A stretch of 8,466 nt of DNA from a virus (taxonomy: Duplodnaviria; Heunggongvirae; Uroviricota; Caudoviricetes). Location of the stretch: IMG/VR virus record IMGVR_UViG_2693429635_000026. The stretch is one strand, 5' to 3'. How positions within the stretch are numbered: position 1 is the stretch's first letter; each line of letters begins with the position of its first letter. The notes under the pieces are model-generated. The model was not told the DNA's origin. It saw only the letters and a list, made by a program, of their open reading frames with translations, and searched no databases. A program made the translations under genes and the position numbers. Shown here in pieces: positions 1 to 8,466 of the stretch.

Positions 1-483
1 ATGACGAAGAAAAAAGCACATAAACCTGGTTCAGCGACCATCGCGCTTAACAAGCGCGCCCGTCACGAATACTTTATCGAAGAAGAGTTCGAAGCGGGAC
101 TTGCCCTGCAAGGCTGGGAGGTTAAATCCCTGCGCGCAGGAAAAGCCAATATCAGCGACAGCTACGTCCTTCTGCGTGACGGAGAGGCATTTCTGTTTGG
201 CGCTAACATCACGCCAATGGCCGTGGCCTCCACGCATGTGGTGTGCGATCCTACCCGTACCCGCAAGTTACTTCTCAACCAGCGCGAACTGGACTCATTG
301 TACGGTCGCGTCAATCGAGAAGGCTATACCGTAGTGGCGCTCTCCCTGTACTGGAAAAATGCCTGGTGCAAAGTGAAAATCGGCGTCGCCAAAGGTAAAA
401 AACAGCACGATAAACGTTCAGATATCAAAGAACGCGAATGGCAGGTGGATAAAGCACGTATCATGAAAAACGCCCACCGTTAA
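1..483 (+). CDS. smpB: SsrA-binding protein SmpB (trans-translation factor), complete 160 aa
   Basis: ATG at 1, TAA at 481-483. The 160-aa translation ([30 protein letters not shown]...[10 protein letters not shown]) matches enterobacterial SmpB as I recall it, and the gene sits immediately upstream of ssrA as in the conserved smpB-ssrA arrangement. Confidence 0.96.
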
Positions 484-644
484 ACCTGCACTCCAATTAT
501 TGACCAGTTCCTCACCGCGCCTCCCTCTCCGGCGGCGCGAATCAACATCTTATTGGCTATCACATCCGACACAAATGTTGCCATCCCATTGCTTAATCGA
601 ATAAAAATCAGGCTACATGGGTGCTAAATCTTTAACGATAACGC

Positions 645-690
645 CATTGAGGCTGGTCATGGCGCTCATAAATCTGGTATACTTACCTTT
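645..690 (+). promoter_or_regulatory. putative sigma70 promoter for ssrA (extended -10)
   Basis: TGgTATACT at 675-683 is an extended -10 element ending about 15 nt upstream of the mature tmRNA 5' end. The -35 is weak or ambiguous (TGGTCA at 654-659 with 18-bp spacing). Assigned from position and motif only. Confidence 0.4.
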
Positions 691-697
691 ACACATT

Positions 698-1060
698 GGG
701 GCTGATTCTGGATTCGACGGGATTTGCGAAACCCAAGGTGCATGCCGAGGGGCGGTTGGCCTCGTAAAAAGCCGCAAAAAATAGTCGCAAACGACGAAAA
801 CTACGCTTTAGCAGCTTAATAACCTGCTTAGAGCCCTCTCTCCCTAGCCTCCGCTCTTAGGACGGGGATCAAGAGAGGTCAAACCCAAAAGAGATCGCGT
901 GGAAGCCCTGCCTGGGGTTGAAGCGTTAAAACTTAATCAGGCTAGTTTGTTAGTGGCGTGTCCGTCCGCAGCTGGCAAGCGAATGTAAAGACTGACTAAG
1001 CATGTAGTACCGAGGATGTAGGAATTTCGGACGCGGGTTCAACTCCCGCCAGCTCCACCA
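698..1060 (+). ncRNA. ssrA: tmRNA (transfer-messenger RNA, SsrA), full length 363 nt
   Basis: Starts GGGGCTGATTCTGGATTCGACGGG (tRNA-like 5' end). The internal tag frame GCA AAC GAC GAA AAC TAC GCT TTA GCA GCT TAA at 787-819 encodes the degradation tag ANDENYALAA. The 3' end is GGTTCAACTCCCGCCAGCTCCACCA (T-arm, acceptor, CCA) at 1036-1060. Confidence 0.95.
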
Positions 1061-1188
1061 ATCATGATTGGACGGTGTAAGGACAACACCAACAAAAACA
1101 GGAAGTTAGCAGTCTCAGCAGGACACCGACCAGACGGTGAGGAGACAAAAAAGGATACGCAAAGGAGCCGCGGCTCTCAAGTGTGAAA

Positions 1189-1217
1189 GAAGCCCGCAAA
1201 TTGCGGGCTTTTTTATT
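1189..1217 (+). terminator. rho-independent terminator downstream of ssrA
   Basis: GC-rich hairpin AGCCCGC-aaatt-GCGGGCT (1191-1209) followed by a T-run TTTTTTATT. Confidence 0.6.
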
Positions 1218-1269
1218 GATCAGTCAACAATAAACAGTAACCGAATGAGAATTTAATAAGGATATTCAT

Positions 1270-2301
1270 ATGGAAGCTACTGTGGATTCGATTGATTTTC
1301 TGATCCGTAGTGAAGATGATTTTCTAAACTTTCTGGAAGAAATGAAAGCCCGAGAGGGGCTTGATTCTAAAGAGTTTATTTTCCCTAACGTAAAGTTTGC
1401 AGGCTGGCCATCCTTAGACATAAATGTAAAAGGAGAGCGGTATCATTCATCAATTACATCAGCAATGTTGTTTGGTATGTCAATGCTCAACGAGGAGATA
1501 CAGCGGGCGTTTGCAACCATACGATACGGATCGCAGAATCTTCAACGCTTGACTAATGAAGACAAGCAACGACTTGATATAAATTTTAAAATTAGCGAAG
1601 GTTCTAGTGATGCGGAAGGCACCACTGACAAGATCATCAACGCAGTAACTGATTTTTTGCGAGATACTATGTCTGGACTGAACGGCTGGCAGAAAATGCT
1701 TGTTATAATCACAATGGTTGGCGCGGCCAGCACATGTGGTTATCACTACATTTCAGAAAATGCCGTAACAGAAAGACATGCAACTGATCGGCAGGTTGAA
1801 ATTGCAAAAACCACATCCGATGGCATAAACAAAGCCATAGAAGCAACATTAGATTATAAAATCTATGGGAAATCAGCGATTAGCGATAAAGTTACTAGTC
1901 ACGGACAAGCAGGTAAAAGTGCTTTAGTGAAGCAATTAGCTGCTGATCCTACTGTCGAAACCGTGACTTTAGGAAATGAGAAACTAACACGACAAGACCT
2001 AAATACCTACAACAGCCGACAATCTGTAGATAGAGAACGTAAAGAACGAACTGATATATTTTCCATCAAAGGTGTAACCAGAACAGGGCCAACAAATCAG
2101 GATATTAATATTAACGTTGTTAGGGTCTCTAATGACGAATGCTTCACAATCAAAGCTTCAGCTGATGTTATCACCCAAGATGAGTTGACAGCTATTGTTG
2201 ACGCTTTGTCAAACAACTCTCATATTAAAATCAGTTACTTAGAGGTAATTGAAAAGGGTGCTGTTTCTATAGGTCAGTTCAACACTATTGTTTCAGAATA
2301 A
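1270..2301 (+). CDS. hypothetical protein, 343 aa, with a central hydrophobic (putative transmembrane) segment; no recognised domain
   Basis: Long uninterrupted ORF with a Shine-Dalgarno-like AAGGA about 8 nt upstream of the ATG (TAAGGATATTCATATG). AT-rich codon usage consistent along its length. The stretch WQKMLVIITMVGAASTCGYHYI near residues 140-161 is hydrophobic. The antisense ORFs 1480..1746 and 1542..1733 are shadows. Confidence 0.72.
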   Translation: MEATVDSIDFLIRSEDDFLNFLEEMKAREGLDSKEFIFPNVKFAGWPSLDINVKGERYHSSITSAMLFGMSMLNEEIQRAFATIRYGSQNLQRLTNEDKQRLDINFKISEGSSDAEGTTDKIINAVTDFLRDTMSGLNGWQKMLVIITMVGAASTCGYHYISENAVTERHATDRQVEIAKTTSDGINKAIEATLDYKIYGKSAISDKVTSHGQAGKSALVKQLAADPTVETVTLGNEKLTRQDLNTYNSRQSVDRERKERTDIFSIKGVTRTGPTNQDININVVRVSNDECFTIKASADVITQDELTAIVDALSNNSHIKISYLEVIEKGAVSIGQFNTIVSE

Positions 2302-2352
2302 TCACTTAACCCCATTTATGTCGGTTGAGGTTATAAGTCACGGAGACCAGAT

Positions 2353-2697
2353 ATGTCCTTAAAGTATGCACATGAAAAATTTCATACTGCAGTACTTACT
2401 CTTGCGGGCCATGGAAGTATTCAAGAACGCTTGATTAATTCGTATGTTTTTAGCCTTGGGCATCTTAAAACAGCCGATGATATTCCAAATGCCTTACAAA
2501 GCAGGTTCGATGAATTATGTAAGGAACTGACTAAGTTTGATGCCACTGGCGATGAGGGGCGAGTTCAAGCAACAGTATCAAAACTTAACGATTTCGAGAT
2601 CAATAAACTGATCGAAGATATTGTCAGTCTTAACGATGATATTTGCATGAAATTGGCTCTGACGGATGAGACTTACCAAGACATACACCAAAGTTAA
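2353..2697 (+). CDS. hypothetical protein, 114 aa, acidic and probably alpha-helical; likely co-transcribed with the upstream 343-aa ORF
   Basis: ATG at 2353 preceded by GGAGA about 7 nt upstream. Same strand as ORF 1270..2301 with a 51-bp gap, and followed by a hairpin terminator. No recognised motifs. Confidence 0.65.
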   Translation: MSLKYAHEKFHTAVLTLAGHGSIQERLINSYVFSLGHLKTADDIPNALQSRFDELCKELTKFDATGDEGRVQATVSKLNDFEINKLIEDIVSLNDDICMKLALTDETYQDIHQS

Positions 2698-2724
2698 TTG
2701 ATTAAATTCAAAAAGTTAACGTTC

Positions 2725-2750
2725 AACCAGCCAGTTTTTGGCTGGTTTAT
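2725..2750. terminator. putative bidirectional hairpin terminator between convergent genes
   Basis: AACCAGCC-agttttt-GGCTGGTT (8-bp stem, 2725-2747) followed by TTTATTGTC on the plus strand and flanked by an A/T tract on the other side. It lies between the stop of ORF 2353..2697 (+) and the stop of ORF 2782..2994 (-). Confidence 0.45.
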
Positions 2751-2781
2751 TGTCTTATAATATTCTTGCTCGAATGATGCA

Positions 2782-2994
2782 CTATTTATGATGTAATCCG
2801 GACATCAGTTCATGGACAAGATTATCTCTTTCATTGTGTTGCAACCGTAAATGCATAGCAAAAAGGTGAGCACTATCCTCATTCCTCTTCAAGCCATGCT
2901 GTTCAAGATACCCGAAAAAACGGCTTCTCTTATCCGCTATTTCCTGAGTCTGACGTGCAACATTTACCAAATTTTCTAGCGTTTTTCTTGGCAT
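2782..2994 (-). CDS. hypothetical small protein, 70 aa
   Basis: The minus-strand ATG at 2992-2994 is preceded by a strong Shine-Dalgarno AGGAGG (revcomp of CCTCCT at 3002-3007) at good spacing. Basic and His-rich; no family recognised. Confidence 0.5.
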   Translation of the reverse strand: MPRKTLENLVNVARQTQEIADKRSRFFGYLEQHGLKRNEDSAHLFAMHLRLQHNERDNLVHELMSGLHHK

Positions 2995-3192
2995 ACTATT
3001 TCCTCCTGAAATTGTTGTAATTCACTAGGATATTCATTTTAATTTGTATCATTTAGTACCAAAACCGCTATCAATTAACAAAGCCATCGTTGTGGTTTAC
3101 CTTGCAGCCGTTTTTTGTCATTGACTCTATGTGAAAATAATGAATCATCATGAGATTGGCTCACACGTTCTTGAATTCGACGAGCTGTGTCT

Positions 3193-3747
3193 TTATTTAT
3201 CTCCTGCCGGAAACCTCTGATACAAAGTCGATACGCCAACATCATAGATAATCGCAACTTTCTGGCGCGGAACTCCTGATGCAATTAATCGTCCGGCTTG
3301 TGCCCATTGTTCTGGTGTAAGTTTGGGACGACGTCCACCAATTCGTCCCTGTGCGCGAGCAGCTTCCAGTCCAGCTTTTGTTCGTTCAACAATCAGTTCT
3401 CGTTCCATTTCAGCCAGGGCCCCCATCACATGAAAGAAAAAGCGCCCCATTGGGGTACTGGTATCAATTGAATCCGTCAGACTACGAAAGTTGATGCCTC
3501 GTTCGCGCAACTCCTCCACCAGCACGACAAGATGCCGCATACTGCGCCCCAGTCGGTCCAGTTTCCAGACCACCAGCGTATCGCCTGCCGATAATGTCCT
3601 GAGCAGTTTTTTCAGTCCCGGCCTTTCGGACTTTGTACCGCTTATCTTGTCTTCAAAAATCAGCTCGCATCCTGCACAGTTCAGCGCATTACGTTGTAGA
3701 TCTGTGTTCTGGTCATTTGTTGACACACGTACATAGCCAATAAGCAT
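3193..3747 (-). CDS. pin: serine-recombinase DNA invertase, Pin/Gin/Hin/Cin family (184 aa)
   Basis: Translation from the internal Met (MLIGYVRVSTNDQNTDLQRNAL...GDTLVVWKLDRLGRSM...GINFRSLTDSIDTS...MGRFFFHVMGALAEMERELI...) has the resolvase/invertase catalytic N-terminus with the active-site Ser in VRVSTNDQ and a C-terminal HTH-like region. It is close to E. coli Pin as I recall it. I take the start as the ATG at 3745-3747 (SD AGGGAGA upstream) rather than the upstream Met at 3783. A gix/pix-like site lies 55 bp upstream. Confidence 0.93.
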   Translation of the reverse strand: MLIGYVRVSTNDQNTDLQRNALNCAGCELIFEDKISGTKSERPGLKKLLRTLSAGDTLVVWKLDRLGRSMRHLVVLVEELRERGINFRSLTDSIDTSTPMGRFFFHVMGALAEMERELIVERTKAGLEAARAQGRIGGRRPKLTPEQWAQAGRLIASGVPRQKVAIIYDVGVSTLYQRFPAGDK

Positions 3748-3773
3748 GGTAGATCTCCCTGACAAAAGCAGGA

Positions 3774-4268
3774 ATGATGCCATTTGCTCGTTATTTCTGC
3801 ATTTTCATAAACGTTGGTTTGGGAGAAGCGGCAAAACGAAATGTGGGCAACGGGGAAAACCAAATCCCTGATATGTCTTTCTGGACGGTTACTGGTGGCA
3901 ATGGAAATTTTGTGATTCGTCAACCTGACGGGCTAATCATTCAGATGGTTACTGTAAGTATAAGCGGTCCAGTGGCGATGAATGGAATGACTGATAATGC
4001 TTATGCCATTACAGGTTCTAATAAGTCTTATATTGCCACAGCCACATTGCCCTTTGTATTTCCTAATAAGGTGCTGGGCGTTATCCCTCTGGTATCAACA
4101 ACAGCTTATGGTGGTGTATCCAGTAATATTACAGGTTCATACGCGACGGCGGTTTGTTCTTTTGCCGCTGTCAGGGGGAATAATACGATTGTGTTCAAAG
4201 TCGACAAACCACTGAATGCAGCCTTTCCTTCAGATACCAGCGTCTCAGCGTTAATCATTGGACGGTAA
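3774..4268 (+). CDS. silent tail-fibre variable C-terminal cassette (Sv copy) with no constant N-terminal region
   Basis: From about 3816 onward the reading frame is identical to the C-terminal roughly 150 aa of the tail fibre gene at 7063..7806 ([17 protein letters not shown]...SALIIGR). The first roughly 14 codons (MMPFARYFCIFINV) are antisense read-through of the pin leader and are not part of the homologous sequence. Probably not expressed in this orientation. Confidence 0.5.
   Translation: MMPFARYFCIFINVGLGEAAKRNVGNGENQIPDMSFWTVTGGNGNFVIRQPDGLIIQMVTVSISGPVAMNGMTDNAYAITGSNKSYIATATLPFVFPNKVLGVIPLVSTTAYGGVSSNITGSYATAVCSFAAVRGNNTIVFKVDKPLNAAFPSDTSVSALIIGR
3802..3827 (+). other. invertase crossover site A (gix/hix/pix-like 26-bp site, proximal to pin)
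   Basis: TTTTCATAAACG-TT-GGTTTGGGAGAA. The half-sites fit the TTnTCnnAAACC pattern of Hin/Gin-family sites around a central 2-bp crossover. The inner half plus crossover (TTGGTTTGGGAGAA) is identical to sites B and C. Confidence 0.6.
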
Positions 4269-4270
4269 GA

Positions 4271-4714
4271 ATGAACTCAGTATTCTTTTCACCCGCAAGT
4301 AAAAGTTTTTATCTGCAAGAATTGTTTCCAGAATATGAGGATGCGGGAACGCTTCCTGATGATGTTATTGAAATTACCAGAGAAACATATGAGCAATTTC
4401 TTGGGCTGCATCCAGAAGGGAAAGAAATTGGCGCTGACAGTTCAGGACGGCCAATATGGATTAATTCCCCGCCGCCTTCAAAAGAGGATGAGATGCTGGC
4501 GGCTGAAATGAAAAAGATATCTTTGGTTTCAGAAGTCAATACCTACATCAATACCCATCAGTGGCCTGGCAAAGCTGCTATTGGTCGTCTGAAAGGTTAC
4601 GAGCTGGAACAATATAATTTATGGCTGGATTATCTGGACGCACTGGAACTGGTTGATACCTCCAGTGCTCCAGATATTGAATGGCCTACGCCTCCGGTAG
4701 TTCAGGCCAGATGA
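4271..4714 (+). CDS. tail fibre assembly protein (Mu U-like chaperone), copy A
   Basis: 147 aa with the Tfa-type C-terminal motif ...DTSSAPDIEWPTPP. Starts 2 bp after the Sv stop, suggesting translational coupling. Identical to the ORF at 6617..7060 (-). Confidence 0.82.
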   Translation: MNSVFFSPASKSFYLQELFPEYEDAGTLPDDVIEITRETYEQFLGLHPEGKEIGADSSGRPIWINSPPPSKEDEMLAAEMKKISLVSEVNTYINTHQWPGKAAIGRLKGYELEQYNLWLDYLDALELVDTSSAPDIEWPTPPVVQAR

Positions 4715-5291
4715 CATCCGGCGCGGTGCTGGTATCTGTTGCAGTCACCGCGTCAATGTAATCCAGCACAGCGTTAAGCCGGGTTGTTTCTGCCTGCGTC
4801 AGCTTCCGCCCGGCCTGCAATTTCAGCTGAATCAGACTAATGGAAGCCATAGCAGCATCAATCAGTGACTGGCGCCGTACTTCTGCCGCGTCTACTGCGG
4901 CGTTATGCTGTGCCTCAGTATCGGTCACCCATTTCTCACCATCCCATTTATCGTATGACGTTAACGGGGCGATAGTGGTTGTATTTTCAGGGTAATCACC
5001 CGGAACTGTGATTTCTTTTGATTCTCCTGTTTCGGTGCTATAGACGATTTCACCGCGATGGTCTGGCACATATTCCCATGAGTTAAAATCTGCAGAACGG
5101 CAAATTGCATAACCAGCTTTATATGAGCCAGGAGCATCTAAACAGGAACATGCCGGGATACCAACACCCACAGCAAGATATTCAGTTGATGTGGAAATAT
5201 ATTCCCGTGTTTCACCATCATAATTATAAACGGTAATGTCTCCGGCCTTTGTGGCGATGAGTTCATTATTTAATACAGCTTTACTTATCAT
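4686..5291 (-). CDS. tail fibre assembly protein (Mu U'-like chaperone), copy A
   Basis: 201 aa ending ...DTSTAPDVIWPELPEA (Tfa family C-terminal motif). Identical to the ORF at 6040..6645 (+). Its 3' end overlaps the 3' end of 4271..4714 convergently by 29 bp. Confidence 0.82.
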   Translation of the reverse strand: MISKAVLNNELIATKAGDITVYNYDGETREYISTSTEYLAVGVGIPACSCLDAPGSYKAGYAICRSADFNSWEYVPDHRGEIVYSTETGESKEITVPGDYPENTTTIAPLTSYDKWDGEKWVTDTEAQHNAAVDAAEVRRQSLIDAAMASISLIQLKLQAGRKLTQAETTRLNAVLDYIDAVTATDTSTAPDVIWPELPEA

Positions 5292-5570
5292 GCAGCCCTC
5301 ACAATATAATTAAAGGCGATGTTACGGGAGCGGGTTTCAGATGCTGTGCGAACTGAGCGAGATGCGTCGAATGTCCAGTTATAAGCGCCATAACCCTCAA
5401 TAATTTCGGCTTCCTTTAGACCTGTAGATAATACTTGCCCATGTTGACTAAATGGCCCTGAACTAAGTACGTCTCTAAAAAGCTGGGTACGCCCAAAAGA
5501 ACCAACAATATTCTGAATTGCATCATTCTGTGCAGATAATAAGTTACGACCAGAGTCAATCCCGCGCCCA
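5288..5570 (-). pseudogene. 5'-truncated copy of the tail-collar-type variable cassette Sv' (C-terminal roughly 93 codons, no start)
   Basis: Reverse complement of 5761..6043, which is the C-terminal part of ORF 5576..6043 (...ETRSRNIAFNYIVRAA). The duplication breakpoint at 5570/5571 cuts the cassette mid-gene, and there is no in-frame Met in the retained part. Confidence 0.55.
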
Positions 5571-5584
5571 TTGGTTTGGGAGAA
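5559..5584 (+). other. invertase crossover site C (conserved inner half and crossover, degenerate outer half)
   Basis: ATCCCGCGCCCA-TT-GGTTTGGGAGAA. The crossover and inner half are identical to sites A and B, but the outer half is a poor match. Recombination with site B would fuse the constant part of S in frame to Sv'. Confidence 0.55.
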
Positions 5585-6043
5585 GGTTCGGCATTACCCG
5601 TTGGTGTGCCTGTTCCGTGGCCTTCCGCCACTCCGCCAACGGGGTGGCTAAAATGTAACGGAGCAGTATTTTCTTCTGAAAAGTACCCAAATCTGGCAAA
5701 GGCTTACCCAACATTAAAATTACCAGATTTACGCGGTGAATTTATTCGTGGCTGGGATGATGGGCGCGGGATTGACTCTGGTCGTAACTTATTATCTGCA
5801 CAGAATGATGCAATTCAGAATATTGTTGGTTCTTTTGGGCGTACCCAGCTTTTTAGAGACGTACTTAGTTCAGGGCCATTTAGTCAACATGGGCAAGTAT
5901 TATCTACAGGTCTAAAGGAAGCCGAAATTATTGAGGGTTATGGCGCTTATAACTGGACATTCGACGCATCTCGCTCAGTTCGCACAGCATCTGAAACCCG
6001 CTCCCGTAACATCGCCTTTAATTATATTGTGAGGGCTGCATGA
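5576..6043 (+). CDS. alternative tail-fibre variable C-terminal cassette Sv' (phage tail-collar-like receptor-binding domain), currently unfused
   Basis: The translation carries motifs I recall from tail-fibre C-termini of the tail-collar type (ALPVGVPVPWPSATPPTGWLKCNGAVFSSEKYPNLA...LPDLRGEFIRGWDDGRGIDSGR...ETRSRNIAFNYIVRAA). The ORF-track start is a TTG lying inside site C, so the real product would be made only as a fusion after inversion. Its stop overlaps the downstream tfa start (ATGA). Confidence 0.75.
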   Translation: MGEGSALPVGVPVPWPSATPPTGWLKCNGAVFSSEKYPNLAKAYPTLKLPDLRGEFIRGWDDGRGIDSGRNLLSAQNDAIQNIVGSFGRTQLFRDVLSSGPFSQHGQVLSTGLKEAEIIEGYGAYNWTFDASRSVRTASETRSRNIAFNYIVRAA

Positions 6044-6645
6044 TAAGTAAAGCTGTATTAAATAATGAACTCATCGCCACAAAGGCCGGAGACATTACCG
6101 TTTATAATTATGATGGTGAAACACGGGAATATATTTCCACATCAACTGAATATCTTGCTGTGGGTGTTGGTATCCCGGCATGTTCCTGTTTAGATGCTCC
6201 TGGCTCATATAAAGCTGGTTATGCAATTTGCCGTTCTGCAGATTTTAACTCATGGGAATATGTGCCAGACCATCGCGGTGAAATCGTCTATAGCACCGAA
6301 ACAGGAGAATCAAAAGAAATCACAGTTCCGGGTGATTACCCTGAAAATACAACCACTATCGCCCCGTTAACGTCATACGATAAATGGGATGGTGAGAAAT
6401 GGGTGACCGATACTGAGGCACAGCATAACGCCGCAGTAGACGCGGCAGAAGTACGGCGCCAGTCACTGATTGATGCTGCTATGGCTTCCATTAGTCTGAT
6501 TCAGCTGAAATTGCAGGCCGGGCGGAAGCTGACGCAGGCAGAAACAACCCGGCTTAACGCTGTGCTGGATTACATTGACGCGGTGACTGCAACAGATACC
6601 AGCACCGCGCCGGATGTCATCTGGCCTGAACTACCGGAGGCGTAG
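6040..6645 (+). CDS. tail fibre assembly protein (U'-like), copy B, cognate chaperone of Sv'
   Basis: 201 aa, Tfa C-terminal motif, start overlapping the Sv' stop (ATGA), SD GAGGG upstream. Confidence 0.88.
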   Translation: MISKAVLNNELIATKAGDITVYNYDGETREYISTSTEYLAVGVGIPACSCLDAPGSYKAGYAICRSADFNSWEYVPDHRGEIVYSTETGESKEITVPGDYPENTTTIAPLTSYDKWDGEKWVTDTEAQHNAAVDAAEVRRQSLIDAAMASISLIQLKLQAGRKLTQAETTRLNAVLDYIDAVTATDTSTAPDVIWPELPEA

Positions 6646-7060
6646 GCCATTCAATATCTGGAGCACTGGAGGTATCAACCAGTTCCAGTGCGTCCAGATA
6701 ATCCAGCCATAAATTATATTGTTCCAGCTCGTAACCTTTCAGACGACCAATAGCAGCTTTGCCAGGCCACTGATGGGTATTGATGTAGGTATTGACTTCT
6801 GAAACCAAAGATATCTTTTTCATTTCAGCCGCCAGCATCTCATCCTCTTTTGAAGGCGGCGGGGAATTAATCCATATTGGCCGTCCTGAACTGTCAGCGC
6901 CAATTTCTTTCCCTTCTGGATGCAGCCCAAGAAATTGCTCATATGTTTCTCTGGTAATTTCAATAACATCATCAGGAAGCGTTCCCGCATCCTCATATTC
7001 TGGAAACAATTCTTGCAGATAAAAACTTTTACTTGCGGGTGAAAAGAATACTGAGTTCAT
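6617..7060 (-). CDS. tail fibre assembly protein (U-like), copy B, cognate chaperone of the expressed tail fibre
   Basis: 147 aa. Starts 2 bp after the stop of the tail fibre gene at 7063..7806 on the same strand. Tfa-type C-terminus. Confidence 0.88.
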   Translation of the reverse strand: MNSVFFSPASKSFYLQELFPEYEDAGTLPDDVIEITRETYEQFLGLHPEGKEIGADSSGRPIWINSPPPSKEDEMLAAEMKKISLVSEVNTYINTHQWPGKAAIGRLKGYELEQYNLWLDYLDALELVDTSSAPDIEWPTPPVVQAR

Positions 7061-7062
7061 TC

Positions 7063-7806
7063 TTACCGTCCAATGATTAACGCTGAGACGCTGGTATCTG
7101 AAGGAAAGGCTGCATTCAGTGGTTTGTCGACTTTGAACACAATCGTATTATTCCCCCTGACAGCGGCAAAAGAACAAACCGCCGTCGCGTATGAACCTGT
7201 AATATTACTGGATACACCACCATAAGCTGTTGTTGATACCAGAGGGATAACGCCCAGCACCTTATTAGGAAATACAAAGGGCAATGTGGCTGTGGCAATA
7301 TAAGACTTATTAGAACCTGTAATGGCATAAGCATTATCAGTCATTCCATTCATCGCCACTGGACCGCTTATACTTACAGTAACCATCTGAATGATTAGCC
7401 CGTCAGGTTGACGAATCACAAAATTTCCATTGCCACCAGTAACCGTCCAGAAAGACATATCAGGGATTTGGTTTTCCCCGTTGCCCACATTTCGTTTTGC
7501 CGCTTCTCCCAAACCAAGGTTTTCGAGAGCCGTTTTCACCGTGCCATCAGATTTGATATCGCCAAACGGATTCTTGCGGCTTAACAGCAGCGCACGAAGC
7601 GCGGTAAGCAGCTGGTCATGCCGCCCCTTCTCCAGGCTGGCACCGGATGCCTCCACCACGCTGCAGAGTTCTTCCTGCAACATGTCAAAGTAGTCATCAT
7701 CCAGATCGGTGGCAGGTGTGCCGGTCTGGGGGTTACCACGGGTAAAACCGTTCTTACCCGCGCCGAACTTATCCTTCTGCGCGGTTTTCGTGTCTATACG
7801 ATGCAT
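7063..7806 (-). CDS. phage tail fibre protein S (constant N-terminal part 7518..7806 fused to variable part Sv 7063..7517), 247 aa
   Basis: ATG at 7804-7806 (minus strand) with SD GGAG upstream, immediately after the stop of the upstream tail gene. Crossover site B lies inside the ORF at the ...ENLG|LGEAA... junction, as expected for Mu S, P1 and e14-type invertible tail fibre genes. Confidence 0.88.
7504..7529 (+). other. invertase crossover site B (gix/pix-like, inside the tail fibre gene at the constant/variable boundary)
   Basis: Plus strand TTCTCCCAAACC-AA-GGTTTTCGAGAG. Its reverse complement CTCTCGAAAACC-TT-GGTTTGGGAGAA is inverted relative to sites A and C, with both half-sites fitting the TTnTCnnAAACC pattern. 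Confidence 0.65.
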
Positions 7807-7809
7807 GGA

Positions 7810-8464
<655 letters not shown>

Positions 8465-8466
8465 CT

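Follow-up and report, generated by a model that had tools for sequence, protein, structure and literature searches.

The tmRNA gene ssrA is a well-documented integration hotspot, and its serial occupancy is reportedly the subject of Williams's 2003 'Traffic at the tmRNA gene'. In tandem arrays at ssrA, 3′ fragments of the gene are left behind at displaced positions and are often degenerate, and in a lambda-like layout int lies at one end of the element while tail fibres and cargo lie at the other. For Citrobacter phage phiNP, an ssrA-integrating temperate myovirus (Petty et al. 2011; PMC6456863), the 25-bp 3′ end of ssrA was identified as the integration core by experiment, in that K-12 lysogens were verified and ssrA was found to be reconstituted. 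For Escherichia phage LLS, a lambdoid siphovirus, attP was deduced from 29-bp identity to the ssrA 3′ end (PMC12315714). The integrase family, the 25-bp core and the distal position of int are already established for these two phages. P4-type islands such as CP4-57 also occupy E. coli ssrA, with int adjoining the gene (PMC10107115).

Here we describe an 8,466-nucleotide stretch of DNA (the window) that opens on the chromosomal core gene smpB (1..483, + strand), which encodes the SsrA-binding protein and was identified as an ORF annotated WP_000162574.1 in identical records. A consensus scan predicted a sigma-70-like ssrA promoter at 654..683 (+), consisting of TGGTCA, an 18-nt spacer and TATACT with an extended TG, and we infer its position to be about 7-15 nt 5′ of the mature tmRNA end. 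ARAGORN located a 363-nt tmRNA with the tag ANDENYALAA at 698..1060 (+), carrying CCA at its 3′ end, and Rfam RF00023 covers the whole of it at 295.8 bits (model positions 1-374); the original prediction that ssrA is full length to its CCA was thus borne out. Its view that ssrA serves as an integration site is supported by the phiNP core and by full-length relatives of the element, found in the genomes PEC122 and SA186. The att core is the last 25-30 nt of ssrA, as determined experimentally for phiNP (PMC6456863): the 25 bp at 1036..1060 (+), GGTTCAACTCCCGCCAGCTCCACCA, are the same as attP/attB of phiNP, in line with attL/attR of SA186, and aligning attL with attR of PEC122 gave exact identity over 1031-1060. 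An att core within 1061-1190, or in the palindrome found there, as had been proposed, is ruled out by the PEC122 and SA186 att alignments and by the phiNP experiment; the palindrome instead forms a conserved hairpin in a non-coding block at 1061-1216. Beyond the phiNP-type 25-bp att sequence, the block, cargo genes and pin are colinear with PEC122, as in an attL of the phiNP/LLS family. The proximal end had been described as lacking an integrase and an att repeat, and this holds for the whole window: the ssrA 3′ end did not recur even with up to three mismatches allowed, and neither the ORFs nor Pfam yielded a tyrosine integrase.

The full-length relatives indicate where the integrase belongs. 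PEC122 matches the window at 99.8% identity over 1-3828 and at 97.3% over 7495-8373, and its series of ssrA, block, cargo, pin, tail fibre and ymfQ runs on into a complete prophage with baseplate, tail, HK97-type head, P27-type terminase, lysis, Q, replication and cI/cro genes and a site-specific integrase. In PEC122, SA186 and phage phiNP, xis-int lies far from ssrA and adjoins attR, the distance between integrase and ssrA being about 37 kb in PEC122 and about 46 kb in SA186. The attR of PEC122 is an exact 30-nt ssrA 3′ copy located past int and DarT/NADAR, and that of SA186 comprises an ssrA 3′ copy of about 35 nt together with a second block, 1.4 kb past int. The genomes of phiNP and LLS are arranged as xis-int-attP-block-cargo-tail fibres, and in about a dozen IMG/VR loci an LLS-type Int reads toward a 26-39-nt ssrA 3′ fragment that is followed by the block. 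The integrase (about 390 aa) and excisionase of this type are absent from the window, and also from 25 kb of downstream sequence in the near-identical genomes 602687 and CD45, whereas they are distal in PEC122 and SA186. Judged by its sequence, the window element belongs to a lambdoid prophage of the phiNP/LLS family, of which it represents the ssrA-proximal end. The expectation that ssrA elements carry a P4- or P2-type integrase near the att site holds for P4-type elements such as CP4-57 but not for this lambdoid family.

With phiNP the element shares the 25-bp core, a block that directly follows it, and the order int, attP, block, cargo, tail fibre, Mu-like baseplate and tail, and the integrase of the full-length relative PEC122 is 92.7% identical to that of phiNP. 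However, phiNP lacks a Pin invertase and an invertible tail-fibre segment, carries ddi, hicAB and an acetyltransferase gene as cargo, encodes a YmfQ-like protein of just 32% identity, and is complete and inducible, whereas the window element is truncated by an insertion sequence (IS). The likeness to LLS comprises a same-family integrase (86.7% identity to that of PEC122), an ssrA 3′ copy and block that together match window 1022-1217 at 89-90% identity, and the order int, attP, block, cargo slot, serine invertase (79% to Pin) and invertible tail fibres; LLS differs in having a head and tail of the lambda type in place of a Mu-like contractile tail, in its cargo, and in being a free virion genome, whereas the window holds what is most likely a remnant. 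P4-type islands share the target gene ssrA, but their integrases, unrelated at about 25% identity, are encoded immediately beside ssrA, and the islands supply other downstream sequence and another terminator. The inversion system resembles those of e14 and the Mu/P1-type switches (Pin/Gin/Cin) in its serine invertase with Resolvase and HTH_7 domains, its inverted 26-bp crossover sites, and its alternative tail-fibre C-termini with assembly chaperones. Unlike e14, the element lies at ssrA and not at icd, and unlike all of these switches it includes an additional, third half-site, and part of the segment is duplicated in inverted orientation, an arrangement found in no other genome examined.

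The first genes beyond the block are three cargo ORFs, of 343 aa (1270..2301, +), 114 aa (2353..2697, +) and 70 aa (2782..2994, −). PHROGs placed only the 343-aa protein, in a phage family of unknown function (phrog_6191, E = 6.8e-38), and assigned no family to the other two, which are hypothetical in relatives; Pfam and PADLOC gave no match for any of the three. They are followed by pin (3193..3747, −; pinE in relatives), a serine DNA invertase gene of the Hin/Gin/Pin type with Resolvase (1.5e-51) and HTH_7 (3.6e-13) domains in Pfam. The crossover site that adjoins pin, read from the sequence as TTTTCATAAACG TT GGTTTGGGAGAA at 3802..3827 (+), has an inverted 26-bp counterpart at 7504-7529 (−), and both segment orientations occur in the near-identical genomes 602687 and CD45, for which 3802-3827 is the switch point between the two states. 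Self-comparison revealed two copies of the invertible tail-fibre segment. Copy 1 (3809..5571) is truncated and, by its PHROG tail-fibre and assembly families, contains a tail-fibre C-terminus (3774-4268, +) and two tfa genes (4271-4714, +; 4686-5291, −). Copy 2 (5571..7522; 1,952 bp) is complete, has the opposite orientation and opens with a crossover half-site at 5571-5584. The two copies form a 1,763-bp inverted repeat with 99.94% identity; the 5571 junction was found in none of 5,426 genomes, and the whole 8,466-bp window was reproduced by none of the genomes examined, the inverted duplication being unique among them. The tail fibre gene (7063..7806, −; Gp53-like_C and annotation in relatives) spans the crossover site at 7504-7529, where its constant N-terminus is fused to its variable C-terminus. 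It is followed by the Mu Gp48-like baseplate gene ymfQ (7810..8369, −; Pfam Phage_Mu_Gp48, 8.7e-27), the 5′ end of which has been removed by an IS and the homology of which to the intact PEC122 sequence stops at 8373. The prophage is terminated at 8370 by the left end of this IS3-family element (8370..8466, +), with the inverted repeat (IR) TGTAGTGGCACAC and a transposase ATG at 8442, and the window ends 97 nt inside it. The order of tail fibre, two assembly genes and YmfQ/Gp48 is that of PEC122 and phiNP, and gene calls, Pfam and PHROGs agree with the initial description of cargo ORFs coming first and of the invertase and tail end facing ssrA.

Foreign DNA had been thought to begin right after the CCA of ssrA, but about 160 nt at this position are widely conserved: homologs of 1061-1220 with 88-100% identity occur in 4,170 of 5,426 complete E. 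coli genomes, in 2,537 of which the homolog lies directly 3′ of ssrA, and strain- or lineage-specific sequence begins only at about 1217-1221. A search of 596 Gb of genome contigs with the 17-mer CACCGACCAGACGGTGA gave 120 matches, nearly all chance hits in high-GC sequence, and the genuine ones came from E. albertii and Klebsiella indica. The block is also present within three sequenced phage genomes: in the LLS virion genome and in phiNP it is internal and contiguous with the ssrA core, and in Ayreon it stands behind its own predicted promoter with no part of ssrA. Block variants track the DNA downstream of them, with 92-97% identity to the window before Pin and 87-91% before ypjA, and displaced blocks are preceded by degenerate ssrA 3′ fragments such as CGCCAGC-CCACCA. 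In HUE1, which lacks this prophage, ssrA is followed by a 1061-1220 homolog and then by ypjA. Conservation of 1061..1269 in island-free genomes had been named as a sign of native flank, and HUE1 does show it for 1061-1220; the copy in the window is not thereby native, since the attR structures and the virion genomes indicate that the phage brings its own copy. For a single block, phage-borne and native origin look the same in sequence, and we infer the assignment here from the position of the crossover. The block is probably duplicated at attL and attR.

Taken together, the window is very probably attL plus the ssrA-proximal 7.3 kb of an IS-shortened lambdoid prophage of the phiNP/LLS integrase family. 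Relatives show how the family integrates: a tyrosine integrase recombines the 25-30-bp phage core with the terminal 25-30 nt of ssrA, which are identical to it. Along the phage genome, xis, int and (cargo) precede the attP core and the 156-nt block, after which come the cargo slot, (invertase), tail fibres, tail, head, lysis, Q, replication and repressor. Integration in this order brings the tail-fibre and cargo end beside ssrA, and the integrase comes to lie at a distance of 37-46 kb, adjoining attR. The phage provides a new ssrA 3′ end as well as its own copy of the block and terminator, so that ssrA remains intact, and the resident block is pushed to attR; an imperfect direct repeat of about 195 bp results. 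In the present lineage, a deletion associated with the IS3-family element at 8370 would have taken out the prophage from the beginning of ymfQ onward, with int, xis and attR, along with the resident block and most of ypjA, and the outcome would be an immobile remnant that retains the cargo ORFs, the Pin invertase and the invertible tail-fibre segment.

Three other accounts of the locus can be weighed against this integration and decay. That 1061-1220 is the native ssrA terminator flank and that the prophage entered near 1217 by a mechanism unrelated to ssrA would fit the presence of the sequence in most E. coli genomes and its position directly 3′ of ssrA in island-free HUE1, K. indica and E. 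albertii, but we regard it as very improbable, because full-length relatives have an ssrA 3′ copy and then a second block at the integrase end, which places the crossover within ssrA and upstream of the block, because LLS and phiNP genomes hold core and block contiguously, and because experiments have shown phiNP to integrate at the 25-bp ssrA core (PMC6456863). A decayed P4- or P2-type island that lost its ssrA-adjacent integrase is barely credible, even though CP4-57-type elements are the textbook occupants of ssrA and their int adjoins the gene (PMC10107115): neither a remnant of a P4/P2 integrase nor its flank is present between ssrA and the cargo genes, no integrase ORF occurs at 1061-3192, and the ssrA-block-cargo-pin stretch matches a complete lambdoid prophage colinearly at 99.8%, the sole integrase of that prophage being distal. 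PEC122 does contain a P4-like integrase, but it shares only about 25% identity with the family Int and is part of a separate island past attR. This reading was rejected, being contradicted by colinearity with PEC122, SA186 and phiNP. It is also unlikely, if less so than either of these, that the prophage is complete in the source genome and that the IS3 element is a simple insertion into ymfQ, with the baseplate-to-integrase part and attR lying past the window. In favour of completeness, the window stops inside the IS, full-length relatives exist in PEC122 and SA186, and the source genome is outside the 5,426 examined. Against it, the ymfQ/IS3 junction at the right end of the window recurs with 100% identity in 602687 and CD45, two genomes of at least 99.9% identity in which the IS abuts a ypjA fragment without its C-terminus, followed by pinH′, ypjC and ileY, with no remainder of the prophage. 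Neither genome has an annotated integrase in the 20 kb downstream; in 602687 no ssrA-3′ repeat occurs within 25 kb at up to three mismatches, and the IS, with an IR pair read from the sequence, has no target-site duplication. The downstream search for a repeat and an integrase that had been suggested thus gave neither in 602687 and both at the distal end of PEC122 and SA186. As the IS joins the prophage directly to truncated ypjA in these two genomes, with int and attR gone, the integrase was most likely lost by IS-associated deletion, and the element would be a locked-in remnant of a phiNP/LLS-family member rather than a functional one; for the source genome, loss of int and attR is deduced from 602687 and CD45. 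Of the two options originally left open, a distal integrase applies to the family relatives, and a remnant is very probable in this lineage.

We also examined the block as a structured RNA. The conserved non-coding block (1061..1216, +; 156 nt) folds into four hairpins and a terminator. Hairpin 1 pairs 1074-1078 with 1086-1090 around an invariant AGGAC loop, two nested helices are formed by 1112-1116/1142-1146 and 1124-1128/1135-1139, and hairpin 4 (1164-1168/1173-1177) is the palindrome recorded earlier. The terminator stem (1188-1197/1203-1212) is followed by the T run TTTTTTATT, so that folding and sequence identify an intrinsic terminator on the + strand, the stem of which is conserved by compensatory GC to AU changes. 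A simple consensus terminator scan did not list this + strand terminator at 1188-1212, and between the CCA and 1188 neither scan nor folding gave a terminator-like hairpin on the + strand. The minimum free energy of the block has a z score of -4.08, and 98% of its predicted pairs are paired across homologs compared with 40-51% for slid partners (RNAalifold, pair counts). Double-sided changes occur at 8 pairs, although this covariation could largely trace to a few clades, and the helix 1124-1139 is invariant partly because the search pattern fell within it. Wobbles comprise 37 G·U against 5 A·C, an excess that points to the + strand as the RNA strand. The perfect 12-bp palindrome GAGCCGCGGCTC is indeed present at 1165-1176 as reported; the window holds six such palindromes against about 2 expected, and what sets this one apart is solely that it forms a conserved hairpin in which compensatory changes occur. 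A coding reading of the 40-codon ORF at 1064-1186 was rejected, as other variants have an in-frame TGA. From homologs, folding and covariation, the block is most likely the 3′ trailer of pre-tmRNA, phage-borne here and ending at an intrinsic terminator at 1188-1216. At a permissive E-value only tmRNA exceeded its threshold in Rfam, with sub-threshold matches to SraG, amino-acid leaders and PrrB/RsmZ falling mostly on the terminator, and literature searches gave no paper for the block sequence and nothing specific for a tmRNA trailer or sRNA; the block is apparently undescribed in Rfam and the searchable literature. In resemblance only, it recalls tRNA 3′ external transcribed spacers with a role as RNAs, such as 3′ETS-leuZ, in being a conserved structured segment directly 3′ of a stable-RNA gene with the operon terminator at its end, and Csr/Rsm sponge RNAs in having about one GGA per 18 nt and one AGGAC in a hairpin loop. 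Its seven GGA motifs in 128 nt exceed the 3.7 ± 1.3 of shuffled sequences (p = 0.015), and five are kept in at least 73 of 77 copies. Unlike Csr/Rsm sponge RNAs, however, just one GGA lies in a predicted loop, and the PrrB_RsmZ model scored 19 bits (E = 0.05) against a gathering threshold of 44.

The block might instead be conserved as DNA, that is, as the P′ arm of attP with putative Int-arm, IHF or Xis sites and with repeats and palindromes that bind protein, a reading we consider doubtful. It would account for the position beside the core, where a P′ arm is expected, for the direct repeats GACGGTG (about 1071 and 1133) and ACACC(A/G)AC (about 1085 and 1123), and for GGA spacings of 11, 20, 20, 20, 12 and 11 nt, near multiples of the DNA helical repeat. 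However, the block adjoins ssrA in HUE1 and K. indica in the absence of a phiNP/LLS-type integrase, Ayreon has the block but an unrelated integrase, compensatory pair changes are not required of binding sites, the wobble counts favour the + strand over the other by 37 to 5, and a canonical terminator closes the block. We put forward, tentatively though as somewhat more probable than the P′ arm, that the block is a functional mobile RNA module, a pre-tmRNA trailer carried in attP and swapped in at integration. Such a trailer might be needed for proper 3′ processing or termination of tmRNA; alternatively, it might be freed as a stable small RNA, and the GGA motifs would fit a CsrA-type protein-binding RNA.

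For annotators, a missing integrase beside the tmRNA gene is not unusual in this family, the integrase of which is ssrA-distal, and the IS-truncated remnant represents routine genome decay. A foreign boundary drawn at the CCA of ssrA would be misplaced, and attL/attR repeats of about 195 bp can mislead island-boundary tools. If the block is an RNA module, the Ayreon copy would be a free-standing sRNA gene, and the usual E. coli chromosomal copy (block, ypjA, pinH′) would be a fossil left behind by an earlier member of this phage family. A real RNA element at this position would bear on tmRNA maturation and on why ssrA-targeting phages bring more than the minimal core.

The tmRNA gene ssrA lies at 698-1060 on the + strand, downstream of smpB (1-483). 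ARAGORN finds it as the sole tmRNA in the window, with the enterobacterial tag ANDENYALAA, and it matches the Rfam tmRNA model end to end (295.8 bits). It is followed by three ORFs at 1270-2994 without family assignment, except for the first, which belongs to a phage family without known function (phrog_6191), then by a serine invertase gene (pin, 3193-3747, - strand), tail-fibre C-termini with assembly chaperones, a tail-fibre gene (7063-7806, -) and a Mu Gp48/YmfQ baseplate gene (7810 onward, -). No tyrosine integrase was found in the window, and a search for the ssrA 3' end allowing up to 3 mismatches returned no second copy there. ARAGORN, Rfam and the ORF and domain calls agree with the original prediction, which described an intact ssrA followed by cargo ORFs, an invertase and a tail end in an integrase-free window.

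The window is E. coli DNA: strain 602687 matches it at 100% identity over 1-5571, as does strain CD45 over 5571-8466. The full-length relative PEC122 shares 99.8% identity over 1-3828 and 97.3% over 7495-8373, and there the ssrA-cargo-pin-tail fibre-ymfQ stretch continues as a complete prophage with a Mu-like baseplate, contractile tail, HK97-type head, P27-type terminase, lysis, Q, replication and cI/cro genes and an early-left operon, terminated by a site-specific integrase ~37 kb from ssrA. This integrase is 86.7% identical to that of LLS, a lambdoid phage isolated as a virion (PMC12315714), and 92.7% identical to that of the inducible Citrobacter myovirus phiNP (PMC6456863). In a second relative, SA186, the junction between ssrA and the conserved non-coding segment directly 3' of it (1061-1216; the block) is 100% identical to window 981-1140 and is followed by restriction-modification cargo and a complete lambda-like prophage. 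We conclude that the window element is of a known kind, a phiNP/LLS-family prophage integrated at ssrA and seen here from its attL end.

At the ssrA 3' end, phiNP uses the 25 bp GGTTCAACTCCCGCCAGCTCCACCA as attP/attB, as verified by junction sequences from E. coli K-12 lysogens, and integration restores an intact ssrA (PMC6456863); for LLS, attP was deduced from a 29-bp identity to the ssrA 3' end (PMC12315714). The phiNP core corresponds to window 1036-1060. PEC122 has an exact 30-nt ssrA 3' copy, ACGCGGGTTCAACTCCCGCCAGCTCCACCA, on the far side of int and of a DarT/NADAR pair. SA186, the cleanest picture of the family arrangement within one genome, has its family integrase ~46 kb from ssrA and, ~1.4 kb past it, an attR consisting of a ~35-nt ssrA 3' copy and then a second block. 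The same attR is seen at ~12 IMG/VR loci, where the family integrase reads toward a 26-39-nt ssrA 3' fragment followed by the block. The att core is hence entirely inside ssrA, at 1036-1060, or 1031-1060 by PEC122 identity, and not in 1061..1190 as had been suggested; the perfect 12-bp palindrome noted in that segment, GAGCCGCGGCTC, is present at 1165-1176 and is hairpin 4 of the block, not the core.

LLS and phiNP share the gene order xis, int, (one cargo gene), att core, block, cargo slot, (invertase), tail fibres and remaining virion genes. This is the layout of lambda, in which attP separates int from the tail-fibre/'b region' side. Integration at the ssrA 3' end brings the tail-fibre/cargo side into contact with ssrA and leaves the integrase at the distal end. 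Since the family integrase is distal in the relatives, having no integrase beside ssrA is normal for this family; one near the att site is what P4-type islands such as CP4-57 would lead one to expect, and their integrase is of an unrelated type (~25% identity). A separate P4-type integrase island follows the distal ssrA 3' copy of PEC122, making this ssrA locus a tandem array. This second island past attR (L004 8848-15583) has its integrase directly after the displaced copy, carries an ATP-binding protein gene and a frameshifted response-regulator-domain gene, and ends at an IS3 truncating ygaQ.

Homology of the window to the intact PEC122 prophage ends at 8373, and at 8370 an IS3-family element starts with its left inverted repeat, TGTAGTGGCACAC...; by sequence reading, its transposase ATG is at 8442. 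Strains 602687 and CD45 both carry this prophage/IS junction at 100% identity, and in both the IS runs directly into the N-terminal 441 bp of ypjA, with a pinH (recombinase) fragment, ypjC and tRNA-Ile beyond. No integrase is annotated within the next 20 kb in either strain, and no ssrA 3' copy was found within 25 kb in 602687 with up to 3 mismatches allowed. The inverted repeats of the IS are TGTAGTGGCACACTAAATTTGGCCAC and TGTAGTGGTCAAGTAATATTGGCCAC (window 8370-8466; 602687, L001 26627-27862), and its flanks in 602687 differ (CGGA on the left, GTGT on the right), so that there is no target-site duplication, in keeping with a deletion by which the IS came to join ymfQ to ypjA. Together these features are the hallmark of an IS-associated deletion, one that took out the start of ymfQ, int, attR and all of the prophage between them, as well as the resident block and most of ypjA. 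Because the window stops 97 nt into the IS, we infer the same event for the source genome, where we consider it highly probable. Of the two possibilities raised originally, a distal integrase holds for the family relatives, and the 602687/CD45 junction indicates that this copy is probably an integrase-less remnant, its prophage end in the window most likely locked in by the IS-associated deletion.

Homologs of window 1061-1220 occur in 4,170 of 5,426 complete E. coli genomes, directly after ssrA in 2,537 of them. In most of the others the block is more distant, behind a partial, often degenerate ssrA 3' fragment, as in K-12 with gactccgccagc-ccacca at the CP4-57 distal end; displaced ssrA 3' fragments are a known mark of serial integration at ssrA (PMC10107115, Table 1, after Williams 2003). 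The block is also found 3' of ssrA in Klebsiella indica and E. albertii, and internally in the LLS and phiNP genomes. Island-free E. coli HUE1 has the order ssrA, block, ypjA, pinH fragment, ypjC, ileY. The whole of 1061-1269 is common to only 45 of the 5,426 genomes, lineage-specific DNA starting at ~1217-1221, just past the terminator. The sequence does not, as first read, turn foreign immediately after the CCA end, and conservation in island-free genomes applies to the block but not to the entire 1061..1269 span. Because the crossover lies inside ssrA, the block in the window is the phage-brought copy; the resident copy ends up at attR. Block variants are 92-97% identical to the window before Pin and 87-91% before ypjA, and this co-segregation with downstream DNA is consistent with a phage-brought block. 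A partial block, comprising its central and 3' part, occurs in phage Ayreon (L006 6991-7106, 87.5% identity) without an ssrA 3' copy and beside an integrase unrelated to the phiNP/LLS family, and could represent a free-standing version. The Ayreon copy has lost the hairpin 1 loop and has no family terminator; a promoter annotated by the depositors overlaps the block start.

The resident flank in most E. coli reads block, ypjA (-), small ORF, pinH' (-) (DH10B, L003 3984-4160; HUE1, L248 9081-14390; 602687, L001 27862-28877), matching in order and orientation block, cargo, pin (-) in the window and block, cargo, fin (-) in LLS. Between the pinH fragment and the window pin, identity is 85%. Judged from sequence, the 'native' flank appears to be the fossil of an earlier phiNP/LLS-family phage, with the ypjA autotransporter in the cargo slot. 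Phages of this family have variable cargo on either side of attP: SA186 carries a type II restriction-modification pair and a GIY-YIG protein (L249 1232-5088), phiNP hicAB, ddi, an acetyltransferase and an AAA ATPase (L250 241-1835, 42059-43846), and PEC122 the DarT/NADAR pair beside int (L004 15712-17028). The three window ORFs in this slot are therefore candidates for defence or lysogenic conversion; a PADLOC search of them gave no match.

The 1,952-bp Pin-invertible tail-fibre segment is present in 1.9 copies (3809-7522), a truncated copy (3809-5571) standing head-to-head with a complete inverted copy (5571-7522), with inverted arms of 1,763 bp each and a 188-bp spacer. Crossover sites lie at 3802-3827 (+), 5571-5584 (+, half-site) and 7504-7529 (-), and the copies join at 5571 exactly on the TT crossover dinucleotide of a third half-site. 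The two ≥99.9%-identical genomes, 602687 and CD45, have one segment copy each, and the two copies are oppositely oriented; none of 5,426 genomes contains the 5571 junction. The duplication arose either through aberrant Pin-mediated rearrangement in the source only, or as an artefact of assembling a population mixed for the two orientations.

The block is non-coding: its sole ORF (1064-1186) is broken by TGA in many variants, which rules out a coding reading. Compared with dinucleotide shuffles, folding of the window copy gives a z-score of -4.08. Of 108 copies gathered (77 distinct), 32 diverse ones were aligned, and RNAalifold returned four hairpins and a terminator: hairpin 1 (1074-1078/1086-1090) with an invariant AGGAC loop, helix 2 (1112-1116/1142-1146) surrounding helix 3 (1124-1128/1135-1139), hairpin 4 (1164-1168/1173-1177) and the terminator (1188-1197/1203-1212) with a T run after the stem. 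Helix 3 is invariant in the alignment, partly by construction, as it holds the 17-mer search pattern. In hairpin 1 the outer pair is GC (n=15) or AU (n=14) and the inner pair AU (n=15), UA (n=10) or CG (n=6); hairpin 4 changes from CG to UA and GC to AU, and the terminator from GC to AU. Taking all helices together, paired cells make up 98.0%, compared with 40-51% when partners are slid by 1-3 columns, and 8 pairs show double-sided changes against 1-3 in these controls; 0 of 500 shuffles matched the observed values, counts that are not probabilities as the sequences are related. The phiNP copy, which stands outside the search-pattern selection, has a compensatory change in helix 2 (GTCCC/GGGAC for GTCTC/GAGAC). 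Perfect 12-bp palindromes are not unusual in themselves (six in the window, ~2 expected); GAGCCGCGGCTC is kept as hairpin 4 through compensatory changes. Among non-Watson-Crick pairs, + strand G·U outnumbers A·C by 37 to 5, which points to an RNA transcribed in the ssrA direction.

Consensus scanning and folding revealed no + strand terminator between the CCA end and 1188, and the simplest reading is therefore that the block would form the 3' trailer of the ssrA primary transcript. A 14-bp perfect palindrome, CCAATCATGATTGG at 1058-1071, overlaps the CCA end and extends 11 nt into the block; ATCATGATTGG is near-invariant among block copies, with CTTTAGACAGG in its place in phiNP. As RNA the palindrome could hide the CCA end within the precursor, and in DNA form it could offer a symmetric site for binding. 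A consensus scan also detected a minus-strand terminator-like hairpin and T run within the block (1172-1158), and in K-12 and HUE1 the convergent ypjA stops 2 nt past the block, whose 3' end (1188-1216 region) may be a bidirectional terminator. Seven GGA motifs occur in 1061-1188 (3.7 ± 1.3 in shuffles, p = 0.015), starting at 1070, 1081, 1101, 1121, 1141, 1153 and 1164 with spacings of 11, 20, 20, 20, 12 and 11 nt. Five of the seven are kept in at least 73 of the 77 distinct copies, and the one at 1121 is lost in ypjA-linked copies (GCAAGAC or GCAAAAC). This pattern might fit an RNA bound by a CsrA-type protein, or proteins that contact the DNA along one face; Rfam Csr/Rsm models scored below threshold on the block. 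We found no Rfam entry for the block, no match by sequence in the searchable literature and no mention in the searched passages of the LLS paper (PMC12315714). That it is a functional mobile RNA module is a tentative and rather doubtful reading. The conserved structured trailer block, common to phage and chromosome, is the one feature here that is perhaps worth pursuing.

Follow-up and report, generated by a model that had tools for sequence, protein, structure and literature searches.

The window, as we call the whole stretch of 8,466 nucleotides that was analysed, contains between the tmRNA gene ssrA and an invertase gene of the pin type two genes that a preliminary description took for an uncharacterised two-gene cassette, possibly for defence against phages. 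The question is what these genes, here ORF A and ORF B, do for the element that carries them, and whether they belong together.

Layout of the locus and its place in the prophage

The relevant features, with positions counted in the window, are:

698..1060, + strand: ssrA (tmRNA), found with ARAGORN and by Rfam RF00023 (295.8 bits)
1061..1221, + strand: ssrA trailer with an intrinsic terminator at 1190-1215
1270..2301, + strand: ORF A, 343 aa, PHROG 6191 family
2353..2697, + strand: ORF B, 114 aa, acidic, all-helical, lineage-restricted orphan
2725..2747, no strand assigned: hairpin terminator common to the convergent A-B and pin-C units
2782..2994, - strand: ORF C, 70 aa, basic orphan downstream of pin
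3193..3783, - strand: pinE-type serine invertase (Pfam Resolvase, 1.8e-51, and HTH_7)

The coordinates of the two co-directional ORFs of 343 and 114 aa were confirmed, as were their ribosome-binding sites, AAGGA 8 nt 5' of the start codon of ORF A and GGAG 7 nt 5' of that of ORF B; ORF C, which lies between B and pin, had been overlooked. The two terminators said to flank the pair both fold strongly, the one in the trailer (1190-1215) with -19.3 kcal/mol (z -5.8) and a U-run after it, the hairpin at 2725-2747 with -15.2 kcal/mol on the + strand and -16.2 kcal/mol on the - strand (z about -5). The hairpin had been called bidirectional, which is partly right: it folds on both strands, but a T-rich tail follows directly 3' of the stem on the + strand only. 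The spacer between A and B, 51 nt long, is devoid of significant structure (z 0.41), which makes co-transcription of the two genes plausible, and ORF B is probably co-transcribed with ORF A in this locus. A strong terminator lies 55 nt upstream of ORF A, and a search for a sigma-70-like promoter upstream of ORF A found none. The region is as AT-rich relative to smpB as had been stated, with a GC content of 0.36-0.44 over 1200-3150 versus 0.52-0.54 in smpB/ssrA.

That the cargo lies at the ssrA attachment end of a prophage became clear from strain EC1515, in which the block pin-C-B-A terminates an apparently complete prophage of ~36 kb with the integrase at the opposite end and, beyond the integrase, 32 nt that repeat the ssrA 3' end (window 1030-1061). 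The ssrA 3' end is thus the attachment core of the prophage. Between the ssrA trailer and that at the empty site of ATCC 25922 the identity is only ~90%, and in E. coli, Cronobacter, Mangrovibacter and two IMG/VR contigs a homologous trailer is found 5' of A. Trailer and terminator were most likely supplied by the prophage. The opposite reading, that 1061-1220 is native backbone and the element lies outside ssrA, is ruled out by the integrase and the ssrA repeat of EC1515 and is also contradicted by the fact that the trailer travels with A across genera.

From position 3191 onwards the window is homologous to e14 (93.9% nucleotide identity), and this homology ends exactly at the stop codon of pinE. 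In e14 the restriction gene mcrA is located between pin and the attachment site; A, B and C therefore fill the place that mcrA has in e14. Strain 602687 has kept only a remnant of the element, ~5.5 kb long and disrupted by IS3, in which all replication and regulatory genes are missing and A persists.

ORF B and ORF C as neighbours of ORF A

ORF B is, as had been noted, acidic (pI 4.9); its AF2 model is of low confidence (pLDDT 52.5). Compared with the 87%-identical copy in locus L013 it has a dN/dS of 0.15. A search of 5.8 billion proteins yielded no more than 6 clusters for it, with identities of at least 84% throughout, and no phage match to it was found. ORF B occurs only beside copies of A of at least 94% identity; it is absent beside the A homologues of Cronobacter and Mangrovibacter (81-82% identity), of Citrobacter and of all lambdoid phages examined, and where this prophage slot holds homologues with 47-82% identity to A, neither B nor C is present. 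B and C are restricted to one near-clonal E. coli block, pin-C-B-A, in which C is fixed. A conserved neighbour of A other than B was sought among the homologues, and there was none. The small genes next to A homologues proved unrelated to one another and to B, apart from a patch of 11/20 residues, and a likeness of ORF C to the small antisense ORF that follows the Yersinia homologue was rejected as well.

ORF B is a real small protein. Like C, it was added between A and pin in this lineage and is not a conserved partner of A; A does not require B. The view of a conserved functional pair had to be given up for this reason; in other slots and genera A stands alone.

That A and B should nevertheless form an obligate two-component module, with A as membrane effector or toxin and B as its small acidic immunity protein, antitoxin or sensor, appears improbable. 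The two genes are adjacent and co-directional, 51 nt apart with an unstructured spacer and a single terminator after B; B is under purifying selection (dN/dS 0.15); in L013 a diverged A-B segment (87% nucleotide identity) is followed by a different downstream gene; and both genes are present in the same 46 complete E. coli genomes. These genomes, however, carry one allele (at least 99% identity), so that their co-occurrence gives no independent information, and A homologues of 29% to 82% identity are never accompanied by B or by any other conserved neighbour; co-occurrence conserved across lineages, as in toxin-antitoxin or effector-immunity pairs, was not found. B is confined to its 6 clusters, none of them in phages, in Mangrovibacter and Citrobacter A lies directly next to pin, and neither a toxin or antitoxin domain (Pfam, NCBIfam, PADLOC) nor a match to a toxin-antitoxin or defence model was recognised in A or B.

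The family of ORF A: relatives, predicted structure and genomic slots

ORF A matches phrog_6191 over its full length (E 6.8e-38; residues 7-340 versus profile positions 5-331 of 338), by which profile match it is a member of PHROG 6191, a family annotated as of unknown function. Its relatives form 839 clusters at 50% identity (E<1e-3), mostly of 320-350 aa, and 76 clusters at 90% identity, every one of which is named "hypothetical". The family ranges over the Gammaproteobacteria; named hosts include Shewanella, Oceanimonas, Vreelandella, Pseudoalteromonas, Pseudomonas and a Moraxella phage. Its phages come from many hosts and habitats, among them Shewanella and Pseudoalteromonas from the sea, Moraxella, and Photorhabdus, which is associated with insects. 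With respect to the Cronobacter copy ORF A has a dN of 0.11 with dS saturated, and a dN/dS of 0.07 was obtained at the 3' end against L013; two loci (L012 and L032) contain frameshifted copies.

The earlier statement that both proteins are uncharacterised held throughout. ORFs A, B and C had no match in Pfam, NCBIfam or PADLOC, the last searched at E<=1 with the 5027 defence protein models of PADLOC-DB v2.0.0, which covers defence systems described up to 2023. When 62 diverse members of the A family were compared with Pfam, scattered single-member noise was all that appeared, and the same members gave only scattered single matches (E>=3.8e-4) with PADLOC. A sequence search of the PDB with two profiles returned only weak matches to transmembrane segments (best E 0.015), and a literature search found no characterisation of the family. 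The homologue in PhiR12 is labelled "T2SS GspM containing protein" in GenBank, a label that is without support from Pfam.

The AF2 model of ORF A (pLDDT 75.7) predicts an N-terminal alpha/beta domain, one transmembrane helix (residues ~141-161), a helical hairpin (180-224) and a C-terminal OB-fold barrel (~256-340). The description of A as putatively membrane-anchored agrees with this single central hydrophobic helix. The most hydrophobic stretch of 19 residues is central in all 62 diverse members and falls in one and the same region (residues 120-146, mean 133); in 44 of them it reaches a KD value of at least 1.6. ORF A is therefore predicted to be a single-pass protein of the inner membrane. 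The N-terminal domain (~135 aa, acidic) has no signal peptide and is thus probably cytoplasmic, whereas the ~180 aa after the helix, hairpin and barrel, are probably periplasmic, as judged from a weak charge bias around the helix, with a net value of about +0.35 before it and -0.43 after it. In the model the C-terminal domain is a five-stranded beta-barrel of OB topology, which best matches periplasmic metal- and glycan-binding OB proteins, namely SilF and the B subunits of AB5 toxins. In the alignment of the 62 members neither metal-binding nor sugar-binding residues are conserved and no invariant set of polar residues survives, the latter arguing against an enzyme.

The family is always encoded by a single gene, located in accessory slots of temperate phages. 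In the commonest slot A lies between a cI-type repressor gene, which it directly follows, and N, as rexAB does in phage lambda (examples are phi458, PhiR12, L007/8, Yersinia and L022-24). The distance from the repressor gene to A, which shares its strand and precedes PL/N, is 29-520 nt in lambdoid phages, and in the Moraxella phage Mcat17 A follows an S24 repressor after 31 nt. The repressor-to-N arrangement was found in 19 of the 44 IMG/VR loci. Known occupants of the cI-N region, a recognised hotspot, are rexAB and bstA (PMC8585504). The copy in the window lies not between cI and N but at the prophage end; this second slot, beside pin or a tail fibre gene, is also used in EC1515, Mangrovibacter, Citrobacter, Enterobacter, Xenorhabdus and L025. 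In Mangrovibacter and Citrobacter A adjoins pin without an intervening gene, at distances of 333 and 130 nt, and in L025 it is found beside genes for polysaccharide pyruvyl- and acetyl-transferases. A third slot is used in Klebsiella, where the homologues lie between a tail-chaperone-like gene and the tape-measure gene, the moron slot of HK97 gp15. Accessory slots also house genes that have no link to phage defence. Only a minority of lambdoid and e14-like phages carry A; at the respective positions lambda has rexAB and e14 has mcrA.

A candidate exclusion protein and its likeness to known systems

From the genomic context we propose, with a probability of about 0.5, that ORF A is an autonomous accessory ("moron") gene, most likely for a protein of exclusion or defence that is expressed in the lysogen and acts at the envelope. 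The family sits in slots of temperate phages that are used for genes blocking rivals, which makes A a good candidate for a new phage-exclusion protein. It would be made in the lysogen: in the lambdoid phages its position between repressor and PL/N, on the repressor strand, would put it on one transcript with the repressor gene, as is the case for rexAB, and in the e14-like prophages at ssrA it is the last gene before the attachment site, beside pin and after the ssrA terminator presumably supplied by the phage. Its most likely role would then be to protect the lysogen from other phages. The mechanism we prefer would be a non-catalytic exclusion at the envelope, in which A blocks DNA entry or a receptor or translocation step; alternatively, A might be a membrane-acting trigger of abortive infection.

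Lysogen-expressed accessory slots would also suit a factor of lysogenic conversion that has nothing to do with other phages and affects the host surface, stress tolerance, colonisation or metal handling. This is a rather unlikely alternative, to which the membrane location, an OB domain closest to SilF and the AB5 B subunits, and the transferase genes adjoining A in L025 lend some colour. But metal- and sugar-binding residues are not conserved in the family, the documented characterised occupants of the exact cI-N slot are genes of exclusion or abortive infection (rexAB, bstA), and the spread of the family over phages of many hosts and habitats suits a role of phage versus phage better than one in a host niche.

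It is improbable that A is not cargo and serves the cycle of its own phage, for example in the maintenance or induction of lysogeny, the timing of lysis or the protection of its own DNA entry. The tight linkage to the repressor in many lambdoid phages and the conserved place of A as the last gene of e14-like phages, next to pin and the attachment site, would fit such a role; against it, A is carried by only a minority of these phages, jumps among three unrelated slots and persists in decayed remnants that have lost replication and regulatory genes (602687). Such remnants lead to the question whether A and B in this strain are themselves functionless leftovers of a dead prophage, as the IS3-cut element of ~5.5 kb in 602687, the frameshifts in L012 and L032 and the failure to detect a promoter upstream of A might suggest. 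This we regard as very improbable, since dozens of unrelated strains have intact, identical copies of the ORFs, both are under purifying selection, and the same block closes the apparently complete prophage of EC1515.

The proposal of an exclusion protein can be carried further, although here it becomes tentative and the odds are somewhat against it: A may found a new family of single-gene, membrane-spanning phage-exclusion proteins that couple a cytoplasmic alpha/beta domain to a periplasmic hairpin and OB barrel. It would be interchangeable with rexAB or bstA at the repressor and with mcrA at the ends of e14-type prophages, and with its domains it would detect phage DNA arriving at the envelope, or stop it there. 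Such a combination of mechanism and folds is not known from any defence system.

If A does have a role in exclusion or defence, the anti-phage genes of prophages gain a new and abundant single-gene family, and the slot next to the repressor has, besides rexAB and bstA, a third well-populated occupant. In any case the results show that the repressor-adjacent slot, the pin/attachment end and the moron slot among the tail genes swap the same cargo, which is useful for the context-guided discovery of defence genes. Should A not be anti-phage, it would still be an unexplained, conserved envelope protein, predicted to be linked to lysogeny. The hypothesis is directly testable, A being one gene of ~1 kb for which cultivable phages are at hand (phi458 and the PhiR12 series, on E. 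coli K-12 and C).

Of the known systems RexA/RexB of phage lambda is the one whose place, between cI and PL/N on the repressor strand, is also that of the A homologues, a position that implies expression in the lysogen. Both systems have a membrane component. However, rexAB are two genes, and A stands alone in all lambdoid contexts; RexAB combines a soluble sensor with a polytopic, channel-like protein, an architecture that A does not share, its single transmembrane helix being flanked by large soluble domains. The sequences are unrelated: with the 62-member profile of A, hhalign gave a probability of 0.8% for RexA and 0.3% for RexB.

The A homologues next to repressors are like BstA in being single genes directly downstream of a prophage repressor and in their spread over diverse Gram-negative prophages. 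The PADLOC library, which we take to include BstA, has no model that was matched by A or, beyond the scattered single matches mentioned above, by the 62 family members. BstA of the Salmonella phage BTP1, a single-gene abortive-infection protein encoded downstream of cI and found in diverse Gram-negative prophages, is described as localising to sites of phage DNA replication (PMC8585504), whereas A is predicted to be anchored in the membrane. McrA of e14 (pinE-mcrA-attR) belongs to the same type of prophage and has the same cargo position as A-B-C, but it is a type IV restriction endonuclease, and A, B and C are without the signature of a nuclease or another enzyme.

HK97 gp15, P22 SieA and T4 Imm are, as is A, prophage-encoded membrane proteins in accessory slots. 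With only 62 aa gp15 is far smaller than A, which has two folded soluble domains, and profile comparison shows gp15 to be unrelated to the A family (hhalign probability 0.5%); no PHROG annotated as superinfection exclusion matched A at E<=1, phrog_6191 being the only one that did. Both gp15 and SieA block the entry of DNA (PMC11436027); such a block is the mechanism that we favour for A.

The attachment end of a prophage in ssrA

The ORFs under study, A, B and C, lie between the tmRNA gene and a pinE-type serine invertase (pin).

Features of the window
1-483, smpB, which opens the window
698-1060, ssrA (tmRNA)
downstream of ssrA, trailer of 160 nt, closed by a strong intrinsic terminator
1190-1215, intrinsic terminator (-19.3 kcal/mol, z -5.8)
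1270-2301, +, ORF A, 343 aa
2353-2697, +, ORF B, 114 aa
2725-2747, hairpin between B and C, z about -5 on both strands
2782-2994, -, ORF C, 70 aa, basic
3193-3783, -, pinE-type invertase (Resolvase 1.8e-51)
past pinE, invertible tail-fibre segment and a ymfQ-like baseplate gene

The preliminary description had A and B as co-directional, AT-rich ORFs between terminators. This is borne out by a ribosome-binding site for each, by folding of the terminators and by a drop of the GC content to 0.36-0.44 over the A/B/C region; the A-B spacer is unstructured. ORF C, on the minus strand, was missing from its ORF list.

It was also right to place the two ORFs beside the invertase, where a prophage integrated at ssrA has its attachment end. 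In Escherichia coli EC1515 (NZ_CP021844.1) a full prophage of about 36 kb, containing lysis genes, terminase, an HK97-type head, a Mu-type contractile tail, ymfQ, stf/tfa and pin, terminates in the same pin-C-B-A block and has its integrase at the opposite end, followed by an AAA-ATPase/RloB pair (L039 11233-13341) and then by 32 nt that repeat the 3' end of ssrA. Homology to e14, the cryptic prophage of K-12, starts exactly at the pinE stop codon (window 3191), and since the next genetic features in e14 are mcrA and then attR, window 1222-3190 is cargo in the mcrA slot. Strain 602687 is identical (100%) to the window wherever it can be aligned, and in it the element survives as a remnant, about 5.5 kb long, that IS3 has cut.

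From the EC1515 integrase and the ssrA 3' repeat at the far end it follows that the phage is integrated into ssrA; trailer and terminator are most likely phage-derived. This is supported by the trailer's identity of only about 90% to the empty-site trailer of ATCC 25922 (order ssrA-trailer-glaH), by homologous trailers upstream of A in Cronobacter, Mangrovibacter and two IMG/VR contigs, and by other ssrA-specific islands that have their insertion point after ssrA and ahead of the trailer-A unit. Trailer and terminator (window 1061-1221; loci L004-L006, L045, L048 and L085) accompany A across genera with 77-92% identity. These ssrA-integrating phages appear to supply the tmRNA gene with a new terminator in place of its own, A being the first gene past it. 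In the window a strong terminator stands just 5' of A and no promoter was detected upstream of A; A might be expressed by read-through from ssrA, a gene of very strong transcription.

The CP4-57-like island adjoining the EC1515 prophage carries an ATP-dependent nuclease and UvrD-helicase pair and a TIR-domain protein, and the ssrA locus of this strain has the look of several elements stacked in tandem and rich in defence genes. Within the pin-invertible tail-fibre region the window contains a perfect inverted repeat of 1763 nt (3809-5571 and 5760-7522, 100% complementary, arms 188 nt apart), in which a tail-fibre C-terminus and two genes for tail-fibre assembly are duplicated. Either it is a genuine inversion-duplication, or it arose as an artefact when reads from a population having the segment in both orientations were assembled; strain 602687 is without it. 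In CP123010.1 (L036 3964-4802) pin directly adjoins the chromosomal epd-pgk-fbaA genes rather than tail-fibre genes, a sign of possible large-scale rearrangement in which the DNA was broken either at the invertase or at the site where it recombines. In E. coli FDAARGOS_1287 (L001 24709-33204) tail-fibre fragments past pin-C-B-A are linked to a P2-like tail module (sheath to ogr) by way of a second recombinase gene, and the module ends in 31 nt that repeat the 3' end of ssrA in inverted orientation; two prophages at ssrA seem to have been fused here by the invertase.

The ORF A family and its predicted architecture

That A is uncharacterised holds: it had no match in Pfam, NCBIfam, PADLOC or the PDB sequences, and it matched full-length (E 6.8e-38) only PHROG 6191, a family of unknown function. 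A search of 62 diverse family members against Pfam and PADLOC likewise found no family. A word-indexed search gave 76 clusters at 90% identity, each named 'hypothetical', and an exhaustive profile search gave 839 clusters at 50% identity with E<1e-3, 498 of them with E<1e-10. The proteins are mostly 320-350 aa long, and the named hosts are Enterobacterales, Shewanella, Oceanimonas, Vreelandella, Pseudoalteromonas, Pseudomonas and, for one member, a Moraxella phage.

AlphaFold2 model of A (32-sequence alignment, pLDDT 75.7)
residues 1-135, alpha/beta N-terminal domain
residues 139-152, hydrophobic helix
residues 156-187, linker of low confidence
residues 180-224, helical hairpin
thereafter, beta-rich C-terminal domain

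The hydrophobic segment keeps its position in all 62 diverse members (mean Kyte-Doolittle 1.72), none of which has a second one of that kind; weak PDB sequence matches align on this segment only. The N-terminal domain is acidic and without a signal peptide, and the charges on the two sides of the helix give weak preference to a putative membrane topology with the N-terminus inside and the C-terminus outside. The diverse alignment has no invariant set of polar residues, which argues against catalysis. With Foldseek, the viral models that resembled A over its full length were all of uncharacterised phage proteins, one from Leptospira phage LE1 and the other a DUF6575 protein.

ORFs B and C beside A

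A and B had been proposed as a conserved two-gene unit. This fails, because B is absent where an A homologue with 80-82% identity holds this slot in a prophage of this type (Cronobacter, Mangrovibacter, L045, L048) and because the neighbours of A are mutually unrelated. Among 5.8 billion proteins B forms six clusters, all at least 84% identical, and it matched no phage sequence; it was found only next to A copies at least 94% identical. Of 5426 complete E. coli genomes, 46 have A and exactly these have B, each with at least 99% identity, which is one allele and therefore no independent evidence of linkage. L013 contains a diverged A-B segment (87% nucleotide identity), followed in place of C by a gene called SRAP-like from its MCGRF start. 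From this copy and a dN/dS of 0.15 for B (0.07 for the 3' end of A) we conclude that B is a real gene and that A and B moved together at least once. The model of B is all-helical and of low confidence (pLDDT 52.5).

C, an orphan gene, has only 3 protein clusters, yet it is indexed in thousands of assemblies, and in 8 of 8 contexts examined it stands in the fixed block pin-C-B-A. Since B is missing beside close A homologues and C is confined to this block, both are lineage-specific insertions between A and pin.

Residues 10-29 of B (window 2380-2439) share an 11/20-residue patch (F..a.L.LAGHG.I..RL.N; pairwise E 0.001) with a 157-aa Klebsiella gene (L018 5104-5577, -) that otherwise looks unrelated and follows an A homologue on the opposite strand. 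The patch is too short for a homology call, and curious in that each gene immediately follows an A homologue. In some copies A is split by a frameshift (L012 124-1156 and L032 5694-6724; 112+210 aa or 124+165 aa), and in L012 the 5' end of B is frameshifted too, so the block is occasionally inactivated.

Genomic slots and possible role of A

Homologues of A occupy different prophage slots, in every context as a single gene whose adjacent genes are unrelated among themselves. One slot is directly 3' of the cI/S24-type repressor, on the same strand and 5' of N. It is used in phage phi458, where the next gene is N (Pfam N36), in PhiR12, two metagenomic lambdoid lineages, Yersinia prophages and 19 of 44 IMG/VR loci (repressor 29-520 nt upstream, N 345-1037 nt downstream where seen); in Moraxella phage Mcat17 A begins 31 nt past the repressor. 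Another slot, that of the window and EC1515, is the prophage end beside pin or tail-fibre genes. There A is followed by pin after 333 nt in Mangrovibacter and, preceded by DinI, after 130 nt in Citrobacter; Enterobacter, Xenorhabdus and L025, where A adjoins pyruvyl- and acetyl-transferase genes, also fit, and in nine IMG/VR contigs A is at the extreme edge of the predicted prophage. In Klebsiella, A has a tail-chaperone-like gene on one side and the tape-measure gene on the other.

A is thus a conserved, selected, single-gene accessory protein of temperate phages with one membrane helix, found in slots that phages use for lysogen-expressed cargo. We infer that it is expressed in lysogens and protects them against superinfecting phages, an anti-phage role that is plausible, although no PADLOC defence model matched A or the 62 family members. 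Most likely A would act at the envelope, where it would block either the entry of DNA or a step of receptor use or translocation; a membrane-acting trigger of abortive infection is the less likely alternative. The functional case comes from genomic context and makes A a well-defined, easily testable lead. The A family would be a new one among prophage accessory or exclusion genes, a kind of system already known.

Homology of A to RexA, RexB or HK97 gp15 was ruled out by profile comparison. The likeness is one of position: rexA-rexB of lambda is located as are the A homologues between repressor and N, a recognised mosaic hotspot that is also home of bstA (PMC8585504), and the gp15 moron of HK97 is in the same slot as the Klebsiella homologue.

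Follow-up and report, generated by a model that had tools for sequence, protein, structure and literature searches.

The abortive-infection systems rexAB and bstA occupy the interval between cI and N, described as a hotspot of mosaic diversity and as highly transcribed in lysogens (PMC8585504). RexAB comprises two genes, which encode a soluble sensor and a polytopic membrane protein, RexB. RexB has four membrane helices, and BstA is soluble and carries a KilA-N domain. AbiP of Lactococcus and PdpSau of Staphylococcus aureus prophages are membrane-anchored OB-fold abortive-infection proteins, of which PdpSau depolarises infected cells (PMC10127798). In both of these the anchor is N-terminal, and their OB region has been described as basic and nucleic-acid-binding. 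The superinfection-exclusion (Sie) proteins P22 SieA, T4 Imm and Sp, lactococcal Sie2009 and HK97 gp15 are inner-membrane, lysogen-made proteins that block DNA entry and are encoded by single genes in accessory positions of phages or prophages; they are small and have little extramembrane mass. The bitopic platform proteins GspM, PilN and GspL combine one membrane helix with a helical segment and a small beta-rich domain, the C-terminal domain of the GspM/PilN type being a ferredoxin-like fold.

ORF343, a 343-residue protein encoded in the window analysed here (the whole 8,466-nucleotide stretch, IMG/VR record IMGVR_UViG_2693429635_000026), resembles each of these systems in part. As in RexAB, a membrane component is predicted in its family, and homologues lie in the same cI-to-N interval as rexAB and bstA, on the same strand as cI and mostly at gaps of 20-135 nt; since this slot is close behind cI, these homologues are presumably expressed in lysogens. 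However, ORF343 is a single gene with one hydrophobic segment and no conserved neighbour, in contrast to the two-gene RexAB; it has no sequence similarity to RexAB or BstA, and the co-oriented location between cI and N applies to 8/29 homologue clusters, whereas the copy in the window lies next to ssrA. No match to RexA or RexB was obtained at E <= 1 in Pfam or in PADLOC, which we take to contain RexAB models. Like AbiP and PdpSau, ORF343 is a single gene on a mobile element or prophage and joins a membrane helix to an OB-fold (as predicted in ORF343), but its hydrophobic segment is central (residues 143-161) and follows about 140 residues, while AbiP and PdpSau lack the conserved 135-aa N-terminal domain, come from Gram-positive hosts and have no detectable sequence relationship to it. 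The OB domain of ORF343 is net acidic, unlike the basic region of PdpSau, so that nucleic-acid binding is not suggested.

The Sie proteins differ from ORF343 in that the latter has a predicted folded domain of at least 135 residues on each side of its segment, and no homology to them was detected. ORF343 shares with the bitopic platform proteins the succession of membrane helix, helical segment and small beta-rich domain, and the family profile weakly touches residues 21-142 of PilN (E 0.089), its membrane and coiled-coil part; yet there are no secretion or pilus genes near ORF343, whose neighbours are prophage genes. A GspM/T2SS identity, the GenBank label of the homologue in phage PhiR12 being "T2SS GspM containing protein", was rejected, as Pfam gives no GspM or PilN match and the C-terminal domain is OB-like. 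By the features tested, ORF343 does not appear to belong to the RexAB, AbiP/PdpSau, Sie, GspM/PilN or P-loop families, and we found no described protein that likewise joins a conserved N-terminal domain of 135 aa to a central helix and an OB-fold.

In Escherichia coli, ORF343 borders a P2-like prophage remnant, and the features around it are as follows:

1-483: smpB, at the start of the window
698..1060, + strand: ssrA (tmRNA; Rfam RF00023, 295.8 bits); E. coli FDAARGOS_1287 has the identical region, with ssrA annotated
1190..1214, + strand: intrinsic-terminator-like hairpin, AAGCCCGCA-AAT-TGCGGGCTT, then a T-run, read from the sequence
1258..1262, + strand: Shine-Dalgarno-like AAGGA (ribosome-binding site), 7 nt before the ATG, read from the sequence
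1270..2301, + strand: ORF343 coding sequence, 343 aa, member of PHROG 6191, with its ATG at 1270 and its stop codon at 2299-2301
2353..2697, + strand: ORF114, 51 nt 3' of ORF343 with no terminator between them
2725..2747: GC-rich hairpin with T-runs, the likely terminator of ORF343-ORF114 and of the convergent ORF70
3193-3783: Pin/Hin-type invertase (Pfam Resolvase, 1.8e-51), 3' of ORF343

The ssrA gene marks the chromosomal integration site that the island abuts and is separate from the ORF343 gene, which starts 210 bp after the end of ssrA. Further 3' of ORF343 lie the 114-aa ORF, the 70-aa ORF and P2-like tail-fibre, tail-fibre-assembly and baseplate genes, and across the ORF343-ORF114-ORF70 block the GC content drops from ~50% to 37-42%. 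These neighbours and the GC drop place ORF343 where the P2-like prophage remnant meets the ssrA integration site. Several E. coli chromosomes are 100% identical to the window over positions 1000-3200, and 46/5,426 complete genomes hold this region at full length. The Z/fun and cos-proximal loci of P2 are defence hotspots (PMC13586616; PMC9122126); the block in the window could not be placed at the Z/fun position because the remnant is rearranged.

The 343-aa reading frame that had been called in an earlier note on this DNA was borne out by its start and stop codons, its ribosome-binding site and its homologues. ORF343 is a real gene under purifying selection, given hundreds of homologues and a dN/dS of 0.046 between the Cronobacter and Mangrovibacter orthologues; between the E. 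coli gene and these orthologues synonymous sites are saturated, with a dN of 0.11. The hairpin at 1190..1214, placed between ssrA and ORF343 and absent from the list of a consensus scan, implies that ORF343 needs its own promoter. Inspection by eye revealed a weak promoter-like sequence upstream (8/12 positions), and the same scan listed no + strand promoter-like site there.

To place ORF343 among known proteins, we searched sequence and family databases. A word-indexed search returned 76 relatives at 35-100% identity, all from Enterobacterales and all "hypothetical". A family profile built on 43 sequences was run against 1.84 billion representatives with no word index and yielded 842 clusters (50% identity) at E <= 0.001, 500 of them at E <= 1e-10; the proteins are 320-350 aa long in nearly all 842 clusters and again all "hypothetical". 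Their genera and hosts include Escherichia, Cronobacter, Yersinia, Serratia, Klebsiella, Salmonella and Aeromonas, with further members in Marinobacter, Pseudoalteromonas, Oceanimonas, Pseudomonas and a Moraxella phage. The sole family match is PHROG 6191 (E 6.8e-38, residues 7-340 against profile positions 5-331 of 338), a phage protein family without functional annotation. Scans of ORF343 and 136 diverse relatives against Pfam, NCBIfam and PADLOC gave no consistent family, the stray matches (LapA_dom, SpoIIIAH, RecG_wedge) being single-member noise; they also gave no enzymatic family, in agreement with the earlier reading of ORF343 as lacking an enzymatic motif. Against PDB sequences the family profile had sub-threshold matches only (E >= 0.079), and among the weak matches at profile positions 131-240, 12/16 are membrane proteins, largely single-pass (PilN, PBP5, Tom20, butyrophilin). 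Literature searches turned up no statement on function for phi458 Orf11, PHROG 6191, PhiR12 or the protein accessions. The family is thus large and unnamed, and is found in Gammaproteobacteria and their temperate phages.

The full-length AlphaFold2 model of ORF343 (mean pLDDT 80.4, pTM 0.63), together with conservation across the family, divides the protein into the following parts:

1270..1674, + strand: N-terminal alpha/beta domain, residues 1-135, acidic (AlphaFold2 pLDDT 76-89 over residues 11-150; conservation)
1696..1752, + strand: putative transmembrane helix, residues 143-161, MLVIITMVGAASTCGYHYI (family-wide sequence features; marginal in the window copy)
1753..1806, + strand: low-confidence linker, residues 162-179 (pLDDT < 50 at residues 156-182)
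1807..1944, + strand: helical hairpin, residues 180-225 (modelled helices 180-200 and 203-225)
1903-1920, + strand: GQAGKS, residues 212-217, inside helix 203-225
2032..2289, + strand: C-terminal OB-fold-like beta-barrel, residues 255-340 (three strands, helix, two strands)

The alpha/beta domain is modelled at residues 10-132 and is followed by a helix at residues 139-153. It is the most conserved part of the protein, with a mean pairwise identity of 27.5% vs 15-19% elsewhere (hairpin, barrel), and carries the motifs F-x-GWP-x-L-x-INVKG, EIQRA[FY]A and NLQRLT..DK..LDI.F.I.EGSS. The N-terminal region had been described from the letters as acidic, and indeed the net charge of its 139 residues is -9. 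In the Moraxella phage Mcat17 protein only this domain is recognisable (hhalign probability 98.7), and the central hydrophobic segment is kept. No known fold match was found for the N-terminal domain. When residues 1-138 were modelled alone, the beta-sheet was lost and the pLDDT was 62, vs 76-89 in the full model, which raises the prospect that the hydrophobic helix packs on the N-terminal domain instead of spanning a membrane.

The C-terminal 182 residues are moderately rich in the residues named earlier (T 10.4%, S 8.8%, K 7.1%, N 6.6%). Between the helical hairpin and the barrel the model has a short beta-hairpin and a helix, and the last ~90 residues are modelled as an OB-fold; a hand count over residues 255-343 gives 10 K/R and 13 D/E, net acidic at about -3. 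The best fold matches of this domain include the periplasmic or secreted proteins SilF, toxin B subunits and YgiW. The earlier note had allowed for a confident match to a soluble domain of known function; none was found, OB being a fold and not a function. GQAGKS had rightly been set aside there as a P-loop, although it lies at residues 212-217 and not near 205. We likewise reject it as a Walker A motif, because its spacing is GxxGKS and not GxxxxGK[ST], it lies inside a predicted helix and its Lys is variable (close homologues have K, R or Q, and the wider family shows no conservation there); Pfam gave no NTPase family for ORF343.

A Foldseek search of viral models (BFVD) returned three full-length phage analogues of low TM-score at E ~3-6e-6. 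The best of these carries the label "DUF6575 domain-containing protein" (E 3.4e-6 over 322 columns, TM-score ~0.2), and DUF6575 is also named in one E. coli defence system obtained by experimental selection (PMC9519451; Vassallo et al. 2022). Since the scans of 136 members gave no DUF6575 match in Pfam and no PD-system match in PADLOC, and thus no link by sequence, we treat the structural match as a lead and not as evidence.

To characterize the genomic setting of the family, we compared the positions of its members in phages and prophages. The gene is carried by 7/50,697 phage records. In phi458 (46% identity) and in five PhiR12 phages (26% identity) it stands directly after cI and before N and the recombination genes, and a same-strand position after a cI or S24-type repressor recurs in two Yersinia prophages, a Pantoea prophage and Moraxella phage Mcat17, in which the 240-aa protein upstream is the S24-peptidase repressor. 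Other settings occur: in Serratia, Lelliottia and Citrobacter the gene is flanked by icd (an attachment site) and a convergent integrase; in Enterobacter and Xenorhabdus, at the prophage end next to tail-fibre genes; in Klebsiella prophages, within the tail module; and in Mangrovibacter, as in E. coli, between ssrA and a pin plus tail-fibre module. Some homologues are in defence-island-like neighbourhoods. When 74 fetched loci, forming 29 clusters at 90% identity, were scanned with home-made repressor and integrase profiles, a repressor was immediately upstream on the same strand in 8/29 clusters (gap 20-687 nt; most 20-135 nt) and a convergent integrase immediately downstream (att-X-int) in 5/29. 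Two of the cI-linked clusters (L041 and L067) are 66-72% identical to the window protein, which itself lies beside ssrA and not cI. No conserved partner gene was found beside family members in the loci examined, and the Cronobacter loci contain another 343-aa ORF, which bears no relation to ORF343.

ORF343 is a prophage accessory ("moron") gene: it stands alone, moves between phage types, occurs in lysogen-transcribed slots and is kept by purifying selection in remnants. This accessory status, with homologues directly after the cI repressor, had escaped the earlier note. From context and architecture, we consider that ORF343 may be a lysogen-expressed, membrane-anchored phage-exclusion or abortive-infection protein, a reading to which we assign a probability of roughly one half. 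It is favoured because the cI-N slot hosts rexAB and bstA and because membrane-anchored OB-fold Abi proteins are known. Several points weigh against it: PADLOC, beyond single noise matches, is negative in 136 members; guilt by association is weak; the OB domain differs in charge from that of PdpSau; and the window copy is not beside cI, has only the weak promoter-like sequence upstream and has a marginal hydrophobic peak.

The same positions bear on a different proposal, namely that ORF343 is a membrane protein of lysogenic conversion, an envelope or fitness factor acting on the cell surface, stress tolerance, biofilm or virulence in the manner of bor and lom and unrelated to defence. A lone gene in accessory positions, kept under purifying selection in cryptic remnants, would suit such a factor, as would the periplasmic and secreted OB-folds among the best fold matches. 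The phi458 prophage has moreover been reported to affect biofilm and virulence, without a gene assigned to the effect (PMC9701743). On the other hand, the cI-N slot and the defence-island-like neighbours fit phage exclusion better, the fast divergence of the C-terminal half is typical of arms-race targets, and we saw neither a signal peptide nor a lipobox or adhesin-like feature. We therefore regard lysogenic conversion as unlikely.

The membrane component of the preferred phage-exclusion reading depends on the central segment of ORF343, WQKMLVIITMVGAASTCGYHYI (residues 140-161). The earlier description of a single central hydrophobic helix holds insofar as this is the sole hydrophobic peak of the protein; "strongly hydrophobic", however, overstated it. 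The best 19-residue Kyte-Doolittle span, residues 143-161, scores 1.41, below the classical cut-off of 1.6, and 45% of shuffles of the protein reach this value. All 19-residue spans with a negative Wimley-White octanol free energy begin at residues 133-144, with a minimum of -3.9 kcal/mol at residues 143-161. Across the family, the hydropathy maximum falls at residues 110-190 in 198/204 homologues and attains 1.6 or more in 158/204. Among representatives at 50% identity, the peak lies at a relative position of 0.35-0.50 in 131/133, and it exceeds 95% of the protein's own shuffles (p <= 0.05) in just 31/133. At the median, 19 residues in a row are free of charge (interquartile range 18-21), 129/132 representatives have a negative Wimley-White sum, and aromatics are enriched at the C-terminal end of the charge-free run (1.31 vs 0.27 per six residues). 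In a 70-sequence alignment, charged residues make up 0-4% at columns 143-158, 160 and 161 and 8% at column 159; columns 143-161 are hydrophobic all round, with no polar face, and lie between flanking K/Q/K and S/K/D columns; the Gly at 157 is conserved. The sequence of this segment is variable, and its length of ~19 is constant.

A charge-free segment at a fixed position throughout the family makes a single membrane-spanning helix likely, and by its sequence features the segment appears to fit such a helix better than an amphipathic core helix. We accordingly hold a real membrane anchor in the ORF343 family to be probable, at good though incomplete confidence, so that the anchor proposed earlier between two domains is supported in silico by the family, the window copy by itself being marginal; the sensor or effector role suggested along with it is a conjecture. 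The positive-inside rule, applied to 15-residue and 8-residue flanks, gave no significant bias and does not indicate an orientation. These same data define the contrary proposal, in which ORF343 is a soluble, cytoplasmic two-domain factor and the hydrophobic helix is a buried core or oligomerisation helix. The sub-threshold hydropathy of the window copy, the small share of representatives that beat their own shuffles and the lack of bias in the flanking charges agree with it, as do the high pLDDT of helix 139-153 and the need of the N-terminal domain for residues beyond 138 in order to fold well. Against it stand the absence of charges and of a polar face over ~19 residues in 70 diverse members, the charged borders, the aromatic end and the nearly uniform Wimley-White sign; in addition, AlphaFold routinely packs membrane helices onto soluble domains. 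We judge a soluble ORF343 to be distinctly improbable.

ORF343 could instead serve the phage life cycle, as a membrane tether for replication or injection or as a lysis-lysogeny regulator. The gene is indeed present in the functional temperate phages phi458, PhiR12 and Mcat17, and in Klebsiella prophages it sits inside the tail module. Its position nevertheless varies by phage type, it is absent from most related phages, as its count of seven phage records illustrates, and it is intact in remnants that have lost replication and head genes. Variable position, rarity and intactness in remnants point to an accessory gene and not to a core function, which leaves a life-cycle role only a slim chance.

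The neighbouring ORF114 is probably co-transcribed with ORF343 in E. coli. It has only 6 clusters among 5.8 billion proteins, matches nothing in the family libraries and is absent beside the Mangrovibacter and Cronobacter orthologues (81-82% identity) and in the other contexts examined. As a conserved partner of ORF343 it was rejected, being nearly an orphan and unrelated to the gene that follows the phi458 homologue. A toxin-antitoxin or sensor-effector pair of ORF343 and ORF114, as the 51-nt gap, the terminator in common at 2725-2747 and the presence of both genes in 20/20 listed E. coli genomes of the 46 with the full region might suggest, is rendered extremely unlikely by the disparity between 6 clusters and hundreds and by the absence of ORF114 from all those contexts.

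Returning to phage exclusion or abortive infection, we propose how such a protein could operate; for ORF343, we infer membrane insertion, orientation, lysogen expression and anti-phage activity alike. To judge from its position, ORF343 would be made in the lysogen, and in the relatives in which the gene directly follows cI it would for that reason be expressed from the repressor transcript. One folded domain would sit on each side of the inner membrane, the N-terminal alpha/beta domain on one and the hairpin and OB-fold barrel on the other, and the protein would shield the lysogen from superinfecting phages at this membrane. We think it most likely that the variable hairpin-plus-OB half recognises a phage component and that the conserved N-terminal domain and helix perform a common action. 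This action could either bar the phage genome from entering (superinfection exclusion) or, through oligomerisation, perturb the membrane and kill the infected cell (abortive infection, as with RexAB and PdpSau).

More broadly, and with greater reservation, we put forward as a tentative and somewhat doubtful extension that the family constitutes a new, widespread form of anti-phage immunity exerted by a single protein. Such a protein would cross the inner membrane, consist of a conserved N-terminal module and a fast-diversifying hairpin/OB module, be encoded by gammaproteobacterial temperate phages in the slot beside the repressor or in other accessory slots, and couple recognition on one side of the membrane to action on the other.

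If ORF343 has no such role, the family is one more conserved prophage accessory gene. If it does act in phage exclusion, a common single-gene system, so far unannotated and recognised by none of Pfam, NCBIfam and PADLOC, would join the prophage defence repertoire of Enterobacterales and other Gammaproteobacteria. This would bear on the resistance of lysogens in phage therapy and would help to explain what temperate phages put in the transcribed slot behind the repressor, and the two-sided architecture would provide a simple model of how a signal could cross the inner membrane, or a block form there, as a phage genome enters.

Two features flank ORF343, the 343-aa ORF at 1270-2301, on its own strand, and a third lies further 3':

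1190-1214, + strand: strong intrinsic-terminator-like hairpin with T-run, between ssrA and ORF343
2353-2697, + strand: ORF114
2782-2994, - strand: ORF70

The hairpin was read directly from the sequence and is missing from the list returned by the consensus scan. By our own reading, the sole promoter-like sequence 5' of ORF343 is weak (TCAACA-17-GAGAAT, 1224-1252). ORF114, which is probably co-transcribed with ORF343, is a near-orphan (6 clusters among 5.8 billion proteins) for which no family match was found, and it is absent beside the ORF343 orthologues of Mangrovibacter and Cronobacter. ORF70 follows the pin invertase gene, with which it shares a strand, and reads convergently towards the likely terminator at 2725-2747; searches against Pfam, PADLOC, PHROGs and NCBIfam returned no matches to it.

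Within the Pin-invertible P2-like tail-fibre region lies a perfect inverted repeat of 1,763 nt (3809-5571 and 5760-7522, with 188 nt between the arms), which doubles one tail-fibre C-terminus and two tail-fibre-assembly genes, and across whose arms two ORFs are paired:

4271-4714 = 6617-7060: ORF pair across the repeat arms
4686-5291 = 6040-6645: ORF pair across the repeat arms

The repeat could have arisen by inversion-duplication in the recent past, or it could be an artefact of assembly; E. coli FDAARGOS_1287, otherwise identical to the window, has a different arrangement here, with a second recombinase. Further right in the same island of that strain (L001, 34400-35719), an operon of three genes, the last of them for a SecB-like chaperone, adjoins an integrase; it is a candidate counterpart of a defence system that Vassallo et al. 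describe (exotoxin-A-like/unknown/SecB; PMC9519451), which it resembles.

The Cronobacter loci (L004-L006) carry a second 343-aa ORF at 10157-11188, 1.1 kb downstream of the ORF343 homologue and unrelated to it in sequence, in which no Pfam domain was found. To the left of the homologue, the DNA varies by strain, with a CbtA/CbeA island in one case and a P2/186-like prophage in the other; the homologue locus therefore borders an integration hotspot.

Follow-up and report, generated by a model that had tools for sequence, protein, structure and literature searches.

The window, i.e. the whole stretch of 8,466 nt that was analysed (IMG/VR record IMGVR_UViG_2693429635_000026), contains a prophage remnant at the ssrA gene (Table 1), in the same position as its intact relatives (loci L002, L004 and L011). 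In L004 and L011 the match to the window ends at 8373, beyond which genes for sheath, tube, tape measure and baseplate follow in the intact relatives, whereas the window continues instead with an IS3-family element; in four other loci (L001, L005, L009 and L010) the match runs through 8466, and an IS3-family transposase is present there. The window prophage is a dead stump in E. coli, cut by this element just past the gp48/YmfQ-like gene. Since no tail or head genes are left from position 8374 on, the prophage makes no virion and has no host range to switch, and the tail-fibre gene S is not surrounded by the complete virion gene set of a functional phage host-range switch.

Table 1. Features of the window (coordinates in nt; strand as presented)
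Feature	Position	Strand	Evidence or remark
smpB (context)	1..483	+	ORF; identical locus in strain 602687 annotated SmpB
ssrA, tmRNA gene, prophage attachment locus (context)	698..1060	+	ARAGORN tmRNA, tag ANDENYALAA
pin, 184-aa serine DNA invertase	3193..3747	-	Pfam Resolvase 1.5e-51, HTH_7 3.6e-13
Pin-proximal ORF with Sv tip (copy 1), unfused to the constant part	3774..4268	+	ORF; same 164-aa product called in H-state relatives
Site A, complete 26-bp crossover site TTTTCATAAACG-TT-GGTTTGGGAGAA	3802..3827	+	Identical to pin-proximal e14 site
Left arm of inverted duplication (silent Sv, U, U', 3' fragment of Sv')	3809..5571	.	Inverted-repeat detection
U, tail-fibre assembly chaperone for Sv (copy 1)	4271..4714	+	Caudo_TAP 6.4e-27
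U', tail-fibre assembly chaperone for Sv' (copy 1)	4686..5291	-	Caudo_TAP 6e-32; identical to 6040-6645
Sv' (copy 1), 3' fragment truncated at the novel joint	5288..5570	-	Mirror image of 5761-6043
Site C, hybrid ATCCCGCGCCCA-TT-GGTTTGGGAGAA	5559..5584	+	Outer half is interior Sv' coding sequence; TT and inner half cognate
188-nt spacer between arms: rest of site C core and first ~175 nt of Sv'	5572..5759	+	
Sv' variable tip, full copy, currently silent	5576..6043	+	Pfam Collar 1.4e-15; phrog_523 tail collar fiber 1.4e-73
U' chaperone (copy 2)	6040..6645	+	Caudo_TAP 6e-32
U chaperone (copy 2)	6617..7060	-	Identical to 4271-4714
S tail-fibre gene, current form, 247 aa	7063..7806	-	ORF; phrog_1396 tail fiber 2.4e-60
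Site B, complete 26-bp crossover site CTCTCGAAAACC-TT-GGTTTGGGAGAA	7504..7529	-	Identical to e14 site in stfP
Mu gp48/YmfQ-like baseplate gene, last surviving prophage gene	7810..8382	-	Pfam Phage_Mu_Gp48 8.7e-27; 98% identical to K-12 YmfQ
Start of IS3-family element truncating the prophage	8374..8466	+	Comparison with relatives

The product of pin shares 180 of its 184 residues (98%) with PinE from the e14 prophage of K-12, and the motifs YVRVSTNDQ and DRLGR are readable in its translation. It combines an N-terminal catalytic domain with a C-terminal HTH, as do the members of the Din family (Hin/Gin/Cin/Pin), and its closest solved structure is Gin (3UJ3, E=1.3e-93 over residues 1-181), in agreement with a preliminary description of this DNA, which had proposed a Pin-type serine-invertase switch. 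The first 200 nt of pin, the region where a Fis-bound recombinational enhancer would lie, share 95% identity with e14 pinE. When scanned loosely for Fis motifs, the window gave one pair, 47 bp apart, which was not reproduced in K-12. There are exactly three copies of the 14-mer TTGGTTTGGGAGAA, at 3814-3827 (+), 5571-5584 (+) and, inverted as previously described, at 7504-7517 (-), a number reached in none of 200 dinucleotide shuffles. Two of these copies belong to sites A and B, which are inverted 26-bp sites with two 12-bp half-sites around a 2-bp crossover, as defined for the Din family, and whose outer ends coincide with the limits formerly assigned to the switch (3802 and 7529). Their outer half-sites score +13.1 bits (A) and +10.8 bits (B), and the common inner half +14.5 bits; the base preceding TT differs between both contexts (G vs C). 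Site B is situated inside S, at the boundary of the constant and variable parts (ENLGLGE). We take these sites to be of the pix type, and not of the gix or cix type. The inverted repeat of e14 has been published as TTGGTTTGGGAGAAGG (PMC12529663).

In its current form, S begins with a constant part, Sc, which covers about residues 1-97 and is joined to the Sv tip, and the same 247-aa protein was found after gp48 in intact prophages. A sub-threshold match to gp53-like_C for the Sv tip, a tail-collar domain in Sv' and Caudo_TAP matches for both chaperones bear out the earlier proposal of two alternative tips, each with its own chaperone. The ORF map, the in-frame fusions and these domains reproduce the organization of the Mu G segment, with Sc outside the segment and, inside, two opposed tips and their respective chaperones. 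As in the Mu G segment/Gin and the P1 C segment/Cin systems, Sv-U and Sv'-U' face each other, the invertase gene is immediately outside and crossover occurs at the central dinucleotide, and the neighbouring tail genes in the intact relatives are Mu-like (gp44-gp48); unlike in Mu and P1, the constant part has only ~100 residues and there is no functional phage.

It is practically certain that this is an e14-type Pin switch. Judged by its sequence, the underlying system is the published P-segment/Pin system rather than a new one, described for the cryptic prophage e14 of E. coli K-12 with PinE by Kirigo et al. (2025; PMC12529663); the P segment has also been attributed to Plasterk and van de Putte (1985). 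Besides the PinE orthologue and both 26-bp sites, the window shares with e14 an StfP-type constant region (97% identity over residues 1-106 of S), the YmfQ neighbour and the gene order ymfQ-S-U / U'-Sv'-pin, and e14 is likewise a defective prophage whose segment still flips. Nevertheless, e14 is inserted at icd and the window prophage at ssrA; the Sv part of S has no similarity to StfP past residue 106; identity is 54% between U and TfaP and 57% between Sv' and StfE; and only the record of the window contains a partial inverted duplication and a hybrid site C.

In such a system, Pin cuts the central TT of the two inverted 26-bp sites, one beside pin and the other inside S, and flips the DNA between them, which fuses Sc either to Sv (with U) or to the collar-type Sv' (with U'). 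Comparison of genomes shows that the segment does invert in nature. The same IS3-truncated locus, identical here to the window, occurs as a single segment in both orientations, the F state (L005, L009 and L010) and the H state (L001), and L001 flipped in silico is exactly L009 over the 5200 nt compared. Likewise, across 5,426 complete E. coli genomes, 767 have the Sv tip beside pin and 770 have it fused to S, this evidence being natural variation among genomes and not an experiment on the strain of the window. From the host-range switch originally postulated, therefore, a two-tip tail-fibre inversion with both orientations in nature is retained, but not its role in host range, the prophage being an IS3-truncated one that lacks tail and head genes.

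The window departs from this simple anatomy by a 1763-nt inverted repeat, the right arm of which spans 5760-7522. The only mismatch between the arms (3813/7518) falls at a difference between the outer half-sites of A and B, and the Sv' fragment in the left arm has neither a start codon nor its own crossover site. Site C, the only novel joint in the window, is almost certainly a hybrid. Its outer half (ATCCCGCGCCCA) scores -7.2 bits, versus +5.1 to +14.5 bits for 12 natural half-sites, and is devoid of the A-tract that occupies positions 8-10 in all 11 distinct natural outer half-sites. The score of this position in the parental Sv' does not exceed that of random positions in the segment. Site C thus does not have the two half-sites that define the Din-family sites, and is probably a weak crossover site. 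Consequently, the preliminary description of C as a third crossover site does not stand: its outer half is Sv' coding sequence scoring like random DNA, and its joint was seen in no other sequence searched.

We consider it very improbable that A, B and C are all working sites of an evolved, multiple-inversion host-range switch, as first envisaged. There are indeed three exact copies of TT plus the inner half-site, and the fusion resulting from recombination of B and C is in frame and occurs naturally. There are also precedents for more than two copies of a crossover core in one tail-fibre region, with in principle more than two isomers. Min of plasmid p15B has six sites. A P2-like prophage of EPEC has a switch with three repeats and four variants, for which three alternative C-termini were reported (Goldberg et al., 2014; PMC4272514). 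However, these systems comprise cognate sites and additional, distinct C-terminal cassettes, as expected of shufflon-like systems with at least three cognate sites and more than two C-termini; the window, in contrast, has only two tips, a third site without a cognate outer half, and extra DNA that is an exact inverted copy and not a diverged cassette. Moreover, the related loci examined contain exactly two cores each, with the exception of the artefact-like L012, the arrangement is absent from all the collections searched, and the truncated prophage makes no virion.

The 1763-nt duplication would then be either a mis-repaired break made by Pin or an assembly artefact. In the first case, most of the segment, between a point within Sv' and the core of site B, would have been copied very recently and inserted in inverted orientation exactly at the TT of site A, with site C as the resulting joint, which would explain why C has a cognate TT and inner half and a non-cognate outer half. 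The process could have started with a double-strand break made by Pin at site A, whose 3' AA end would fold back 188 nt inside Sv' and prime synthesis on a single paired base, copying back through site B and rejoining at the 15-nt core. The cleavage made by serine invertases at the crossover point severs all four strands, and where Hin is active, local rearrangements become more frequent by 3-4 orders of magnitude; in line with this origin, the spacer begins at the crossover point and base 5571 pairs with 5760. Fold-back (snap-back) inverted duplications, which arise at broken DNA or short palindromes, and of which the tandem inversion duplications that Kugelberg et al. are said to have described in Salmonella in 2010 would be an example, also have a short spacer, starting at the DNA end, that parts the copy from its template, and minimal microhomology at the joint. 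The origin proposed here differs from them in that its break would be at the cleavage point of a site-specific recombinase and its far end would be resolved at a 15-nt recombination core. Several points count against this origin. Priming on one paired base is weak chemistry, and SbcCD and RecA would be expected to act on a perfect 1.76-kb inverted repeat whose arms lie 188 nt apart. The site C joint was found in none of the 5,426 complete E. coli genomes, in none of the GTDB representatives, JGI metagenomes, IMG/VR and phage and plasmid collections, and in none of about 60 related contigs, the sole match being one chance 20-mer in an unrelated Sphingobacterium genome; a single record is the only witness to the joint, which weighs against a repair event. 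Taken as a whole, a reading that combines an e14-type Pin switch, in an IS3-cut prophage stump at ssrA, with a real duplication born from break repair appears to us evenly poised.

An ordinary, real switch whose duplication and site C were created in assembly or sequencing, by software or a chimeric molecule joining H and F stretches from a mixed-orientation culture, is a distinct possibility, although we lean against it. The absence of the joint from every other collection searched is what this would predict, and the window is, base for base, H[1..5570] followed by F from the TT of site A (3814) to the end, with nothing of its own, and its arms are perfectly identical. The position of the joint is no proof of cleavage by Pin, since TT is the first base common to the A and B contexts, the preceding bases being different, and an assembly-graph node for the segment would also start there; the right breakpoint, where both orientations begin to share sequence, is a natural node boundary. 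Deposited assemblies do contain artefacts at such loci, which argues against a real duplication: L012 has seven cores, 115-nt repeated blocks and a zero-spacer palindrome, and CP148528.1, a 'circular plasmid' of 1923 bp, is just the interior of the invertible segment. Nevertheless, a graph path would take the whole segment node, rather than 1743 of about 1930 nt, and the window, unlike L012, contains no k-mer-sized blocks. The left breakpoint inside Sv' does not match any repeat, and the joint shares only 1 nt. The SNP pattern of second-copy modules (last nearby SNP at segment position 56) would demand an unusual k of ~134-135 for a node ending at position 190, and a random chimeric long read would have had to start by chance exactly at TT.

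Alternatively, Pin could have exchanged strands between site A of one sister chromosome, in the F state, and a secondary, 'quasi' site in the Sv' of the other, in the H state, with the duplication left by unequal exchange. In favour of this, the joint coincides with the crossover dinucleotide, one base of which is matched in the parental Sv', where TC stands in place of TT; quasi-site recombination by Cin of phage P1 was reportedly documented in work by Iida and Hiestand-Nauer. Yet the parental 26-mer, CGTGGCTGGGATGATGGGCGCGGGAT, is unlike a crossover site and is equalled or beaten by 88% of the segment positions: its retained half, missing the A-tract, is matched or improved upon at 33% of positions, and the lost half scores -20 bits. 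Additionally, according to the literature, strong constraints keep wild-type invertases to intramolecular inversion in the enhancer-bound complex. We thus regard this exchange as improbable, and return to mis-repair of a Pin-made break for the origin of the joint.

The arrangement in the window alters what inversion can achieve. In silico, recombination of B and C joins Sc in frame to Sv', as had been anticipated, producing a 253-aa S protein (...ENLGLGEGSALPVGVPVPWPSATPPTGWLKCNG...) identical to the annotated tail protein WP_053881273.1 from the same locus in strain 602687. Recombination of A and B, also as foreseen, only alters the central spacer (5572-5759), and S remains the same 247-aa Sc-Sv fusion. 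Simulation of the network of states found six reachable from the window arrangement, according to which A and B, the sole fully cognate pair here, cannot change S, their inversion being now silent for this gene, and Sv' is exposed only by events that use the crippled site C or by loss of the duplication. In the simulation, the two copies come to lie in the same orientation after B-by-C inversion, and homologous recombination between these direct repeats can restore the normal form with a single segment. We tentatively suggest, while finding it rather doubtful, that the duplication is a real, natural and heritable footprint of invertase-induced damage: a Pin break at the pin-proximal site and its fold-back mis-repair would have left a half-cognate third site, uncoupled A-by-B inversion from tail-fibre switching and locked S on Sv, with the Sc-Sv and the pin-proximal Sv forms both present.

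The switch itself adds nothing new: it is the e14 Pin system, and thousands of E. coli genomes contain matching sequence. A real duplication would be a rare case, in nature, of damage done by a site-specific invertase to its own locus, in which one structural accident silences a phase-variable switch and leaves the recombinase and two cognate sites untouched. The e14 StfE2, a fibre chimera from a cryptic prophage, was reported to act in phage defence; should such chimeras do so, having both Sv forms at once could matter. If it is an artefact, it warns that invertible segments mixed in culture can yield false structures in deposited assemblies. In either case, counts of core repeats alone overstate the number of working recombination sites at a locus. 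Two other examples of false structures were encountered, the 7-core tangle of L012 and the 1.9-kb 'plasmid' CP148528.1.

The switch carried in the tail-fibre region is of an already known kind. Pin contains Resolvase and HTH_7 domains, is nearest among solved structures to the Gin invertase (3UJ3, E=1e-93), and is identical in 180 of 184 residues to PinE from the cryptic prophage e14 of K-12. A loose motif scan for the Fis sites of an enhancer gave one pair 47 bp apart in the window, with no counterpart in K-12. As 26-mers, sites A (TTTTCATAAACG-TT-GGTTTGGGAGAA) and B (CTCTCGAAAACC-TT-GGTTTGGGAGAA) are identical to both sites bounding the e14 P segment in K-12, whose published repeat is TTGGTTTGGGAGAAGG (PMC12529663). 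The tail-fibre protein S shares 97% identity with e14 StfP over residues 1–106, and the gene beside S is 98% identical to YmfQ, whereas the variable tip parts of e14 are unlike those found here. Tip Sv showed a sub-threshold match to gp53-like_C and tip Sv′ contains a tail-collar domain, each being followed by one Caudo_TAP chaperone, U and U′. The layout is that of the Mu G segment, driven in this case by the e14 Pin system. The domains, the identity with e14 and the Caudo_TAP genes thus support the preliminary description of a Pin-type invertase switch with two tips and their own chaperones. Genes U and U′ are convergent, on opposite strands, and their 3′ ends overlap by 29 nt (4686–4714 and 6617–6645).

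Coordinates of the features in the window
Feature	Position	Strand	Remarks
smpB	1–483		
ssrA	698–1060		
Three ORFs annotated without function	1270–2994		343, 114 and 70 aa; between ssrA and pin
pin	3193–3747	minus	
Tail-fibre region	after pin		3.7 kb
Core, site A	3814	plus	
Core, site C	5571	plus	
Core, site B	7504	minus	
Inverted repeat, first arm	3809–5571		
Inverted repeat, second arm	5760–7522		
Mu gp48/YmfQ-like gene	7810–8382		
IS3-family element	after 8373		first bases only; window end

As first noted, the core 14-mer TTGGTTTGGGAGAA occurs exactly three times, a count reached in none of 200 shuffles. The order of features is pin, A(+), Sv and U (+), U′ (−), the 3′ 283 nt of Sv′ (−), C(+), full Sv′ and U′ (+), U and Sv (−), B(−) and the constant part of S (Sc). 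This arrangement forms an inverted repeat of 1763 nt with a spacer of 188 nt, and the arms mismatch only once, at the point where A and B have different outer half-sites. Base for base, the window corresponds to the locus of strain 602687, in the H state (Sv′ fused to S), up to position 5570, and from the site A TT onward to the flipped form of that locus, the F state (Sv fused to S); therefore, there is only one novel joint, ...CCCGCGCCCA|TTGGTTTGGG..., which is site C. Exact 38-mer and 20-mer queries of this joint found no real match in GTDB species representatives, JGI metagenomes or IMG/VR, with one chance 20-mer match in an unrelated Sphingobacterium genome. In blast searches, a 100-nt query spanning the joint was absent from 5,426 complete E. 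coli genomes (best match, 51/100 bases), from the phage collection and from PLSDB plasmids. Neither of the joint-spanning ORFs (71 and 52 aa) is on record. Apart from L012, a related prophage, all records retrieved with S (247 aa), Sv′ (155 aa) or the pin-proximal ORF (164 aa) are loci with a single segment; exactly two cores are present in every related locus examined, again excepting L012. Three-repeat invertase switches are not new as such, since four variants coexist in a P2-like prophage of EPEC that has three repeats and three alternative C-termini (PMC4272514). The EPEC switch involves distinct cassettes, whereas the extra DNA of the window is an exact copy. The duplication is a minor new variant, private to the window record, and its reality is uncertain.

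For comparison with site C, we took the outer half-sites of 38 natural sites, drawn from 19 related loci; they comprise 11 distinct sequences, all of them with a T-rich start and an A-tract at positions 8–10. These 11, together with the shared inner half-site, gave a weight matrix of 12 sequences, in which natural half-sites reach +5.1 to +14.5 bits. Site C has an outer half (ATCCCGCGCCCA) with a score of −7.2 bits, a value that a third of all segment positions equal or improve; for the full parental Sv′ 26-mer, 88% of positions do as well or better. All that site C has is thus the TT and a single good half-site. The idea of C as a third cognate site did not hold against these scores; we infer that Pin would use it poorly, and an evolved three-site system, as first proposed on the three copies, is hardly credible.

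Six states could be reached when every pairing of A, B and C was simulated. From the present state, AxB inversion flips only the spacer, altering nothing outside 5572–5759, and S remains on Sv as the 247-aa Sc-Sv protein, as had been anticipated. Also as derived previously by hand, BxC inversion generates Sc-Sv′, with a 253-aa S reading ...ENLGLGEGSALPVGVPVPWPSATPPTGWLKCNG...; the two copies then become 1.76-kb direct repeats, which in the simulation can collapse to the normal H state by AxC deletion and may likewise do so by homologous recombination. AxC deletion from the present state yields the normal F state. If only the two cognate sites work, the switch is predicted to be phenotypically locked in this arrangement.

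With roughly balanced confidence, we slightly favour that the joint is a real mis-repair of a break made by Pin. Cleavage by serine invertases goes through all four strands at the crossover, which for site A is exactly where the spacer starts, with position 5571 pairing with 5760. Pin cleavage at A would leave a right-hand product ending in 3′ AA; fold-back priming from this end would agree with a short spacer and with a partner that is not a site. The inverted copy would extend through site B as far as the 15-nt core and could rejoin the pin side there. Hin activity raises local rearrangement rates by 3–4 orders of magnitude. A Pin-catalysed exchange with a quasi-site inside Sv′ is improbable, because the partner does not resemble a site: the Sv′ breakpoint is not site-like with the matrix of 12 natural half-sites. 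A literature search on quasi-cix sites gave nothing relevant. Among joints of the type X|TTGGTTTGGGAG, fold-back repair is expected to produce many X, inverted and within a few hundred bases, and a quasi-site one recurrent X. A comparison with other collar genes, made to see whether the breakpoint coincides with a mosaic boundary of natural origin, was uninformative: their homology ends at ca. 5763–5785, near but not at 5760, with only 83–90% identity.

That the joint and the duplication are an assembly artefact is a substantial, if doubtful, possibility. The TT is the first base common to the contexts of A and B and the preceding bases differ, so that a segment graph node would begin at TT too and the position alone is no proof of Pin cleavage; besides, artefacts occur at such loci in deposited assemblies (L012 and CP148528.1). 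However, a graph path would take the whole segment instead of 1743 nt of it, and k-mer-sized blocks are absent from the window. Additionally, near-identical second-copy segments have SNPs at positions 17, 20, 29 and 56, and the next only at 598, a pattern with which k would have to be ca. 134–135 for a node to end at position 190. A de Bruijn-graph signature was rejected on account of this k, although unusual software might produce it.

Region 4800–11200 of L012 (GCA_019583665.1, VDBH01000001.1), located at the e14 chromosomal position, has the crossover core seven times, repeat blocks of 115 nt that are 100% identical and, at 7881–8010, a perfect palindrome without spacer; this resembles a chain of junction pieces from an assembly graph, and not biology. 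CP148528.1 ("plasmid pZ1322PEC0232-2"), deposited as a 1923-bp circular plasmid, corresponds to positions 13–1935 of the invertible segment (99.5% identical), lacks crossover cores, and is almost certainly this segment emitted by the assembler as a separate circle.

A single 1.9-kb segment, with the same IS3 truncation point, is seen at this locus in other genomes. In strain 602687 (L001) Sv′ is fused to S, and the annotated 253-aa protein is the predicted BxC product; in CD45, PS1Thumoskin9 and one further assembly (L009, L010 and L005, respectively) Sv is fused to S. Flipping L001 in silico reproduces L009 exactly (5200 nt compared). Among the 5,426 complete E. coli genomes, 767 have the Sv tip adjoining pin and 770 have it fused to S; only one record, at distant loci, is in both the best 60 for the P|Sv junction and the best 60 for the S|Sv junction. 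These sequences show that the segment flips in nature. The IS3-family truncation point (8373/8374) is common to L001, L005, L009 and L010, spanning both orientation states; if it was a single truncation event, Pin went on flipping the segment after the death of the prophage.

The 1947-nt cassette Sv′-U′-U-Sv (5571–7517 in the window) is near-identical in seven other loci (L013–L019), with 6–10 differences in six of them and 27 in L017. The tail modules of these prophages differ (Mu-like, P2-like and a third baseplate type), and the cassette, inner half-sites included, seems to pass between phage types as one unit. In four UTI89/APEC O18-type loci (L023, L025, L029 and L030) pin is a 42-aa Resolvase fragment beside a GmrSD gene, with the fibre segment intact, and no pin gene was called in the related loci L024 and L026–L028; without a Pin supplied from elsewhere, such segments should not be able to invert.

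Intact relatives at ssrA possess a complete Mu-like tail module, with sheath, tube and tape-measure genes and gp44–gp48, upstream of gp48. Homology of the window to them ends at 8373, followed by the IS3-family element, as in L001, L005, L009 and L010. A working host-range switch, as initially claimed, is not borne out here, the tail module beyond 8373 being replaced by this element, and virion formation from the prophage is impossible. The switch is a relic, as e14 is, and inversion of the e14 P segment was recently reported to block T2 adsorption (PMC12529663), so a host-side role is conceivable by analogy.

The three ORFs between ssrA and pin had no match in Pfam or PADLOC, and the sole match of the 343-aa product was phrog_6191, of unknown function. 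The same slot contains a Peptidase_S24/IMS (UmuDC-like) pair and a faint KAP NTPase match in the related locus L002, and GmrSD in L003 and L008; it is a place of variable cargo at the end of the prophage. A GC-rich hairpin with a T-run after it (gaagcccgcaaattgcgggctttttt, 1186–1215), located ca. 125 nt downstream of ssrA, looks like an intrinsic terminator.

Follow-up and report, generated by a model that had tools for sequence, protein, structure and literature searches.

According to our analysis, the window, an 8,466-nucleotide stretch of DNA from a virus of the Caudoviricetes (IMG/VR record IMGVR_UViG_2693429635_000026), carries an ordinary e14-type Pin tail-fibre inversion switch, a well-known kind of locus, drawn out here into a 3.7-kb near-palindrome. 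On balance we favour the view that the near-palindrome arose during assembly or finishing from a culture in which the invertible segment was present in both orientations, and we deem such an artefact somewhat more likely than a true chromosome structure.

The inverted repeat and its gene content

A repeat search found two arms of 1,763 nt (3809-5571 and 5760-7522) with 188 nt between them, within which self-BLAST returned a single mismatch, G3813 versus G7518; no second long repeat was found in the window by this search. The exact mirror runs from 3814 to 5571, which is the reverse complement of 5760-7517 over 1,758 nt with 0 mismatches and a 188-nt spacer, and self-alignment thereby bears out the 100% arm identity expected in an earlier note on this DNA. 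The inverted duplication described there as 3814-5570 and 5761-7517, 190 nt apart, is real, but its bounds were off by one base per arm, since the pairing takes in T5571 and A5760 as well. The arms agree base for base, with no private substitutions in either copy, and their outer and inner limits fall precisely on central dinucleotides, those of the two crossover sites. An exact inverted repeat of 1.76 kb cannot have originated by chance. The left arm (3814..5571, + strand) is the invertible block in the state with Sv next to pin, minus its last 189 nt, and the complete invertible block, TT...AA (5571..7517, + strand; 1,947 nt), is in the state with Sv' next to pin. The unique spacer (5572..5759, + strand; 188 nt) makes up codons 1-61 of the complete Sv' copy. 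When single-stranded, the 788 nt at the centre are predicted to fold into a 300-bp stem with the spacer as its loop (-423 kcal/mol, z = -77).

The open reading frames and Pfam matches agree with the earlier gene count, in which Sv, U and U' occur twice and Sv' once and a half. Sv lies at 3816-4268 (+) and 7063-7515 (-), U at 4271-4714 (+) and 6617-7060 (-), and U' at 4686-5291 (-) and 6040-6645 (+), while Sv' is found as a single complete ORF (5576-6043, +) and as a truncated copy of its 3' 95 codons within the left arm (5287-5571, -). U and U' are Caudo_TAP chaperones, one behind each fibre C-terminus, and Sv' has a Collar domain. The tail-fibre gene predicted to be the expressed one (7063..7806, -) combines the constant head Sc (7518-7806) with Sv in one reading frame; this 247-aa ORF belongs to PHROG tail fibre families, and an identical protein is encoded by the loci L002 (CP180607), L040 and L044. 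In the locus of strain 602687 (L001) the Sc-Sv' fusion has 253 aa, so that alternative C-termini stand in frame on one constant head.

An intact pinE-type serine DNA invertase of 184 aa is encoded at 3193..3747 (-), as judged by Pfam and by alignment with K-12. Pfam assigns Resolvase (1.5e-51) to its N-terminal catalytic part and HTH_7 (3.6e-13) to its C-terminal part, the catalytic YVRVST motif is present, and 180/184 aa and 523/555 nt (94%) are identical to K-12 PinE; the ORF is annotated pinE in both L001 and L002. At the other end, ymfQ (7810..8382, -) encodes a Mu gp48-like baseplate protein according to Pfam (Phage_Mu_Gp48) and to the annotation of the same two loci. It is the last structural gene left in the host element, a decayed prophage adjoining ssrA in E. 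coli and cut by an IS3 element, which comes next. Since the switch lies within a decayed prophage, no direct fitness effect is expected, whether the palindrome is real or an artefact.

Crossover sites and the novel junction

Gin/Cin-type sites have a 12-2-12 design, for which a consensus table is available (PMC4134206). Candidate sites were scored with a half-site PWM built from 12 half-sites, six from E. coli-type loci compared here and six hix/gix/cix halves, and with the Gin-type inner-core motif (PMC5175349). Two 26-bp sites of this design lie in inverted orientation with matching central dinucleotides. The pin-proximal site R, TTTTCATAAACG TT GGTTTGGGAGAA (3802..3827, +; central TT at 3814-3815), is identical to the pin-proximal site of K-12 e14, with half-site scores of 11.9/17.3 and an inner core, AAASSWWSSTTT, that matches at 12/12 positions. 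The fibre-proximal site L, TTCTCCCAAACC AA GGTTTTCGAGAG (7504..7529, +; central AA at 7516-7517), is likewise identical to its e14 counterpart, with half-site scores of 17.3/15.1 and the same core (12/12).

The record contains only one novel junction, J, at 5571/5572, within ATCCCGCGCCCA TT GGTTTGGGAGAA (5559..5584, +; central TT at 5571-5572). Its left half is the reverse complement of the Sv'-internal positions 5761-5772, and its right half is a perfect inner half-site, the third in the window, on whose central TT the right side of the junction falls exactly. The half-site scores are -7.6/17.3 and the core matches at 8/12 positions. The two sides share 1 nt of microhomology (T5571/A5760), and T5572 is underivable from the Sv' side. 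The parent of the left side, q' (5747..5772, +), is the mirror of the left-arm end inside Sv' and is not a crossover site: 69% of the 26-mers of the segment score at least as high on the half-site PWM, and the core matches at 2/12 positions. Examined as a quasi-site for Pin, q' was rejected as resembling random sequence, with GA/TC as its central dinucleotide versus AA/TT. Separately, positions 5749-5760 bear a weak, gapped, direct resemblance to the half-site at 5572-5584 (9/13 by eye), in an orientation that is wrong for a site.

A 100-nt probe across J matched 0 of 5,426 complete E. coli genomes, although 624 of them share the flanks of the window; the 15 listed matches to the right half start exactly at 5571. 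The exact 38-mer of J was not found in GTDB representatives, IMG/VR or JGI metagenomes, and a degenerate pattern (WTTGG...) for any unnatural junction at the Sv' start gave 0 matches in the same three collections. Two ORFs that span J are not on record.

Single-copy relatives and flip states

Cut at J, the window resolves into two known single-copy arrangements: 1-5571 is 100% identical to positions 902-6472 of L001, in one flip state, and 5571-8466 is 100% identical to positions 4715-7610 of L002, as well as to L040 and L044, in the other. The window thus equals a single-copy locus plus 1,757 nt. Every comparator searched has one copy of the 1.95-kb segment, in either orientation, and look-ups with four proteins of the window returned only single-copy loci among the matches listed, the 24 blocks with the longest contigs; comparison with the homologous locus, a check named in the earlier note, accordingly found the close relatives to be single-copy. 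About 15 identical bases are common to the two segment ends in these relatives, and base -1 is either G or C in natural loci. Between L021 (5,150,578 bp) and L040 (5,150,576 bp) the flanks are 100% identical (5,023 + 4,556 nt) and the 1.95-kb block is inverted; judged from such genome pairs, the segment is flipping in real time at this ssrA-side locus.

Origin of the palindrome

Of the three readings offered in the earlier note, a very recent event and an artefact of a mixed population both survive, and we lean to the artefact; maintenance by gene conversion is unsupported, because the duplication is absent from every other genome searched.

In its normal state, the locus holds one 1.95-kb segment (Sv-U / U'-Sv') between the two 26-bp sites, and inversion by Pin determines whether Sv or Sv' is fused to the constant head of the tail fibre. 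If the source DNA came from a culture with both orientations, the finished sequence could string together two copies of opposite state, a partial one that runs from the pin side to an arbitrary point and a complete one that begins at the exact base where the two states cease to align. Concretely, a long-read contig may have been broken inside the mixed segment, with ends in opposite orientations, so that a direct overlap would have gone undetected; the ends may then have been joined at circularisation and the record rotated afterwards. As such an artefact would have it, each copy corresponds to one flip state, the copies do not differ, and close relatives lack the structure. Because base -1 is G or C, the right edge of J is the exact end of identity between the states, and an overlap- or trim-based process would therefore stop there without an enzyme, whereas the left edge, which lacks any site or homology and has 1 nt of microhomology, has the look of an arbitrary read or contig end.

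There is precedent for such a history in EC958, where about 50% of the PacBio reads had inverted tail-fibre segments, which led to spurious contigs, and the authors warned that merging such contigs gives "artefactual duplications in phage regions" (PMC4134206). Within the cassette family itself, the public assembly L003 contains 115-nt exact repeated blocks and a 130-nt perfect palindrome, which amount to assembler damage. A pure de Bruijn-graph path artefact was considered separately and set aside, as the window is free of k-mer-sized repeated blocks like those of L003. Long identical arms with a short spacer form the least stable class of inverted repeats, and E. coli replication forks still stall at an inverted repeat with a 52-bp spacer (PMC7999016); the hairpin predicted here is very stable, and this counts for the artefact. 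Against it, simple de Bruijn or overlap paths cannot create J, and at least one molecule or blunt join containing J is needed. In addition, J retains both bases of its central TT, an outcome to be expected of recombinase chemistry or of priming at a 3' end cut by Pin, and with a spacer of 188 nt the structure may survive for a while. If the palindrome is an artefact, invertible prophage segments are spots at which finished genomes can contain duplications and palindromes that are false, along with surplus "tail protein" genes, and the window displays a recognizable signature: arms that end on crossover dinucleotides, one truncated copy, and halves that match the flip states.

The main rival is a real, very recent and partial inverted duplication started by Pin, which on our estimate is possible but less likely. 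In a copy with Sv' next to pin, the pin-proximal site would have been cut by Pin, and the cut end would have been joined to an internal Sv' position of a sister-chromosome copy in the opposite state. The join would have been made by aberrant strand exchange with a non-site or else by repair of, or priming at, the cleaved 3' end. In an equivalent scheme, a tandem duplication of 1,757 bp (join point q|R) would have come first, its distal copy being flipped later. The right side of J, a central TT and a perfect half-site with a T5572 that Sv' could not supply, is expected if the Pin-cut bottom strand was retained. On its left, the left arm is bounded by a normal recombinant site, and illegitimate events typically leave a truncated copy and an unrelated breakpoint. 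Pin itself is intact and active at the locus, a simulated R x L inversion changes only 5572-5759, and a similar second singleton, with 962-nt exact arms and a 197-nt spacer, is present in the Pin segment of APEC O78. The partner of the join speaks against this origin, since q' is no quasi-site either by PWM or by its Gin-type core and has TC in place of TT. Invertases disfavour intermolecular reactions, and they depend on supercoiling, on a cis enhancer and on the binding of two dimers; moreover, the priming route has 1 nt of microhomology to work with, and J is unique among more than 5,400 genomes, the APEC O78 junction being a singleton too. The full scenario, in which a Pin-cut site was joined to a non-site in a second chromosome copy of opposite state, E. 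coli tolerates the palindrome and the tail fibre is frozen, seems doubtful to us.

Were the duplication real, inversion of the whole region by Pin would alter only the spacer, so that the switch would be locked, and with Pin as the initiator both Pin isomers would keep Sv on the fibre head. The palindrome would then document a natural case of a serine invertase doing damage off target. It would imply that such enzymes make occasional illegitimate joins in nature, that an event of this kind locks a phase-variable receptor-binding protein, and that enterobacterial chromosomes can retain a perfect inverted repeat of 1.76 kb whose arms lie 188 nt apart.

An inverted duplication formed without Pin is highly improbable, whether replication switched templates, a broken end snapped back or the two flip isomers underwent homologous exchange. 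The coincidence of J with a site centre would be luck, and a random breakpoint would fall in a given 2-3-nt slot of the ~2-kb segment with a chance of about 0.1%. For E. coli and yeast there are documented inverted duplications that have palindromes and breaks at their centres (PMC3315005, PMC10622511), and the APEC O78 junction at near-homologous tfa positions would suit such an origin; nevertheless, inverted or direct homology at J is limited to 1 nt, and a simple fold-back would carry the arm past the crossover site into the fibre head, which the arm does not enter. Two of these routes were also rejected individually: homologous or homeologous exchange between flip isomers, whose parental positions lack flanking similarity and have 1 nt in common, and snap-back priming (fold-back duplication), for which the needed inverted microhomology is absent beyond that 1 nt (T5571/A5760).

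Least credible of all is a functional multiple-inversion system of three sites in which J works as the third and which selection or gene conversion maintains, for although J has one perfect half-site and the right central dinucleotide, and a J x L inversion would in principle bring Sv' to the fibre head, its other half is unrelated to any half-site (-7.6, with a core of 8/12), the two "cassette sets" do not differ from each other, and the arrangement is in no other genome searched, the host element being an IS3-cut decayed prophage.

Comparison with known inversion systems

The locus shares with the e14 P segment and PinE of K-12 (stfP-tfaP / tfaE-stfE) both 26-bp sites, which are identical, the invertase (180/184 aa), the order ymfQ - fibre head - segment - pin, and DNA identities of 89% for tfaE and 96% for ymfQ/Sc. 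It differs in that e14 lies in icd, whereas the studied element is next to ssrA, carries another Sv/U cassette and is IS3-trimmed, and in that 1.9 head-to-head copies of the segment are present in the studied record only.

The Mu G segment with Gin and the P1 C segment with Cin involve the same enzyme family and likewise provide alternative fibre C-termini with their own chaperones. Their terminal inverted repeats, 34 bp in Mu G and ~0.6 kb in P1 C, each flank a unique interior, whereas 95% of the region studied here is repeat and its interior is 188 nt. The p15B Min system has six good sites and several different fibre cassettes; the studied region, too, has several fibre cassettes and at least three site-like sequences, but its third "site" has one good half and its cassettes are exact duplicates. 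Of the features that mark multiple inversion, namely a third site with two proper halves, different cassettes and an arrangement common to relatives, none was found at this locus.

Natural terminal repeats of Pin/Gin/Cin-type segments can be as short as the 26-bp site itself or extend, imperfectly matched, over a few hundred bp, those of the EC958 segments being 36, 227 and 508 bp long (PMC4134206). Together with the ~15 bases of the single-copy relatives, these values agree with the earlier statement that known segments have short or moderate terminal repeats. The spurious contigs of EC958 (Forde et al. 2014) parallel the studied record in the active invertase, the mixed culture and the presence of both states in the assembler output; there the second state remained in separate contigs, whereas here the two states are fused in the chromosome and one copy is truncated.

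A palindromic probe for paired inverted tfaE copies matched 3 of 2,410 genomes, two of which have ordinary diverged U/U' pairs and one an exact palindrome, that of APEC O78 (NC_020163.1). Like the studied record, it is an exact inverted duplication (962-nt arms, 197-nt spacer) in an e14-type segment, has the same cassette at both ends and is a singleton among the 5,426 genomes, even among its 100%-identical relatives; since both junctions are singletons, neither shows inheritance. It is centred on the tfa 3' ends and not on the Sv' 5' end, and its junction, which includes three extra bases, connects near-homologous positions of tfa and does not fall on a crossover site. If the palindrome studied here is true, the two cases together would point to recurrent self-destruction of inversion switches.

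Extent of the inverted duplication

A repeat search of the window returned a long inverted repeat, with arms at positions 3809 to 5571 and 5760 to 7522 separated by a spacer of 188 nt, and no further long inverted repeats anywhere in the window. When the window was aligned with itself by BLAST, these arms showed one mismatch, G3813 against G7518; since this is the sole mismatch, the exact mirror is bounded at 3814 to 5571 and 5760 to 7517. According to this self-alignment, which the earlier note had proposed as a check, the exact arms are 100% identical over 1,758 nt, with 0 differences. The inverted duplication of the tail fiber region that the earlier note claimed is therefore borne out, and its coordinates were off by no more than one base in each arm. 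In a single-stranded DNA fold, the spacer is the loop on a 300-bp stem formed by the central 788 nt (−423 kcal/mol, z = −77).

The ends of the exact arms (3814 and 7517) are the central dinucleotides of two 26-bp crossover sites, namely, the pin-proximal site R at 3802 to 3827 (TTTTCATAAACG-TT-GGTTTGGGAGAA) and the fiber-proximal site L at 7504 to 7529 (TTCTCCCAAACC-AA-GGTTTTCGAGAG). Both sites match the inner core AAASSWWSSTTT at 12 of 12 positions, a motif whose importance for the catalytic domain of the related invertase Gin has been reported (PMC5175349).

The same locus in other genomes

Complete Escherichia coli genomes with the same ssrA-adjacent island carry the segment in one copy, which answers the comparison with close relatives that the earlier note had also suggested. 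In strain 602687, the Sv cassette (one of the two alternative C-terminal cassettes of the tail fiber) lies beside pin and the alternative cassette Sv' is fused to the fiber head, while in CP180607 the segment is reversed. Window positions 1 to 5571 correspond at 100% identity to 902 to 6472 of the 602687 locus, and positions 5571 to 8466 to 4715 to 7610 of the CP180607 locus, and likewise to two more loci (L040 and L044). Since the halves match these two loci at 100%, the window amounts to the single-copy locus with 1,757 nt added. The cassette proteins are single copy at all other places among those listed.

A 1.95-kb block is inverted between the loci L021 (GCA_977067085.1, 10540 to 12496) and L040 (GCA_977064935.1, 6785 to 8741), whose chromosomes measure 5,150,578 and 5,150,576 bp, respectively, and whose flanks at the ssrA island are 100% identical. 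Because the two share their flanks and carry the segment in opposite orientations, we regard these sequences as direct evidence that Pin currently flips exactly the window's segment inside a clone.

The crossover-site region supplies, through its pin-proximal half, a separate start codon to the silent cassette on the pin side (3774 to 4268; 5576 to 6043); for Sv this is the ATG at 3774/3777, and in CP180607 Sv' has the equivalent ATG. As a consequence, databases treat these promoter-distal pieces as proteins in their own right, named "hypothetical" or "phage tail," and the 163-aa Sv fragment is present in 8,261 blocks of the collection.

The novel junction and the origin of the duplication

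The only join in the window that is missing from the normal states is the junction J (ATCCCGCGCCCA-TT-GGTTTGGGAGAA, 5559 to 5584), between the truncated left copy and the complete right copy of the segment. To its right, the complete block sets in at the central TT of site R, and the 15 natural matches listed for the right half of a 100-nt J probe start exactly at 5571. The sequence to its left is Sv' from codon 62 on, in reverse complement, and the two parents of J have a single base in common, T5571. J was found in 0 of 5,426 complete E. coli genomes, nor was it found in GTDB (one genome per species), IMG/VR, or JGI metagenome contigs, and 0 cases came from a degenerate pattern search for unnatural sequence of any kind ahead of this Sv' start.

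Recombination at a quasi-site, judged by sequence resemblance, was considered for J and rejected, the parent of its left side being unlike a crossover site. For this stretch inside Sv' (5747 to 5772), which mirrors the end of the left arm, 69% of the 26-mers of the segment score at least as high on the half-site matrix, only 2 of 12 positions agree with the inner core, and TC would take the place of TT as the central dinucleotide.

We lean toward an assembly artefact as the origin of the duplication in this record; the doubling as such is most likely not biological. The two halves of the window each reproduce one flip state exactly, with no difference between the arms; this record alone shows the structure, and cultures are known to be mixed at the locus. 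There is a published precedent, in that mixed orientation of such segments leads assemblers to output the other orientation as well, and artefactual duplications are explicitly warned of (PMC4134206), and an assembly of a related e14 locus (L003) bears obvious assembler damage. Furthermore, the left side of J has neither a site nor homology and resembles an arbitrary read or contig end. The position of J on a site center, at first sight proof of recombinase chemistry, is not unique evidence for it. The central dinucleotide is the exact end of identity between the two orientation states, since one step outward the base differs between the two contexts (G against C), and the ends of read trimming or of overlaps would therefore fall there too. 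A contig may have broken within the mixed segment, its two ends carrying the segment in opposite orientations, and end-to-end closure of that contig would yield every feature seen. However, such a join presupposes either carelessness at some step or a molecule that was chimeric, and the TT retained at J is what a Pin-cut end would supply.

The same TT speaks for a real duplication initiated by Pin, which we hold to be possible yet less probable than an artefact. Here Pin, or the repair of a Pin break, would have joined its own site to a nonsite in a second copy of the chromosome in the opposite state. Since invertases require two bound dimers, an enhancer in cis, and supercoiling, such joining should be very rare. 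A real duplication independent of Pin is improbable, and a maintained three-site system is more improbable still.

In the L003 locus (GCA_019583665.1, VDBH01000001.1, 5380 to 10330), two tandem cassette sets are ~95% identical, with many exact 115-nt blocks that recur in direct as well as inverted orientation and, at 7881 to 8010, a perfect palindrome of 65+65 nt. This arrangement looks like an assembler graph-path artefact at an invertible segment.

Consequences if the duplication were real

Inversion in silico between the two good sites changes only positions 5572 to 5759, and Sv therefore stays on the fiber head in both Pin isomers. If the duplication were real, the switch would thus be locked, and Sv' could come into play solely via recombination at the defective J site. 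The stability of palindromes generally falls with longer and more identical arms and with shorter spacers, and in E. coli forks were still stalled with a spacer as long as 52 bp, since at least ~1.5 kb of the lagging-strand template is single stranded (PMC7999016). The 188-nt spacer would lower the risk of instability without removing it.

A second palindromic Pin segment

A palindromic tfaE probe identified two inverted tfaE copies near each other in 3 of 2,410 genomes, two of which harbor ordinary diverged chaperone pairs. The third is APEC O78 (NC_020163.1), where the Pin segment is a near-palindrome (locus positions 3027 to 5147, record positions 1,002,064 to 1,004,184) with arms of 962 nt that are 100% complementary and a spacer of 197 nt. 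Sv' and its chaperone gene U' stand at both ends of this segment, while of the other chaperone gene, U, just a 111-nt fragment survives. At its junction (about 4182 to 4186 of the locus), the two chaperone genes meet at near-homologous positions, with AAC as three additional, unexplained bases. The rest of the 5,426 genomes all lack this junction, even relatives with 100% identity as far as that point. As this case shows, Pin segments do turn up in public genomes as exact palindromes, artefactual or real, in the form of singletons.

Locus anatomy and relation to known inversion systems

The window starts with smpB (1 to 483) and the tmRNA gene ssrA (698 to 1060). In three loci with another integrase-bearing element upstream of the island (CP180607, L021, and L040), identity to the window begins at 1027 to 1058, inside the last bases of ssrA (3' end, 1027 to 1060), which suggests that the attachment core is repeated and that elements occupy the ssrA site in tandem. 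Between ssrA and pin lie three small genes without family assignment (1270 to 2994), encoding 343, 114, and 70 aa, with a G+C content of ~0.37 to 0.38 versus ~0.5 in the flanks. These genes are found together with pin in several different genomic settings (L016, L019, L021, and L045). Pfam and PADLOC gave 0 matches for all three, and the sole match of the 343-aa protein was PHROG 6191, of unknown function.

On the minus strand, the tail fiber gene (7063 to 7806, 247 aa) adjoins the Mu-gp48/YmfQ baseplate gene (7810 to 8382). The latter encodes 190 aa and is directly followed by an IS3-family element (annotated in the 602687 and CP180607 loci; window 7810 to 8466), while four other loci (L018, L019, L022, and L023) retain a 194-aa ymfQ and the entire Mu-like baseplate cluster. 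In the lineage of the window, the prophage is cut down to fiber, chaperones, pin, and the three unknown genes.

The serine invertase gene is intact (3193 to 3747, minus strand; Resolvase and HTH_7 domains), and its product is identical at 180 of 184 aa to the PinE encoded by e14, a cryptic prophage of K-12. Sequence comparison showed each crossover site to be identical to its e14 counterpart. Membership of the element among multiple-inversion systems was rejected. All four defining features tested place it with the Hin/Gin/Cin/Pin inversion switches, of the e14 type, and the duplication, if real, would be a self-inflicted, locking rearrangement of this known kind of switch.

What the first reader, a model, noticed from the sequence alone, without database searches (positions are those of the whole stretch)
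5559..5772. Duplication breakpoints: one at the crossover dinucleotide, the other mid-codon inside Sv'
One end of the inserted inverted copy is joined precisely at the TT crossover of site A (3814). The other end stops inside Sv' (5570, partner 5761, within the ...GWDDGRG... codons) and abuts the TT of site C. The outer half of site C (ATCCCGCGCCCA) is therefore just Sv' coding sequence and a poor half-site. This is the footprint expected if invertase-mediated recombination used the real site on one side and a cryptic secondary site inside Sv' on the other. The same junction is also what a chimeric assembly join would look like.
Basis: inference. Interest (0 to 1): 0.5.

Follow-up and report, generated by a model that had tools for sequence, protein, structure and literature searches.

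The report
Probable assembly join in Pin segment

Summary
Window 3814-5571 is the exact reverse complement of 5760-7517, with no mismatch. One end lies at the TT crossover of a Pin site. The other lies inside an Sv' codon (5570|5571, partner 5761).

Window 1-5571 is 100% identical to an E. coli genome with the single-copy segment in one orientation. Window 5571-8466 is 100% identical to a genome with it in the other. The proposed cryptic site does not resemble a crossover site: -43 bits, 28th percentile of positions in the segment, centre TC against TT. Neither the junction nor its reciprocal occurs in 5,426 complete E. coli genomes or in the other collections searched.

A duplication needs an exchange between two DNA copies. 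Wild-type invertases are built to avoid that, and this Pin lacks the M114V activating change.

Public assemblies of this same segment break at the crossover. They also carry redundant copies: a scaffold joined by a single n, a join made without any N, and 1.9-kb false plasmids. The 190-nt spacer equals the block that aligns between different tail-fibre cassettes.

Best reading: assembly artefact of inversion heterogeneity (about 0.6). A real Pin-initiated illegitimate exchange remains possible (about 0.2). Only reads can decide.

The parts
3193..3747 (-). pin, a DNA invertase of 184 aa with catalytic Ser9; His106 and Met114 are wild type
   Evidence: Pfam Resolvase 1.5e-51 plus HTH_7. E 1.3e-93 to Gin structure 3UJ3; the query has Met where that activated Gin has Val114. 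Annotated pinE in L001 and L002.
3802..3827 (+). Crossover site A (pin-proximal), TTTTCATAAACG TT GGTTTGGGAGAA
   Evidence: Half-site scores 14.6 + 18.6 bits, the best site in the window. The inner half is identical to the e14 P-segment repeat TTGGTTTGGGAGAAGG (PMC12529663).
3814..5570 (+). Left arm: second, inverted copy of most of the segment. It holds Sv from 3829, U at 4271-4714, U' at 4686-5291 (-), and Sv' lacking its first 62 codons at 5288-5570 (-).
   Evidence: Exact reverse complement of 5761-7517. Colinear and 100% identical with the single-copy orientation of L001.
5570..5571 (.). The novel junction ...ATCCCGCGCCCA|TTGGTTTGGGAGAAGG
   Evidence: Window 1-5571 = L001 at 100% and window 5571-8466 = L002 at 100%. 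The junction is absent from 5,426 complete E. coli genomes and from the genome, metagenome, viral, plasmid and phage collections.
5559..5584 (+). Site C: a hybrid with a perfect inner half and an outer half that is not site-like
   Evidence: -15.0 + 18.6 bits.
5571..5760 (+). 190-nt spacer: crossover TT, inner half-site and Sv' codons 1-62, the conserved tail-collar module
   Evidence: Pfam Collar at residues 10-57 of Sv'. In the spread sample of 60 rows from 1,718 E. coli records, about three quarters align only over query 1 to 190-214, i.e. up to window 5760-5784.
5747..5772 (+). Proposed cryptic site Q (reverse strand ATCCCGCGCCCA TC ATCCCAGCCACG)
   Evidence: -43.0 bits, 28th percentile in the segment, 5 + 1 consensus matches.
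5761..7517 (+). Right arm: rest of Sv' (ORF 5576-6043), U' at 6040-6645, U at 6617-7060 (-), and the Sv part of the fibre gene
   Evidence: ORFs. Caudo_TAP in both chaperones, Collar in Sv'. 100% identical to L002.
7504..7529 (+). Crossover site B, TTCTCCCAAACC AA GGTTTTCGAGAG, inverted relative to A and C
   Evidence: 18.6 + 14.4 bits.
7063..7806 (-). Expressed tail-fibre fusion Sc-Sv (247 aa)
   Evidence: ORF. Gp53-like_C at E 1.3e-4, below the Pfam cut-off. Same gene as L002 5807-6550.
7810..8382 (-). ymfQ / Mu gp48-like baseplate gene, cut at its 5' end by an IS3-family element
   Evidence: Phage_Mu_Gp48 8.7e-27. Homology to prophages without the IS ends at 8370-8373.
8371..8466 (+). First 93-96 nt of an IS3-family element; the window stops here, as a short-read contig end would
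   Evidence: L059 and L001 continue into the transposase.

Best explanation
The real biology here is one ordinary e14-type Pin system. A 1,947-bp invertible segment (5571-7517: Sv' U' / U Sv) lies between two inverted 26-bp crossover sites, next to pin, in a decayed Mu-like prophage remnant beside ssrA. The sequenced culture probably held both orientations. The assembly then laid the same segment down twice. One contig ran from pin through site A into the segment in orientation 1 and stopped 190 nt before its end. The right-hand breakpoint is where contigs of this locus habitually start. The left-hand breakpoint coincides with the end of the conserved collar block that aligners see between unlike cassettes. 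Shown: the identities, the non-site character of Q, the absence of the junction elsewhere, and the same kinds of mis-join in other public assemblies. Inferred: that this particular join was made by software. The exact pipeline step is unknown.
For: (1) Window 1-5571 is 100% identical to L001 (orientation 1) and 5571-8466 is 100% identical to L002 (orientation 2). The two arms have zero mismatches. (2) Both orientations occur in near-identical genomes, so the segment flips in nature. (3) The junction is a singleton, absent from all collections searched. No other of 93 loci has a perfect inverted repeat over 1 kb. The only other 100% repeat is L004, which is a scaffold. (4) L004, identical DNA from another isolate, is two contigs joined by a single n. 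One starts directly after the crossover TT. They overlap redundantly by 618 nt in the wrong relative orientation. (5) In L084, pieces end and start exactly at AA/TT next to runs of 100 N. At 7909|7910 a symmetric 215-nt junction fragment is abutted without any N to a piece starting TTGGTTTGGGAGAAGG. That is the same kind of join, mid-Sv' to crossover TT. (6) Five pieces among about 100 loci begin at the crossover. (7) The segment also appears as false 1.9-kb circular plasmids in complete assemblies. (8) A published warning exists that alternative-orientation contigs can create artefactual duplications in such phage regions (PMC4134206). (9) The spacer, window 5571-5760, equals the generic alignment block between heterologous cassettes. 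(10) The window ends 93-96 nt inside an IS element, which fits a short-read contig, and short reads cannot resolve a perfect 1.76-kb inverted repeat. (11) Q is not site-like and the reciprocal junctions are absent.
Against: There is no N and no sequence overlap at the join, so software must have abutted two contigs, or filled a 1-nt gap, without leaving a trace. I could not identify the source assembly or its pipeline. The contig is continuous into unique DNA on both sides. I cannot show why the left contig should stop exactly at 5570. The two numerical coincidences I found (the end of the conserved block; 190 = 2 x 95 with about 95 nt of IS at the contig end) are post hoc. A junction that starts exactly at the crossover dinucleotide is also what Pin cleavage would leave.
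Confidence: 0.62

Rival explanations
1. The duplication is real and Pin started it. Two sister copies of the locus were in opposite inversion states. Pin cleaved the true site A at its TT in one copy, and that end was joined to a position inside Sv' of the other copy. The partner was either a very poor quasi-site (TC centre, with the mismatch later repaired to TT) or a non-specific break. The product is pin | Sv U U' Sv'(truncated) | hybrid site C | Sv' U' U Sv | Sc.
For: The junction lies exactly at the crossover dinucleotide of a perfect half-site. One of the two central bases matches. The sequence is continuous with no N. Use of quasi-sites with localized conversion of the central dinucleotide is documented for the related Cin (Iida and Hiestand-Nauer 1986 and 1987, listed as references 50 and 51 of PMC4134206; I recall their content from memory and did not read them). 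Pin is intact.
Against: Q scores at the 28th percentile of random positions, and 213 better candidates with an AA/TT centre were not used. The event needs intermolecular exchange, whereas the invertasome makes intramolecular inversion the exclusive outcome for wild-type enzymes (PMC3798978). This Pin has Met114 and His106. There is no second occurrence and no reciprocal product. A crossover-flush end is equally a habitual contig end.
Confidence: 0.2
2. The junction is real but the duplication is not. In part of the culture, Pin inverted only the 190-bp stretch between a true site and Q. This creates the same junction read on the other strand. The assembler then walked a graph holding three or more co-existing states and passed through the 1,757-bp part twice.
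For: Inversion of 5571-5760 between the crossover and Q yields exactly CTTCTCCCAAACCAA|TGGGCGCGGG, the reverse complement of the observed junction (derived from the sequence). It needs only an intramolecular reaction.
Against: It requires at least three states at appreciable frequency in one culture. 190 bp is very short for an invertasome loop (own knowledge). Q is not site-like. The partner junctions of such an inversion are not found anywhere.
Confidence: 0.06
3. A real inverted duplication arose by replication template switching or fold-back priming, unrelated to Pin or seeded by a Pin-made break at the crossover. A 3' end at 5571 folded back on its own strand at 5760/5761 and copied it.
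For: The geometry, inverted arms with a short unique loop and 1 nt of microhomology (T at 5571 pairing with A at 5760), is that of fold-back inversions (mechanism from general knowledge).
Against: The far end of the copy would then have to rejoin pin exactly at the site A crossover, which a fold-back does not explain. One nucleotide of microhomology is no evidence. No parallel case was found in 5,426 genomes.
Confidence: 0.05

Closest known systems
P segment / Pin of the e14 cryptic prophage of E. coli K-12 (Plasterk and van de Putte 1985; PMC12529663)
   Same: The 15/16-nt inner repeat TTGGTTTGGGAGAAG(G) is the same. The system has a pinE-annotated invertase, an invertible segment of about 1.8-1.9 kb carrying two opposed tail-fibre C-terminal cassettes with their chaperones, and a constant fibre 5' part outside the segment.
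   Different: It lies beside ssrA in a Mu-like (gp48/ymfQ) remnant cut by IS3, not at icd. The window shows a second inverted copy of 1,757 bp, which e14 and all 5,426 complete genomes lack.
Gin / G segment of phage Mu and Cin / C segment of phage P1
   Same: Pin gives E 1.3e-93 over 181 residues to Gin. The logic is the same: Sc fused to Sv or Sv', with U or U' behind it. The P1 C segment carries internal inverted repeats of 0.62 kb (own knowledge), so long repeats inside invertible DNA are not unheard of.
   Different: In P1 the repeats are the shared 5' parts of the two alternative cassettes and each abuts a full site. Here the arms are whole identical cassette sets, and the middle site has only one good half.
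Quasi-site (cixQ) recombination by Cin (Iida and Hiestand-Nauer, Cell 1986; Mol Gen Genet 1987)
   Same: A true site is recombined with an unrelated-looking sequence. The central dinucleotide can differ and be converted.
   Different: Those events were intramolecular inversions or deletions at sequences chosen partly by their central dinucleotide (from memory). Here the product is a duplication, the partner is no better than a random position, and its centre differs.
Spurious alternative-orientation contigs and artefactual duplications in invertible prophage tail-fibre regions (E. coli EC958, PMC4134206)
   Same: The type of locus and the 26-bp sites are the same, with both orientations in one culture. 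The authors explicitly warn that merging such contigs gives artefactual duplications. Concrete parallels were found here in L004, L084 and the 1.9-kb false plasmids.
   Different: In those cases the redundancy is visible as separate contigs, N gaps or extra records. In the window the join is seamless.
Multiple-inversion systems (Min of plasmid p15B, shufflons)
   Same: More than two crossover sites and several cassettes lie next to one invertase.
   Different: Each cassette there is distinct and preceded by a full site (own knowledge). Here the cassettes are identical copies and site C has only one functional half.

Membership tests
Din-family (Gin/Cin/Pin/Hin) invertible tail-fibre segment | Small serine recombinase with a resolvase catalytic domain, catalytic serine and C-terminal HTH, adjacent to the segment | tested here: met
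   Resolvase 1.5e-51, HTH_7 3.6e-13. 181-residue alignment to Gin with Ser9 conserved.
Din-family (Gin/Cin/Pin/Hin) invertible tail-fibre segment | Two 26-bp (12-2-12) crossover sites in inverted orientation with identical central dinucleotides | tested here: met
   Sites A and B score 33.2 and 33.0 bits. They are the two best of 8,441 positions, with centres TT and AA.
Din-family (Gin/Cin/Pin/Hin) invertible tail-fibre segment | Opposed alternative fibre C-terminal cassettes, each followed by a tail-fibre assembly gene, with the constant 5' part outside the segment | tested here: met
   ORFs. Collar and Gp53-like_C cassettes and two Caudo_TAP genes.
Din-family (Gin/Cin/Pin/Hin) invertible tail-fibre segment | Both orientations found in otherwise identical DNA | tested here: met
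   L001 against L002 and L059, 99.9-100% identical flanks.
Din-family (Gin/Cin/Pin/Hin) invertible tail-fibre segment | Fis-bound recombinational enhancer inside the 5' part of the invertase gene | not tested
   No Fis-site model was run. Inferred only from the close similarity to Gin.
Product of invertase recombination at a quasi (secondary) site | One side of the novel junction is a true half-site cut at the crossover dinucleotide | tested here: met
   The junction lies at the TT of a perfect inner half. This is also the usual position of contig ends.
Product of invertase recombination at a quasi (secondary) site | The partner sequence resembles a crossover site or at least shares the central dinucleotide | tested here: not met
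   -43 bits, 28th percentile, 6/24 matches, TC against TT.
Product of invertase recombination at a quasi (secondary) site | The geometry can be reached by an intramolecular reaction (inversion or deletion) | tested here: not met
   The structure holds two copies of 1,757 bp. Inversion or deletion cannot create a copy. Wild-type invertases are restricted to intramolecular inversion (PMC3798978).
Product of invertase recombination at a quasi (secondary) site | Junction or reciprocal junction seen in independent genomes | tested here: not met
   none found.
Multiple-inversion system (three or more functional sites) | Every cassette is preceded by a complete site, and the cassettes differ | tested here: not met
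   Outer half of site C scores -15 bits. The arms are 100% identical.
Assembly artefact of inversion heterogeneity | Each side of the join is colinear and identical with one of the two single-copy orientations | tested here: met
Assembly artefact of inversion heterogeneity | The join uses positions where contigs of this locus end in other assemblies, and comparable mis-joins exist | tested here: met
   L004, L019, L037 and L084 pieces start at the crossover. L084 has an abutment without N at 7909|7910. False 1.9-kb plasmids. This is met for the right side of the join. For the left side there is only the coincidence with the block boundary.
Assembly artefact of inversion heterogeneity | The junction is unsupported by raw reads, and the arms have single-copy depth | not testable with these tools
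   No reads are available and the source assembly was not identified.

The most novel reading that the evidence does not exclude
The duplication is real. It would be a natural product of a wild-type DNA invertase acting between two sister copies in opposite states, joining a true crossover site to a sequence with no site character. Both ends of the invertible DNA would then carry the same Sv cassette. Pin inversion between sites A and B would therefore put Sv next to Sc in either state. That would phase-lock expression of the Gp53-like fibre fragment, which resembles the e14 StfE2 protein reported to block phage T2 adsorption.
Probability: 0.2. Interest if true: 0.55.

Novelty: not a real feature. 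Interest (0 to 1): 0.18.

Why it matters
If the join is an artefact, the value is practical. Invertible prophage segments are a recurrent source of false duplications, false hybrid sites and false small plasmids in public E. coli assemblies, and this window is a seamless example that annotation pipelines would take at face value. If it were real, it would be a rare natural record of a Fis-dependent invertase making an intermolecular, duplicative product at a non-site. It would also show a simple way to lock a phase-variable tail-fibre or defence gene. That would interest people working on serine recombinase fidelity and on cryptic-prophage defence.

Tried and rejected
(1) I tried to find the source assembly. 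Look-ups of the junction-spanning ORFs (71 aa and 52 aa) found nothing on record. The 155-aa Sv' and the 343-aa cargo protein are too widespread to point to it.

(2) I searched for the junction as an exact pattern in genome, metagenome and viral contigs. The only hit was a 20-mer in Sphingobacterium, which is about what chance predicts for 596 Gb.

(3) I searched for the reciprocal junctions (outer half of site A joined to the reverse complement of the Sv' 5' part; Sv' 5' part joined to the outer half of site B). None were found.

(4) I considered whether the structure is a natural three-site, Min-like system. I rejected this because the arms are identical and site C has one dead half.

(5) I considered whether a plain de Bruijn graph of just the two orientations could give this path. 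I rejected it on logic: no k-mer links the Sv' interior to the crossover, so either a physical junction or an abutment of contigs is required.

(6) Numerology: the contig runs 93-96 nt into IS3, and 190 = 2 x 95, which would fit K = 96. I kept this only as a weak lead because it is post hoc.

(7) I looked for an activating mutation in Pin that would allow promiscuous recombination. None is present at Met114 or His106.

(8) PADLOC and Pfam searches of the three cargo ORFs gave no hit.

Full report
WHAT IS IN THE WINDOW. The window runs as follows.
- smpB at 1-483.
- The tmRNA gene ssrA at 698-1060.
- Three ORFs with no family match at 1270-2301, 2353-2697 and 2782-2994(-).
- A DNA invertase gene, pin, at 3193-3747(-). 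It has Resolvase plus HTH_7 domains and gives E 1.3e-93 to Gin.
- Tail-fibre cassettes and tail-fibre assembly genes.
- The constant 5' part of the fibre gene, running leftward from its start at 7806 to site B (about 7518).
- A Mu gp48/ymfQ-like gene at 7810-8382(-).
- The first 93-96 nt of an IS3-family element.
This is a decayed Mu-like prophage remnant beside ssrA.

CHECK OF THE OBSERVATION. Window 3814-5571 is the reverse complement of 5760-7517 without one mismatch. The first mismatches are at 3813 and 5572. I built a half-site matrix from 40 distinct natural half-sites, taken from 43 sites found in the related loci. The consensus is TTCTCCCAAACC, and the centre is AA/TT in 37 of 43 sites. 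The matrix gives two top-scoring full sites: A at 3802-3827 (33.2 bits) and B at 7504-7529 (33.0 bits). It also gives a hybrid, C at 5559-5584, whose inner half is perfect (18.6 bits) and whose outer half is not site-like (-15.0 bits). The inner half TTGGTTTGGGAGAAG is the published e14 P-segment repeat (PMC12529663). The inner breakpoint falls on the third base of an Asp codon in ...GWDDGRG... of Sv'. One T:A pair is ambiguous.

THE KEY COMPARISON. Window 1-5571 is 100% identical to E. coli 602687 (L001). There the segment is single-copy and reads pin | Sv U U' Sv'-Sc. Window 5571-8466 is 100% identical to E. coli PS1Thumoskin9 (L002), which carries the same segment in the other orientation, pin | Sv' U' U Sv-Sc. 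In L002 the outer half of site A is followed directly by TTGGTTTGGGAGAAGGTTCGG. In L001 the Sv' sequence runs straight through the breakpoint as ...CCCGCGCCCATCATCCCAGCC.... The window is therefore orientation 1 up to 190 nt before the end of the segment, followed by orientation 2 from the crossover TT onward. The true invertible unit is 5571-7517, 1,947 bp.

IS THE JUNCTION SEEN ELSEWHERE? No. In 5,426 complete E. coli genomes, every alignment of a 160-nt probe across the junction stops at the junction. Exact-pattern scans of species-representative genomes, metagenome contigs and viral contigs found nothing. The one exception was a 20-mer in Sphingobacterium, which is about what chance predicts for that database size. 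The plasmid and phage collections also lack it. Of 93 related loci, none has a perfect inverted repeat above 1 kb. The natural duplicates seen are 78-95% identical.

TEST OF THE CRYPTIC-SITE IDEA. Only one register can yield the observed junction: 5747-5772, which reads ATCCCGCGCCCA TC ATCCCAGCCACG on the reverse strand. It scores -43 bits. That is the 28th percentile of all positions in the single-copy segment, so it is worse than a typical random position. It has 6 of 24 consensus matches, the number expected by chance, and its centre is TC against TT. In the same segment, 213 positions with an AA or TT centre score better. The junctions that a reciprocal or inversion product would carry are absent from viral contigs and from all complete E. 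coli genomes.

A duplication also cannot arise from inversion or deletion. It needs an exchange between two copies of the locus. [quoted passage not shown] This Pin has Met at position 114, where the activated Gin in the 3UJ3 structure has Val, and it has His106. The mechanism is not excluded. Cin is known to use quasi-sites; Iida and Hiestand-Nauer 1986 and 1987 are listed as references in PMC4134206, though I recall their content from memory. But nothing in the sequence supports it beyond the crossover-flush end.

WHY THE CROSSOVER-FLUSH END IS NOT DIAGNOSTIC. In a culture that holds both orientations, the sequence common to both states begins exactly at the TT. So contigs of the segment start there. 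This is seen repeatedly in public data.
- L004 has DNA identical to the window but comes from another isolate. It is a scaffold of two contigs joined by a single n. One contig starts GGTTTGGGAGAAGCGG, directly after the TT. The two overlap redundantly by 618 nt and are wrongly oriented relative to each other.
- L019 and L037 also start at the crossover.
- L084 contains four runs of 100 N. Its pieces end ...CCCAAACCAA and start TTGGTTTGGG.... At 7909|7910 a symmetric 215-nt junction fragment (100 nt, 15 shared nt, 100 nt) is abutted without any N to a piece starting TTGGTTTGGGAGAAGG. This gives ...CTGAAAAGTA|TTGGTTTGGG, a mid-Sv' to crossover join of the same kind as in the window.
- Several 'complete' assemblies list the segment itself as a circular 1.9-kb plasmid. 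CP148528.1 equals window 5583-7505 at 99.5%. Inverted sites cannot excise a circle, so this is a graph artefact.
- The EC958 genome paper describes such spurious alternative-orientation contigs. [quoted passage not shown]

THE OTHER BREAKPOINT. I aligned the start of the Sv' cassette against all complete E. coli genomes and listed 60 rows spread across the 1,718 matching records. About three quarters of those rows align only from query position 1 (the TT) to position 190-214. Three rows end exactly at position 190. This stretch is the conserved tail-collar module (Pfam Collar at residues 10-57). The 190-nt spacer between the arms is therefore the block an aligner reports between unlike cassettes. 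This offers a software route to both breakpoints, namely trimming or joining at alignment-block ends in a reference-guided or merging step. The window also stops 93-96 nt inside an IS element, as short-read contigs do. Short reads cannot resolve a perfect 1.76-kb inverted repeat. Both points are suggestive and post hoc. I could not identify the source assembly.

VERDICT. The most likely explanation (about 0.6) is that a single, ordinary Pin segment present in both orientations was assembled twice and the two pieces were abutted. A real duplication started by Pin cleavage at site A and completed by illegitimate joining to a sister copy is possible (about 0.2). So are a real 190-bp inversion junction combined with a mis-walk of the assembly graph (about 0.06) and a replicative fold-back (about 0.05).

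If the structure were real, it would have one notable consequence. Both ends of the invertible DNA would carry Sv, so inversion between A and B would no longer change the fibre gene. The Gp53-like fusion, which resembles the e14 StfE2 protein reported to block T2 adsorption (PMC12529663), would be locked on.

Only read-level data or a PCR across 5570|5571 can settle the matter.

Noticed in passing
L104 (CP148528.1, 1-1923), L105 (NZ_CP148539.1); also NZ_CP148540.1 and NZ_CP148330.1: Records of 1.88-1.92 kb, deposited as complete circular plasmids where I checked the record (L104, L105), consist of nothing but this invertible tail-fibre segment. L104 equals window 5583-7505 at 99.5%, which is the segment minus the 12-nt inner half-sites. 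Inverted sites cannot excise a circle, so these look like assembly-graph artefacts that entered plasmid databases.
   Followed up: partly
L004 1-6779 (IMGVR_UViG_2693429713_000022): This contig has DNA identical to the window but is a scaffold of two contigs joined by a single n at 2346. One piece starts directly after the crossover TT. The pieces share 618 nt redundantly and are in the wrong relative orientation. It also ends exactly at window position 1 (the smpB ATG), which suggests the window is a provirus cut-out of the same kind.
   Followed up: yes
L084 7440-12300 (GCA_019583665.1, VDBH01000001.1): This is a scaffolded e14-region prophage with four 100-N runs. Sites A and B are each duplicated, and the pin 5' end is repeated. 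There are two cassette sets, 95% identical over 1,351 nt in direct orientation, plus a hybrid site TTCTGAAAAGTA TT GGTTTGGGAGAA formed by a join without any N.
   Followed up: partly
window 5571-5784: The first 190-214 nt of the Sv' cassette (tail-collar module, up to the GWDDGRG motif) align at 75-90% identity in most of the sampled hits among 1,718 E. coli chromosome and plasmid records. Homology then stops abruptly. This is a sharp mosaic boundary between a conserved adaptor part and a variable receptor-binding part.
   Followed up: partly
window 1270-2994: Three ORFs (343 aa, 114 aa, and 70 aa on the minus strand) between ssrA and pin have no Pfam or PADLOC match. The trio travels as a unit. 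It is found next to pin-type segments, next to lambdoid side-tail-fibre genes, and at other chromosomal sites (L094-L103). The 343-aa protein is listed in 4,671 blocks of the contig index.
   Followed up: partly
L085-L093: The identical 155-aa Sv' product, followed in most of these loci by a 200-aa and a 147-aa tail-fibre assembly gene, sits in P2-like, Mu-like and E217-like prophages with different invertases. The whole cassette set therefore moves between unrelated tail modules.
   Followed up: no
window 7063-7806 (-): The currently fused fibre protein Sc-Sv has a weak Gp53-like_C match (E 1.3e-4, below the Pfam cut-off). This is the domain reported in e14 StfE2, which a 2025 paper says blocks phage T2 adsorption after Pin-type inversion (PMC12529663).
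   Followed up: no
window 8370-8466 and 7810-8382: An IS3-family element starts at about 8371-8374. It removes the first codons of the ymfQ-like gene (190 aa here, 194 aa in intact prophages) and the rest of the prophage. The window ends 93-96 nt inside it.
   Followed up: partly
L003 7560-7579 (Sphingobacterium siyangense): This is the only exact match to a 20-nt junction pattern in 596 Gb of genomes. About one such match is expected by chance, and the organism is unrelated.
   Followed up: no
L038 2366-3043 and 4752-5428: A 678-nt inverted repeat at 94% identity overlaps the invertase gene, which suggests a second, inverted pin copy in that prophage contig.
   Followed up: no
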